DNA from: Takakia lepidozioides
Lineage: Eukaryota; Plantae; Bryophyta
Length of the DNA stretch: 64,000 bases
NCBI GenBank assembly: GCA_030704615.1
Contig: CM060734.1
Span: 45,322,001 to 45,386,000 of the forward strand
Direction: 5' to 3'
In this document: in pieces, positions 1-64,000 of the stretch
Position numbering within the stretch: position 1 is the stretch's first letter
Layout of the letters: every line of letters begins with the position of its first letter
Program-made: the position numbers and the translations under genes
The notes under the pieces: generated by a model
The model's input: the letters and a program-made list of their open reading frames with translations, nothing else
Database searches by the model: none
Told to the model about the DNA's origin: nothing

Positions 1-79
1 TCTCCATGTCAAGGCACATACGATCCCACTCTGCAGTCTATATGTGACCACAACAAATTACAATTAAGTGTTCAATATA

Positions 80-2060
80 TCATACGTGTACTAGAAAGCT
101 GATGCAACCTAAACATAAATTTGCATTTTGTAACTGTTGGATATGAGTATCAGGGTCACCTTGACCGGCCTCTTGTGCCGTATAAAAGTTCTTCATCTCT
201 CTGTGTTTTCTCTTAAGTACCTCGTTTTTCATACAACCAATAGTCACACCGGCAGACAATAAAGCAACAATCTGTCCAGCATGTGCTCCTTGTACATGGA
301 TATAAGGTGTAACAATATCCCCAATGGCCATGGTTGCATACCACATGAACTCCTTTTGTCACATACGCAATGCTGTAGATATCAATTTTATTTTTAGCAA
401 TGGCCTAAAATATTTGTAGATACCAGCAAACCAATTTGTATTAAACAATTTGAACCAATATATGTGCAAATTTACAAACATGTTCTCGCCAGAAGGCTCA
501 GTGCCTAATTCCCAAACATCGTAAGGTTGTTGAATGTAGTCAAATCATTGATAACAATCCCACATGTCTTTGAGTGTGCTCAAAGCGGTCGGGGATATGA
601 AAGCCTACGACGATCTACGCACACCACAATCGTGAGCTATATTAAACCATCACATAATATCGTGGACATTCCATAAACATGGAAATTATCAAAAATAATA
701 TATATTACTTATTTACGACATAAGCAATCGATGTTGCGCCAATATCCTATCGGAGATCACACCATTCGATTGCATATACAAGATATCCGCGTATTTGTGA
801 CTTTGTAAGTATGGGTATCCACACGACATGAAACTCGAAAATCTGGCCCCTACATACATATCATTTCACCATAAACTTATATTAAAATATTATTATGGTA
901 TGCAATTGAAAAATAATTAAATCCATATGATATGAGAATGGAACATTTAGTATAAGTATACTATGGTGCGTTACTAAATTAATAATTACATATGTGAATA
1001 GTTTTTAAAAACAAATTATCGTGAATAAGTTATATATATATATATATATATATGTATGATATATATATCTGTTGGAACCGACTTGGGACGCCTGTTGGAA
1101 CACGATGGATCTTGTCAGCCTCTTGTGCCATCATTTGCAAGTGTCGCATCATCTTAAGCACGGTGCGGATGATGGTATGTCTGGCGCAATATGATAGTGC
1201 ACTCATAGAGGGGGAGGGGAAAAAGATGGTCACCTATTTTTGGACGTATTTTCAATACAAATTAGCAATATAATAAAACCATGAGTAAGCAACGGTGTTT
1301 GGTTTACCATACAATACATCATACAAATGACGATTTACAAAAGCAAGTGTAGTATAATTTACGTCAAATATTGAATACTATTTAAACATTGGATGGACAA
1401 ATTACCTTGCTCGAATTATCACGATCCATAGGCCAATCTCGCAATACCTTCGCATGTGTAGCCATTTCATAGTCCGATGCCTATACAACGGCTAATGGGC
1501 TCATCGTGTGGCATCCCTTCAAGCCATGGGTTCAATTCTTGACACATCGTATCAACTTACATATTATACATGAAAATGACGAGGTAGAGACTTCATTGAT
1601 TTATATAGAATTTATCATTCGATATGTTATTCACATCATACATATAGGTAAATTGTATGATGAATTTATCGACACGTACCATAATGATGCGAACTCGAGT
1701 GACATACCGAGTTGACACAGACAAAATGGTGTCAAAAGGCTCAACCACATGTAAGTGAGTGATGTAGCTGGAAGTGACTTTGATAACGCTACACCAAGGG
1801 CAAAACGATGTGCCAATGGCGGAGACCTCACCTTTGCAAACGAGAACGTATATACAATGTAGATTCTGACACTCCACAAGAGTGAAGCGTACATGTCCAT
1901 CAGACATGCTCAGTCCATGTGTCATAAGTTCCCCCAACTGGTCGAAAAGATGGTATTCATCCGGAAATGCCTCCATATTGGCAATATTACAAAGCTATTC
2001 ATTATCAAATTGGTGTGGGAAGTCTCATGTACGCAATTTGTCTGTACAAAGCCGTAAATA
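80..2060 (-). pseudogene. Decayed multi-exon DDE transposase, RAG1/Transib-like
   Basis: Ordered motifs on the minus strand: IIYLRLCTD (D at 2040-2042), ECQ(N)LH..SFCPWC (1791-1865), YCARHTIIR (~1160-1190), SNGVISDRIL (~740-770), ALSTLKDMWDCY (~550-590), IVTPYIHVQGAH and IGCMKNEVL(K)RKH (200-320). In-frame stops and G>A changes at the putative catalytic codons. Confidence 0.65.
1031..1068. repeat. (TA)n microsatellite
   Basis: Directly visible TA run, interrupted near its end. Confidence 0.9.
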
Positions 2061-2804
2061 TATTATGCATAAGTTGTGAGGATTATGAGTTGGTTTTTAG
2101 CTAACCTTATGCATCTACATTAGATCGAAATAAATTTTTCTATTGTCTAAGATGCAAAATTGACATTGAACTGTGACAGATATTGGGCGGTTCGCTTTCA
2201 AGAGGCGACTGTCTTTTTTTTCGAACTTTGGAAACAAGATCATGGTGATGAATTTGTCATGAGCCAACTTGATGCATGGCCTTGCCATAAGCTCCATATG
2301 GAAGAAGTCAAGAAAAAGCTTTTGTTGGGACAAAGTTTATCATGGCTTGAACTAGACCTCTCTCCATGGATGTTATCGTCCTATGTGCCTTTATGGCCCA
2401 TAAAGAAAGGGGGCTATTTTCCCCCCTCCTCAAGGGCCTGAATTGTAGGCCGTCACTACCAGGTTTAATTTATTACCTAAATAAATAAATAAACATGTAT
2501 GGGAAAAAAAACAAGAAAATAATAATAATAATAATAGTATATGATGTGGATAGGCTAATTTTTTGAGTTTGTTTGATCATTTTTGCAATGTCTAATTTCC
2601 TTAAAATTGAAATGTTTGAATCTCATCAGTCATGTGTATGATATATTTTATTAAAATCTGTTTATTTTATTGGTTATAGTATCAGGGACCGGGGTTGATA
2701 TATGGAATAATATCACTTAAGATATATTAGTCTCAACTGTGACATCTGATGAAGAAATGAAAAACATGATTTACCTATGTCAAAGCGATATTGAAAATTT
2801 GAAC

Positions 2805-3030
2805 CAACATTCAGTAGCTCAGTTGGTAAAGTGCACTGAGTGCCATCCGGATGACCCTGGGTCAAATCCTGCTACTTGACGGGTGTGGTACGCTCTTCTC
2901 CCCCTTCTCTACGCAGTGTCGCATCAGAAAGCCTTACCGCGAGGTTACTGATAGGTTATTTTCTCCTCTCTCTATCAAGGGGCCTGATTTGTGAGCTCTC
3001 AGGTGTTTCCCTTTAAAAAAATAAAAATAA
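2805..3030 (+). mobile_element. tRNA-derived SINE
   Basis: A-box TAGCTCAGTTGG (2815-2826), B-box-like GGGTCAAATCC (2859-2869) and an A-rich tail. The tail GGGCCTGATTTGTGAGCT..CAGGTGTTTCC recurs at ~2425-2465, 14818-14885, 15315-15375 (-) and 42560-42615 (-). Confidence 0.7.
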
Positions 3031-3150
3031 ATTGGGGAACTTTATATACTAACTTGGGACCAGTCTCTCTTTCAAACTATGAAAAATTGGATTTCTTAGC
3101 CCTGATTGGTATGTTCCGAAGTCAATATATAGGCCAACACTGGTCAAGAC

Positions 3151-3977
3151 CAGTGTTGTGCGGGTATATTATTTTAAACATACCCTCCGGGTCGGGGTAA
3201 GAAGAAAATTTATTTTGTCTTACTCTCCGGTCCGGGTGTACTATATTTTCAAAATTATATTTACCCTCCGGATAAGGATATATTACTGCTGGTGCAATCT
3301 GAAGGGTATAAATAAATAGTAAAAATCCTCATTTATACCTTATGGATATAAATAAATACATGATATAGTTAAATAGATTTATTTCTATTCATTATCCAGT
3401 TATATATTCAATATATATGAGTGATATGCTTAACAATGCTTGCAATATTGATAAAATAATCCAGGGATAACGTACATAACACAACTTTATGAGCTTCAAA
3501 AACTAAAGGACTTAGAGGACTTAGGACTTAGAGCACAAGTGACTTTGGAAGCACCACAAGAGGGGTTGATTATGTAAGTGCCACAAGAGATTGGCCGGGG
3601 GTTGGCGGAGTTTGAACACATGGTGGGTGGATGCAGAGCGGTGGGCCCATCAATGACCAACTGAGGTGGTTGAGTGGGTTACCTGCAGCAGGGTTGGAGC
3701 AAGGCTGGAACCAATTGGAGAAAGGGTTAGGATGGGATAATGATTTACCCTCTGGGGATATACCCTTTGATTTGAACCTTACCCCCCTCCAGGACAGGGT
3801 ATATCGACACCCAAATAGCCCGGTTATGTACAGAGTAAAGGTAATTATCTGATAATTACCCTCCGGTTATATTCTAATGGCGGGTAAGTAAAACCGCCGG
3901 GTCCGGTTATAGTCAAATGGTTATACCCTGATATACTCGGCGGGTATACCTGTAAATGATATACCCGCACAACACTA
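3151..3977. mobile_element. Non-autonomous hAT DNA transposon
   Basis: TIRs CAGTGTTGTGCGGGTATAT / ATATACCCGCACAACACTA, a perfect 8-bp TSD GTCAAGAC (3143-3150, 3978-3985) and subterminal TACCCTCCGG repeats. Confidence 0.9.
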
Positions 3978-5349
3978 GTCAAGACCACCAGGCCATTTAT
4001 ATCTTTTTCCTACCCAAAATTCTAATTGCTACCAAATTAGAAGAGGTGGCATGCAATGAAGTGCAATAATGATATTACTGGTCGCGTTGTAGCTTTACAA
4101 AATGTGTGTGAATGCCAAAATATCTCCATTGCTACCAGATTGACACCAATCATACAAGCCTTTCACATAATACCCGTGCAAATGTAGAGCAAATTTCCGA
4201 AACACCAAACCTACGATCATGTATCGTAAAGTGACGATAGGAGCCAAACATAAAGATGGTATCAAGATGATATTGATTAGGTTGACTGATATGATAGATT
4301 AATACCAAGGTTAACATCTCACTAGTTCATATCTGAGGTTGGACCTAATACCAGATCAACACTCATGCAACTCAATACACAAATGAGGATAAAAAATTCA
4401 AATGTTCAACGAAGAATATTGACAACAACTGTAGAAGGGATGAAGACTCTTTCCGAAGCAAACCTGACTTATGGTGCCACTTCACTACTCCATTTTCATT
4501 TTGAAAGTGGACACCTTCTAATAGCTATACTGGAACAACGCGGTCGCCCAAACCTCCCCCAAGGACTCGAAAGTCCCTAGATACCTACACATTAAATAAC
4601 CGGTTGACCTAGGTACCCATTTTACTAGAGAGAGCATTGGGAATAATGCAAGAACTTAATGCATACATGCGATCAAAGATAGGACGGTACGCCGATTTTT
4701 GGCATGTCAAATCTTTCCCAACCCCCTCTAGAGAGTGAGATGGAACTAAAGGGAGTGTAACTGTAATCGAGGTAACAGTGGGTTACACGGAAGGGAGTGT
4801 AACTCTACTCGGTGTAAGTCCCATCTGGTCTTGAAATTTGGCTAGGTCCAGATTTGGCTAAGCATAAAATTTCCATTTTATCCTTCTTATTGGACATACA
4901 AAGGAGCCACGAGGGAATTTGGTCCTCAAATTTGGAGCTCTCCTTGGATGGTTTGTGAATATGGAGATCATCCCCTCAGGAAAATAATAAATTTGGAATT
5001 GACCTTGGTCAAACTACATTTTTCCAATAATATTTGTTTGAAGTTGAAAAAACTACAATGCATTTTTGTTATAATCTGCTTATCCCCACTCTCAAAATGC
5101 TCCCACCACGCTTAGGGGTTAACCCTTAAGTGCCAAAGCGACCCAAAACGGGTCGGTTAGGTTTCTTTAATCGCCCAATTTTTACTAGAATTAACTCCAC
5201 TTTGAATCGCGGAGAGGCACCTTTGCTAGGATTGGTGGGGGAAACATCCTCTCTCTGCAGCTTGACCCCAAAGACTGGAGCTGGAAATTCAACAACCGGC
5301 CAGTCCCCTTCTTTGCTTACGCGGCAAAGAAAGCTTACAGAGCCATGAT

Positions 5350-6430
5350 GGATGCCACCCCACTTATGAAAAAGTGGAAAGATAGATGGGGTCACTGGGG
5401 TTTCCATGAGGAGAACTGGAAGAGCGGTTGTTTGGGAAAAATGCAAGCCAGCCAAAATTAGTGCCTTTCTTTGGCAGGTTGCCAACATGGTATTGAAGGT
5501 GGGCCAATTCCTTAATTTCCAAGAGGTCATTCTGTGCATTTGCTGCTCAATCAACACGATTGAAACGCTAGAGCACTGTCTCCTGAATTGCCAAGCGCCC
5601 ACAACTATTTGGCCTCTAGTTCTTCAATTCTATAACATCTGGGAGAGCATGCCGGCCCAGCCCATCACTCTCCTCCTCAACTATGACAGGGGTAAAAAAT
5701 CTAAAGCCCAGGGATGCCCTGTCTTTGAAGTTCTTAGATATTCCACCCTGTGGCAATTGTGGAAAGCAAGGTGAGCATGGTCCCTTCAAAAGAAAAACAT
5801 TACCACCACGACTACTCACCCTGATTTTCTTTGATCTCACTGTAGCTGCTAAGAAGGCATGGCTGGTTTTGTGTGCCGCAGTCCAGAGACACCCAGGTCG
5901 TCAGCACTCACTCCTCACCGCCTTCCGATCAACTTGGGATTGGCGAGGACACATCTGCACATGTGTTGATGAGCACTCTTGTGCCTGGCCCGAAGGAATT
6001 CCCCCACTATGGCAACAACGCAGATCACTCCTATTCGGCTTCCCCAGAGTTCGACCTGTCTGACATTAACTGGAAGCGCATCAAGGGTCCTCCAAATCTA
6101 AGTTACATTTTCATAGATAGTTTAAGAGGCCCCTATGTGGCCCTTCTGGCTGCCCCTCTCGTTCTGCCTGTGGCTCTTCAATCAGCCTACCCAATTGGGC
6201 TGGTTGTAAGTTGTAAGCCTTATGGCCTTCTAGGTAAGTCACACTACTAGAGTGAGCCCCTCATAAAGGTAGTGCCTCTTCCCTATGTTTCCCTCCACAC
6301 TGGGCTACACCAAACAAGGTCTTGTGAGTACATTGTACATTCCTTACTCATGGCCTTCTTCCGCTTAGTTTTTCCTGGACTCCCTTCATATGATTTACCG
6401 GAGGGCCTCCGTCCCCTTTCTAAAATTCTT
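5350..6430 (+). mobile_element. L1-type LINE 3' fragment (zf-RVT region plus 3' UTR)
   Basis: ORF 5406-5774 reads VWEKCKPAKISAFLWQV..CICC..ETLEHCLLNC..LWQLWKAR, typical of the C-terminus of plant L1 ORF2. It is interrupted by a stop. Confidence 0.75.
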
Positions 6431-6780
6431 AAGAATACAGAAAGAAGAACAGTGTCTAATGCCTTAAGTTCAAAGAATAGGAGCTCTTTGGTCTTCAGAC
6501 TGGCCTGGACTCACTTAGTCATATGAACCTTGTGATCGGAGGTTTCCCCACCTCAGTTCTAACCAGTATTTTTTTCCCATGTTCGTTCGTGCAGATCGAA
6601 TCAACTTTGGGAATTCACCTGGATTCCATTCAATCGAAACCCATCGAATCGAATCATCTCAACATCTTGTTTCTGCCGAGGAAAACTGTGTGTATTGAGA
6701 CTCACTATTTTACAAGTTTGGAGGTTGCTTTGGCAACTCCAAAAGAATCTATGAGTTCGTTGTCTGTTCTGTTCCCACTG

Positions 6781-9517
6781 TTATTGATGGGAGCTTAAAC
6801 TGGAGTTGGCCACTAGCTGTAGTCCAGAAGGGTCGTCTTGGCACACCCTCAGATATGGTACCACCTCTTTCACATCCTTTCTATCCAAAGAATTCTCATA
6901 TGGGCATGAGAATTGTGTGGCGGCCGCCTGGTAACACGTATCCACTGCTTGATTTCTTGAACAACTTGGTGCCCCATAGTTGTTGTTTGAATCGTAGTTG
7001 ATAATCCAAGGTTGAAGACCCCCGTAGCCTTGTGCAACGGATCCAAAAGTGGACGTAGGCGTGGTGAGCAAAGAATCTGATAGACTGAGACAAAGCATCT
7101 CGACTAATGCTCTAAGATCCACATCCGTATTACCAAATGTTTGCAGACCTTCCTGGGAAAGTTGAACTAGCTCAATCGATTTCATCGCGTTGGAGGCGGT
7201 TGGATCTCCAGCTGCAGCACTTATATTATAGTACTGATCGAGATGGTCGTGGAAGCCGCTGTAGAGAGACGTAATGAACACAACCACCTGTTTTAATAGC
7301 AACGTTGAGGCGAGTTCGTGACCAATTCTATGAAACAGATTCTGTTTTTCTAAATACAGAATGCAGAATCTCTCAACTGGTGATCGTGTCCGATTAGCAA
7401 TAATGTATGCAAGCTTCTCTACGATGGAACCCATAATCATGACAGTAAGTTACTTCACATGATCTACCACACATCCTTCGGCGTCCATCAGCAATTATTG
7501 AAAGGCGCGACGATAAATTTTGTTTTTGTTGGAAGAAATCTTGAGGTAGAATGCCGGATTAAATGTCTTACCTTCTCGCTGAACCCGGCAGAGAAATTGG
7601 ATCCGTTGTTGCTGGGAAAATCGATTGCTTGCAATGCAGGTAAGAGGTTTTGTTGAATGGCACAGCTTGTGACCCGCTCATTCACAACATCATGGAGGGA
7701 GTTGTACATATCCCGGCCATGGAGAAACCTCATCTGCACCCCTACAACCCTGTCGGCTTTCGCAAAATGTTCTTGGTGAACTCTTTTCACCATCTCCCAT
7801 GCTGGATCCACTGGAAGTATTAAATACCTGCAAATCGCTCAAAGCGAGAGATATGGGTGAAGGATCTCAATAATAAGTCGCCAAGTTTCCTGGAAAACCT
7901 CGGATAGATGAAACAATATTTGGAAGACAATTCGGTACTCAATTTTAGTATACATGTCCACACGGAACGGAGTAGTCTTTCGGGGTGAAGTGGTCTCTCT
8001 CTAGTGCACAACATCGTGCATAGCACCCATACTCCATGGTATCATAGAGGACATTGACTTCACTAAATTGTGAGAGCTGTCTGGACAAAGATTGAGATAC
8101 GAGCCATAACCTAAATTATGTGACGTCCCCGTTTCATTTTAAGAGTTTCAACATTTTCAAGATGAGCATGAAAAAGTTCTGTCAGCTGTGAATGATTCTG
8201 AAGAGACTGCGCAATTTTGATTTTGCAACAATCTGGTCTACCAATTGAGAATTTCAAACTGTAACAGATTTCTCGAGAAACGATGTACCGTGAAACAAAC
8301 ACAGAGTCTAATGTGTACATATAGGTACCCTCAAAGTTTTGTAAGAGCTTTCATTGGGTCCGGATGGTCTTGACTTACCTCAGGAGGGGCGTGAGAGGGA
8401 CTCGATCCGCAAAAAGTTCCTCCAAGGCAGGACGGAACGCAGGAATAGTAAAGAGGGAGGGGAGGAAATACAGGCAGCCCCGATCCAGATTCAGCCATTG
8501 GACCTGCTCCAAAAATCTCTGCTCCGTGTCACAGAAAAATCTTGTCACTGGGCGACATTCCCATCCATCATTCAGCCGTACTGCATGGAAACTCGGATCA
8601 GACGACGTTAAATTGTTAATCGTGAGCGGCTCAGCGTTGACAACCATTCGAAGCCTCCTTGAATCTGCTCTCTGAGTACCAACTTCCTTTGAAGATACAT
8701 TTCTCTCCATTACTGAAGCATCCCATGTTTGGAAGAAGGGAGCCGCATCCACCCATTCGTCTTTGTGGGTAGCTTGGCGAGAAGAAATGCCAGCCGACGA
8801 ATAAGGAAAATCTGAAGGAGCCTGCCATGAGGACCCTGGGAAGGGCTCACAGAGAACTTGGTGCACAGTAGATCTCGTATCAACTAAAAGTACACGCTGC
8901 GTAAGAATAGCATAAACAAAATTTGAAAGCAGCCACAGAAGCCGATTCCCTAGCCCGCCTACGAATTCGACCACGAGGAAACTGCAGCCTTCAATGGCAT
9001 CTTTAGAATGAAACAGGTCCACCAGACTTCCTGCAGTACGTTGAGTGCAGGTTCGATGTAGATTCTCATATTCCCTTAGGATAGCTGTCAGCTTTGAGGA
9101 GTAACCAGCATCTGAATGGACTTTCCCGTGCTTCCTCGCGAAGAATAATGGAAACTCGCGCCGACTGTGACAGGGATAAGTGGCCTCCCACTCAAGCCTC
9201 TCACTCTCTGACAGGTCTTTTCCAGGCACACCCCCCGCCGCCTTGACTGCTTCCTGAAGCTTTTGTAGCAGAACTTCTGCAGGGGTAGGCATTGGCGCAA
9301 GACCATATTCGACCAAAAGCCCCCATCTATTGAGATATCCAGTAGCCAGCCATTTAGGCTCTATCGAGAAAACTCTAGAGACGCAAAGTGTGCTGGCCAG
9401 ACAGATGAACGATAATGTAAGATGCACTGCGTACTTCCTAAGTATGCTCGTATAATTAATTCCGATAGTCCACTTGACTCCAGCTTTAAGTTTTAGTTTG
9501 TTGATTGCTACCACCAT
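6781..9517 (-). CDS. Xyloglucan (galactoside 2-alpha-L-) fucosyltransferase, GT37; exons 9517-8379, 7827-7572, 7341-6781 (~651 aa)
   Basis: N-terminal TM segment and motifs GGLGNRLL, LTQRVLLVD, LCEPFPGSSW, VGVQMRF, STFGSVAQGYGGLQPW. GT-AG junctions are phase-consistent (LLR/YLILP, SEK/NLF). Confidence 0.9.
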
Positions 9518-10699
9518 TGCGGCCAAGCTCTGATCTCTAAATATATTTAAGTCATAAATGTGTGCCGATTAATCTAGATCTGTACCCGATTCGTTGATGT
9601 CTTCAGAGGGAAAATTGTGCACACTAAACTTGAGGCTATTTGAATAAAAGATCGTGGGTCCCCGTCCCAGCTTTTCGATCCGTGATAGAATCTTAATTAT
9701 ATGTATCTAGCACAGTTTTCTGTGAACTCCGAACTCAGATCGGCCTGCAAGCTTTAGAGCTCCATACTCCTGCAGGAAATCCTGAATATATGCTAGACAA
9801 AACTTGAATTCTAAGGAACTTACAAGATCATCTATGAACCAATTGGTAGCTGGGCTTAGCAGAACTAGAAGCTATACTGCCCGTGAATTCCTGCATCGTC
9901 ATAGCCAATGGGTGATCAGGAACTGCACTCAAAGATAGCTCGGTTTCTGAAACGTAGATGTCCGCGATGGAGACAGAAAGTGAGCAAGGATCAGCATCAG
10001 ATGGTGCGAGGGACAACCTCAAATCATCTTATCTAATCTAAAATCTATGGGGGAAAGATATACCAAAAGATGTACCGTTGGCAGCTGGGATCCTGGATTA
10101 TGATTGTGCATCAGATCAAATGTTTGTCAAACAGCAATAACTACAGACCAGTGTGAACTGATCAAGGGCACTCTGCAAGAGGAGCACAGAGCGAGCACAG
10201 AGCTGTAGTTTTTGGAGGCAGGCATCAGAAGAAATATTATTCAGATGGCGCGACGCACCTTCGAAAGTTTCTTACGACTTCAGAACTTTGAAACACTGAT
10301 CATAGTTGGAAATGTGATCTAATCTTGAACAAGAAGCCCAACAGTAAGCTGATAGGAAGCTGATTCAGGAACGGTCAGACCCACAGCCTAGAGGAGTAGA
10401 TCTACAACGTTATACAATGCCTGTACTCTGTACACGCTACTCAGCTGGTTACCACGTTCCCTCCAGGCAACGCTAAGTCCTCTCCCTCCCTCGCATGCTG
10501 ATTCCTCAATCCACCCTCCAGCCGGGAGAGGGTCAAAGACGTGCGCAACGTATTTCCCAGCATCACGCGCCCTTGACCTTTAGAAAGTTGGTATGCATAC
10601 AAGCTACGTGTTGCAAACGCTTGCAGATTGTGGGCCCGGGCTTGTGAGTCCAAGGAAGGTGAACAGCCCATTTTCCACAATTCTGCTTTCCCCGCGTTG

Positions 10700-10900
10700 C
10701 AGTGCATCTGTGTCGGAAAATACGTCTTGGAGATGCCTTCGGGGCATCTTCCGCAACATGGCTGCCAAGTTCTCCACGCAGCTCGTCAAGCCCACATTAC
10801 CTACCTACCCCCATCGTCTCGCAACACGACAAGCAGCCCGCCCTGCTCGGGACATGGGCAGCCGTTGCAGCAGCTCCACAACCAACCCCAACCCTCCTTC
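10700..10900 (-). pseudogene. Possible F-box gene fragment
   Basis: VVELLQRLPMSRAGRAACRVARRW resembles the F-box consensus. It is followed by a stop and lies next to a MITE. Confidence 0.3.
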
Positions 10901-10937
10901 CACAACGTCATACACATATACACGTCGTACACATATC

Positions 10938-11515
10938 CCGTAGTGGAATAGCCGGTTAGGCCTAATAATTATTTTTGGGGCCATTTGGCAGTTAGGCACT
11001 TTGGAGATTTTTTTTAAAATTAGGCATCTTGGATGTGTAATTTTTTCAAAATTAGGCAACTAAAGATAATGATCACAAAATGAAAACACAAAAATATAAA
11101 AATACAGCCGCAGCATGGATGAAAATTGAAAACTGAGTCCATGGATGACGTTTTAAATGAAAACTCAGCCGCGGCCATGGATGCAAATTGAAAACCGAGT
11201 CCATGGATGACATTTTAAATGAATATCACTTTAAATGGATATTATTTTTTTATTTTGATTTCTATTTTATACTTTTTTCTAATTTATATCCAAGTTTTTA
11301 TACCATAGGCACTTTTAGAGAAATTTTTGAAAATGATTGTGATATGCAATGCACTCATTGTATCAAGCTTAACATCACTGGGCTGCAGAAATATTTCAGT
11401 GTACTTACTCTTTGAAGATAATTTTTTAAATTAGGCACTCTTGTCAAAAATAATTTATTTTGATTAGGCACTTTTTTTTTAATTAATTTCTGCCTAACCG
11501 GCTATCCCACTACGG
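10938..11515. mobile_element. MITE / non-autonomous TIR element
   Basis: 24-bp TIRs CCGTAGTGGAATAGCCGGTTAGGC / GCCTAACCGGCTATCCCACTACGG, an AT-rich core with repeated TTAGGCA, and an internal tandem duplication at ~11100-11220. Confidence 0.8.
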
Positions 11516-12554
11516 TATGTGGGCACACTGCTTTTAGTCCAGCCTTGTTCTTTTCATGTTTAAGTTTTGCAAGTGCTATTGAAGTATAGGTAGGTAGAAA
11601 AGCCTGCCGGTAGTAGGTATTGGCCTGCTTGCGGAGTATTGTAGATGAACTTGGAGCTTACTTGAGGGGGAATGCCCGGCCCAAGGTTATTCACGGACGT
11701 TAGGTCCGGCACGAGGACGGGACCGAGGGCCGGTCCAAACGCCAGTGAATGGCCGCGCCCCAGGCACTCCCCGACCGTGGCGCCCGTTTGGCCAACGTGT
11801 CGCTCAGCCTCCATTTGCACCGGAAGATTGTTGTGGAAGGTGGTGCTACACCGGAAGGTTTTACAAGTGGCGGTTCATAGGCACTCTGTCCCGGAAGGTT
11901 GTAGCGGAAGGTGGTACCGCAAGCGGAAGGTCCCACACGCGTTACGTGCAAGGTGATTGTTAGAATAGAATGCATCTTGGTTGTAGATATGGTCGATAGG
12001 CATGGTGGACAGGCCTACTCCCAATTAATTTGCCATTTTTGTAACTGACAGCCAAACCGGAGACGATTACATAAGTACCCAAGAACAGTTCAGAGAAAAA
12101 TTGAAGGTCAAGGAAGTCCGGGTGGGAGTGGCCAATAGGGAGGGAGGAACAAGGTGCCGTACAGCAGCAATGGGATGAGTGTGAAGGAATGCATTTGTGG
12201 ATTTTCTTTCTCAATATTTTAAGATGGCCAAAATGCTTGAGAATTTAGAGTATACTCATCCCTCCATCTATTGTCTAACATTCCATCGTGCAACTTTCGC
12301 CCCAAATGGTTTTTATAGGAATTACCTCCTACAATGTATTGTGTCAGGGGGGTTGGTATCGTGTGGGGGTTGTGAGCACAGCATGAACATGCTCATGTAA
12401 GCACGGCGTGAGCACAACCCATGGTCATGGGGTTTTATGTTTTTAAACCTCAGTCAAAGGAGTTATATGTTTCCAAAACAAAAAAGAAACCATAAGCGGA
12501 TATAGAGGACTGGTGCGTTTATAGGGTACAACTGCGTCAACTCAACTCGATATA

Positions 12555-12852
12555 CTGCCGTAGAGTCCTTCGATGCCGTAGAGTCCTTCGATGTCCGGCG
12601 CATTGCTGCCGAATATTTAATTATTTCAGAGAAAGTAGGTCCGCCACCTAAATTTAGATTTTTACAATTTTTGAACAAGTTGGTCACATTCATTTAAATT
12701 ACCTCTAGGGAGGTAATTAGGGTATATCCTCTAGAGAATAACCCTAACGCGGAATTCTTTATCGCTTCGACATTGAGGTCATTACTTTCCTGAATATTTC
12801 AGATAAACAAAATTTTGAATTAATAAACGCCGGACATCGAAGGATTCTAGAG
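12555..12852. mobile_element. MITE (Tc1/mariner-like, TA flanks)
   Basis: AGAGTCCTTCGATGTCCGGCG is inverted to CGCCGGACATCGAAGGATTCT. The left end has an 18-bp tandem duplication, and TA is present on both flanks. Confidence 0.6.
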
Positions 12853-15473
12853 TATCTGGCCTATGCATACATTTATAAACATTGAATACACTCCAATAAT
12901 TACTTCCAAACCACAACATATTAAATACTTAAAGAATCATTTTAACATTAAAATATTTTTTGTTCAACGAAAAACAAATGATACCATATATAAACTCTGA
13001 TTCAACTAGTACATTAAGGAAAAGCCACACCTTGCGATTGCAGTTGTCCCACCATCGTGAGTGACATAAGGAATATTCTTTGTAATGTGCTATGCTCATG
13101 CAAAAATCCGCTCATGCTCACTGTTTGTGAGGCGAAACCTTGAGTAGTATAGCAAACCTCCCTAAACCTATAGCTGCGGCGGCGGGGTTTCACATTGAGA
13201 AACCCGTGATATAGATCCAAACTTTCTATACGAAAATCCCGCCCAACAATCCCACATCCAAAAATAGGCTTTCAATGCCCAATATTTGGATTTTTAGCAT
13301 AATATACATGTTTTGATATTCATGTTCAGTATCATGAGAGAGAATAGGTTTAGGATATATGTTTCGATGTATTCTATGGCATATGGAAATCTCTCCGGGT
13401 ATTGGAGCATAAACCCTATATTTTTTCAATTTTTCCCTGAGAAGGAGTATCTCAAAATCAATAAGTAGTTTTAGGGGTCAGAGTTTCACCTTGCGAAATT
13501 AAGCTCAAAAAGTTTATAGTCCCGACTGATTCTACTGATTAACTGCTGCCTGGTCCAACGTAATAATTATCCATTGGTGAGGACCTCAGATGTGACTTGC
13601 AGTCTCATCGCCCACTCTCGCGCCAATTATGAAAAAGGTCTGGTATCGTGTGAGCACAACTTGAGGAAAATCCACGCCTATAGGATAACATGTTTATTAT
13701 GTATAGGGGTTACTTGTTCTTTATGTGTTGTAACTAGTGCTCATGTGAACCTTTGGAAATAGTTTCATAAGTTTATAAGTTTCACAAATTATTATTTTGC
13801 TATAGGATATTCTTCGAATATCAAGGGAATTCACAGCATATGCCCTCCTGCTCATGTGCTAAGCTCACCAAGCTCGGCGAGCTATGCATAAGGAAAACAT
13901 TAGTAAAGGCAATCAACATTACATTAGCGTTGCTCCCAGGTTTCCTTTGATGAAAAAAAAAAGAAAAAAGACATTAGCAAAGACTATCAAAATTTGTTGG
14001 TCCCTGATATGGGCAATAGCCGTAAGGTGAGGTGGCTCTTGAAGTCTCTCTCTCCCTCTCTCTCTCTAGTCTGCTGGTCTTTGATGTGAAATGGAAATCT
14101 ACTTCAACTACCAGTTAGTCATGGCAACAACTATACACTCAGTCAACACTCTGTAAAACTTTATAAAAGACCCGAATGAGGCGATTGTACAAGAGTTAAC
14201 AAGAACCTCCATTTGGAAAATTAAAAGCCCATAAACAAAGGGATATACAAGCCACGGGCCCCATTTTCACTGGGCGCGTGCAACGGTTCTTAGATCTCAG
14301 CTTAAGGTATGGTAGAGCATAAAGTGGAGCACACATGTGGTCAAATGGGCGCCACACTATGGCACCCTCAATATCTATGTGGAACAAGATTTGCGTTGCC
14401 GGGCCACCTTCAACCTCTCTTGTGAATTTCCACCCTCTTACACTCCGGACGTCTTCACAAAATGTAGGTATGAAAGGGAACACACCTCATCTTTCAACGC
14501 AGACTTTTCCTTGCTAGAGTGTGTGCGATTGACGTGGAATGGGAGTCTAGATAAGATCAGCGTTGGGCAAATATTAAGTTCTCATGTTGGGTATTGAGAA
14601 CCGGGCGGTGGATATAACTCAAGAGATACCCCCACTTTATCAATGACCCGCGGATATTACATTTTGAAAACCCCATATCTGGATCAAGGTTGTAGATACA
14701 AGAAACTGACGTACCCAAAATCCATGCAACTATTAGGCTAGTTCCCGACACATATATCAATTGACTCATGGGTGGTGTCCCATTCCTACGCCTTCATGGC
14801 GCGGTTACTGTGAAAGAGGTTATTTTCTCCTCTCACTATTAAGGGGCTTGATTTGTGTTTCCCTCTTTAAAAATAATAATAATAAAATTGTACATAATAC
14901 ACATTCATCCTTATTGGTGAAATTTTGTTGCTAACCTTAAAAGGGATATCCAGAATATATGGAATATGCTTTGGCCCTTCAGGCCTAGTCAAAGTGTTGC
15001 CCACCGTTAGCATGACCAACAAAAGACTCATGAAATAAAAATGTAGAATAACTTAGAGAAAGAGTGGCTAATGAGGATGGTCTATTTGTTGGAAGTAGAG
15101 TTATTTTTTTATTTAATTGATAGAAGTAGAGTAATAAATATAAAAATGCCCATTGGTCAGTGCTATAATAATAATTTCCTCCTCCTCCAAATTGTCAGCT
15201 ATACGGTGTTTTTAAATTTTAAAACAAATTTAATACATTTTTATATTGACCTTCAAGTAACGCTAGTCAGTGACTTGTCGTTGACATCAGTGGTCTTTGT
15301 ATATGTGTGTTTTTTTATTTTTTTACTTTTTAATGGAAACACCTGGGGCGACAGCTCACAAATCAGGCCCTTAGATATGTGTTATTTTTACCTTGGGTTC
15401 TGATCTACTATTCAGTCTTGCAAAAAAAGATAGAAAAAAAAAACAATTAACTGTGCAAAAGCCTGTGAAGCCA

Positions 15474-16018
15474 TGAGTCCGGCACTATGGGTTTGTTCCC
15501 CTTCTTCTACCGGACTTAATCCTATCAAGGGGGATGTAGTCGATAGATGGGCCTGGCAGAGAAGACGGAATTTCACAAAGAGGACGCAACAGAGTCGGAC
15601 ATCCAAAACGCATTTGACATCAACACACTCAAGCACACCGTTACACCAAGTGTACACTCATATAAGATCCAAAAGCCACCACCCTCACTGCCACGGCAGT
15701 GCAGCTTAAATAATATTAGGTCGTAATCTAATCCTAGTGCCGCGTGACACTTACATATAGGTCAGCCAGATGCCCTTCCAGCATAGCCATAGAAAGAAGC
15801 CAGATCACCCAGATCCATCCTAATCTAATCCTAAACTAGCTGTTAGAATAAGACAACACCTAATAAAGCCATAAGCTGTTGCCAGCTTATCCTCAGTGCA
15901 AGGTGTAAGTTCATCCAGACTTCATCCCGGTTCCGTCCATCCCTAAATCATCTGGAGCGCATCCCTCCTCCGTTCATCGAAGTCGAAAAAGCAGGTGAGG
16001 AGGAATCCCAACTCCACA
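15474..16018 (-). repeat. 3' LTR of the gypsy element (545 bp)
   Basis: Direct repeat of 26111-26637 with four small indels. Confidence 0.95.
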
Positions 16019-17160
16019 CATGTGAAGCCTGCTAGGGCCACTAGAAACTACGAGCCCCTGCGAGCAATGTGCTCAGAAAGAACAAAAACTAAGCCTAGCC
16101 AAAACAAACTATACACCCGGCACACAAGGGATGAAAAAACCTAGGGAAGAAAACCTTATGGGTGGAGGACAAAACATCCCATAGGAAAAACCCCAAGTGC
16201 TACAAATGGTGCAGAAAACTAGCACAAAATGCAAAACTACTCTAAAGGAGAAGAAACCAGGGCCTGATCACGAGCTGTCAGAGCTGTAGGGTGAAAATCA
16301 ACTGGCGGTTCTCAACATTCAAATAGGTTAGATCAACAGTAAGAGTGCATGGAACAAGCAATGAAACATGAATGAAGCTAGTTAAGTGAGGAGTAGAAGC
16401 ATGTTGTGGAAGCAAGACATACTGTCTGCCAAGAAGAATATCAGAGATCAGGTAAGGGCCATCAATCCAACGTTTGGCTTTAGATACCTGCTTACCAGGC
16501 TGAAGTCTTACACAAACGGACTGGCCTACCTTGAATGACTCAGAATACACAACATGTCTGTTGTAATTCTTGGCCTAAGCAGCTTGGGCAAACACAATGT
16601 TAGACTTAGCCGTTTCACGCAAACTACTACGTCGTCTAGCATCCATGGAAAGCAAAAAGACTTCCCAATTTTCAAGTTCAGTTGCGGAAACCTGCAGGCA
16701 GGAGATATGCAAAGGAGTCCTACATTTCCTACCATACAAAAGTTCAAAAGGAGAAATCTCTGGCACATTGTCTTGTTAAAACGCTCAGTCCAGCCATTGT
16801 ACTGGGGGTTATAAGACGCAGTCACAACATGTTTAGTGTTTAGATTGAACAATACAATCTCCATAAGTTGGTTGCAGAATTCTGTACCTTGTTCCGTGAG
16901 GATCTTAAGAGGGCAACCATGGCAGAGAATCACCTTATCAAAGAAGAATTGTACCACCTCATCACTGTCCTTAGCAACCAGAGGTCGGAGCTCAACCCAT
17001 TTAGTCAGGTAATCCGTAGCAACAGCAAGGTATGCATGGCCCTTAGACGTATGTTTGAGAGGTCCAACAAGATCTAAGCCCACTCGGGCAAAGGGCTCAG
17101 TAACCGGGATAGGCTGCAAAGGGAGTGGTGCTTCGGTCCTAGGCAGGATGGTTTTGGCAT

Positions 17161-20100
17161 CACTACAGCGTTTTTATGACTGCACATATGACTATTTTTT
17201 CAGTCCTATATGCGTTCATGACTACATCACTCTGTAGTGAAAAAAACCCTGTCATAGCGACTAGTCTTTAGGACTGCATTTTTCAAGTCATAGCCGTGAC
17301 TACGTGCGTGGCACTTGGAGTCATGCATAAGAAAGTGATGTAGTTACAACTCTATGACTTACATGCGACTAACTATATGACTACATTGTCTAATGAGCGT
17401 TGCCTATATGGAGAGGCTTTAGAGGAACACGTGCACCACTGCGCAAGCAACACGTCACGACACCTGTTGCACTTCAGATGTGACATGTGGCACTTAGACA
17501 TAATATATGACTAGCATATATGGCAGGGTTTATGCCACGTGTCATCAAGAATGTCTCTGAAAATAATTTAATAGTTATATTTGTAATTTTAAATTCTAAA
17601 ATTTATATTTTATTTTTGAAAACAGGGGATAGCAGCTTGGAAAATTTTATTAAATGGTATTATTGTTTAATTTAATAATGTTATATAAAATAAAAATAGA
17701 TTAAATGATTTAAATTCTTCATTACATGGTGAAATTCTGATATAAAAAGAGAATGGACCCCTCTTGCATACTAGCAACCACAAGGACATTCAAAATAGAC
17801 AAGTTCAGGGGAATACACGCCGTGTAAATTATATTACAAAAATCCAAATGAGACCAATGTCCCAATGGACACCTCAAAGGCCACAAGGTCCAAAATCCAC
17901 GCCTGAAAAGGTCCAGTAAGCAAAAAATAAGTAAGCCCACACATGGGCTGAATTGTTGTAATACTAGTTTGTTCTGGTGCTACTAGAATCAAGGACCCTG
18001 ATGTGGGCAGAAGGGAAGACCCAAGCCCTGTCGGGGTTCAGCTGGCAGAAGAACAAGCTGCTGACAGCAACAACATGGAAGCAGAGTGGATACAAGTTGA
18101 TTTTGACAAACCTGAGTCCATAAGACAAGGCATCAGAAGGCCCAAACAAAGAACAATGTGCAATATCTGTAATAACATGAGACACAATCGTCACGTCACA
18201 CGCTAACCCAACATGGGTCTTGGCAAACTTTCAGCAAAGTTGAATCAATCACAGAAGCAAAAAAAGGGGCAGGACCTCAAGGGAAGATGTATGGAGTACC
18301 TTTTGCAGTGATCAATGAGTACGTGGAAGGAGGAGAAGCTTACCCACTGCCAAGCACGGAGTACATGATGCAACCAACAGCACAAGTATCATGTCAGTTC
18401 ACTCATAATGAGCTGGAGGCACTGGATGAGTTGGACGAGATATACCATATAAGTGATCACACTCCAATAAGACTACAACAACACCCCACATCAACATGTT
18501 GACACGGGGAAGTGCAAAGAAGGCCAAAATAGGGGATGGGATGCCTATTCTGCAGAAATCCAGCCAAGACATCAAGGATTTAGGGCAAAAACATGGATTT
18601 GGTGAAGAAGAATGCATTGGCATGGACAACATCTACAGCTCAGCAGGGTTTGAGCGCCAACTAGAGATATTCATGGGAGAGGGTGACAAAAGTGAGGAAG
18701 AAGCCAAACTTATATTTTCCTCATTGTAGCATCCAACTGATGTCCCAGTTTTTTGTCCCTCACTGCTGGGGATTTAACAGATTGTTTAACTATCTGACAA
18801 AATAATTTCTGTAAGAGGTCACCTCAATATCAAGCAACTTTGTGTGCCATGCATTTATGGGGTTGGATTACTATCCATTATTGCAGGGGGAGCCATCAGA
18901 AACATTTAAGAATAAGACAAGTGGCTGGCCACGCTGGTTGTCTGCCCAGACAAACCTCAACCTATTAAGCAATACTCTGGAACAAACCTCAAGCTGGCGG
19001 AGAGTGTTTGGTGAAAGGCTCATCTCATTCTGCCCAGCAAAAGGACGAAATGAAGCCCCCAAGCATAGGACTTTCTCGAGTCCAAACTGTTTAAGGTAGT
19101 GCAAAGCGAGTGCCAATGCTTGCACAACTATGTCTGGCATTGCCATCACTGCCCTGCATCCCAAGAACATCCATCCAGTTACAAAATGCAAGCAGGGAGG
19201 GCAGGAGGCACATATCAGAGGAAGACATGGAGAGGATTTATTGTGCCCAGCTCACCTGCAAGCCTTCATCCACCTTCTCCTCTTTGGGGGACATTTTCTC
19301 CCACTGAAGCAGTGCCTACCACACTTGAGTTTTGATTGGACTGGCTTCCATAAAAAGCGACCACCTCAGCAACAGCTCCCCCGTCTTTGAAGCAATCATG
19401 TGGCATGCGTTCAACATGAACCTCTGAGGCAAGCCCTGCAAATTCCATCAAAAGCTACACCCACAAATGCACTTAAGAACATCAACAAACTTCTTCTTAC
19501 TGCCCTGCACAAGCTCCCAAATCCCTTATACACAAAACCACAAAAGAGTAGGAATAATTGCAACAGCAACGCGGTATACCCACCTTTTCAGTTGTTGAAG
19601 CCAGAGGTGTTGCAAGGAGGAGCTCAGCTGGGGAACATGTCAGCAACCGTGCCTCCAGCTCAGTACGCATCATCGTGTCCTTAAAATCTCCATACATAAC
19701 ATCCCCTGTTGCAGTCTCTACAGCCACAACCCCAAACCGTGTATCAAAACTGCTTGCTTTTCTGTCTCCTTTTAACCCAAATCGCCCCCCCTCTTCAGCA
19801 ACAGCCATCTCACCCATTCTTCCGGGCAGGCCAACACGTGCCTTGTTAGGGCTCCAGCCATGCAATAATGGCTGTTCTGCAATGCACATGAGATAGGTAC
19901 TCAAGTGCCCAACCCTTCCCTGTGTCTCTCCTCCTAGATCTTCAACAGCCTCAATGGTTGCCCAGGTGTAGAGGGCCGAGAGATTACGGGTGAAAGGCCC
20001 AGTTTTGTTTGCCCCGTGTGCTTTGATTGTTGCTGTCTCTGTTTGTCTGACAACCCCAACTTTATACCCAGATTCCACAAGGCGCCGCACATGCACATGA

Positions 20101-21771
20101 AGTCTGAAAGTGGGAATGCTTGTTGTGAGAAAGTTGTGGTCATAGTGGGCAAAGATGCCCAGCACATGCGCGGCTGTCTCTGCATCACCTCCAAAGAACC
20201 GAAACTTATAGCCCACTTCAATTAGGAGCACCACATCTGGGTACCTACATCACCCAATGAAACAGTTTGTCTCAGTATTTGTCCATGGGTCTATTTATTC
20301 CATGGTCATTCACAAAACTGCAAAGTGGGCCAACGATATGGAACAATTATTCTCTCTTTAAAGTAACTGCAAGTTCAAAGGGCAATAAAACACTCCTCAA
20401 ATATGAACTTGGCTAGAGAGTCCCAGAGGAATGTTCTGGCTATTAGGAAGAGGGTATGTACCTGGCCTTGAGTTCCACCATTTGCTGCTCAAGAGGGGTG
20501 TAAGTCACTTTTCCCAATGACGGCTTTCCATACCAGGCCTCCTGCACCACACCATTCTGGTCGCTGCAGGCCAATAACTTTTCAACGAACTTCTTGTGTC
20601 GGACTGGATTAGAAGCAGGGACGGAGACCTGATTGATACTCTGAATTGAGGGTTTCTTGCATACTCTGACTGGGTTGGCAGAAATCTGCAGGGACATATC
20701 TGGTTCTCCTGAAGGACAACCATTGAGGGAGTCAAAGGTATCTCCTCCTGGCTTGTGAAGTCTGGTTTCTAGCTCCTTAGAAGCTTTGTCCAGTACATTA
20801 CAGTTGCTGACTCCAGTGTCCACCTCTCTCTGCTCCTTGACTATGTTGTTGAAGTCACATGGATTGGGGTGTGACAATAGCTCGCTATCAGTTTTCGAGT
20901 TCTTAATATCCTCAGTTCCTGTACCCTGAGTAGCTTCATCAGACAGAGGAAAGAGTACGTTTCTTGTGACATGGAATAGCTGTTGAATCGACGTCACCCT
21001 CCCTCCCACCTACAGCATACTTGATGGTCAAGATACACAAATTTAATTGTTCCTGCTTTCCAAGCATACCCAGGCATACACAGTTAAAAATGTAGTCATT
21101 ATGGAGCAGGACTAGAGTGGTTGCCCCTTCCCTCCGGCTCCCAAAAGCCATAGTCAGAGATTGAAACACGCCTGCTAAGACTAAGTTGACTCTCCCAAAA
21201 ACGGCGAGCTCGCTTCTCCTCATCTCCTCTCCTCCTTCTCTTCTCCTTCGTGCATCATTTGCTCAACGCCTCCATCCCACGCCCCTGCATATCCTGCTAT
21301 CATCGCGTTCCATCCCTCGGCTATGTGGTGTGGCGCAGGAGACAAAAAAACGCCAAGTCCCAGCCCTCCTTTCTGTTCACGATTACCTTATAAGCAACTT
21401 TTTAACTTTTTTAAACCTAATGGGCAACCTTATTTGCATTATATGTGCCTTCAAAATGACACGTGTAGTGATGTAGTCGTATAAATAGAGCTGTGAAACC
21501 ATCTTCAGTCATGGAGTCATAAGATTCCATGAAATGTCGTCCACGTGTAGTCAAACATATCACACTAGTCATATAAACCATCCCTGTCATCATGGTCAAC
21601 AATTTTTGACCAATGCTCCCTAACTTTCCGGAGTCATGTAGTGATATCCATTACTACAAAGTCATAAAACTATGACTGCAATGCATTTCAGCGCTCTGTA
21701 GTCATCTACCTAGTGCAGTTTTTATGACTCCGCCAAAGCCGTAGTCCTAAAAACGCTCATCTCTTGTAGTG
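17161..21771. mobile_element. Non-autonomous CACTA transposon with captured host DNA (Pack-CACTA)
   Basis: CACTACA...TGTAGTG termini, a 3-bp TSD CAT (17158-17160, 21772-21774), shared GCGTTTTTA(T/G)GACT subterminal sequence, many ATGACTA/TAGTCAT repeats and no transposase. Confidence 0.93.
18985..21010 (-). pseudogene. MSH3: Captured 5' portion of mismatch-repair gene MSH3, with introns
   Basis: YTPLEQQMVELKAR|YPDVVLLIEVGYKFRFFG..SIPTFRLHVHVRRLVESGYKVGVVRQTET..VAVETATGDVMYGDFKD..PAELLL|..LHYLKQFGLEKVL..NTLRQLEV. GT-AG introns at 20461-20245 and 19583-19455. Stop/frameshift at ~19270, and no ATPase domain. Confidence 0.92.
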
Positions 21772-22383
21772 CATGATAGGGTACACACCTTGCAATGAAA
21801 GCTGAAACGTCCTTAACTAAACCTTTCCAATGATACTGTTCTTGGAGCTTTTTCACAGTTTTGGTAACCCCTAAATGACCAGCATAAGTAGAAGCATGGT
21901 ACAATTCTAGCAAGGCAAGGACAACGGACCTAGGAGGGACTTCCAAAGCAAGATCACCTTCCAATGCATTCACTCTGAACAACCTCCCTTCACTTTCCCG
22001 GTGGGTGGGTAAATGATAGTTCACTTGCCTCATGAGGAGCCTGGATATGCCACTCAGGTGGGTGCCAGCTTTGCACCTATGGAGAAGAGCATCGTAAAGA
22101 GGATCATCCATGCCTACAACACTCATGGCCACACAACAGCAGGTTAGTGCAGGTGAGGAGAAAGTGGCAGCCCCCGTGATCTTCCTTTCATTGATCCTGA
22201 CTTCAATTTTCAGTTGGCTGCCTATGAGGAAGCAAGCAGGCTATGAAGTGCAACTCAGTCCCTTGGTCATGAACAAGACAGGCTAGGGAGTGAGAGAAAC
22301 ATGATCATGGAAAAGGTAGGGCCAAAGCTACCTAGGCTGCAGGTTGCCAACCTACTAGCATTGCCAAGTACCAAGCAAGAAAT

Positions 22384-23761
22384 TTAAGGAACATCAAATT
22401 GAACTAGATCCCAAGAATCCAGCAGATCAGGGGGAACATAAGGGAAATCTAGCAGATGACATAACGCATAAGGGTCAGTAACAGGTACTGCAACAACAAA
22501 AGGGGAAGAAAGAATAAGAACCAGATCATCTAGAGTAGTGTAAGGGGCAGGAGGCTTAGTTTCCCCACGAGTCAATGCATCAGCATTAACATTATCTTTG
22601 CCTCGCTTGTATGAGATCTGAAAATCATAACCCTGTAAAATCAGAGCCCATCTAGCCAAACGTCCAGTCAGTTCACGAGGAGTAAGCAAGACTTTCAAAG
22701 GTAAATGATCTGTCTCGATGGTGAAGTGGTAACCATGAAAATACTGCCTAAAATATTTAACACCAAAGATAACTGCTAAGCCCTCTTTGTCTGTGATAGA
22801 GTAGTTTCTTTCATGTTTGTCAAGACTCCGTGAGGCATAGGCAATCGCATGTTCCTGCCAATCTTGAATTTGACTAAGCACAGCAGAGATAGCTAAGTCA
22901 CTAGCGTCAGTTTTTAAAAGGAAAGGTAAGGTAAAGTCAAGGTAGGCAAGAACAGGGGCCGAAGTTAAAGCGATCTTGAGCTTCTCAAAAGCCGATGTTT
23001 CTGCAGTACCCCATACAAAGCGCGCATCCTTGGACAGCAAGCGAGTAAGTGGAGCAACAAGCTTGGCAAATTGAAAGATGAAACGACGATAATAGGAGCC
23101 AAAACCCTTGACACAGGTCTTGTCCCTAGGAGTAGGATAATCCCAAATAGCCCAGATCTTACGAGGATCTGGCCTGATGCCAGCAGTAGATAGCAAGTGC
23201 CCAAGGAAGTATAGCTGCTCCATACAAAAGTCACACTTCTTGGCTTTGACTTTTAGGCCTACAACCCGAAGTCTGCACACCACCCGTTGTAAATCCAACA
23301 AGTGAGCATCAAAGGTAGTGGAATAGATATTAATATCATCTATGTAGACTAAGGCACATTCCCAACGAAGATTGCCAAGCACAACATCCATGAGCCTCTG
23401 AAGGTGGCAGTAGCATTGTATAATCCAAAAGCCATTATAGTTTCGATCTGATACATGCTCATTCGACAGGTGAAGGCCGTTTTCCCTTTGGCCGCCCAGC
23501 TACTAGATCTAATGACGAGAAGATAGTGACTCCATTCAATTGGTCAAGAGTCTCATTAATACGAGGCAAGGGATACACATCCTTCTTAGTGATAACATTC
23601 AGACGTCTAAAATCAACACAGAAGCAAGTTGAACCATCCTTTTTCCCTACCAAGACAATGGGACTGGCCCAACGCGAGATTGAGGGTGTGATGACACCTG
23701 CGTCCAACATTTTGGTAATCTCTTCTTGAATAACCTTTCTTTCGCGCAAACTCTCTCGATA
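22384..23761 (-). pseudogene. Gypsy reverse transcriptase and RNase H (frameshifted)
   Basis: WASPIVLVGKKDG, CVDFRRLN, VYIDDI, LKTDAS, ERNYSITDKEGLAV, ETDH, RLARW, NVNADAL. Confidence 0.95.
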
Positions 23762-23766
23762 GGCAT

Positions 23767-24353
23767 TGTCACGGACATAGCCCAGAAGAACTTACCAGGA
23801 GTAAATACCAGAAGTTACCAAGTTACCGAAAGTTACCATGACTTACCATGATTTACCATGATTTACCATTACTTACCAAGTTACCGGGAGTTTACCAAAT
23901 TATCAAGAGTAACTTGGGAAACTGCTCATGAAGCTTCATTTGGAGGAAACATCTCCATCAAGATACCTCATTTGTTTAAGGAAGCTTCTCCATCAAGAAA
24001 CCTTTGTTTAATCTTGGAAACTTCTCCAGCAAGAAACCTCCATAGGGGAAGTTTCTTAGGGAAGCATCTTAGTAGCCAGTATATATAGAAGGCGAGATTG
24101 GACACGCTTCAGTCTCGCCAACACCAGTTCAAGCTGCTCTTGTTTCCAGTATCTGGTACTCCAGTCCAGTTTCCAACATTCCAGTATTCAAATCGTGTTC
24201 CAATATCTTGTACTCTTGTCCATTGTTATAAAGATCGTCTTGATTCTTATTTACTCATCGTGCATTCGGCCACGCCGACCTTGACTTCTTGTCTAGCCTT
24301 GTACCTCTAGTCTTATCTCTTGTTTGTGTTCAGTCATGTTCTCGTTCTTGACA
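23767..24353 (+). mobile_element. Solo LTR of a second family inserted in the gypsy RT
   Basis: TGTCA...TGACA ends, a 5-bp TSD GGCAT/GACAT, TTACCA tandem repeats and a TATA box at ~24080. Removing it restores KQYAYRESLRERKVIQEEI. Confidence 0.9.
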
Positions 24354-25106
24354 GACATACTGTTTGATAGGCTTACCTTCAGTGATGATATCATGGTTCA
24401 GGATGGTTGTGCGACCAAGGTCATGAGGGCCCTTGCTAAAGATATCCAGATTGTTACGGAGAAAGTCATGTAGTTGGCTGGTCTGCTGAGGCGTGAGATA
24501 CTCTCCAACCGTGATGTCTTGCAAAATCTGCTGATAATGCAGCTCTTGATCTGAGGTCAAAGGAAGACTGGCAGCGGGCCCGGTATTGGCAGCAAAGGCT
24601 TGCAGCTGGTCAAGAGGGGAATCCACCAAACCTATGTCGTGGAAAGAGAGACCTTTCTGAACAAAAACCAACTCAGATAAAGGTGAGGCAGACAGCCTAG
24701 CTAAGACTTGACCCTTATGAATGGTAATGCCAATACGCTCAAGATTAGCCACCAACAGTCTCACTTCGCCCTTGAAACCTCTATCAATCGCTCCAGATGC
24801 AATCAGACAATGTTTTTGCAAGGTTAGCTCCTTCCAACCCTCAACCTCAATGTAATGACCTTGGGGGCAAGCAAAAGCTAGACCAGAAGGTATTACACGC
24901 TGAGAAAAAACAGGAATGACCAAGTCGACAGGAGCGCGGATCAGCTTTGTGTTTTTGGCCATTGACAGAGGATGATCAGATTTCTTACCTGGTACAGAGA
25001 ACTGCCATTGATAAAGGCAGCCCTCAGGGGCTTGAAATTGACTGAATCTTGCCCAATTGTAGTGCTGGCCTACGGTTTCCTTCATGTGCTCAGCTTGCAA
25101 TTTCAA
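24354..25106 (-). pseudogene. dUTPase-like domain plus start of RT in the gypsy pol
   Basis: IRAPVDLVIP..IPSGLAFACPQGHY..GAIDRGFKGEVRLLVAN..IHKGQVLARL follows trimeric dUTPase motif spacing. It runs on into DIFSKGPHDLGRT..GKPIKQY. Confidence 0.75.
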
Positions 25107-25172
25107 TTGAGAGTAATTTGCTAAAGAGGTACCAGCAGCTAGGATGACAGCGTTGAGGTTTACCTTATAAGG

Positions 25173-25505
25173 CTAGCCCTCACCATTGTGTAACCTCATC
25201 ACATTGCCCATGATGTCCAGGCTGGCCTCTGCCTCCCTCATCCAGTCAAGGCCCAGCAAAAGTTGCTCCTCTAAAGTGACAATACAGGTTAGCACCACTA
25301 TCTTGCCACTGACACGGATAGGCACAGTAACCAAACCCATGGGTTCATAGGTTGTACCATCGGCTATGGTGACTTCCAGCCCTTTTGCAGGCCGCAACTT
25401 GAGGCCTAATATGCGTACAATGGAGAGTGGAATGGCAGACATGGTGCAGCTTGTGTCAATCACACATGAAAAAGAAATGTGGCCAATGTGACACTGTGTC
25501 ATCAA
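25173..25505 (-). pseudogene. Retropepsin aspartic protease of the gypsy pol
   Basis: CVIDTSCTMSAI (DTG changed to DTS), VTIADG, LLLGLDWM. Confidence 0.85.
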
Positions 25506-26092
25506 GGGATGTATGCATTATCTTCTAAGCACCTTAGAGGCTTCACAATGCATGAGTTTGAAATCATTGGACAAGACAGCACTAGCAACAAGTTGTGGGT
25601 TTGTAGAGAGATCGACCTGCACCCTTACGGACGATCTTGGTCGTTTAAATGGTCTTTCTGGGTTTTCTCTTTCTCACAACGATCAATGAGAGCAGGGAGT
25701 TGAGAAAGGTAAGGGCAGAACCTGTTGTAGTGCTCTTTGGATTTGCACGAGTGCCCTGATTTATGCATCAGTAACCATGCATGCCACCACAGATAGTCTG
25801 GCTTCATACCTAGGGCCGGTGTTGGATTTCATCACGGAAGGAGGACAATTCATGCATAAGGGAAGGTACCAATGCCCATCAGTAATCACAACATCAGTTC
25901 TTTCACTGGCCAGATCTATGTGTGTGTTTGATAGTGGCTGGTTTGGCAAATCCAGCCTTGGCATACAGCGCATGACATACAAGCCGTCATTTTGCCACTA
26001 CCTCTCCCTTCCATCATGTAGGACCTCCCGCACGCAATCTACTGTTCTCAGGTGTTTCGTACGAGCCAAATTCTCTGTTAACAATTTCTAAT

Positions 26093-26110
26093 TACCCCGC
26101 ATCTCCACCA
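26093..26110 (-). promoter_or_regulatory. Primer-binding site complementary to the tRNA-Ala 3' end
   Basis: TGGTGGAGATGCGGGGTA directly follows the LTR's terminal CA. The plus strand TACCCCGCATCTCCACCA matches the 3' end of eukaryotic cytosolic tRNA-Ala(AGC) as I recall it. Confidence 0.85.
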
Positions 26111-26637
26111 TGATTCCGGCGCTATGGGTTTGTTCCCCTTCCTCTACTGGACTTAATCCTATCAATGGGGATGTAGTCGATAGATAGGCCTGGCAGAGAA
26201 GACGGAATCTCACAAAGAGAACGCAATAGAGTCGGACATCCAAAACGCATTCATCAACACACTCAAGCACACCGTTACACCAAATGTACACTCACGTAAG
26301 ATCCAAAAGCCACCACCCTCACTGCCAGTGCAGCTTAAATAATATTAGGTCGTAATCCTAGTGCCGCGTGACACTTACATATAGGTCAGCCAGATGCCCT
26401 TCCAACATAGCCATAGAAAGAAGCCAGATCACCCAGATCCATCCTAATCTAATCCTAAACTAACTGTTAGAATAAGACAACACCTAATAAAGCCATAAGC
26501 TGTTGCCAACTCATCCTCATGCGCAAAGTGCATCCAGACTTCATCCTGGTTTTGTCCATCCCTAAATCATCTGGAGCGCATCCCTCCTCCGTTCATCGAA
26601 GTCGAAAAAGCAGGTGAGGAGGAATCCCGGCTCCACA
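26111..26637 (-). repeat. 5' LTR of the gypsy element (527 bp)
   Basis: Reads TGTGGAGCC...GGAATCA on the minus strand, immediately followed by the PBS. Confidence 0.95.
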
Positions 26638-26890
26638 AGCCTATGATGTGAATAAATATAATAAATAATATAAATTTATCAGATAAAAAAAGTGACCGAT
26701 ATTACCCCTAAGGGGCGGACTGCGACAAATACTCTTTCTGTCAAGTCTATGAGAAAAATCGAAATTGCAAAAAAAAATAAAAAATGTGTTGGTGGATCCC
26801 CAAATGTGGACCAGATCTTCAGTTAGCCATAAATTAGCCCAATCCTTGAACTATTCTTCAACATGACTAGCTCAACAGGACTAAGGGCAG

Positions 26891-27679
26891 TACCATGCTA
26901 GCGGCACAACAACGGCACTGACGCGGACGTTGCAGGCTAGGGATTGTTGGATGATATAGGTCCATGTCACCAAGCGGCAGTGAATCGGCTACCACACTAT
27001 AGTAGAAGCCCAGCAGCGAAAAAATCGGTAGGAGATACCATCGCATGACAGGGTTGGAGAGACCAGCTTCGCCATGGAGGAGATTCGTGTCCTCACGACA
27101 AAATGTCTTCCTCAAATTGTGGATTTCCAGGGGACAATGCCTGGAAATCCGTATTTCACGGTAATGTGACATGTAGGCGCCAGGTAGCAGCCGCTAGTGT
27201 GGTAGGCAAAGCGGCACACTGACCTCCCTTAAACCAATAGGAGGGTCCAAAATTGAGTGCCATACCACACTAGCGGCACAACAACGGCACTGACGTGGAC
27301 GTTGCAGGCTAGGGATTGTTGGATGATATAGGTCCATGTCACCAAGCGGCAATTAATTGGCTACCACACTATAGCAGAAGCCCATCGGCAAAAAAATCGT
27401 TAGGAGATACCATCGCATGACGGGGTTGGAGAGACCAGCTACACGATGGAGGAGAATAGCGTCCTCACGACAAAATGTCTTCCTCAAATTGTGGATTACC
27501 ATGGGACATTGCCTGGAAATCCGTACTTCACGGTAATGTGACATGTAGGTGCCATGTCAACGCCTCTCCACCGGCAGCAGCTGCTAGTGTGGTAGGCAGA
27601 GCGGCACACTGCCCTCCCTCAAAACAATAGGAGGATCCGAAATTGAGTGCCGCTGCCCCTCTTGTCGCTAGTGTGGTAT
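26891..27679. repeat. Tandemly duplicated ~370-bp TIR-type element
   Basis: 26891-27260 is repeated at 27263-27650. TACCACACTAGCGGC is inverted to GCCGCTAGTGTGGTA at ~27191-27205, ~27581-27595 and ~27665-27679. Confidence 0.8.
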
Positions 27680-28639
27680 AGATTTCTATAACGGAAAAGA
27701 GGGACGATCAAACAGGCCAGCAGGCCGGTCAGGAGGAGGAGGAAGAAGCCGACCTGCGGATAACTGGTTAGTAGAATACTTTTTAAGCCTTCACACAATC
27801 AGAGCTCTGAAGGCCGTAGAAATCTTCTGTGTTTGCTTGCCATGATCCCAAGAGACATTTGAAGCCACACTTACATTCATGCCAGTGACATGCAGATATA
27901 GATCTCAAAAAGGGGTAGCAGAATGAAACCCAACGTCTCTCTGAAAAACAGCCATGGCTTACGTTCCTGAAAGAACAAATTCTGTCTGTTGAAAGCACAA
28001 TACAAAGTTCATAGTTTCAGTCTTTGTCGTCGATATTGTTTCTCCAACAAGTAATCACCGTTGACTAATGATCTACAACCATTGTGTATAAAGTAACACG
28101 AGACTTCCAAATCACTTTGGGATCTTGATAATTTATCCCTAGCTGGGATGGGATGATCGCAGCATTTCCTCCAAAAGGAAATGACTTCTACATAACTTGG
28201 TAACTGAGAAGACCTTCATCTAGGGGTGCATGCCCCTCTCACTTGTGATCCCGGGGGAAGGCGGCCTAGGCCTGGTAAGATTACTTTAAAACTTCTTGGC
28301 ATTGGAGTTGGGTCATAGTTTAAACCAGTGAGCACTATACCTGGAAAACCATGCACCCCATGTTAGCAAACTAACATGAAAAGAGGTGTCATTCTTCATA
28401 AGATGGACCTAAGAGGTCTGTCAATGTGCTAATTAAGAATTTTCGCTTTTGCTTCTATGATGAGAGCCAAAATACTCCACTGTTCTCCTTTATGCCCACC
28501 AAAAATGTGCACAAAACTTACACTAATATCACTGGGAAGTCACGCAGCAACTAAACAAACATAATCTCCTCACTTGACCTGTTGACCTGATTCAAATGAA
28601 TGGATCCTCCTCTCAGCTACGCACTCATTGATTTCATGG

Positions 28640-31291
28640 TCTCAAGAGGCAACTCACCATGGCTGGGAATGCCCAAAACTTCAGTGGGAGGCACGTTTGC
28701 AATGAACAGCACCTTCTTACCGACAGCATCCTCCACATCCATCACATACTTGCACTCTGAGACAACTGTCCTCACTTCACATCCTATATCCACCTGCATC
28801 CAATCCAGCACCACTGTAACTCTCCGTTCAAATGTCCAAACTTAACATCTCGTGCGGTTCACAACCTTAAATCTGTTGCTTGCTGAATCTCTTTGGCCTT
28901 CGTCAAGCGCGCAAACTTGTATAGAAGAGCCCAATGGAAGGTTGCAGATTAAACTTCACATAGTAGAAAGAGGATGTACTCATACGACAATGTTTGCCAT
29001 AGCCTTGTGGCCGACCCCGTGCCCAGTTTGAGTGGAACACAAAGGGACAGAAACTACCTTTGTCAGGAGCGACGCCAGTAGTATGACTTACCTTGGAACA
29101 GACAATTGATCCGAGTTTTCCAGATATCCTCCAGAAATCCCTATACACAAGCATCAATCTGCTGTGTGTCATTTGCCCAATGACTAGGCCCCACGAGGGC
29201 CGGGGCTTTTGGCTCAGCCTTGAGATTTTCAAAGTTGGTAAACAGAGGTACAGGAACAGATACCTTGATGGATTTGAAGAGGGTGTCACTCTGGTGAGAG
29301 TACCCAGGACAATGAATCAGAAAGTGAATATTGTCCTCAGGTTGCCCACACAACGGGCATTTGCAATCCCCCTTCCCTCTCTGCATCAAATTGCAGAGAG
29401 GAAAAGAGAGACGGAAATGGGCAGGGCGAGGAAGGGGGCTGATTGAATCTACTTTCATCAGACTGGCCGGTACCTTTCACCCTTCTGAATGTTGTGTTTA
29501 GCTTCAGAGCTGACATATATGCTACTGAACTTTTGCCATCACTGGAGAAAAAAGTAAGAAAGTGATAAACATTATATATCCACAGGGGAACACAACAAGT
29601 ACCCACTGCAACAGACATCAAACGACAAGAGAATGTATTCATAAGAAGTTGTTTGCCGTAGCCTTGTGGCCATAGACCGCACACCCAGTTGGAACAGATA
29701 CTACCTTTGTGAGGGGCTCACCCCAGCAGTGGGACTTACCTTGATATAAACAAATAGTTTGGGCTTTCGAGATTTCCTCTAGAAAGCACTTCACGCAAGC
29801 ATCAACTTGCTGAATGTGAGCTGCCCAGCAATTACACCCCACCAGGGCCGGGGCTTTAGGCCCGGCCTCCAAATTTTGAAGTTAGTTGACATACGTGCAA
29901 GACCATGTTCTTGATGGTCCAGAAGAGGGTAACTCTCTGATGAGAATACCCCGGACATTGTAGCACATCAGGCTTTGATAATCTTCCTTTCCTCTATGTA
30001 TATTGTTCAAGGTAGACTCCCTGCTCTGAGTTTGAATTCCAGTCTAGTGTCGAGGGTAGGTAGGCCCTTCAGATCATCCTTAAGGTCCTCATCCATGTCA
30101 CAAAATGGAAACAAGTTCAGGCAAGTTTTATCCCTTCATTTTGTTCAGACAAGAGAATGAGAGAGAGAGAGGTCTTACAGTCAGCTGTAAGTGTGTACGA
30201 CTAAGTGTGGGCTTCCCGCGATTCACACTCATCTCTGCATCTGTCACTGCCTTAGCATCTGTCTGCACTCAGCGCCAGTGACAATATTAGATTGTTCAAC
30301 CGTAATCATATAAACAAGGCCTGGCCAAATTCCTTTAAGAACACAGCTTAAGTCTTTTACGTCTGAAGACTGCAGATCAAGCCTCCCCTGCAGTTGTCTG
30401 CAAGCACCCGGCTGCCCAAAATGCAATCAGTATGTCAGCCTTGTGAGCCTCCAACAGAGATCCAGGTGGTTTGGGCACAATAGCCTCACTCTAGACTTTG
30501 AATCCACATCTGCAATCCTCGGACATTAATTTACAGGAGCCCCGGCCACAGAATGGGACATTGCCTCAGAAACTATGGTAGTTAGGTTCATTGAGTCTTC
30601 TGGGACGAGACTAGGGAGTGTTGGTACCAAATTACAAACAAGAGATTCAGTAACCCTTATGAGGCTTACAATGCTGCTGCTTCTGGTAAATAACTACACT
30701 GTTTGCAAGGTAAAGACAGTCAATTTGAAAACTATAGAGGGAGAAACCTTCAACTCAATAAAAATGTACTTACAATGATGCCAACCCGAATGTCCACAGC
30801 TTCAACAGTTGAATGGTCAATCTCAGGCTTGACAGTAGGGCACGCCACGCGGCTAGTGGTCTCTGGCACCTCTGTTGTTTCGGTATGGGACCGAACAATG
30901 CCCCGCTTTGCTGTACATCTTTGCAACCTCACCCCTGTACTGTCAACACTTCCATTTAAGAAATTCACCTGCCAGTTTTTCTGCACTTCTTTCGAATGTC
31001 ACCACTTCCTCTTCTTCGATTGACTCATAATTCCTTTATTGTAGAGAGATTCTAAACGGAAACAGAACTTGACTGCGTCACTTACAAACTATTTCTTTAC
31101 CACTTACTTGGAAATGCAGAAGCGGGGCCGATGGACTTAGTAGATCCAAAAGAAGATGCCCAAGAGGACAGCACATTTCTTCTCAAATACCTCGCACTGA
31201 CAGTTCCTGGAACTCCTGGAGTCCTTTCGGACACCTGCGGCCGCACTATGCTAGTTGTTGGGCAACATTGTGATACCACCACAATGGCCAT
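28640..31291 (-). pseudogene. Split gene or relic for a tRNA-binding OB-fold (Trbp111/EMAP II/MetRS C-terminal-like) protein with a Ser-rich N-terminal extension
   Basis: Exon 31291-31108 is Ser/Arg-rich with a GTAAG donor. A second exon ends VEAVDIRVGII|GTAAGT (~30773). A further exon reads VDIGCEVRTVVSECKYVMDVEDAVGKKVLFIANVPPTEVLGIPSHG (~28795-28655). The middle exon(s) are unresolved. Confidence 0.55.
28950..30000 (-). mobile_element. Two diverged LINE 3'-end fragments in tandem
   Basis: CPLCGQPEDNIHFLIHCPGY zinc knuckle. PKAPALVG..QQ(I/V)DACV and the downstream UTR occur twice (~28980-29400 and ~29630-29970). Confidence 0.65.
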
Positions 31292-34124
31292 TTTTACTGC
31301 TCAACGACACACTCTCACTCAACTTTCTCGTGCTCTCTCTCTAAGTTACACAGTCTGCACACCCACAGTTGAGTAGGCGGTGGCTGGACCTGTGGATTGG
31401 AGTTCAATCCCCTGTTGGTTCGTGGCCTTTGGGTCTGGGGTGGAGTCCCTTTTCTCCTCCCCAAGAACTCCCAAGTTTTCTCTTTTATTCTGTTGGCCCA
31501 CTTTGCCAGTCAAAGAGTAGCTTATTGACTAGGTACAAGAAGATCAGTTGGTTAGAAGGGGTCCTAAATTGGCTTTTAGTCAAGTTCATTGTGATAGTAT
31601 CTGTTGTGCTGTATGCAATGGGGCTACAACAACTTTCTCCAGGTCACAAATTACAACCTTTCTCCTCAGTGGATGCTCGACTGAGGCTGCTCAGGTGAAG
31701 GGGAAGACACAGGCAAGGGAGGGACAGCGGTCAGAGAGGAGTGGAGGGACTTGGAGGGTGATAGTGTAGGGGGATCCATCAACCGTTGGGCTGTTGAAAG
31801 GGAGTCTCCTCAAAGGACATGAGTCGACTCCGGAGCGCTTCTATTTTTGGGGAGATGCTGAGTTGCCAAATGTTGCAGCCGCGTCCCTAAGAGCAGCAAT
31901 GCTCTTAGGGGGTGGAGGACATGAAAAACCTCGAATGTGGACAGATAGGGAGCAAGGGCAGCGGCCATGGACGCATGAAGAAATGGAACTTCTCTCTAGT
32001 ACAATGCAGGATTTTGAAGTGGGTTGGCTCATTCCCTCCAACCCATAAGTGCCCTCCTATCTGGGTGGTTTTGCACCTTGTGTTGTCTGGCATGCTCTTC
32101 TGTTTGCTTGCACTCTTGATGCCGCATTCCTGCTATGGTCTTTTCTTGCAAGCTAGAATTCCAGACTAATCATCGTTTCATTTTTATCTCAATGCAGTTC
32201 TTGACGCTCCCCTATATGAAGAAACATACGTACCACTGCAATAAGATCATAACTTTTGAGAGCCCAAAGAGGGAGATGTGGAAACTAAGTTAGAGATGGC
32301 CACACCATTACTAATGGGTGGAGGGAGTTCGCATTTGAACTAGACTTGAAGTTGGACGATTATGTCTTCTTCATTCGTGTTGCATGCTTGCATTTTGTTG
32401 TAAGAGTGTTTGACCAACTTGGGAGGGAGAAATCCAATGCCTCTAAGTCAGGAAAGTATCCCTGGTCTTGTAATTATCGACGTAGAGCGCTCCTACTTGC
32501 ACCCAAAATATCTCTGAAGATTTCCCATCAGTTGGAAAGAAGATCAAACTTGAAGGGAAGAGCAAGTGCAATTGTTTAAATTGCAAACATTCCAAATTGT
32601 AAGGCGCATACATCCATTGCATCAAGTGGGGAAAAGTTGAATGCACTGAGAGTGGACAACAACGTCAGTAAGGACAAAGAGCGTTGCCGGATGGAAGAGA
32701 CTAGAGAGCCTAGAAAGAGATGTCGCATTTGAAACAATCCGCAGATGTGTTCTGACAAATCTAATTGTTTACTTGTTGACCTCAAAGAATTGGGCAGTCT
32801 TATTTGTTTGTGGGTGCGGTTTACCGCATTGGCACGTATAATCGCGTGAATAGAATTTTTAATATGTTTTTTTAAAATAGTATTTAAATAATTTCGTGAG
32901 TTTCACGACCTTGTTTCGGCTTAAAACATTACCTTTTGCAAGGATTGACACAAGCTTGCACACATCTGCGCAAACCGACGTCCCTGTATTCCTCCCCAGT
33001 CATCTTTCCCTTGGCTTTTCAATGTCATCTTGAGGTCTTCCCAGGTGTTTCCCTTTTCCGAAAAAATAACAAGAGAAAAAAAAGAAAAAAGAAAGGGACA
33101 CAACAGAGCCGTGGCCTGGGGGTAAGCCACTCGTGTATTGGCCTTTGGGTCTGGGGTTCAAACGTTCAAACGCCTTCGGGCTGGGGCTTTGCCCCTGTAA
33201 TGCCTCCATGGCTCAGGAAGGGGGTTTACTTTCCCCCTCAACTTGAGGGCCCAGTTGCTGGGGCTGGTGTTACCTTGGAAACCAAAAAAAAAAGCACATT
33301 GAGAGGGATGTAGCCCTGACGGCTGTTGGCCAAAGGGTCTGGGCTTCACTCCCCTGTGCTGCTGCCTTTGCGCTGGGGCTCTGTCTGCTTGATTGGATGG
33401 CTTTTCCTGCCTATCTGCAATACCCCATTAGCTCTTTGGCAGCCAGATTTGTAAGTGAATTTTTCACGTTTGGTTTCCCATTCCTTTGTTTGGGTACCAC
33501 ATATTCTTGCCTCAGAAGCTTGGTTTTCCGCCAATGATATTGTCTCAAACAGCTCCACCCCAAGGGAGAACTCTTGGGAAACATTTTCTCCATAGCAAAA
33601 TGAACAGGTATCTTCTTCTCTTTGGCCGCACATATGTCTAATGAGAATTATCTTTTCCTTCAAGATTTCCTCTAAAATTAGATTACAAAGGGAAAGAAAC
33701 ATGGAAAGTGTAACTTTTTTTTTTAAAAAAAAATGTCAATGATACCCTTTGAAATCTTGCTTTGCACAATATTTAAAAATATTAAGAAAAATACATACAT
33801 ACATATAGACATACTTACATAGAAACAAAGGGCCCTGCATCTAGGTTGCTCGCTTTAGAAATACACCACCTGGTTTAGTTTCCATTGATCTGTTTGCAGG
33901 CGGTCACATTTCGTTACAAGCTACGGCCGGTTTCTTGCTTGTTGTTTTCTAAAACCAGTGAATCTCTGGCTCCTTTTGAAAGCTTCCCCCTAGGAGGACG
34001 GTTCTGGGTGCGATTCGATCAATTTTTTATTGGTTATATTTTCCATGCCTCTATCTAATATGATTTACAGGGCCTCCATCCCCTTTTACTAAAAATGGGG
34101 GCCAGCTTGTAATCTTGTGATAGA

Positions 34125-35812
34125 AAGCAATGACATCAGTGGCAACAGGCATCCGCTATATCAGTTTGTGCGATATTAAAGCATGGCCTTGGGGATCCTG
34201 CAACAACACATACAGCAGCTTGTCCAACCGGCCAGGTCTCAGCAGCGCTGTCTTCCAAGAGCACTTTAACTACAAAAAGTCTCTCGACTTCAAGGATCAT
34301 ACAACTGACCTGCAGTCACCATAAACACTTTCCAAACTATCCTATTGGCTCCTTCTGTAACCTGGTTGTTGATTCACTTCACCTTAAGCCTCTACTCCGT
34401 GTTTCAAAACCACCAGATCATATATGATCTACCAGCCTTGGCAATTGCTTACGGTGCTCCAACATATCCAGCTGATTTCCTCCAAGACGTGAGATAAAAA
34501 TCTAGTTGTGCAAAAATTAAGCTAACTCATAGCACAATAAACCTCTCACCAACTAGTGGCAGCGATGAGGAAAACGCTCTTCTGCTGCCCTAACCAATCC
34601 CCCTCCATCTCTGTCACTAACTGCATTGCAACCAATAATCAAAATTATAAGCAGCCACTCTCAGTAATCAACAGCCCAATGTCTCAAGCTTATATTTCAT
34701 AATCACACTCCTGAAAGACACAGAAAAAGAGAAAATTCATATTTATTTTAGTTTGTTCTGGAACGTGTTTCCTTCCCCTCACAAAAGAAGAAAGAAAGTC
34801 CACTGATGCAGAACAGGAGAATATTGATACCACCACTCACAGCTCAAGGAAGCAAGGGGACATGTAAGACGAGGCTCCATGACACACACTACCATCTGTA
34901 TTCTATCACAGCCACTCTAGAAAATGCAGCATTATGGCCAATGGTACTGGATGTAGGGTGAGGTAGCATTACCTCATCGACAACCCGCTCCGCAGCGCCA
35001 TTCCCATCGCTGCCACGCCATGGTGCAATGCCATCCATCTACATATAAAAGCAAACCATCATTACAACACAGCGACTTCAATCTGCACAACTAAAAGCAA
35101 GCAATGCCATCAGACTTCCTTTTTGGCCAAAGATTGCCGTGCCTTTAAATTTAAATCGTTGCTCAACAAGTACGCTGGAGAAAGTGGGCGTAGTGATCAT
35201 CAGCTGTTCACACCATTTGTTTTGATGAGGTTATTCCCATCTTTTTCTGGAACTAATGCCCCTAGATGCATACATTTGGCGCAGCAATTTGCATGCCAAA
35301 TGGAAGCGACAATACCAAGTTCAACAACATCAGGAGAACATAAACATATTGAATGAGTATGTGAAACAGATCATGAGATCTTTGAATTTATTTTTTCCAA
35401 TGCTGATATATGCAAAAGAGCCAACTTCAAGTTGGCAGAATAAAGTTGAACAAAGTAGGCACTACCTGATATGAGGTGAGACTGTGATTGGAAATGCATA
35501 ATCAGGAAAGCCTGTGAAATCAGTGTGGGGAAAAATGTTAACATTGGGAGAACAGATAATCATCTCACCAGCCGGTGTTCAGTACAACAAACACAAGGAA
35601 GTCAATGATGACACTTACATGAAATGGAAGCCTAGACCTATTGTTCTCAACCACTATATTCATAAATTTCACGTTCCTTACACTTATTTCAGTTACATGG
35701 TCCAAAAGCAGAGCCCATGAATTAACCTTGATAAAGGCACCTGCGTCATTAGCACTAGCTTTTGCCACAACAGTCTTGCCACAGCCAGGAGGTCTGTAGA
35801 GCAACACCCAGT
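34125..35812 (-). pseudogene. CDC48C/NVL-type AAA+ ATPase (D2 domain) pseudogene with internal inversion
   Basis: Minus strand: LLYRPPGCGKTVVAKASANDAG (35730-35810), MDGIAPWRGSDGNGAAERVVDE (34973-35038), LVTEMEG..VFLIAAT (34552-34620), LLRPGRLDKLLYV..MPVATDV (34130-34250). Plus strand: LLNKYAGES..QLF..FDE (35159-35229). Confidence 0.8.
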
Positions 35813-36659
35813 AGCCAAGTCCAGGCCCAAAGCCTTATTCACCCACAAAGTAGCGTCGTAGCACACAAGCCTTCAACTGATGCAGCTCAGTATTGCAAAA
35901 TTACGCTTCACCGTAGCCAAAACTGATCCTGACCTTCATTTTGGAAGTTCATGTTTCATGACTTACAGAGTGGTAATGCACTTCCGGGTGCTTGATAGGT
36001 CTGGATATCGAAAACTCGAGCTCCTCACGCACAGAGCCCAAGTAAACCCTTCACGTTTGGCTCATTCCAAGCGCATCCTGCATGAACAAATAGCTTTTTC
36101 ACTCAGCACAACATTCACTGGGTTCCTGTATCAGATAAGGAAGGGGGGTAGAGACGGCTCATGTCCATACTTCAGCTCTAGCCATAATCCAATCTTTCAG
36201 ACTATTTTCCACCTATGGCCATCAACAGCCAGGAGACAATCACTGAACTCCATGACGAGGATACTCGACTTTGGTCACCTGCAAATTCTCCCTTTTCCGG
36301 AAGAGAGCTGAGGGCAATTCACCAGTGCAAACGCTCACAACAAACCACTTCTACAACTCTTCCTAGTCGAAAGAAACGGGCTGTTCTTACCACTTTACAC
36401 CACACGTCATCGTACATCATGCCTCAACTCACCTCTTTACGACGAACGGGTGGTCCTTAGCCTCCTTCCTTGCTTTCTCGATTGTCTGTGAATGGATTAG
36501 CAAACAATTTCAAGTCACGGAGCTACCAGAGGAGTACGTTGGAGTGCGTTGAGACTGTATTGTTTCACGGTTTAAATCAAAACGTATAAGTCCCTCCTGT
36601 CAGGGTTGTCTCCACCCCAACGCAGACGCCATCCTCCCTCCCTCTGTGGAGGACTTTGA

Positions 36660-39160
36660 ACCCGATGAGGACCTTCAATCGGATCGCGATACTTTCATAA
36701 AGGCGTTCGCTCGTAGCCCGCATCTTGCAGCAGCCGGCCCATCTGGATTGGTATGAACATCTCAGTGGCTGTCTCAATCCACATGACTCTGCTAGTGATT
36801 TTTCCCAGCTGTTCCAAGTTTGTTCTTCCATTGCGACTATTCGTATACCTACCCCCGTTGCATGTATGCTTGAAGCAACACGGCTCTTGGCCATATCCAA
36901 GACTGCTGGTGGGATTTGGTCTATAGCAGTCGGGGAGGTTCTATATCATTTGGTGAGCCGTTCTATTTGCATCCAGTTTCGGGAGGTCTTTTCTGCTTAC
37001 TTCTCTCCCCATCAATTTGGGGTCGCTACCCCAGGAGGTTGTGAAGCAGTGGTGCCTGGGATTCGTGCTTCCCTCGACCTTCATCCAGATTGGATCGTCC
37101 TTCAGGCGGATGTCGCCAACGCTTTCAACACGGTTTCCAGATCAGCAGCAATATTTCCGGAATTGCGATCAGCCGGCGGCGCATGCCATCAACTCATTCC
37201 TTTCTTGAGATTGTTTTCACATTGTTTTATGCTTTTTCCACCTTTTTTTTTTATAGTCATCATACCCGTACTAGAGAGCTTACAGTTATTCAGTCAGAAG
37301 TAGGTATACGTCAAGGCAAGCCATTAGGGGGACCTCTTTTTGCCTTTGCACACTTCCGAGCTCTTCACTCTTCTGCCCAAGCCTTCCAATCCTGCATATT
37401 TCGTTCCATTGCTGATGATACACACATCACTGGCCCTCCTAGTGATATCCTCTTGGTTTTCCATTACTTTGCTGACCAACTCCACTCTCTAGGGCTCACT
37501 GTTCAACCCCGCAAAGTCCACAGTTTGGTCACCCTTTGGTCTGCCCTCAGATGTTGTGCCCCCTACCGACTTTCTAGCACCATCTTAAGGTATTTGAGCT
37601 GTGTTAGGCGTTCATCTTGACACTATCCCTTACACAATATCTTTCCTTCAAGCTGATGCATTGCTACAGGATACTAGCCATATAAAGTTTCTTCCCAAAC
37701 TAAGGGATATATAGGTAGCCCATGGCATTCTCGCCAAATGTTGTCTACACCGACATTTTTATCTCTTTATACGTTGTTTCCCCCCAAATCCCCAGTTTTG
37801 GGAGCTTTTGTCTTCTTTCGATACGATTGTTATGGGGATATTTGGTCGTCTATTAGGCCCGGGTGCATTTGATAGTGATGAGGATTCCTTGGCATATCGT
37901 CAAGCTACCCTCCCGATCTCTTATGGGGGGAGTGGGCTTATTATCCACAGTGGCAACCGCCCCCTGCTACCTTCCTGGGTAGCTGAGCTCTAGTTGCTCC
38001 AACCTTGACATCTCGGTTTTTGTGTCAGCAACGCCCTATCATCATGGATGTGGTTGCCCACATCGATAATGGCTCTTTGCCCTTCCAACAACATCTTCAT
38101 GCAACATGGGACTTCCTCCCGATATCAGCACAAGCTTGTCTGCCACCTTTCGAACAATTGGTGACTCAAGGCCTGGAGCACTTACAGGATACCATCATGG
38201 AACGCATGCACCAATACTCCTTTTCCAGCATACTTTCGATGCTCCTTCAGATACACATCGAGCCAGACTTCTCTCTTGTGTAGGGCCCGGCGCAGGCGCC
38301 TGGCTCACGGTACGACCAGCCATAGCACCATTCCGTATGTCCTCAGCAATATTTAACACCTCCCTTCGGGTTAGACTTGATCTTCTGCATCCCTCTGTGT
38401 TAGAACTACAGCGGTGTATTTGTCGCCACCATATCGACCCATTTGGTGTCCACCTTCTTCGTTGCCATTGCGACGGAGAACGCACTGCAACTCATGACGT
38501 CGTCCGCGATGTAGCTGTGGTTGCTCGTGATGCGGAGTTCATGTCCTTCTAGAGCAGATGCACGTACTTCCAGCCCACGATCATCGTTCCACACGACGAC
38601 ACTTTGACCTTGTCATCTCTCACGACGGGCTGCGTACATTGGTGGACGTGGTCATCACTGATCCTACTAGGGCAGATCTCCTTCCACGCACAGCCTTATC
38701 ACATGGAGTTGTTGCTTCAGTAGCCGCACAGGGGAAGGAGCGCGATTATCGAGCACGTCACCCCACAGACACATTCCTCTCTTTGGCGGTCGAGATCTTC
38801 GGTTGCAGTTTGCATCATCAATTCAACGATTTCCTTCGTACATGTGCCCATCACGTAGCTGAAAACAAAACCCTTGGAAGCCCATACGTCTCTATTCTTA
38901 CAGTTTTCTTTAGACAACAAGTCTCTATTGCTTTTACAAAAGGCTCAAGCTCTATCCATTTTTCATCGGGCAGAGGTTTCCTAGACAACTTCATAAAGCT
39001 AGATTCTTTCTTGTTGTCTGACCTTCTTTAGGCAATAGGTGATACTACAACAGTTTGACTTCTGTTTATCATTATATCTAGCTCTATGAGATTTTGCTTA
39101 TCCTCTTTGGGATAGTTTTACCCATTTTGTACAGTCATCCCACTTGGGTCTTTTTATAAA
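36660..39160 (+). mobile_element. CRE-like non-LTR retrotransposon (RT, CCHC and restriction-like endonuclease), frameshifted
   Basis: SIAVGEVLYHLV, QFGV, LQADVANAFNTVSR, GIRQGKPLGGPLF, IADD, CICRHHID..HLLRC..HDVVRD, RHFDLVI..LVDVVITDP, KERDY, LAVEIFG, FRQQVSIA. Confidence 0.85.
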
Positions 39161-41699
39161 GCTATACAGGGAGTTCATTTGAATTACAGTCACCTTAAGG
39201 ACTACATAGATGGGGATGCCCAACAAAACCCCAAATGTAATGTCTAGTGAAAACCACGTTGTTTATATATATACATGGAAACAATAGTATTAATATAAAC
39301 ATTCTAAACCTTCTATTTAAAACACAAGTAAGCAAGCATAGTGCCGAGGAGTTTAGACGTTTAGCTATTTTTGAATCTTTCAAAAACAAAAACAAAAAAA
39401 CTTTCATTTATTTAGAATTATGGCTGTAAATGACGTGATAGCTGTGAAGTACGCGGTAGCCGGAAGGAGGGGGGTGGTGTACTTGAAAGATAGCTCAAGG
39501 TTTTCTTTTTAGGATATGAGTGTTGTGGCAATGTGCGGCCGCACTGACCAAGCGCAGTGATGATTGTCCAAGGGGTATAGGGCTCAACCTCGACTAGCCG
39601 CAAGGCCAAGTGGCTCTTAGTTATACCGGCCTCGGCCGGAGTCTTCTCTCTCTCCCAAGGGCAACTTTCCACCCATGAGCCAAACTGAGAGGTTCATATT
39701 TTTCCCGTTTATGAATGGTAAGGGAGAGGAGTGGTCTTATCGGCAAAGTATATCTAATGTTTATAAATGTATAGATAGACCAGCTATTGGTGCTCTTGTA
39801 CCCTACAAACGCACCGGTTCCCTATATCCGCTAATGGTTTTTCTTCAGTTTTCAAAACATGGGTCTTTTTGCATTGCTAGCAAACTCTTTATCGCCAAGT
39901 AAAACATGTGAATCCTATGACCGGGGTTAAAATTTATACACTTCCTCAAGGACCGTTGGGTGTGCCCACGTGAGCATACTCACATGATACCAATCCCCAA
40001 AGCATAAGGGAGGGTACCTGTCTTTTGGGATTGTCGGCCACACCCCTAAAGAGCGGAACGTCATTGGGAAGGAACTTTCCACAACAAAAAAATATATTCA
40101 GTGAGGCATGTGCAGGCCGGGGTTGATTCCGGGAAATAATGTGCACCAGACGGGAAAAAAAACAAGGATAACGCCTCCCCAAGGAAGCGTAAATTATGGT
40201 GTCTCTTTGTCCCCCGGGGGCTAGTAAACACCCACCAAACATTGATAGCGCACGTTGTTCATTACGTGGCCCGCCCTGCCCAAGCCGGTACCCACTGTCC
40301 CCTCCGGATGGATGTGGACGTGGATTCCATCCATTCCACGTCTGCGGATGTACAGCATCCGTCATCCGTCGGCGTGGAGTGCGGGGTAGGGCAGCGTCAT
40401 CCATCCACGCCAGCCTATCCCCACCTGCTCTTCCGTTCCCATCCGATTATCCATACGACAAGGTTCCTCTTCAGTCAATCTCCTTTTTTTACTCTATTAC
40501 GAGGTGAATATATATGTGCCACCAGTAACAATACTGCTATAGAAAAGTAGACCTTTCATTTTTATTTTTAAAAGGAAAAAAATTCTACAAAGGACAATTT
40601 CGAATAATTTGGCGGTCATTTCCAGGTAGAAGTACATATATTGTTTTTAAAAAAAACATGGGAGCAACAATGTACAATTCGAGCCGTTTACAGAAGAGGA
40701 GAAGACAAATTAAGTCTCTTTCATATGTCATAGAAGCATAGAGGAGACACCATCCCCAAACCCACGAACCCGTGCACGGTAGCCGGATTTGTGCCGGCCC
40801 TCAACCCCACTATCCAACTATTTGTATTTAAGAATGAAAATAAAAGGGGACGGAGGCTGGAGCCCTCACTTATTAGCATTACAAAAGAGAACTAACCAAA
40901 AAAAAAAAAAAAAAAAAAAAAAACAGAGAGAGAGAGAAGCGCTAGCCTGGGTAAGTTAATGGCTCCTCCTTGTGAACGGTGACATTTACAATCGTAGCTT
41001 CCCGATCGTGGCTCTCTTTACCGGCCGACCCTTGGGCTTCACAGCGCATGTGATCCATGCTCTACGCAAATAAATATCTTGTATACATAGAGGCCCCCCC
41101 TCAAAAGGCGTCATTTACGCTTCCTTTGCGTACATGTATGCTGGCCGTTACTCATTTTTAGTCATCTCTCTCTAGTCATGCGTTTTTAAAATGGACAGGT
41201 ATAGTCTTACAACTCCTATTTTATGCGATTTGAGATTCCCCATCACGGAACCTTGAAAATCCTGGACTCTACCTAAGAGCACACACAAAATGGGAGTGTG
41301 GAGACACCGGATTTTGACGGTTATGCTCCTTCCCAATTTGGACGGTCGCTGGTGTTTTACACTGCGGAAACCAGCTCATATTTTCTCCCGCATCATTTTC
41401 ATTTGCCGAAGTTGTCTTGGAACATTGACTTGTAACAAACTTGTCCATCTCGGGCCAAGGGCAAATAAACCCATACCCAACACTCCCAGTTGTAATTCAC
41501 GAAAATGCGTCATTGTGCACATTAACGCCCTCAAAATTGAAAACTCATGGACTCAATTGGAATACTCAACCATTCTTCTCTTTTTTCAAAACAAGCGGAT
41601 GGAGGTCCTTTACTGAAATTAGGACAGGGAGTCCTGGGTGTTCCCATTGCTAGTAAGTATCTCTTTTGACTCTGTCACGGTCTCCATCCACTTTTGCAA

Positions 41700-41866
41700 A
41701 AGAGAAAGTAAAGATTCTTTAACCGTCCAGTGAATGTACAGAGCCTACTCTGCTCAACACACAGGACATCGAGGGCCCAATGGACGGTCTGAAGGAACAT
41801 GTTGAAGGATCGAACCCAAGATCATACATGATAGGTACTTTACACCCGACCACTGGGCTACCTGCT
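41700..41866 (-). mobile_element. tRNA-derived SINE head
   Basis: A-box TAGCCCAGTGG (41860-41850) and B-box GGGTTCGATCC (41817-41807). There is no complete cloverleaf, and the 3' boundary is uncertain. Confidence 0.5.
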
Positions 41867-42694
41867 CAAGATCTAGACAATGGGAAAGAGAGTAGATAAA
41901 AAGGGAGATCCAAGGATAAGCTAAAGTGTGATGGCAAACATTCCAGAAGGTAACAACATAGGGGGGGGGGTCCACCGACACAACCAACGGTCCGATTACT
42001 CTGCAACTGCTGCTGTCAACGTCACAACAGTTTTAACCCTGCCTTGCTCCCTTTCATCCATTCGTCAACCGAATCCGTGCCTGACATGAACTTTTTGGCC
42101 GTGGGTCCTTCCCTCCCCACCGACCCTATAGTAACTTAAAAGCATGTAAAGCAATGCCTGAAAATTTGGTATGTAGAAATGGGGGCGTAGTATCATTTTG
42201 GCGTGTGGCGGTCGGTGGATAGCCAGTGCCCGCTCTAAGTTAGTTTGGGGGTTGGTAACTTGAATGTGAGCACGTGAGTGCATCCAAATGGAGGCGTGAG
42301 CACAAAAAACAGCAATACGGTACCCATGCTTGCCCGCGACTAGGGTCTCTTTTTTAATTTAACTTTGGTTAATTTATTTGAATTATTGAAGGGAAAAAAA
42401 TTAAAACCCTTGATGCCTGTGGGCTGCCATAAGGCTTTGTACCGTATATATTTTACAAATTGGTAGTCTGCCAAAAGAATAGGGAAACCAAAGTCACAAA
42501 TACCAACACCATCCAAAACACACAATTAATCTCAAATAATTAATTCAATAATTTTTTTATTTTTTATTTTTTGAAGGAAACCTGGGAGCGACTGCTCACA
42601 ATTCAGGCCTTTGAGGAGTTAATGTAGTAAAGTACACTGTGACAGCAGTCGCCAGGAAAATAAATCGAGAGTCTAGACTTTCCAGTATTGTAAC

Positions 42695-42980
42695 CAGTGT
42701 TTTTTTTTTCACTTTTCCAAAATCGCTGGCAGGGCGACATGTAGATTCTACCCAACGCCCATGTGGCGAGAATAACGAGGTGACAGAGCTGGAAAAGAGG
42801 CTATATTACAGATGTCATACTTTGACAGGGCCACGTAGGAAAAATCTGGCTCCTGGTATTTATCCTTTGGCGCTTTCTGGCGATTTTCTTGATTTTTAAT
42901 CCCAGAATTCCTTAGTAAGAGTCGCTGACCCATTTTCCAGGTCGAAATCTGGCGATTATTCGCCAGACAAAAAAACACTG
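42695..42980. mobile_element. hAT-type MITE
   Basis: TIRs CAGTGTTTTTTT / AAAAAAACACTG, an 8-bp TSD ATTGTAAC/ACTGTAAC and repeated TGGCGA subterminal motifs. Confidence 0.8.
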
Positions 42981-44409
42981 ACTGTAACTTACTACTGTCA
43001 GATGACAACCTCACTTGATGTCAGGTTGATTTATTTCACTAACAAAAATTTACAGGATTGATTGTTAAGGTAGGTCATTATCCAACAATTTCGTGGGCAA
43101 AACAAAATGAGCGGCGATTACTTTGGCATATTAGGGGCTATCACCATCACACGATAGAAAATACAATAGTTACTCACTAGGCATGGTTTAAGGAATTGGG
43201 CCTTATAGAAAATTCCCTAAGCTCCAACTGTGTGACTTGTCCTCACCCGAGCAACCGTTTCGAAAAGTTTTGTAAGTATTTCATACGGTGTGAGGTTTTG
43301 CATCTTCTAAAAGGATTTCTTGTAAGTAATTTTCGATATAAGTTATCCTCTTACGCTTGCGTAAGCACGCCCACTAAAGCGTGACATGCTACCCACCCAA
43401 CATGTGTAGTTTTAGGATTGAGGGCCCCACGAGGGCGCTAACTCTTACAATCCCTAACTTAGGTTGTACATTCATTGGCTGGAGTCTGACCTATGCAGTA
43501 CCTCCCTACAGGTAATATTTTCATGGTTCAGGAATGACCTGATTGATGTTAGTTAGCCTACTTACCCCTCTAAACAAAGCACTGTGATGAAACTGTAAAG
43601 ACAAAGGGTCAGGTGACCAAGTCTGTCACCTGGGGTTTCACTATATGGTTCACCACATACTATATACCCTCCTGCAAGTGCCTAGCGAAGAAAAATTACC
43701 AGAATATGAGCCCTCACAATGGTATACAAGTTACAGTCCCACGAGATGCAGGTGTCCGCCAGTTATAGGCATCACAATCTCTAAGTTACATTACGTCACT
43801 TACTGACACTCACTCACGCTTCTCCCCACCCTCACACACCCCGGATGGGCCCCAGCAGCCTGCAGTAGCACTGCAAGCCAAGCAGAAGATGCAGATGAAG
43901 ATGCAGCAAGTGGGTAACTTAACTTAAGTTAGTAGGGGTCCATTGGTGGGGAGGTGGTTGCTCACCTTCTTGACTGCGTGGAGGCAGTCAGACGGCAGCA
44001 GTGTGGCTGCATAGAGTTTTTAAAACTTGGACAGGGACCGACACATTTGCTAGCTGTGCCGCTTTAGTAGGTTATGATGTTGGTACAAGTCAAAATGGAT
44101 AGGAAGGAGAGTGTGTGAAGATTGATGAGGGGTGGAATTGGTTGACCAGTTGCACAGACTGGGCCCCCGTGTAGGAAGACTGGGTTGATTGTCTGAAGTG
44201 CGGTTGGATAACCATGAGGGTCAGCTTGCCTTCGTGTCTTCCTTGCCTTCTCTCTGTCGCTACTTAATTGTCATGGGTTGTGGACAACTTCAATCGACCT
44301 GACCTGCTTCGTAACGGAATCTGTCTCTAGCAACTACCGACCACTGCTCCAGTGTGTGAGAGAGAGGAGAGAGGTCGGGGGAGAAGGGGGGGAACGGGAG
44401 AGCGGCAGA

Positions 44410-51819
<7,410 letters not shown>

Positions 51820-54156
51820 TGCCGTTCAGCTGCCTTTCCTTGAAAGATGTTGTATGCTTGCCAACCTGAGGAAAACTTATCCCTCTGCCTCTGTTCCATA
51901 GGCTCTCAGGCCCACTGTAGATTCAACAAATATACTTTCCTTTCATAAGCTCTTGAGCTTTCGGACCTTACAAAGTACCATTTCATTTCATTTCCCAATA
52001 CAGTTGGAGTGTTGATCCTAAAGTCTACAAACACAATGAGGATGCTAAGTAGTATATTAACACTTAATTTGCTCCAACCAAATTCTTTTAAGTGGCAACC
52101 CTAAGCCAACCTGATGTAGTTCCTCACTGTGGTGGTTTAGTAACCTGCAGGATGTATCCACTAAGTATAAGCTCTGCAGCTAACAATCAATGAGTACACA
52201 CACACACACACTCTCTCTCCATATCCACAGGAGGCATTTGGTCTTCATGCAACACGTCAGCCTTGAGTAGTTCTTTGGTTTCTGGGGTTCTACTGTTTGT
52301 TTATTTCTCAATCTCTCTCTCTCTCTCTCTCTCCCCCATTCCTGGGCGCTGTGCTTTGAGTTGTATGTTCTCTCTAAATAGTGGATGTTTAAATTCATCT
52401 TTCTTTCACTGAACTACCATTCTTGGGTGGAACTCTTACCTCTGACAGTACTGATCATGTGCCTCTATCATCAGGTCACGACTTCAAACTCCGGAAGAGG
52501 AGAGCAGAACTGCATCTGGATGTGTAAATTATGTTGACCCTGTACTAATGCCAGGAGTGAAACCCACCACCACACTTCCCACTTCTCTTTTGTGGGACTT
52601 TTCCATGATGGCCTGTACGTAAGTATTTGACCATCCACGGCCATGGAAATGTTTGCCATTCATTTATTTTCTTCTGATCAATTGAGATCCTACAAGAATT
52701 GGACTTGATTGTATGAGAATTAGTGGAATTCTATAGCTGAAACATTCATCTGTGCATGTGTTATACACAAGATTGCAGTATGACCAAAAGACTGTTCTGT
52801 GAGAACAATGTACATGATATGAAATCCAAGATTTATTGAAAGGAGGTACTCTTTTGAAGCATTTTTTTGGTTGACAGCTGTTCCTCCTGGACTCTGGAAT
52901 TACTTCACTGGAGTCTCTCCCTGGCAGGGAGAGATGTGCACAGGACTGATTCCCTGCCAAGCAGAACCGTCCGGAAACAAATTGCAGCCTATGGGAAATT
53001 GAAGAAATAATAAACTGTACTTGTCTTGTATACAAAATGAGAACACAGGTATCGGTGGCAGAAATGTGGATGCAAGCTACTATTAGCTTGGTTAACCCCA
53101 AGGTGTCCATTTTCCTTTCCCAGTTTGTTGGTCCTACCTATAGTCCTTCGACCTCAAATCATAGGTTGCCAAAGGGAACGTTGTTAATATTGTGGATGCA
53201 AGGTGTTAATATTATGAATGCAAGGTGGGTGCAAAGGAGCAACACCAGAACTCCCCACCACATTTTTAGAAGAACATCCCTTTTGGCAAATTAAACTGAC
53301 TGATCTATCCACCAGCTATGGCAAGACAAAGCCATCAAAAACTGATTGTAATTGAAAGAACTGGCTTCGCAGGCCAGGAAGAGAAAGCTCGGTAAGGCTA
53401 ATGTAAGATCATAGCCAATATAGTGTTCCCTGTACTTGCATGACAATGACAGCATTACAGAGAGATTATACAGCTTCAGGACATTTAAGTTAGCTAAACC
53501 CATTGTAAAAGGAGACTCCCAGTAGAAATGATCTGATCATCCCATGTGTAAGAGCAGCTTAGCTAAGTGCAATAAGAGAACGTACTTGTACTTGGCAATG
53601 TTTGGCAAAGGTAACAGGTCCTGGTCACAAGCTATGGTTGTAGTCAATAACAAGGGCCCACTGCCAGTGGGCTGCAGAGGACCATTTCCCTGTGGAATCC
53701 AAAACGCTGTTTGAGCTGCATCTTTGAGCTTTCCACTCTGCTCAATGGGCCCATTGTTTCCAGTTACTCACAACTGCAAACAAAATAGCACGGGGAAAAA
53801 CGTCTCTAGTTGGCTAAACTTTCCTCCTCTTGGCAGCAAGAGCTTCTCTGGGACGCTCTTCCTCTATATCTCGCTCTCGATTTTTGTACACCTCTGCCAA
53901 CAATGCCAACAAGTGAGAAAACTACAACAATGGCAAAAATTCAGCACAATATACTTGTCCCAGATTCCAAACCCTTAAGACTGTCGATGATAATTTGGAA
54001 GGATACAAGACAGGCAAATGGCAATGTATGCTTCTCTGGCCCTTGCAAATGCCCCTGCACTGCTATTTCGAAACAAATCTGTCTTCATTTGAGCTCAGAT
54101 CTTTTAAGCATACATTGCCATGAAATCTAAAGCTTCCATCCATTGCACTGAAGCTC

Positions 54157-55350
54157 TCAACTCTCACACTCACCTGAAGATGGTGCACAGATCTTCTTGC
54201 GTTTGAGCCGTTTTACAACCCCATCGTACAGTGCCATCACTACATCAGGACACTTTCTTGAGAAAGTGTAATAGCCATCCAGTGAGGACACATCATCTAT
54301 CTCTCTTGCAGCGTAATCAAGCACACCTTCTTTGACAACCTCAGAATTGTTTGTCCAACCGACAACATAGGTTATTAACACTTCATTTGGGGTGAGGGAT
54401 CTCAGGATCTGTTCCTCACAAATTGCTTTCAATGCTTTCACCCCATACTTGTCTGCAACTTGCAAGAGCTCAACTGAGTGGCTTTCCAATGTGGGGTCAG
54501 TCACAGAGGCTGTGTAGAAGAAGAGCACAAATGCCTCCAGAGTTGCGTAACTCATGTCCATCTTCACCATTCTTGAACCTGTTTCCTCAGTTGTATTGCT
54601 GAACATGGCCTTGAATGCTTCTGACTGGCCTACCTAGACCACCTCCAACAATCGAAGGTGTAAGAATTAAAACTAGAAGAAATGAGGATTATGATCTCCC
54701 CGTAGAATGCATTAGTGGAGAATAAATGTAGATAGTCAGTACGCAAGGACTCTTGAGTCGAATCTATAGGCTTGTACAGTGATTATATGGTGGCCCTCTT
54801 AAGATTGAATCTTTAAAGTCATGCTTGACACCAGGTTTTTGGTTTGAGGCGGAAAGCATAGAGAATGTCTATCACCTCAAAAATTGCCTGGACTCCAAGG
54901 TGACATTGAATGGCTGACCCTTAGCCTACCAGCTGGATTCACTCGGGAGTTGTACAAATGCCTGTAATGAGATCGATTGTCTAAGCCAATTACCATCCTT
55001 GACGGTTTAGAACTACTCACCAAAACAGCTTTGTGCGCATAGGCCTTCCGCCCATCCCTTGCTTGAAATACTATGTCCGTGTGTGGTGGTGGTAGCATGT
55101 GAGGGTCCTGACCACATTGTATCTCCTTGCCCTGCAGCTTCCGCTCTATATCTGTGACCAAATCCTTGGTCTTCTCTAGCTCGTCAACCAGAGCACGGTG
55201 TTTCTCATACGCATCTCTGCAATGTGCGTTTTGTTTACAAGAATCGCAACATACGATTTCTTTGTATGTAGTTGGCCCAGAACCTTCACAGACAACTTCT
55301 CGATCCTCACAAAATGTACAGATTTCCCGCCTACTTGCTTGCAGAACCAT
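54157..55350 (-). CDS. BTB/POZ domain protein with N-terminal Cys-rich/coiled-coil segment (~268 aa); exons 55350-55021, 54633-54157
   Basis: HTDIVFQARDGRKAYAHKAVL|VGQSEAFKAMF..MDMSYATLEAFVLFFYT..LLQVADKYGVKALKAICE, with a phase-0 GT-AG intron. Confidence 0.9.
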
Positions 55351-55799
55351 AGCCTGGTCAGCAGTGCCTGAGGACTAGAGGTTAAGACAATTTTCAGTAC
55401 AAGTGAGATGCAAACCCCAGCCTTTGATAAGAGCAACCTAACGACTAAACCTAAATGTTGCCTTGCTAAGTAAGAGATCTATAAACCAAAAAGATCCTTT
55501 AGCCAGGGAGACAATAACAAGGAAGGTTACTTCTGGAAGTTTGCCAGTCTTGTTTTCTGAGAGCTTCTGTTTTGGCCATTGGAGGGTATTAAACCTCTTT
55601 TGTTGGTTTGTTAACTAGGTTGGATGAGGTGGTTTAATTAGATTATAATTATAAGACGGTGGTTTAATAACTAGGTTGGTTGAGGTGGTTAGTACTAAAA
55701 GCTTGAGCTTCATGTTTTCCAAGGGCTTAGGTTGTCTTTGGAGGACTTAAGAGGTTCAAAGTATGACTTCAAAATAGGCATACTATTAGAGGAAAGGAT

Positions 55800-58478
55800 T
55801 TAAAATTCTTGTCCCTGTATTCCAAGGTCGTCTTCCTGATGTACCATTCTGCATAGTATGGTAACCTGTTTCATATGAACAAATCTACACACGATGGTTC
55901 TAGTGGTCGTTTTTGTCAAACCTTTTTCCAAACATTGAAAAACAGGTAGCTTAAGATGTTATGAAGACCGGACAAGGGACACCTCATGTAATTGTGCTAT
56001 TGTCATGACTTTGTAAGCAGACAGAGACAGCAGATACAGATATTGTAAGAACTCCTATCCTCATTAACTAGAGAATGTACCTATGAGACGTTGTTTGCCA
56101 ATGCATACTAGAGAGAACTCAAAGATGATTACCTGCAACTTTTTGTACACCTCAGTCTCCAGAGCCAGTGCTTCAGACCAAACAATTAGCCGCTGAGTAC
56201 ATTTGTCGACTTCCCCTGACACAATCCGCTGCATTGCACGTTCACGAATTCCCTCTAAGTCAGGGTCGAACCTGTGCGTGCACACAACACAAAATTGGTA
56301 TCTAAGTACAAATGGTGCAGGCATGAATGAAACGATCAAACTACACATAAACGATTAGGCACGTTAACATCCCACTAGTAGCATGGCAAAAGGACTGTCA
56401 TGTGGCATACCTTATCTGTGATGCAGCATCTCTACTGCCTGTGATGCGCTTACTAATCTTAATGGGTACCCCAGCTTGTGTGAGCCTGCATGCCAACGTC
56501 ATATTAGAGTGATAGAGCTTCCCATATTGCCATTCTGCAGTTTAAATTACTCTGAGTTGGTGTCATGATATGAAGCAATTTGACAAATACATCAGCACGG
56601 GACACAACATTACCTTGTAAGGGCAGTTGTGCGCCCAGTCTTGTTAGAGTACCTTCCTTCTAGGCCAGCATCCTTTGTCATTGTCTTCACCCACGCAGTG
56701 ATAGCTTTTAGTCCCACAGGCGATCGGGTGTACCACTGCACAATTTTACAACCACAAGTTGAACTCACACACATTGAAAAATGTTGAAGATTTGTAGAAA
56801 GGAACAGAAAAAGAAACAAAATCACCTTCCAAATTTAATAGGTATCATTTCACTTCTGGAAGAGACAAGAATATCAAAGAGCTAAAGAAGAAAATTGAAA
56901 CATGCCACATCTTTTGAGGTTGGATTCTTGGTGTCTGTGAGGAAAAATGGATGTGGAGGCAGTTCTTCATCTGCCCATTTCGCTCTGTGCTGTGCCATGA
57001 TTTTGTACGTTGAGACAACATCCGCAATGTAACATGTCACAGGGCGGCGAAGCTTCTCAGCCTGGCCATGCTGAAGGTCGGTCTTAAAATTCTTACTGCT
57101 TCTTTCATCATACCTGCTTGCAAGGTGACCAACTTCAATGGCACCATGTGAATTAACAAATAATACGGAAACAAGTCATCCTATCCTAGTAGGACCAATA
57201 TGTAATCCAACAGACTACGAAAACATTAAGGATTCCATTTCCCATACAAGAGCTCGTGTCTACAGCAGATATACAGAAAAATTGACCTAACTTCGAACTA
57301 CATACCTTAAAAATTCACCAAATTGGTCCTTCCCTAGAGTGAAATCTACATCCTTGACTTCATGCAGCTCAGCAGGACCTCGGATGAAGAAGTTTCTGGT
57401 GCAGAAATATGCAAACCGCATAGAAGCCCCCTTGCCAGAAGTAGGCTTATAATAAGATAGTGACAGCAGGGAAAGCTCATCGGAAATGGTCAAGACATCA
57501 ATTTTCTTTCGTCTCTTCCCTAATCCAAGCTTCCCAGCAGCCACCATGGATTCGTTGGCAGCTAATTGTGCCTTCCTGAATCTGGCATCTGATATGATGC
57601 TAAAGGGCGGCTCCGTAACCCCTGTTTGCACAATGTGAGCTTCTTGATGAGTGCGAATAATTCGACCAACCGTCCTGAGCAGTCTTCCAGTGCTGCGTAT
57701 CGAAACACATCCAATCAGATGGTAACACATGATCAATCGCGCACGAATTTCACAATTACATGTGCACGTACATATGATATAGCTTGAACAGTCTGGTTAC
57801 CACTACAGATAGGAATATGACGGAAAAGGGGTTTCAAAAGTTCCACATTTACGTCTCAGGCGGGTACATTGTCCCATCTTGCTTCCGAACTTCGCGAAAG
57901 AAAGTCCCGAGCAAATCAGCCAGTCCTTGCATGTCTTGCTCACTCATTTCTTCTATAGATTCATCGGTAGATATCTTGGAAAAGGACCGCCATGCATCAA
58001 ATCTGGCTCGAGCCCAGGTCTCGGAGCTCTTGTTCCATCTGCGGCTCCCTTTGGACACATTTGGAGACTCCATGTCATCAATCGGACGAACACAAAGCTC
58101 AACTCGCTCAGCCGTGCCATCCGACACAATGTCTTCGTCATCAGACTCGTCATCATCAGAGGGGGCAGCATCACCATGGCTATCACAGGGACCCATGCTG
58201 TTGGTATCAACCCCTGGTGTCATTCCAGGACCTTCATTTTCCGACTCGTCCGCCTCCGAGAAATCTTGGTGCAAGGGAGATGGCTGCGAAGCCGTAAAGA
58301 TATGCGATGGCACAGTTGGAAAAGCCGATTGATCACCAGCATTCGGTAGAGATGATTTGTTTGCAGCCAAGGTTCCACGAGAAACCAGTGACGCAGGCGA
58401 TGGTGAAAGCATTGAACTGAGGCCAAGTGAAAATGTCGTGCCACCAGGCGAGCTCAATTCCCCTACAGAATCTGCCAT
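55800..58478 (-). CDS. Crypton-type tyrosine-recombinase-derived (DUF3504, KCTD1/ZMYM/QRICH1-like) protein, ~540 aa; exons 58478-57853, 57692-57306, 57113-56906, 56735-56614, 56485-56411, 56271-56133, 55865-55800
   Basis: FFREVRKQDGTMYPPET, NFFIRGPAELH, YDERSSKN, PFFL, WYTRSPVG, YSNKTGRTTALTRL..AGVP..ITGSR..IRF. All exons splice in frame without stops. The exon-3 donor (GC or weak GT) and the last exon are less certain. Confidence 0.85.
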
Positions 58479-61400
58479 CTGACAATTGTAACAACGGATA
58501 CATAATCAATCAATCTGTAATAATTCATCTGAATCCATAATCGGAGAGGGAAGGGCCACTATCAAGGTACAAACGCCAAGGCCCCTACTGAGAAATACAT
58601 GAACAAGATGTCCAAGGAAGGAAGTTTGTGAAAGCACAAAAGCCAACAGATCTGTGATTTGGTGACAAACCAGATCTGATGTGCAGTGCTGGAGTTCAGA
58701 AGATGACCACGGAAACAGCTAGCGCAGCCTTAATTTGCGACATCGCCTCATTAAGGGAAAATGCAAGAAACCACAAACACCGCGAGATTGAAGAACCAGA
58801 AGCGCCTGCTCTTACTGCAAAACCTTTGGCAAAAACCTCTACGAAACCTCACAGAAATACTCGGAACTAATTTCTGCCATCACAACTTCGTAATCCACAC
58901 CTTCACACACAGAAACGAGTCGCACAGTGGAGACTCGACGTACTCCCAGTGCCGTTCAGGTGCGACCACGAAGCAGAACAGTGTAGGGAGACGTGTCACC
59001 GCGTCTATTCTTACCGACCATTGTTTCTGGAACTGCCTCCCTCCTGAAGGCCTTTCCATTTATTTATTTGTTTGATTTATAGAGAGGGAAAGTAGTTCTG
59101 CTTGTAATGCGGTGCTAGGAAAGCTGGTAGGGTTGGAACAGGCGTGGAGGCGGGGTTACAGTGCGGACTGAGATACGGGTGGCCCCCGCACGCAGAACGT
59201 GCAGCGCAACGTGGCCTGGCGACCGCACGTTAGGCGGAATCTGATAGCAGCAGTATTCTCTTCGTCTCGCCATGAAGATTCGCGTGACCTTGTCTCGCAA
59301 GCTGCACACACCTTGTCTGCATGGCCTCTTCCCCGTGAGATTCCAAGATCTGCTTGTTAAGGATGTTTGAGCTGTGTACACCTTCTCTCTTTGACCTCTT
59401 CGTCATGGATTTCATTTGGCTAAAGTATGGAAGTAACAGACCCGCCATGTTCCAGAACGACACAGCCGCCTCTTTGACAGGGAAGACCCTCGATCTACCA
59501 AGAATGTGCTTATGAAACTTAATGCTATTTGGCAGATTGTCCACTTCCACGAGCTTTACTATTATTCTCATCCTCTGACATTGTTGAAGGGGTGCAAGGC
59601 AACAGTTTTGAGCAAGCTATCGATCGAGGGTGCGAGAAGAATGACGGTATAGAAGGATACAAGTGCATATATGACTGGACTCGAGAATTGCAGTTGTCCA
59701 TCCGCATCAGTCACAGTGTGAACGTGAGGAGGGTCCATTAAATCTAGCGATTCCTCACCCCCTCTCTCCTACATACATCTACCCCTCTCTTCTCTCGACC
59801 GAGTTGATGAAGTTGCATCCTCCTTATGGGTAGGTTCCTGTTGTCGTTTTACTTTGTCGACAACAACCTTGTTGATATCCTCGCAATGCAAGCACCGGTG
59901 TTGTCGAAGAAGCTTAGCCACAGCCCGCATACGATTTAGAAGAGCGTCGTGTGTTTGAAAGGCTAGAGTCTGGAGTCGCTGTACAGAAAACAGGATGCCT
60001 GGAAGTTGGCACACGATGGTGTGCGCAACGGTCTCCCAACACTTCACCAGCTCGATTTTTTCCGCACCAAGATAACTGATAGCCTCTTTCAGGTGGGCCT
60101 GCTTCCAAGCCACTCCAGCCTTTCAAACATTACACACAGAACGCTCTCTTCTAGGCATGTTGTATCTGGGGTATCGCTGAGCTGCATCGACAACACCGTT
60201 GCCTACATTGCGATCTTGAGAAAGAAAGTAAGAAAAAGACATTATGTCGCAGTTCTTCGAATTCAAGCAAGGTCTCGCAACGGTACACAACAGCCCAGTG
60301 CACAAAAAGCGCGGCTTTATCGCTAATGTTATGGAAGTCGTGGTCTGGTCAAGTGTACAGGACGTTATGAGAGTTGTGATGGTGTGCACCAAGCTGACGA
60401 CTCCATACCTTTTGTGGCTGCACAGTGAGTGAGGACTGCAGAATTGAGAGCCAGACGCATCCGACCTAGATGTCATCACCGGTGTAGTTCCGGTATCAGG
60501 TTTAGCACATACCACACTGGTCCTGGTGCTACACGTATCAAAAACTTTCATACCAGTCTGCATGTATTTTTTTCCAGATACTGGTATGAGTATGAGTACC
60601 ATGACCACAATACCAGCTGGTCTGAGATATCAATTCTGGTATCCTTCCAAAGCCATCTTTGAATTACAAGTTTATCAAATAAGAGGTATCAAGTGAAAAC
60701 AAGCCGCAAGGCTCAATTTTGACAAGCTGCCACGTGGTTTATACTTAAGAGCTCTTTCATACTCTTGACAAGGTGTAAGGTCCGTTGACCGCATTTTTTC
60801 CATTGACTTCAACATGATCTGCCCTCAAGGGATAGAGCCAACAAATATAAACAAATATAGTAGGAAGTAAATTTACATAAGTACAAGTATGTAGGCATTA
60901 TACACCCACTTGGTCTCATAATTTTTGGTTCAAGTACTTTTGGTCGCTGGAAATTCACGAAAAATAGCAAAGTGGGCTTTCTTGCAACAATGATTGGCCC
61001 TTCATTTGTCTTTTGTGCACGTGAACGTAAATTGGGTTTTTTTTAAATATTGGCGTTCACAATATTGTCTGTAGTGTCAATGAGATCTCCTAAACCGTGG
61101 GTCCTTTGGCCATGATTTTTGGACCGTTGGAAAGCCCTCGATGAGTAGGGGTAACACCGACTTGGTTTCACAAAATTTGGACCTACGGTCCGGGACTTAT
61201 GGAATTATAAACAAATTATGTCGCTGAAAATTTAACTAAATTATAAAATCAAGTGTTGGAAGGACATTGGAGGTTGCACTTGGGCTAAGATAGAAGCCGC
61301 GATTTTGGTACCCCAACTTGGGCCCTCGATGAGTAGGGGTGCACGGAATTGATTTCACAAATTTGGACCTACAGTGAACAATTTTGGTCGCTGAAGATTT

Positions 61401-61680
61401 AACAAGCCTAAAACAGCTATGGGCTCTTTTTACTTTCTTTATTTTTTTCTTGGCTCTCTTGTGTTGGCAAAACATAAGAGGAAGGTGAGAGTAAGGGGAA
61501 TGACTCAGCACAACACACCAATCAGCGCCTTGACACGGTGTAAAGTCCTTTGACCACATTTTCTCCATTGACTTCAACATGTTGCAAACTCTCTCTCTCT
61601 ACAAGAGAGCCAACAAAATTATTACAAAAGTGATGGAATAACAATGGAGGTCGCAGTTGGGCCTCTACAAGAGGCATGAA

Positions 61681-61864
61681 AATGATACCGGACTGGTCTG
61701 GTATATGACAAAGTATTCTCCCAAATGATACCAGACTGGTCTGGTATATGACAAAGTATTCTCCCAAATGATACCAGACTGGTCTGGTATATGACAAAGT
61801 ATTCTCCCAAATGATACCAGACTGGTCTGGTATATGACAAAGTATTCTCCCAAATGATACCAGA
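61681..61864. repeat. 43-bp tandem repeat, ~4.3 near-identical copies, each with an internal palindrome
   Basis: Unit AATGATACCAGACTGGTCTGGTATATGACAAAGTATTCTCCCA starts at 61681, 61724, 61767, 61810 and 61853 (partial). Confidence 0.95.
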
Positions 61865-64000
61865 CCTAATACCAGGGCATATACCAGTACTTTACACCAG
61901 TCCTTCACCTATATAGCAGTCCAACACGGGTCATGAGGAAGCGACCATGACCACCCACTGCCTTCACTGTTTTCGCTGGGGGCCCACAACCCAGCAACCG
62001 CCAACTACCACACGGAGAGGCAAGCGGACGTTCCTATGCTCCCCTCCCACACTCCCTTCTCTTAAGCCCAGGAAGCTTGCATGATCAGACATCGTATTCT
62101 ACCTCCCTCTCTCTCCTGCCAACGACAAGTCTCAGCCACTGCAACATTTGCAGAACACTAAACCGAATTGTTTCAGCTGTGGAGTGTGATTCATTCCTTG
62201 GGACGTAGTCCTCACTTACTCATGCAATCAACCCACTTCAGGATTGCCGAGATCTGGAGATTCACCCCGTGTGAAAGGTCTAACGACTGACCTTGATAGA
62301 ACCTCATTTGGTCATTTGCAGAGGTTGGGGAATACGAGGCGAATTGGTTAAGGCAGGATCCACAAAGATGATGGTGCAGAGCTGGCATGATCCAGCACAG
62401 ATGATTGCACAGAACTTAAGGGGCTCCCATCCGCAGAACATTCAAGCATCGACAGCGAGCTCCGCTGGGCGAGCGGAGTTTTGCACGAGAGGCATCGGTT
62501 TCCAGCTCCGCTGTCATGCTCAGACTTCCCTTAAGGTGATTCGCATTTTTCTGTAATGATGTTGTTCGAGGGATTTGATGATGACGGAGAAACCGGAGCC
62601 CTGTACTCGGACACATTCGAGCTGCTCATGGGTTTGGTTTTGGATTCTGTGAAGGTGGATTGAATACCAAATCAAAGAAAGAAGGAAAGTTTGTAATGCA
62701 GGCTGGAACGAGGAGAAAGAAGACATACAAAAAGGAAACAAGCAAAAAGAATTCCTGGCCTTCGCCCCTTACAAGTATCAGAACGTTGGATCCAGCACTG
62801 GTTATACTTAGCACCAACATAATAGATGTGGCTGTAGGTGCACCGCCAGTCACACTGTTAGGGACTAGAGAGGTAGAGTGATTCCTGGCAGATTCTTCAT
62901 CTGCCCAACATGGCTTCAGTCAGCACTGCATTGGGGCACTTTTTCTAATTTGGATAAAAGATAGAGAGAGATGTCGATGGGCATTTGAATGTGTATTGCA
63001 ACTGAAATGATTGCAAACAGATAGTAATTTGGTCATCTACCTGAAGCTTTGGGTGTTGCATAGTGGATTGTCAGCTACAAATCACTACGATGGAGCATTT
63101 ACTTAAACCTCCCTGTCGATTTACAGAGCGAGTTTCTGGGAGGTTTAAGGATGCAATGGACAACATCGCCGATGCAGTGCAGACAAAGGGTACAAAAATA
63201 TCCCACAGGAATACAGATGACTCTACTTGATGAAATGCCCTTGCTAACAAAGGCTCCCACCATCGCTACGCCGAGCAAAGCCCTGGTAATCTCATCCTTG
63301 TCCTACTTATGTCTGTGTGGACTGTTTATTGCATCCCAGTTTTAACTAAGACCTTGGTGCAATTTGTAGAATAGCAGAGAAGAGGGTGACAATCAAGATC
63401 AATAACATACTCATATTAGACCTGGGTCCAAACAGAGTATCAAAGGGAGGAAATGAAATGAAATGAAATGGTACTTTATAACGTCCGCAGACAGGCCGGG
63501 ACAGTTTCGGAGAGTGCAGATAAAACAGTCGATGGGATACTTACAACCGTAGCTGAAAGATGATTACATGCATTTTCAAATTTTGCTTGCAGTACGTTTT
63601 TGCCAGCAGAAATCCTCCCTATCCACCTTGTGGCTTTGAATCTGTGGCCTGTTTGGGCAAAGTAAAACGAGGAGAAAAGGAGTAGGGTTTAGGACAGAAG
63701 CATAGGAGAGAGACAGAGTGTACCGAGCATTGACAGTTCCTGCAATCATAGGCTATGAGGACATAGTCCACGCGGGCACACTAACCCTGTCTTGGTCTGA
63801 GATTTCTGCCCAGTGTGAGACTCAACCCTGTAATTGTCCAATTGCAGGAAATTGTGTGTTGATGTATGCGTTGTCTTTGACATTGGACTAGACAGCATGA
63901 AGCCCTCTAGGTCAAAATAAATGCGGCTAGTGAGAGGATGCACTTGGAAGTTAGACTTTGCCTGCCATAAATCCCTTGCCAGTTTGGGCAGGGCAGACGG

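Follow-up and report, generated by a model that had tools for sequence, protein, structure and literature searches.

A decayed, intron-containing transposase copy, probably of the CMCT clade, in the moss Takakia lepidozioides

The left end of a 64,000-nucleotide stretch of T. lepidozioides DNA (the window) carries on its minus strand what we read, with a probability of about three in four, as a dead, 5'-truncated transposase copy of the CMCT clade, belonging to a cut-and-paste family of moss-type genomes. Within that reading we lean slightly toward Lanisha as the family, a choice made by matching descriptions; this superfamily is reportedly the subject of a Repbase Reports contribution by Maumus, McDaniel and Carey (2020). 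The relic is real, yet probably not a new kind of thing. The initial annotation had described it as an inactivated, intron-containing DDE transposase relic of the RAG1/Transib lineage. Its first part is borne out by the absence of the exon for the first catalytic D, the replacement of D by N and of E by K, and two in-block stops. As for the lineage, RAG1, Transib and ProtoRAG are the only solved structures that a family model seems to match well, but the motifs are CMCT-wide and do not single out Transib/RAG1.

Extent and exon structure of the relic

All seven peptide segments that had been reported were found, in the reported order, on the minus strand of positions 1-2100: LRLCTD (2057-2040); NE*LCNIANMEAFPDEY; ECQNLH..GTSFCPWC; YCARHTIIR; SNGVISDRIL; ALSTLKDMWDCY; and IVTPYIHVQGAH..IGCMKNEVLKRKH. 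Two codons singled out at the same time were read directly, as AAT at 1863-1865 and AAG at 212-214. The location given then is right but the span of 2060-80 is not, as homology runs from ~2006 to below position 1 and takes in two exons that had been missed, 1480-1406 and 43-1. Exons were searched singly rather than as a joined spliced translation. The blocks are, from upstream to downstream:

2010..2096, minus strand: degenerate upstream stretch with LRLCTD at 2057-2040 and a TGA at 2027-2025
1680..2006, minus strand: main exon block; carries the helix and strand ahead of the second catalytic position (the N of ECQNLH, AAT 1865-1863), a CxxC zinc pair (FCPWC) 21 residues past the N and, after it, a stretch weakly resembling LysM; TAG in frame at 1997-1995, donor GT at 1679-1678
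1406..1480, minus strand: small 25-codon exon (..VLRDWPMDRDNSSK) flanked by AG (1482-1481) and GT (1405-1404)
1083..1233, minus strand: exon block with a conserved YCxRH motif (YCARHTIIR); AG at 1235-1234
719..849, minus strand: exon block with SNGVISDRIL (SDGIISDRFL in locus L003); collinear tblastx block, 38% identity to L003/L004
518..604, minus strand: exon block with ..MWDCYQ; in-frame TGA at 547-545, where L003 has R
137..358, minus strand: exon block holding an H-x4-H zinc pair as YIHVQGAH and the helix of the catalytic glutamate as KNEVLKRKHRE, with the K encoded by AAG 214-212
1..43, minus strand: start of a further exon (..EWDRMCLDME) that extends past the left edge of the window

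Here and below, P-numbers denote protein clusters or sequences and L-numbers loci (contigs) of the relatives that we retrieved. The 25-codon exon is 80% identical to L003/L004 and 60-67% identical to L001, L002 and L007, which are of the host type described below. The YCxRH block, which merges at its 3' side into a (TA)n microsatellite (~1070-1025), matches L003/L004 by tblastn at E 3e-9 and L001 at E 6e-8. Downstream of it, tblastx pairs window positions 565-518 with L003 5450-5497, block 137..358 is 50-55% identical to L003, and the exon at 43-1 is 64% identical to L003 5963-6004; the EWDRMCLDME motif of this last exon also occurs in P0048. Upstream of ~2006 in the window neither tblastn nor tblastx gave a match, and the stretch at 2010..2096 at best represents the CEVxLELLHD strand of the family in decayed form.

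A scan of the window for further copies of the element and for its inverted repeats returned no second copy and no candidate termini. The neighbourhood holds several other features. A MITE-like unit of ~850 bp lies at 3141-3987, with 34-nt inverted repeats at its ends that are 88% complementary. A tRNA-like head with an A-box/B-box look, a candidate SINE, lies at 2822-2890 (plus strand); neither ARAGORN nor Rfam made a call on it. The adjoining segment 2939-3031 is repeated at 14799-14886 and 15314-15377, and 2426-2493 is repeated at 42552-42618. Further to the right are the zinc-binding tail of a LINE-type reverse transcriptase (5370-5771, plus strand; Pfam zf-RVT, E 2e-7) and exons of a xyloglucan fucosyltransferase of the plant-specific GT37 family (6784-7838, minus strand; Pfam XG_FTase, E 6e-15 and 8e-11), which identifies the DNA as that of a plant.

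Relatives and the state of the catalytic residues

A phmmer search with the main exon (1994-1680, 105 aa) against 1.84 billion proteins retrieved 19 clusters at E≤1e-3; four of these reach E≤1e-10, and P0001 leads with E 1.9e-17 and 41% identity. The matches are without exception unspliced ORF fragments of raw assemblies, mostly broken and on eukaryotic contigs, and none is named; a word search with P0004 likewise returned unspliced ORF fragments only. By tblastx the independent copy L003 aligns with the window in seven collinear blocks (joint E 1.4e-53), and the main exon is 40% identical to L003 across 110 aa. A failure of the segments to co-occur in other copies had been chosen beforehand as a refuting test: in L003/L004 every one of them recurs, on one strand and with the order kept, as do the two added exons. 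That the segments might be chance ORFs in AT-rich intergenic DNA would fit the lack of a Pfam match, but this idea, to which we give next to no weight, is refuted by the E value of 1.9e-17 in an exhaustive search and by collinear multi-exon matches at other loci.

Searches of annotated resources were largely silent. Pfam runs on four window ORF pieces, seven relatives and all 24 members of alignment A2 assigned no transposase family; they yielded zinc-ribbon noise, plus LysM at E 6.6e-4 in one of the 24 members. No relatives turned up in a metagenome scan. In the PDB, sequence searches that used the window exons, P0007 and the profiles A1 and A3 brought up no RAG1 or Transib. Their only match was a weak one of the window exon to a LysM protein (PDB 4uz2, E 0.0025), on HVVEPFDTILSVSTRYV (1680-1760, minus strand). 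P0007 matched nothing in the PDB; confined to one Pfam member and the window exon, the LysM-like signal is sporadic at the sequence level. Locus L008, examined for a complete element, has a gene whose translation did not give the query, and it yielded no downstream exons. P0018 (363 aa) is an ORF of tandem repeats with FCPWC in each unit, and seems to have arisen by tandem amplification of a piece of the transposase exon.

Across the family the DDE triad consists of the D in FKLxID, the D in ECHD and the E in KNEVxE. Among 15 TE-type sequences, the column of the N that the window has in ECQNLH is D in eight and N in four. The K of the window stands in a column that is E (the second E of KNEVxE) in 11 of the other 12 TE-type sequences of the 21-sequence alignment A5. 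This conservation supports the proposal that N and K are mutated catalytic D and E. The CxxC pair (FCPWC) and the H-x4-H pair (YIHVQGAH, before the E helix) are both kept in the window copy, the H-x4-H of the last large exon being nearly invariant across the family.

The first catalytic residue is a different matter. LRLCTD had been equated with D600 of RAG1. It has no significant match in the homology searches, its best possible alignment being with the non-catalytic strand LELLHD, and we reject it as the first catalytic D. In alignment A1 that residue lies in FKLxID, ~50 residues before the IAN motif; in the TE-type it is encoded by a separate upstream exon (L011 9886-9957), which the window is missing. 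Nowhere in the 64 kb did we find a match to the first-D region or to the 360 N-terminal residues of P0004. Where the window has the stops TAG 1997-1995 and TGA 547-545, the blocks of L003 are open. Judged from its sequence, the window copy is dead: it cannot act, as it has no first-D exon, N in place of the second D, K in place of the E, two stops within its blocks and a microsatellite over one exon end.

Active relatives would have an RNase H-fold core carrying D on strand 1 (FKLxID), D at the end of strand 4 (ECHD) and E on a helix (KNEVxE). By analogy, their chemistry may consist of a nick followed by a hairpin or strand transfer.

Transposon-type and host-type members of the family

Alignments A1, A2 and A5 split the family into a TE-type (the window, P0001-3, P0005-10, P0013-16, P0019 and L003), marked by the motifs IANxEAFP, ECHD and KNEVxERKHRE, and a host-type (P0004, P0011, P0012 and P0020-25). 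The host-type gene (L001:9635-13806, L007:10001-13151) sits just downstream of DNAJC11 in two assemblies, in which it is 85% identical. The second catalytic column is H in all nine host-type sequences, and an extra intron falls within the E motif (frames were read, not joined). Both types agree in the position of the exon-1 donor and of the small second exon. On these features the host-type gene looks like a domesticated, catalytically disabled derivative of the family. Long single ORFs follow it at L001:15079-18645 and L007:15891-18527 (1188 and 878 aa), with no Pfam match on record.

The window locus could in principle be a decayed duplicate of this domesticated gene adjoining DNAJC11 (L001, L007), with which it has the first two intron positions past the main exon in common and 37-56% identity per exon. 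We consider this improbable. The window has the TE-type motifs IANxEAFP and KNEVxxRKHRE, it is nearer to P0001, P0002 and L003 (40-55%) than to the host type, and at the second catalytic column all nine host-type sequences have H rather than D or N. Nor does the window contain a DNAJC11 neighbour; a LINE fragment and a fucosyltransferase gene are found instead.

The initial annotation had raised the possibility of horizontal acquisition. A recent gain is unlikely, since the relatives form 19 clusters at 50% identity and include a syntenic host gene, found in two assemblies, that shares the first two intron positions past the main exon.

Placement among CMCT transposases

The layout of D, D-CxxC, HxxxxH and E is the hallmark of the whole CMCT clade named by Kojima, which takes in plant CACTA as well as Lanisha (PMC12730594). 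Further marks of the clade are 5'-CA..TG-3' termini and target-site duplications of 2-5 bp (PMC12730594), those of Transib/RAG1 being a 5-bp duplication and heptamer termini of the CAC type; in the window the element is missing its 5' part, and its 3' part extends past the edge. No full-length spliced protein of our family is available in databases. We folded P0023, a 292-aa single-exon relative, from an alignment of 24 sequences. The resulting model is of low quality (pLDDT 48.8), yet its strands and helices come in an RNase H-like order. Foldseek returned nothing at E≤1e-3 for it, the top rows being Hermes, HzTransib and RAG1. The only solved structures that a family model appears to match well are RAG1, Transib and ProtoRAG. 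Since these are the only CMCT members among the matched solved chains, the best match marks the clade and not the Transib lineage.

Neighbours in the Atlas give mixed evidence on affinity. The shape search led to hypothetical proteins of Mucoromycota (TM 0.47-0.51) and to a Transposase_21 cluster (0.43), with no RAG1 cluster listed. By features, the window exon lies near Plavaka (0.95) and Transposase_21 (0.93), both weak neighbours. For P0026 the nearest feature clusters are those of Mucoromycota (0.97) and Cnidaria (0.96), followed by RAG1_RNase_H / RAG1_ZnC2 clusters (0.90-0.95).

The family might instead be a genuine branch of the Transib/RAG1 lineage in plants, nested in Transib or its sister group, and neither Lanisha nor another CMC-type group. 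It would then be a separate land-plant lineage characterised by introns, by a LysM-like insert past the zinc cysteines and by a derivative domesticated as a host gene, and the RAG1/Transib lineage would extend into plants. We regard this as unlikely. The best PDB match to RAG1, Transib and ProtoRAG is expected for any CMCT member, and HHpred likewise directs the fungal ESTA transposases to RAG1 (Kojima, PMC12730594). The Atlas shape search found the Transposase_21 cluster (TM 0.43) and no RAG1 cluster, and the feature matches of the window exon are Plavaka and Transposase_21. The family has no sequence-profile match to Transib, RAG1 or ProtoRAG (PDB 6pqn, 4wwx, 6b40): Pfam RAG1 domains are absent at E≤1 from the 24 members, and profiles A1 and A3 find no RAG1 or Transib in the PDB at E≤10. 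It also differs from these three systems in the many spliceosomal introns of its gene and in the weakly LysM-like stretch past the CxxC, and no RAG2-like gene is visible within the window, the relic running off its left edge.

The CMC part of CMCT, comprising EnSpm/CACTA (Transposase_21) and Plavaka, has the same motif layout (PMC12730594), but none of the 24 members matches Pfam Transposase_21 (PF02992) or Plavaka at E≤1. An assignment to ordinary plant CACTA, hAT or MULE transposases, also set beforehand as a refuting test, came from no profile.

Within the reading as a CMCT relic, Lanisha is the family that we somewhat favour. Lanisha is a new cut-and-paste superfamily first described in the moss Ceratodon purpureus (GenBank MT647524; Carey et al. 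2021, PMC8245031). It is a cut-and-paste DNA transposon group, as we take our family to be, is multi-copy in the moss from which it was described and, like our family, is absent from Pfam. Further representatives of Lanisha in Kojima's set are those of Rhizophagus (Mucoromycota) and Stylophora (Cnidaria) (PMC12730594); the two Atlas clusters nearest to P0026 belong to these phyla. Kojima's tree places Lanisha outside the Transib clade (PMC12730594), which also speaks against a Transib branch.

The locus itself carries little weight, being one more dead fragment of a repeat family. Two points on the family as a whole are of modest value. One is the syntenic and apparently catalytically disabled host gene derived from it. 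The other is that a plant transposase has RAG1 and Transib as its closest counterparts among solved structures, which illustrates that the RAG1 architecture is CMCT-wide and not a marker of RAG ancestry.

Follow-up and report, generated by a model that had tools for sequence, protein, structure and literature searches.

Animals (KCTD1b, ZMYM2-4 and QRICH1) and yeasts are known to have domesticated Crypton recombinases. In tyrosine recombinases the catalytic residues R, K, K and R grip the scissile phosphate, while a histidine acts as general acid and a tyrosine as nucleophile. SPOP and the plant BPM proteins, which combine MATH and BTB domains, are CUL3 substrate adaptors. KCTD1 isoform b consists of a DUF3504 and a BTB domain and originated from the insertion of a Crypton in front of a BTB gene (Kojima and Jurka 2011, PMC3212892); all animal DUF3504 genes lack the catalytic Tyr (PMC3212892). 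For QRICH1, PMC13538652 cites Bianchi et al. (2025) for a role as coregulator on DNA together with zinc-finger factors. The known plant domestication of a recombinase element is ALOG: the ALOG/LSH proteins are DNA-binding regulators of land plants that descend from an element with a tyrosine recombinase (Iyer and Aravind 2012, PMC3537659). Our literature search found no domesticated Crypton of land plants.

Here we describe a gene of the bryophyte Takakia lepidozioides, located in a 64,000-nucleotide stretch of contig CM060734.1, which was analysed as a whole and is referred to as the window (all coordinates are window positions). It is a single host gene on the minus strand, whose nine coding exons in our model encode a protein of 816 amino acids that contains both a recombinase and a BTB part. 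From N- to C-terminus, this protein comprises an acidic segment, a tyrosine-recombinase (YR) module of two domains, a conserved helix, a BTB-BACK region resembling that of SPOP and a basic tail. Joining the exons yields a frame that is open over all 816 residues up to the TAG at 53816-53814, with no stop or frameshift in the gene, and all introns are canonical apart from one GC-AG intron. Expression was assessed with spliced contigs from two public runs of separate studies, X1 and X2, in which seven splice joints with GT/GC..AG ends, from the 5'UTR exon to coding exon 7, were found at zero to one mismatches; as assemblies, such contigs can merge isoforms. The RNA label of both runs is a guess, yet since the contigs are spliced, their source can only be cDNA or a retrocopy. 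A contig of X2 joins 58671 to 58478 across a 192-base GT..AG intron, a joint also present in X1, so that a 5'UTR exon (58671..58834 or beyond, minus strand like all features below) precedes the ATG, which opens the second exon at 58478.

The first six coding exons encode the N-terminus and the recombinase module. Exon 1 (57853..58478), over which contigs of X1 and X2 leave no gap, starts with a low-complexity region (23 D+E vs 6 K+R in residues 61-150) whose acidic character was already noted in a previous sequence-only reading of this DNA, and continues into the beginning of the recombinase N-terminal helical domain, where a W-A-R-A-R-F-D-A-W region aligns with the N-terminal helices of relatives. 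Exon 2 (57306..57692; X1 contig) contributes the remainder of this domain, a linker and I-R-G (Arg codon 57380-57382), the first motif of the catalytic domain. Exon 3 (56906..57113) carries the Lys of S-K-N (57092-57094) and ends at a GC donor (56905-56904), the joint 56906/56735 reading 'CT..GC' in both runs; in the orthologues the corresponding donor is GT. In exon 4 (56614..56735) N-K-T-G-R (K 56640-56642, R 56631-56633) represents the family's version of HxxR, exon 5 (56411..56485) has a Ser (AGT, 56434-56436) at the T-G-H His position of relatives, and in exon 6 (56133..56271) a Phe (TTC, 56268-56270) at the position of the nucleophilic Tyr precedes the C-terminal helices of the recombinase fold; all three are present in spliced contigs. 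The codons of the retained catalytic R, K and R (I-R-G, S-K-N, K-T-G-R), as well as those of the His-to-Ser and Tyr-to-Phe replacements, are thus as previously read. The same applies to the borders of exons 1, 2, 4, 5 and 6, which match spliced contigs of the two runs exactly, while exon 3 is used in the transcript but ends 3 bases past the GT donor proposed for it, which adds one residue.

Of the seven exons originally proposed, these six are confirmed by the contigs; the last one (55865-55800) occurs in no contig and lies inside intron 6 (55375-56132). A check of the splice junctions against RNA-seq, suggested together with the seven-exon model, therefore recovers seven joints but leaves that exon unused. 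Instead, both runs join 56133 to 55374, skipping 758 bases in phase 0, and contigs that pass this joint extend below 55300. Since exon 6 splices to 55374, the transcript enters the BTB gene formerly taken as a separate neighbour. Accordingly, the frame does not end at 55800 after about 540 residues, as had been assumed, but runs on through 55374-55021, 54633-54174 and 53893-53814, and the contig joint and the orthologous loci make the BTB region the C-terminal third of the same protein. This merges two apparent genes into one in the annotation, and with the BTB domain in the same protein the functional reading changes as well.

Exon 7 (55021..55374), tied to exon 6 by the joint seen in X1 and X2, encodes a Cys-rich stretch, the conserved helix H-R-A-L-V-D-E-L-E-K-T-K and the first BTB strands; it is 50-59% identical in orthologues, with a conserved GT donor. 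A zinc finger in this exon was considered and dropped, the Cys pattern being absent from the orthologous locus L004, where the Cys-rich stretch is not conserved. Exon 8 (54174..54633) provides the rest of the BTB domain, which is thus split across exons 7 and 8, together with a BACK-like helical region and K-R-L-K-R-K, and exon 9 (53814..53893) adds a basic tail ending R-R-K-V directly before the TAG; the borders of both were set from sequence and orthologues. Pfam detects BTB (PF00651) in exon 8 with E 9.3e-12 and BACK_BPM_SPOP, also in exon 8, with E 0.0035, which is under the Pfam threshold. When a profile of the orthologues was compared with the PDB, 10 out of 10 matches were to SPOP BTB+BACK, with an alignment covering residues 227-354 (end of BTB plus BACK) at 2.7e-7 and a modest 33.8 bits. 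In the Takakia gene the BTB domain thus precedes a BACK/3-box region, and the overall order is the one known from SPOP and the plant BPM (MATH-BTB) proteins, with a recognition module N-terminal to BTB and with BACK and a basic C-terminal tail behind it; unlike in these proteins, for which the CUL3 role is established, the adaptor role is putative here and MATH, for which Pfam gives no match in any exon, is replaced by a dead recombinase module of roughly 520 amino acids.

Exons 1-6 tile the relative P0028 without large gaps, and an exhaustive protein search with exon 2 returned 90 matches, the best of which are orthologue fragments (57-71% identity). DUF3504 (PF12012) is matched by 4 of 24 relatives (best E 6e-7) and Phage_integrase by 2 of 24 in Pfam, with relative P0034 reaching 24 bits against a DUF3504 cut-off of 29.7, while an exon-by-exon Pfam scan gave no significant match to either profile for any single Takakia exon. 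A faint Pfam match to the QRICH1-domain PF25561 (E 0.29) covers residues 169-208 at the end of exon 1. The recombinase exons had no match in NCBIfam, nor did a profile of the 24 relatives among PDB sequences. At the structural level, the AlphaFold model of P0028, a relative about 35% identical to the Takakia protein and the one on which the fold evidence was obtained, has a core pLDDT of 80-97. In a fold search this model resembles Cre (E 1.9e-8 over about 360 columns) and also matches the Tn1549 integrase, XerA, IntI, XerH and the QRICH1 chain of the Zincore complex (PDB 9hjt). The model thus predicts a two-domain Cre/XerD-type fold, consisting of an N-terminal helical core-binding domain and a C-terminal catalytic domain, for the family.

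To evaluate conservation of the gene, we compared it exon by exon with loci from other species. L001/L002 and L004-L006 contain the full set of nine exons in colinear order, and the shorter loci L003 and L008 cover exons 1-3 and 1-5 only, respectively. The nine-exon arrangement including the in-frame junction is found again in no fewer than two further, deeply diverged species, a third being represented by a partial locus, and splice sites and phases are preserved. For exon 9 the colinear matches in L001 and L004 are weak, and each of them terminates in R-K-V-stop. Outside the exons, neither introns nor flanks show similarity between the window and L001/L005. The Takakia gene and fragments from other species form one clade (support 100/98). 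An annotated full-length orthologue was not found in protein searches, and a profile (A1) built from relatives and exon pieces returned two matches from a set of 5.8 billion proteins, being swamped by low-complexity words of P0020. Between Takakia and the orthologues pS amounts to 0.64-0.72 and pN to 0.13-0.27. The dN/dS ratio, proposed along with the sequence-only reading as a check of domestication, is 0.08-0.19 for the recombinase part and 0.10-0.19 for the BTB part, with synonymous sites saturated. These values indicate purifying selection on the fusion across species, with the recombinase part apparently as constrained as the BTB part, and given the saturation of synonymous sites the dead recombinase appears to have been retained for a very long time. 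The earlier argument from CpGs kept in the coding sequence is weak, as the observed/expected ratio is 0.56 in the CDS vs 0.40 in introns, at a range of 0.30-0.73 over the window.

The catalytic set reads R-K-K-R-S-F in the Takakia gene, R-K-K-R-P-D in L001 and L004, and R-K-K-R-H-Y in most long relatives. Hence the orthologues all retain R, K, K and R, while a complete set with the nucleophilic Tyr occurs neither in the Takakia gene nor in its orthologues. Conservation of the replacements themselves had been proposed as a check: both residues are lost in the orthologues too, but Pro stands there at the His site and Asp at the Tyr site. K-T-G-R, on the other hand, had been misjudged as a defect of HxxR, since most of the long relatives likewise have K in the first position (KxxR), among them those whose His and Tyr are intact. 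Judged by these residues, the Takakia protein would be a derivative of the tyrosine recombinase fold and not an active member, and its recombinase part is predicted to have no usable tyrosine nucleophile. With general-acid His and nucleophilic Tyr lost and R-K-K-R kept, holding of DNA would be possible but cutting and rejoining would not.

Two rival explanations can be weighed against these data. On the one hand, the recombinase exons could be a decaying Crypton copy upstream of an ordinary BTB gene, joined to it by functionless read-through or chimeric transcription; the contigs, not being proof of a single full-length molecule, leave some room for this. It is nevertheless largely refuted and, in our view, very improbable: nine exons, phases and junction recur in at least two diverged species whose introns and flanks are dissimilar, constraint is equally strong on the recombinase and BTB parts, the frame is undisturbed, the joint 56133/55374 was seen in two independent studies, and the 64-kb window holds no second copy of the gene. 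On the other hand, the protein might be a working recombination subunit that receives a Tyr in trans from an active Crypton in a Flp-like mixed tetramer, or supplies one itself through an isoform retaining intron 5, which would give R-Y-A-T-stop from the donor GTAT. Trans cleavage with shared active sites is known from Flp, although we know of no report of it for Cryptons. Retention of R, K, K and R in all orthologues and the existence of plant relatives with intact R-K-K-R-H-Y, e.g. in Riccia sorocarpa, would fit this idea, which we nonetheless rank lowest of all. The His is lost as well, the two dead positions drift between S and P and between F and D, as sites free of a catalytic role would, and the Tyr gained by retaining the intron is a side effect of the donor consensus and would truncate the fold; moreover, no contig of X1 or X2 retains intron 5. 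In line with the earlier proposal of a domesticated host gene from a Crypton-like tyrosine recombinase, which is upheld by expression, splicing, the orthologue clade, the kept exon structure and the low dN/dS, we consider it very likely that the locus is a domesticated fusion gene.

How such a protein might act is suggested by its architecture. A Crypton-like tyrosine recombinase would have been exapted and joined via a phase-0 splice to a SPOP/BPM-type BTB-BACK region with basic tail, the dead recombinase standing in the place of MATH as recognition module. The protein would dimerise via BTB-BACK and enter the nucleus, where the dead recombinase would bind specific sites or structures in DNA, or partners that resemble recombinases, and BTB-BACK would recruit CUL3, leading to ubiquitination of whatever occupies the bound site. 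DNA binding, dimerisation, CUL3 recruitment and nuclear location are what we infer for the protein, and this mechanism was judged most likely because the domain order is that of SPOP/BPM. The parts differ in strength: from its residues the protein is quite probably a non-cleaving nucleic-acid binder, for a function as CUL3 adaptor the chances appear about even, and the domesticated dead recombinase-BTB-BACK fusion with the mechanism as proposed is, with some reservation, the overall best explanation. The same fusion could alternatively be a DNA-bound regulator of transcription or chromatin in which BTB-BACK serves only for oligomerisation or as partner scaffold, with no ubiquitin-ligase role. 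The BTB domain of KCTD1 mediates AP-2alpha interaction and repression (PMC3212892) and BTB-zinc-finger repressors are likewise of scaffold type, Crypton-derived QRICH1 is a coregulator on DNA with zinc-finger factors and 9hjt is among the fold matches, and the BACK match stays below the Pfam threshold. As SPOP, a CUL3 adaptor, is the sole protein of solved structure related to the BTB-BACK profile, with a match spanning BACK, and the domain order copies SPOP/BPM, we regard this alternative as possible but less probable than the favoured mechanism. A more specific variant, a DNA-guided ubiquitin ligase adaptor, is unlikely at present: here the targets of the dead recombinase would be old Crypton recombination sites, branched DNA, or active recombinases of Cryptons that it could still join in mixed multimers, and CUL3, brought in by the SPOP-type BTB-BACK region, would lead to their destruction. 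The trans-acting repressor of active Cryptons suggested earlier would likewise be speculative. If true, this would amount to TE-derived immunity against its own kind, or to clearance of proteins from particular DNA structures, and would be convergent with the vertebrate DUF3504-BTB gene KCTD1b.

Compared to KCTD1b, the Takakia gene likewise combines an N-terminal Crypton-derived recombinase without Tyr and a C-terminal BTB domain, splice-joined, conserved and expressed. However, its BTB domain is SPOP/BPM-like with a BACK region, whereas that of KCTD1 is of T1/KCTD type, and five introns interrupt its recombinase part, while a single exon holds the DUF3504 of KCTD1. It also keeps the second Arg, which is lost in all animal DUF3504 genes (PMC3212892). 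Since the closest relatives come from plants (Riccia sorocarpa, Adiantum capillus-veneris) and the BTB domain belongs to another subtype, the Takakia gene is best classed by sequence as an analogue outside the KCTD1 orthogroup; the plant lineage points to an event independent of that in KCTD1, and an independent land-plant domestication is plausible. A dead recombinase has here been paired with the partner class that vertebrates chose independently, which raises the question of how hosts use catalytically dead recombinase folds, and whether their union with BTB is a recurrent solution, e.g. for CUL3 recruitment to DNA. ZMYM2/3/4, QRICH1 and WOC also contain a dead Crypton recombinase and are nuclear regulators, but they carry MYM zinc fingers, CARD or Q-rich partners instead of BTB and are not orthologous. 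ALOG retains only the N-terminal domain and stems from a retroposon, whereas the Takakia gene has both domains and belongs to the Crypton/DUF3504-like branch.

With intact Cryptons (CryptonA; Glomhoppers, PMC13465315) the Takakia gene shares the recombinase fold and a distant sequence relationship, its family having KxxR where classical Cryptons have HxxR. Unlike these elements, the Takakia locus is not mobile, lacks an intact active site, occurs at a fixed place across several species and carries a fused host domain. The intact relatives, in contrast, share the full catalytic set with intact Cryptons. The Riccia copy has no introns in the catalytic domain, one cluster of relatives is spread over 12 contigs, and the three Adiantum copies each lie on a different chromosome, which hints at a multicopy element.

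The proposed gene lies on the minus strand, and its structure was followed by aligning the contigs of two public runs (X1 and X2; two studies, same coded organism) to positions 55300-59000. Hereby, 51% and 41% of the sampled words are present in the two runs, approximately the exon share of this stretch. The RNA label of both runs is a guess; since the contigs skip canonical introns, they must derive from spliced RNA. The junction support named as a check in the sequence-only reading is present: seven spliced joints run across the gene in the two runs, all GT..AG or GC..AG on the minus strand, in contigs with 0-1 differences from the window. Coding exons 1, 2, 4, 5 and 6 are matched to the base by contigs of the two runs as they had been proposed, while exon 3 is present with a different end, placed by the contigs at 56906 with a GC donor. 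A 5'UTR exon is located at 58671-58834 (minus strand), so that the second exon opens with the ATG at 58478. The seventh exon suggested at 55865-55800 has no contig support: in both runs exon 6 (end 56133) joins 55374, and the contigs past this joint extend below 55300 by approximately 380 and 1560 further bases. Position 55374 is in frame with an ORF that opens a BTB domain, and following this frame from the joint yields exon 7 (55374-55021, minus strand). As the contig alignment covered 55300-59000, the borders of the minus-strand exons 8 (54633-54174) and 9 (53893-53814, TAG stop) were inferred from the sequence and the orthologues. The joined coding frame of 2451 bases is stop-free, encodes 816 amino acids and has canonical donors and acceptors throughout. 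Given the in-frame joint to 55374 and the BTB match of exon 8 in Pfam (9.3e-12), what had been read as a separate, adjacent BTB gene constitutes the C-terminal third of this protein. A second copy of this fusion gene was not found within the 64-kb window.

Two further transcript signals were seen. An unspliced minus-strand X1 contig of 215 bases and low depth lies inside intron 6 (55554-55768) and may represent pre-mRNA or a small transcript of its own. At 56044-56167, across the boundary of exon 6 and intron 6, the summed contig depth reaches 830 in X1 and 199 in X2 with contigs just 90-95% alike, which resembles the signal of a short repeat or conserved segment expressed from other genomic sites.

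Searched exon by exon against Pfam, the recombinase exons gave no significant match; exon 1 has just a faint QRICH1-domain match at its end. With exon 2 as the query, exhaustive HMMER searching retrieved 90 proteins; among the long relatives, which exons 1-6 tile end to end, are annotated ones from Riccia sorocarpa (a liverwort) and Adiantum capillus-veneris (a fern). DUF3504 is matched by 4 of 24 relatives (best 6e-7) and Phage_integrase by 2 of 24, all near or below the Pfam thresholds, and a profile of the relatives had no match in a PDB sequence search. In the AlphaFold model of one relative, the core is predicted with confidence (pLDDT 80-97 over residues 70-410). This model matches Cre recombinase over approximately 360 columns (E 1.9e-8) and, over a similar length, the Tn1549 integrase, XerA, IntI, XerH and the QRICH1 chain in 9hjt, a complex of Zincore with DNA. 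Together with the weak DUF3504 matches, these model-based similarities identify the family as two-domain tyrosine recombinases of a distant DUF3504/Crypton-like branch; the fold evidence for the Crypton/DUF3504-type domain proposed earlier is at the family level, from the model of a relative.

When the exon pieces of the window are aligned with 27 relatives, the catalytic positions spell, in order, R-K-K-R-H-Y in most of the relatives whose length allows a reading, and R-K-K-R-S-F in the window. Hereby, Ser at the His position (AGT, 56434-56436) and Phe at the Tyr position (TTC, 56268-56270) are encoded exactly as had been claimed. The motif KTGR, previously considered a damaged HxxR, is no damage, since R-K-K-R-H-Y in most readable relatives makes Lys at the first HxxR position a family trait. 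Type IB topoisomerases likewise have Lys at this position. The orthologues retain R, K, K and R and have Pro and Asp at the two dead positions, so that the loss of both residues is conserved and the replacements H>S and Y>F are not. Retention of intron 5 (donor 56404-56416), which occurs in no contig of the two runs, would read R-Y-A-T-stop and so place a Tyr precisely where the nucleophile used to be. In the orthologous locus L001 its retention would also give Tyr there, owing to the donor GTAT; most likely, this Tyr is a by-product of the donor consensus.

The best exon 2 matches are short ORFs of unannotated assemblies (57-71% identical). All nine exons, including the BTB exons, are found in order and on one strand in loci L001/L002, L004, L005 and L006; L003 comprises the first three exons, and the short metagenome loci L007 and L008 the first two and the first five, respectively. 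All splice sites and phases are conserved, with a GT donor of intron 3 in the orthologues versus GC in the window, the stop directly follows R-K-V in all orthologues compared, and similarity between loci is limited to the exons. The window and the orthologue fragments group as one clade (support 100/98) in the tree built from the exon-2 region, and the sister group of this clade, including the Riccia protein, has R-K-K-R-H-Y wherever readable. Nei-Gojobori counts, performed exon by exon, gave pN of 0.13-0.27 and a pS near saturation (0.64-0.72); dN/dS, a check foreseen in the sequence-only reading, is 0.08-0.19 for the recombinase exons and 0.10-0.19 for the BTB exons. Judged by orthologue residues, gene structure, tree and dN/dS, the loss of catalysis and the fusion are both older than a deep split, with similar constraint on both halves since. 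Further BTB-part fragments from other assemblies (P0106-P0109) represent additional taxa. In the Riccia relative, the boundaries corresponding to exons 2/3, 4/5 and 5/6 carry no introns; hence the fused gene probably acquired its introns after capture, or the Riccia relative lost them. This relative (CM100796.1, L009:8001-10787; KAL3694374.1), with intact R-K-K-R-H-Y and an intron-free catalytic domain, may be a mobile Crypton or another host gene; its annotated model seems mis-spliced mid-protein, as the W-Y-S-K-L-P-V-G region found by tblastn is skipped.

In the BTB part, exon 8 additionally shows a faint BACK_BPM_SPOP match, and a profile of the orthologous exon 8 pieces retrieved ten PDB sequences, all of them SPOP, with a match from mid-BTB through the BACK region (SPOP 227-354, 2.7e-7). 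The end of the protein carries K-R-L-K-R-K and R-R-K-V. As in SPOP and plant BPM proteins, a recognition module is followed by BTB, BACK and a basic tail, and the dead recombinase takes the position of MATH. The same architecture is known from animals: DUF3504 derived from Crypton recombinases, the Tyr is lost in all animal DUF3504 genes, and KCTD1 isoform b combines DUF3504 with BTB after a Crypton landed upstream of a BTB gene (Kojima and Jurka, PMC3212892). The plant gene shares this combination but is not a KCTD1 orthologue, since its nearest relatives are plant sequences, its BTB belongs to the SPOP type, it keeps the second Arg lost in animal DUF3504 genes and its recombinase part is intron-split. 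No description of a plant Crypton domestication was found in the literature searched; the known plant case, ALOG, derives from a DIRS1-like retroposon and retains the N-terminal domain only (PMC3537659).

The fusion gene is expressed and conserved; a decaying transposon with read-through transcription is an unlikely reading of the locus. Its fold family is established through the modelled relative and, by its sequence, the protein lacks the nucleophile and the His with the phosphate-binding basic residues conserved; that it is a still-active recombinase subunit is likewise improbable. Tyrosine recombinases clamp DNA with both domains (PMC3537659), and the dead module probably still does so without being able to cleave. 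In the most likely mechanism, the BTB-BACK part would dimerise and probably recruit CUL3, so that ubiquitination would be directed to DNA sites, DNA structures or recombinase-like partners. The strongest competing reading is a CUL3-independent DNA-bound regulator, the role that has been proposed for KCTD1b and that QRICH1 was shown to have in Zincore.

Several minor observations were also made along the window and in the orthologous loci. The motif D-E-S-E-N-x-G-x-G-M-T-P-G-V-D (58180-58260; exon 1, residues ~75-95), a candidate docking motif, is conserved in L001 and L004, although the acidic N-terminus around it evolves fast. In the species of L004-L008, exon 1 is directly preceded by two ORFs of 250 and 88 amino acids (L005:7717-8749; L004:1874-2906) with neither a Pfam match nor a counterpart in the window. 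The exons of a GH1 (glycoside hydrolase family 1, beta-glucosidase) gene (50100-51819, plus strand; PF00232, 1e-22) converge on the 3' end of the fusion gene, with (GA)n and (GT)n microsatellites in between (52190-52335). A xyloglucan fucosyltransferase ORF (8378-9526, minus strand; PF03254) gives a weak indication that the genome is probably that of a bryophyte: it has its best named homologues in liverworts (Riccia sorocarpa 42%, Calypogeia fissa 40%), followed by mosses.
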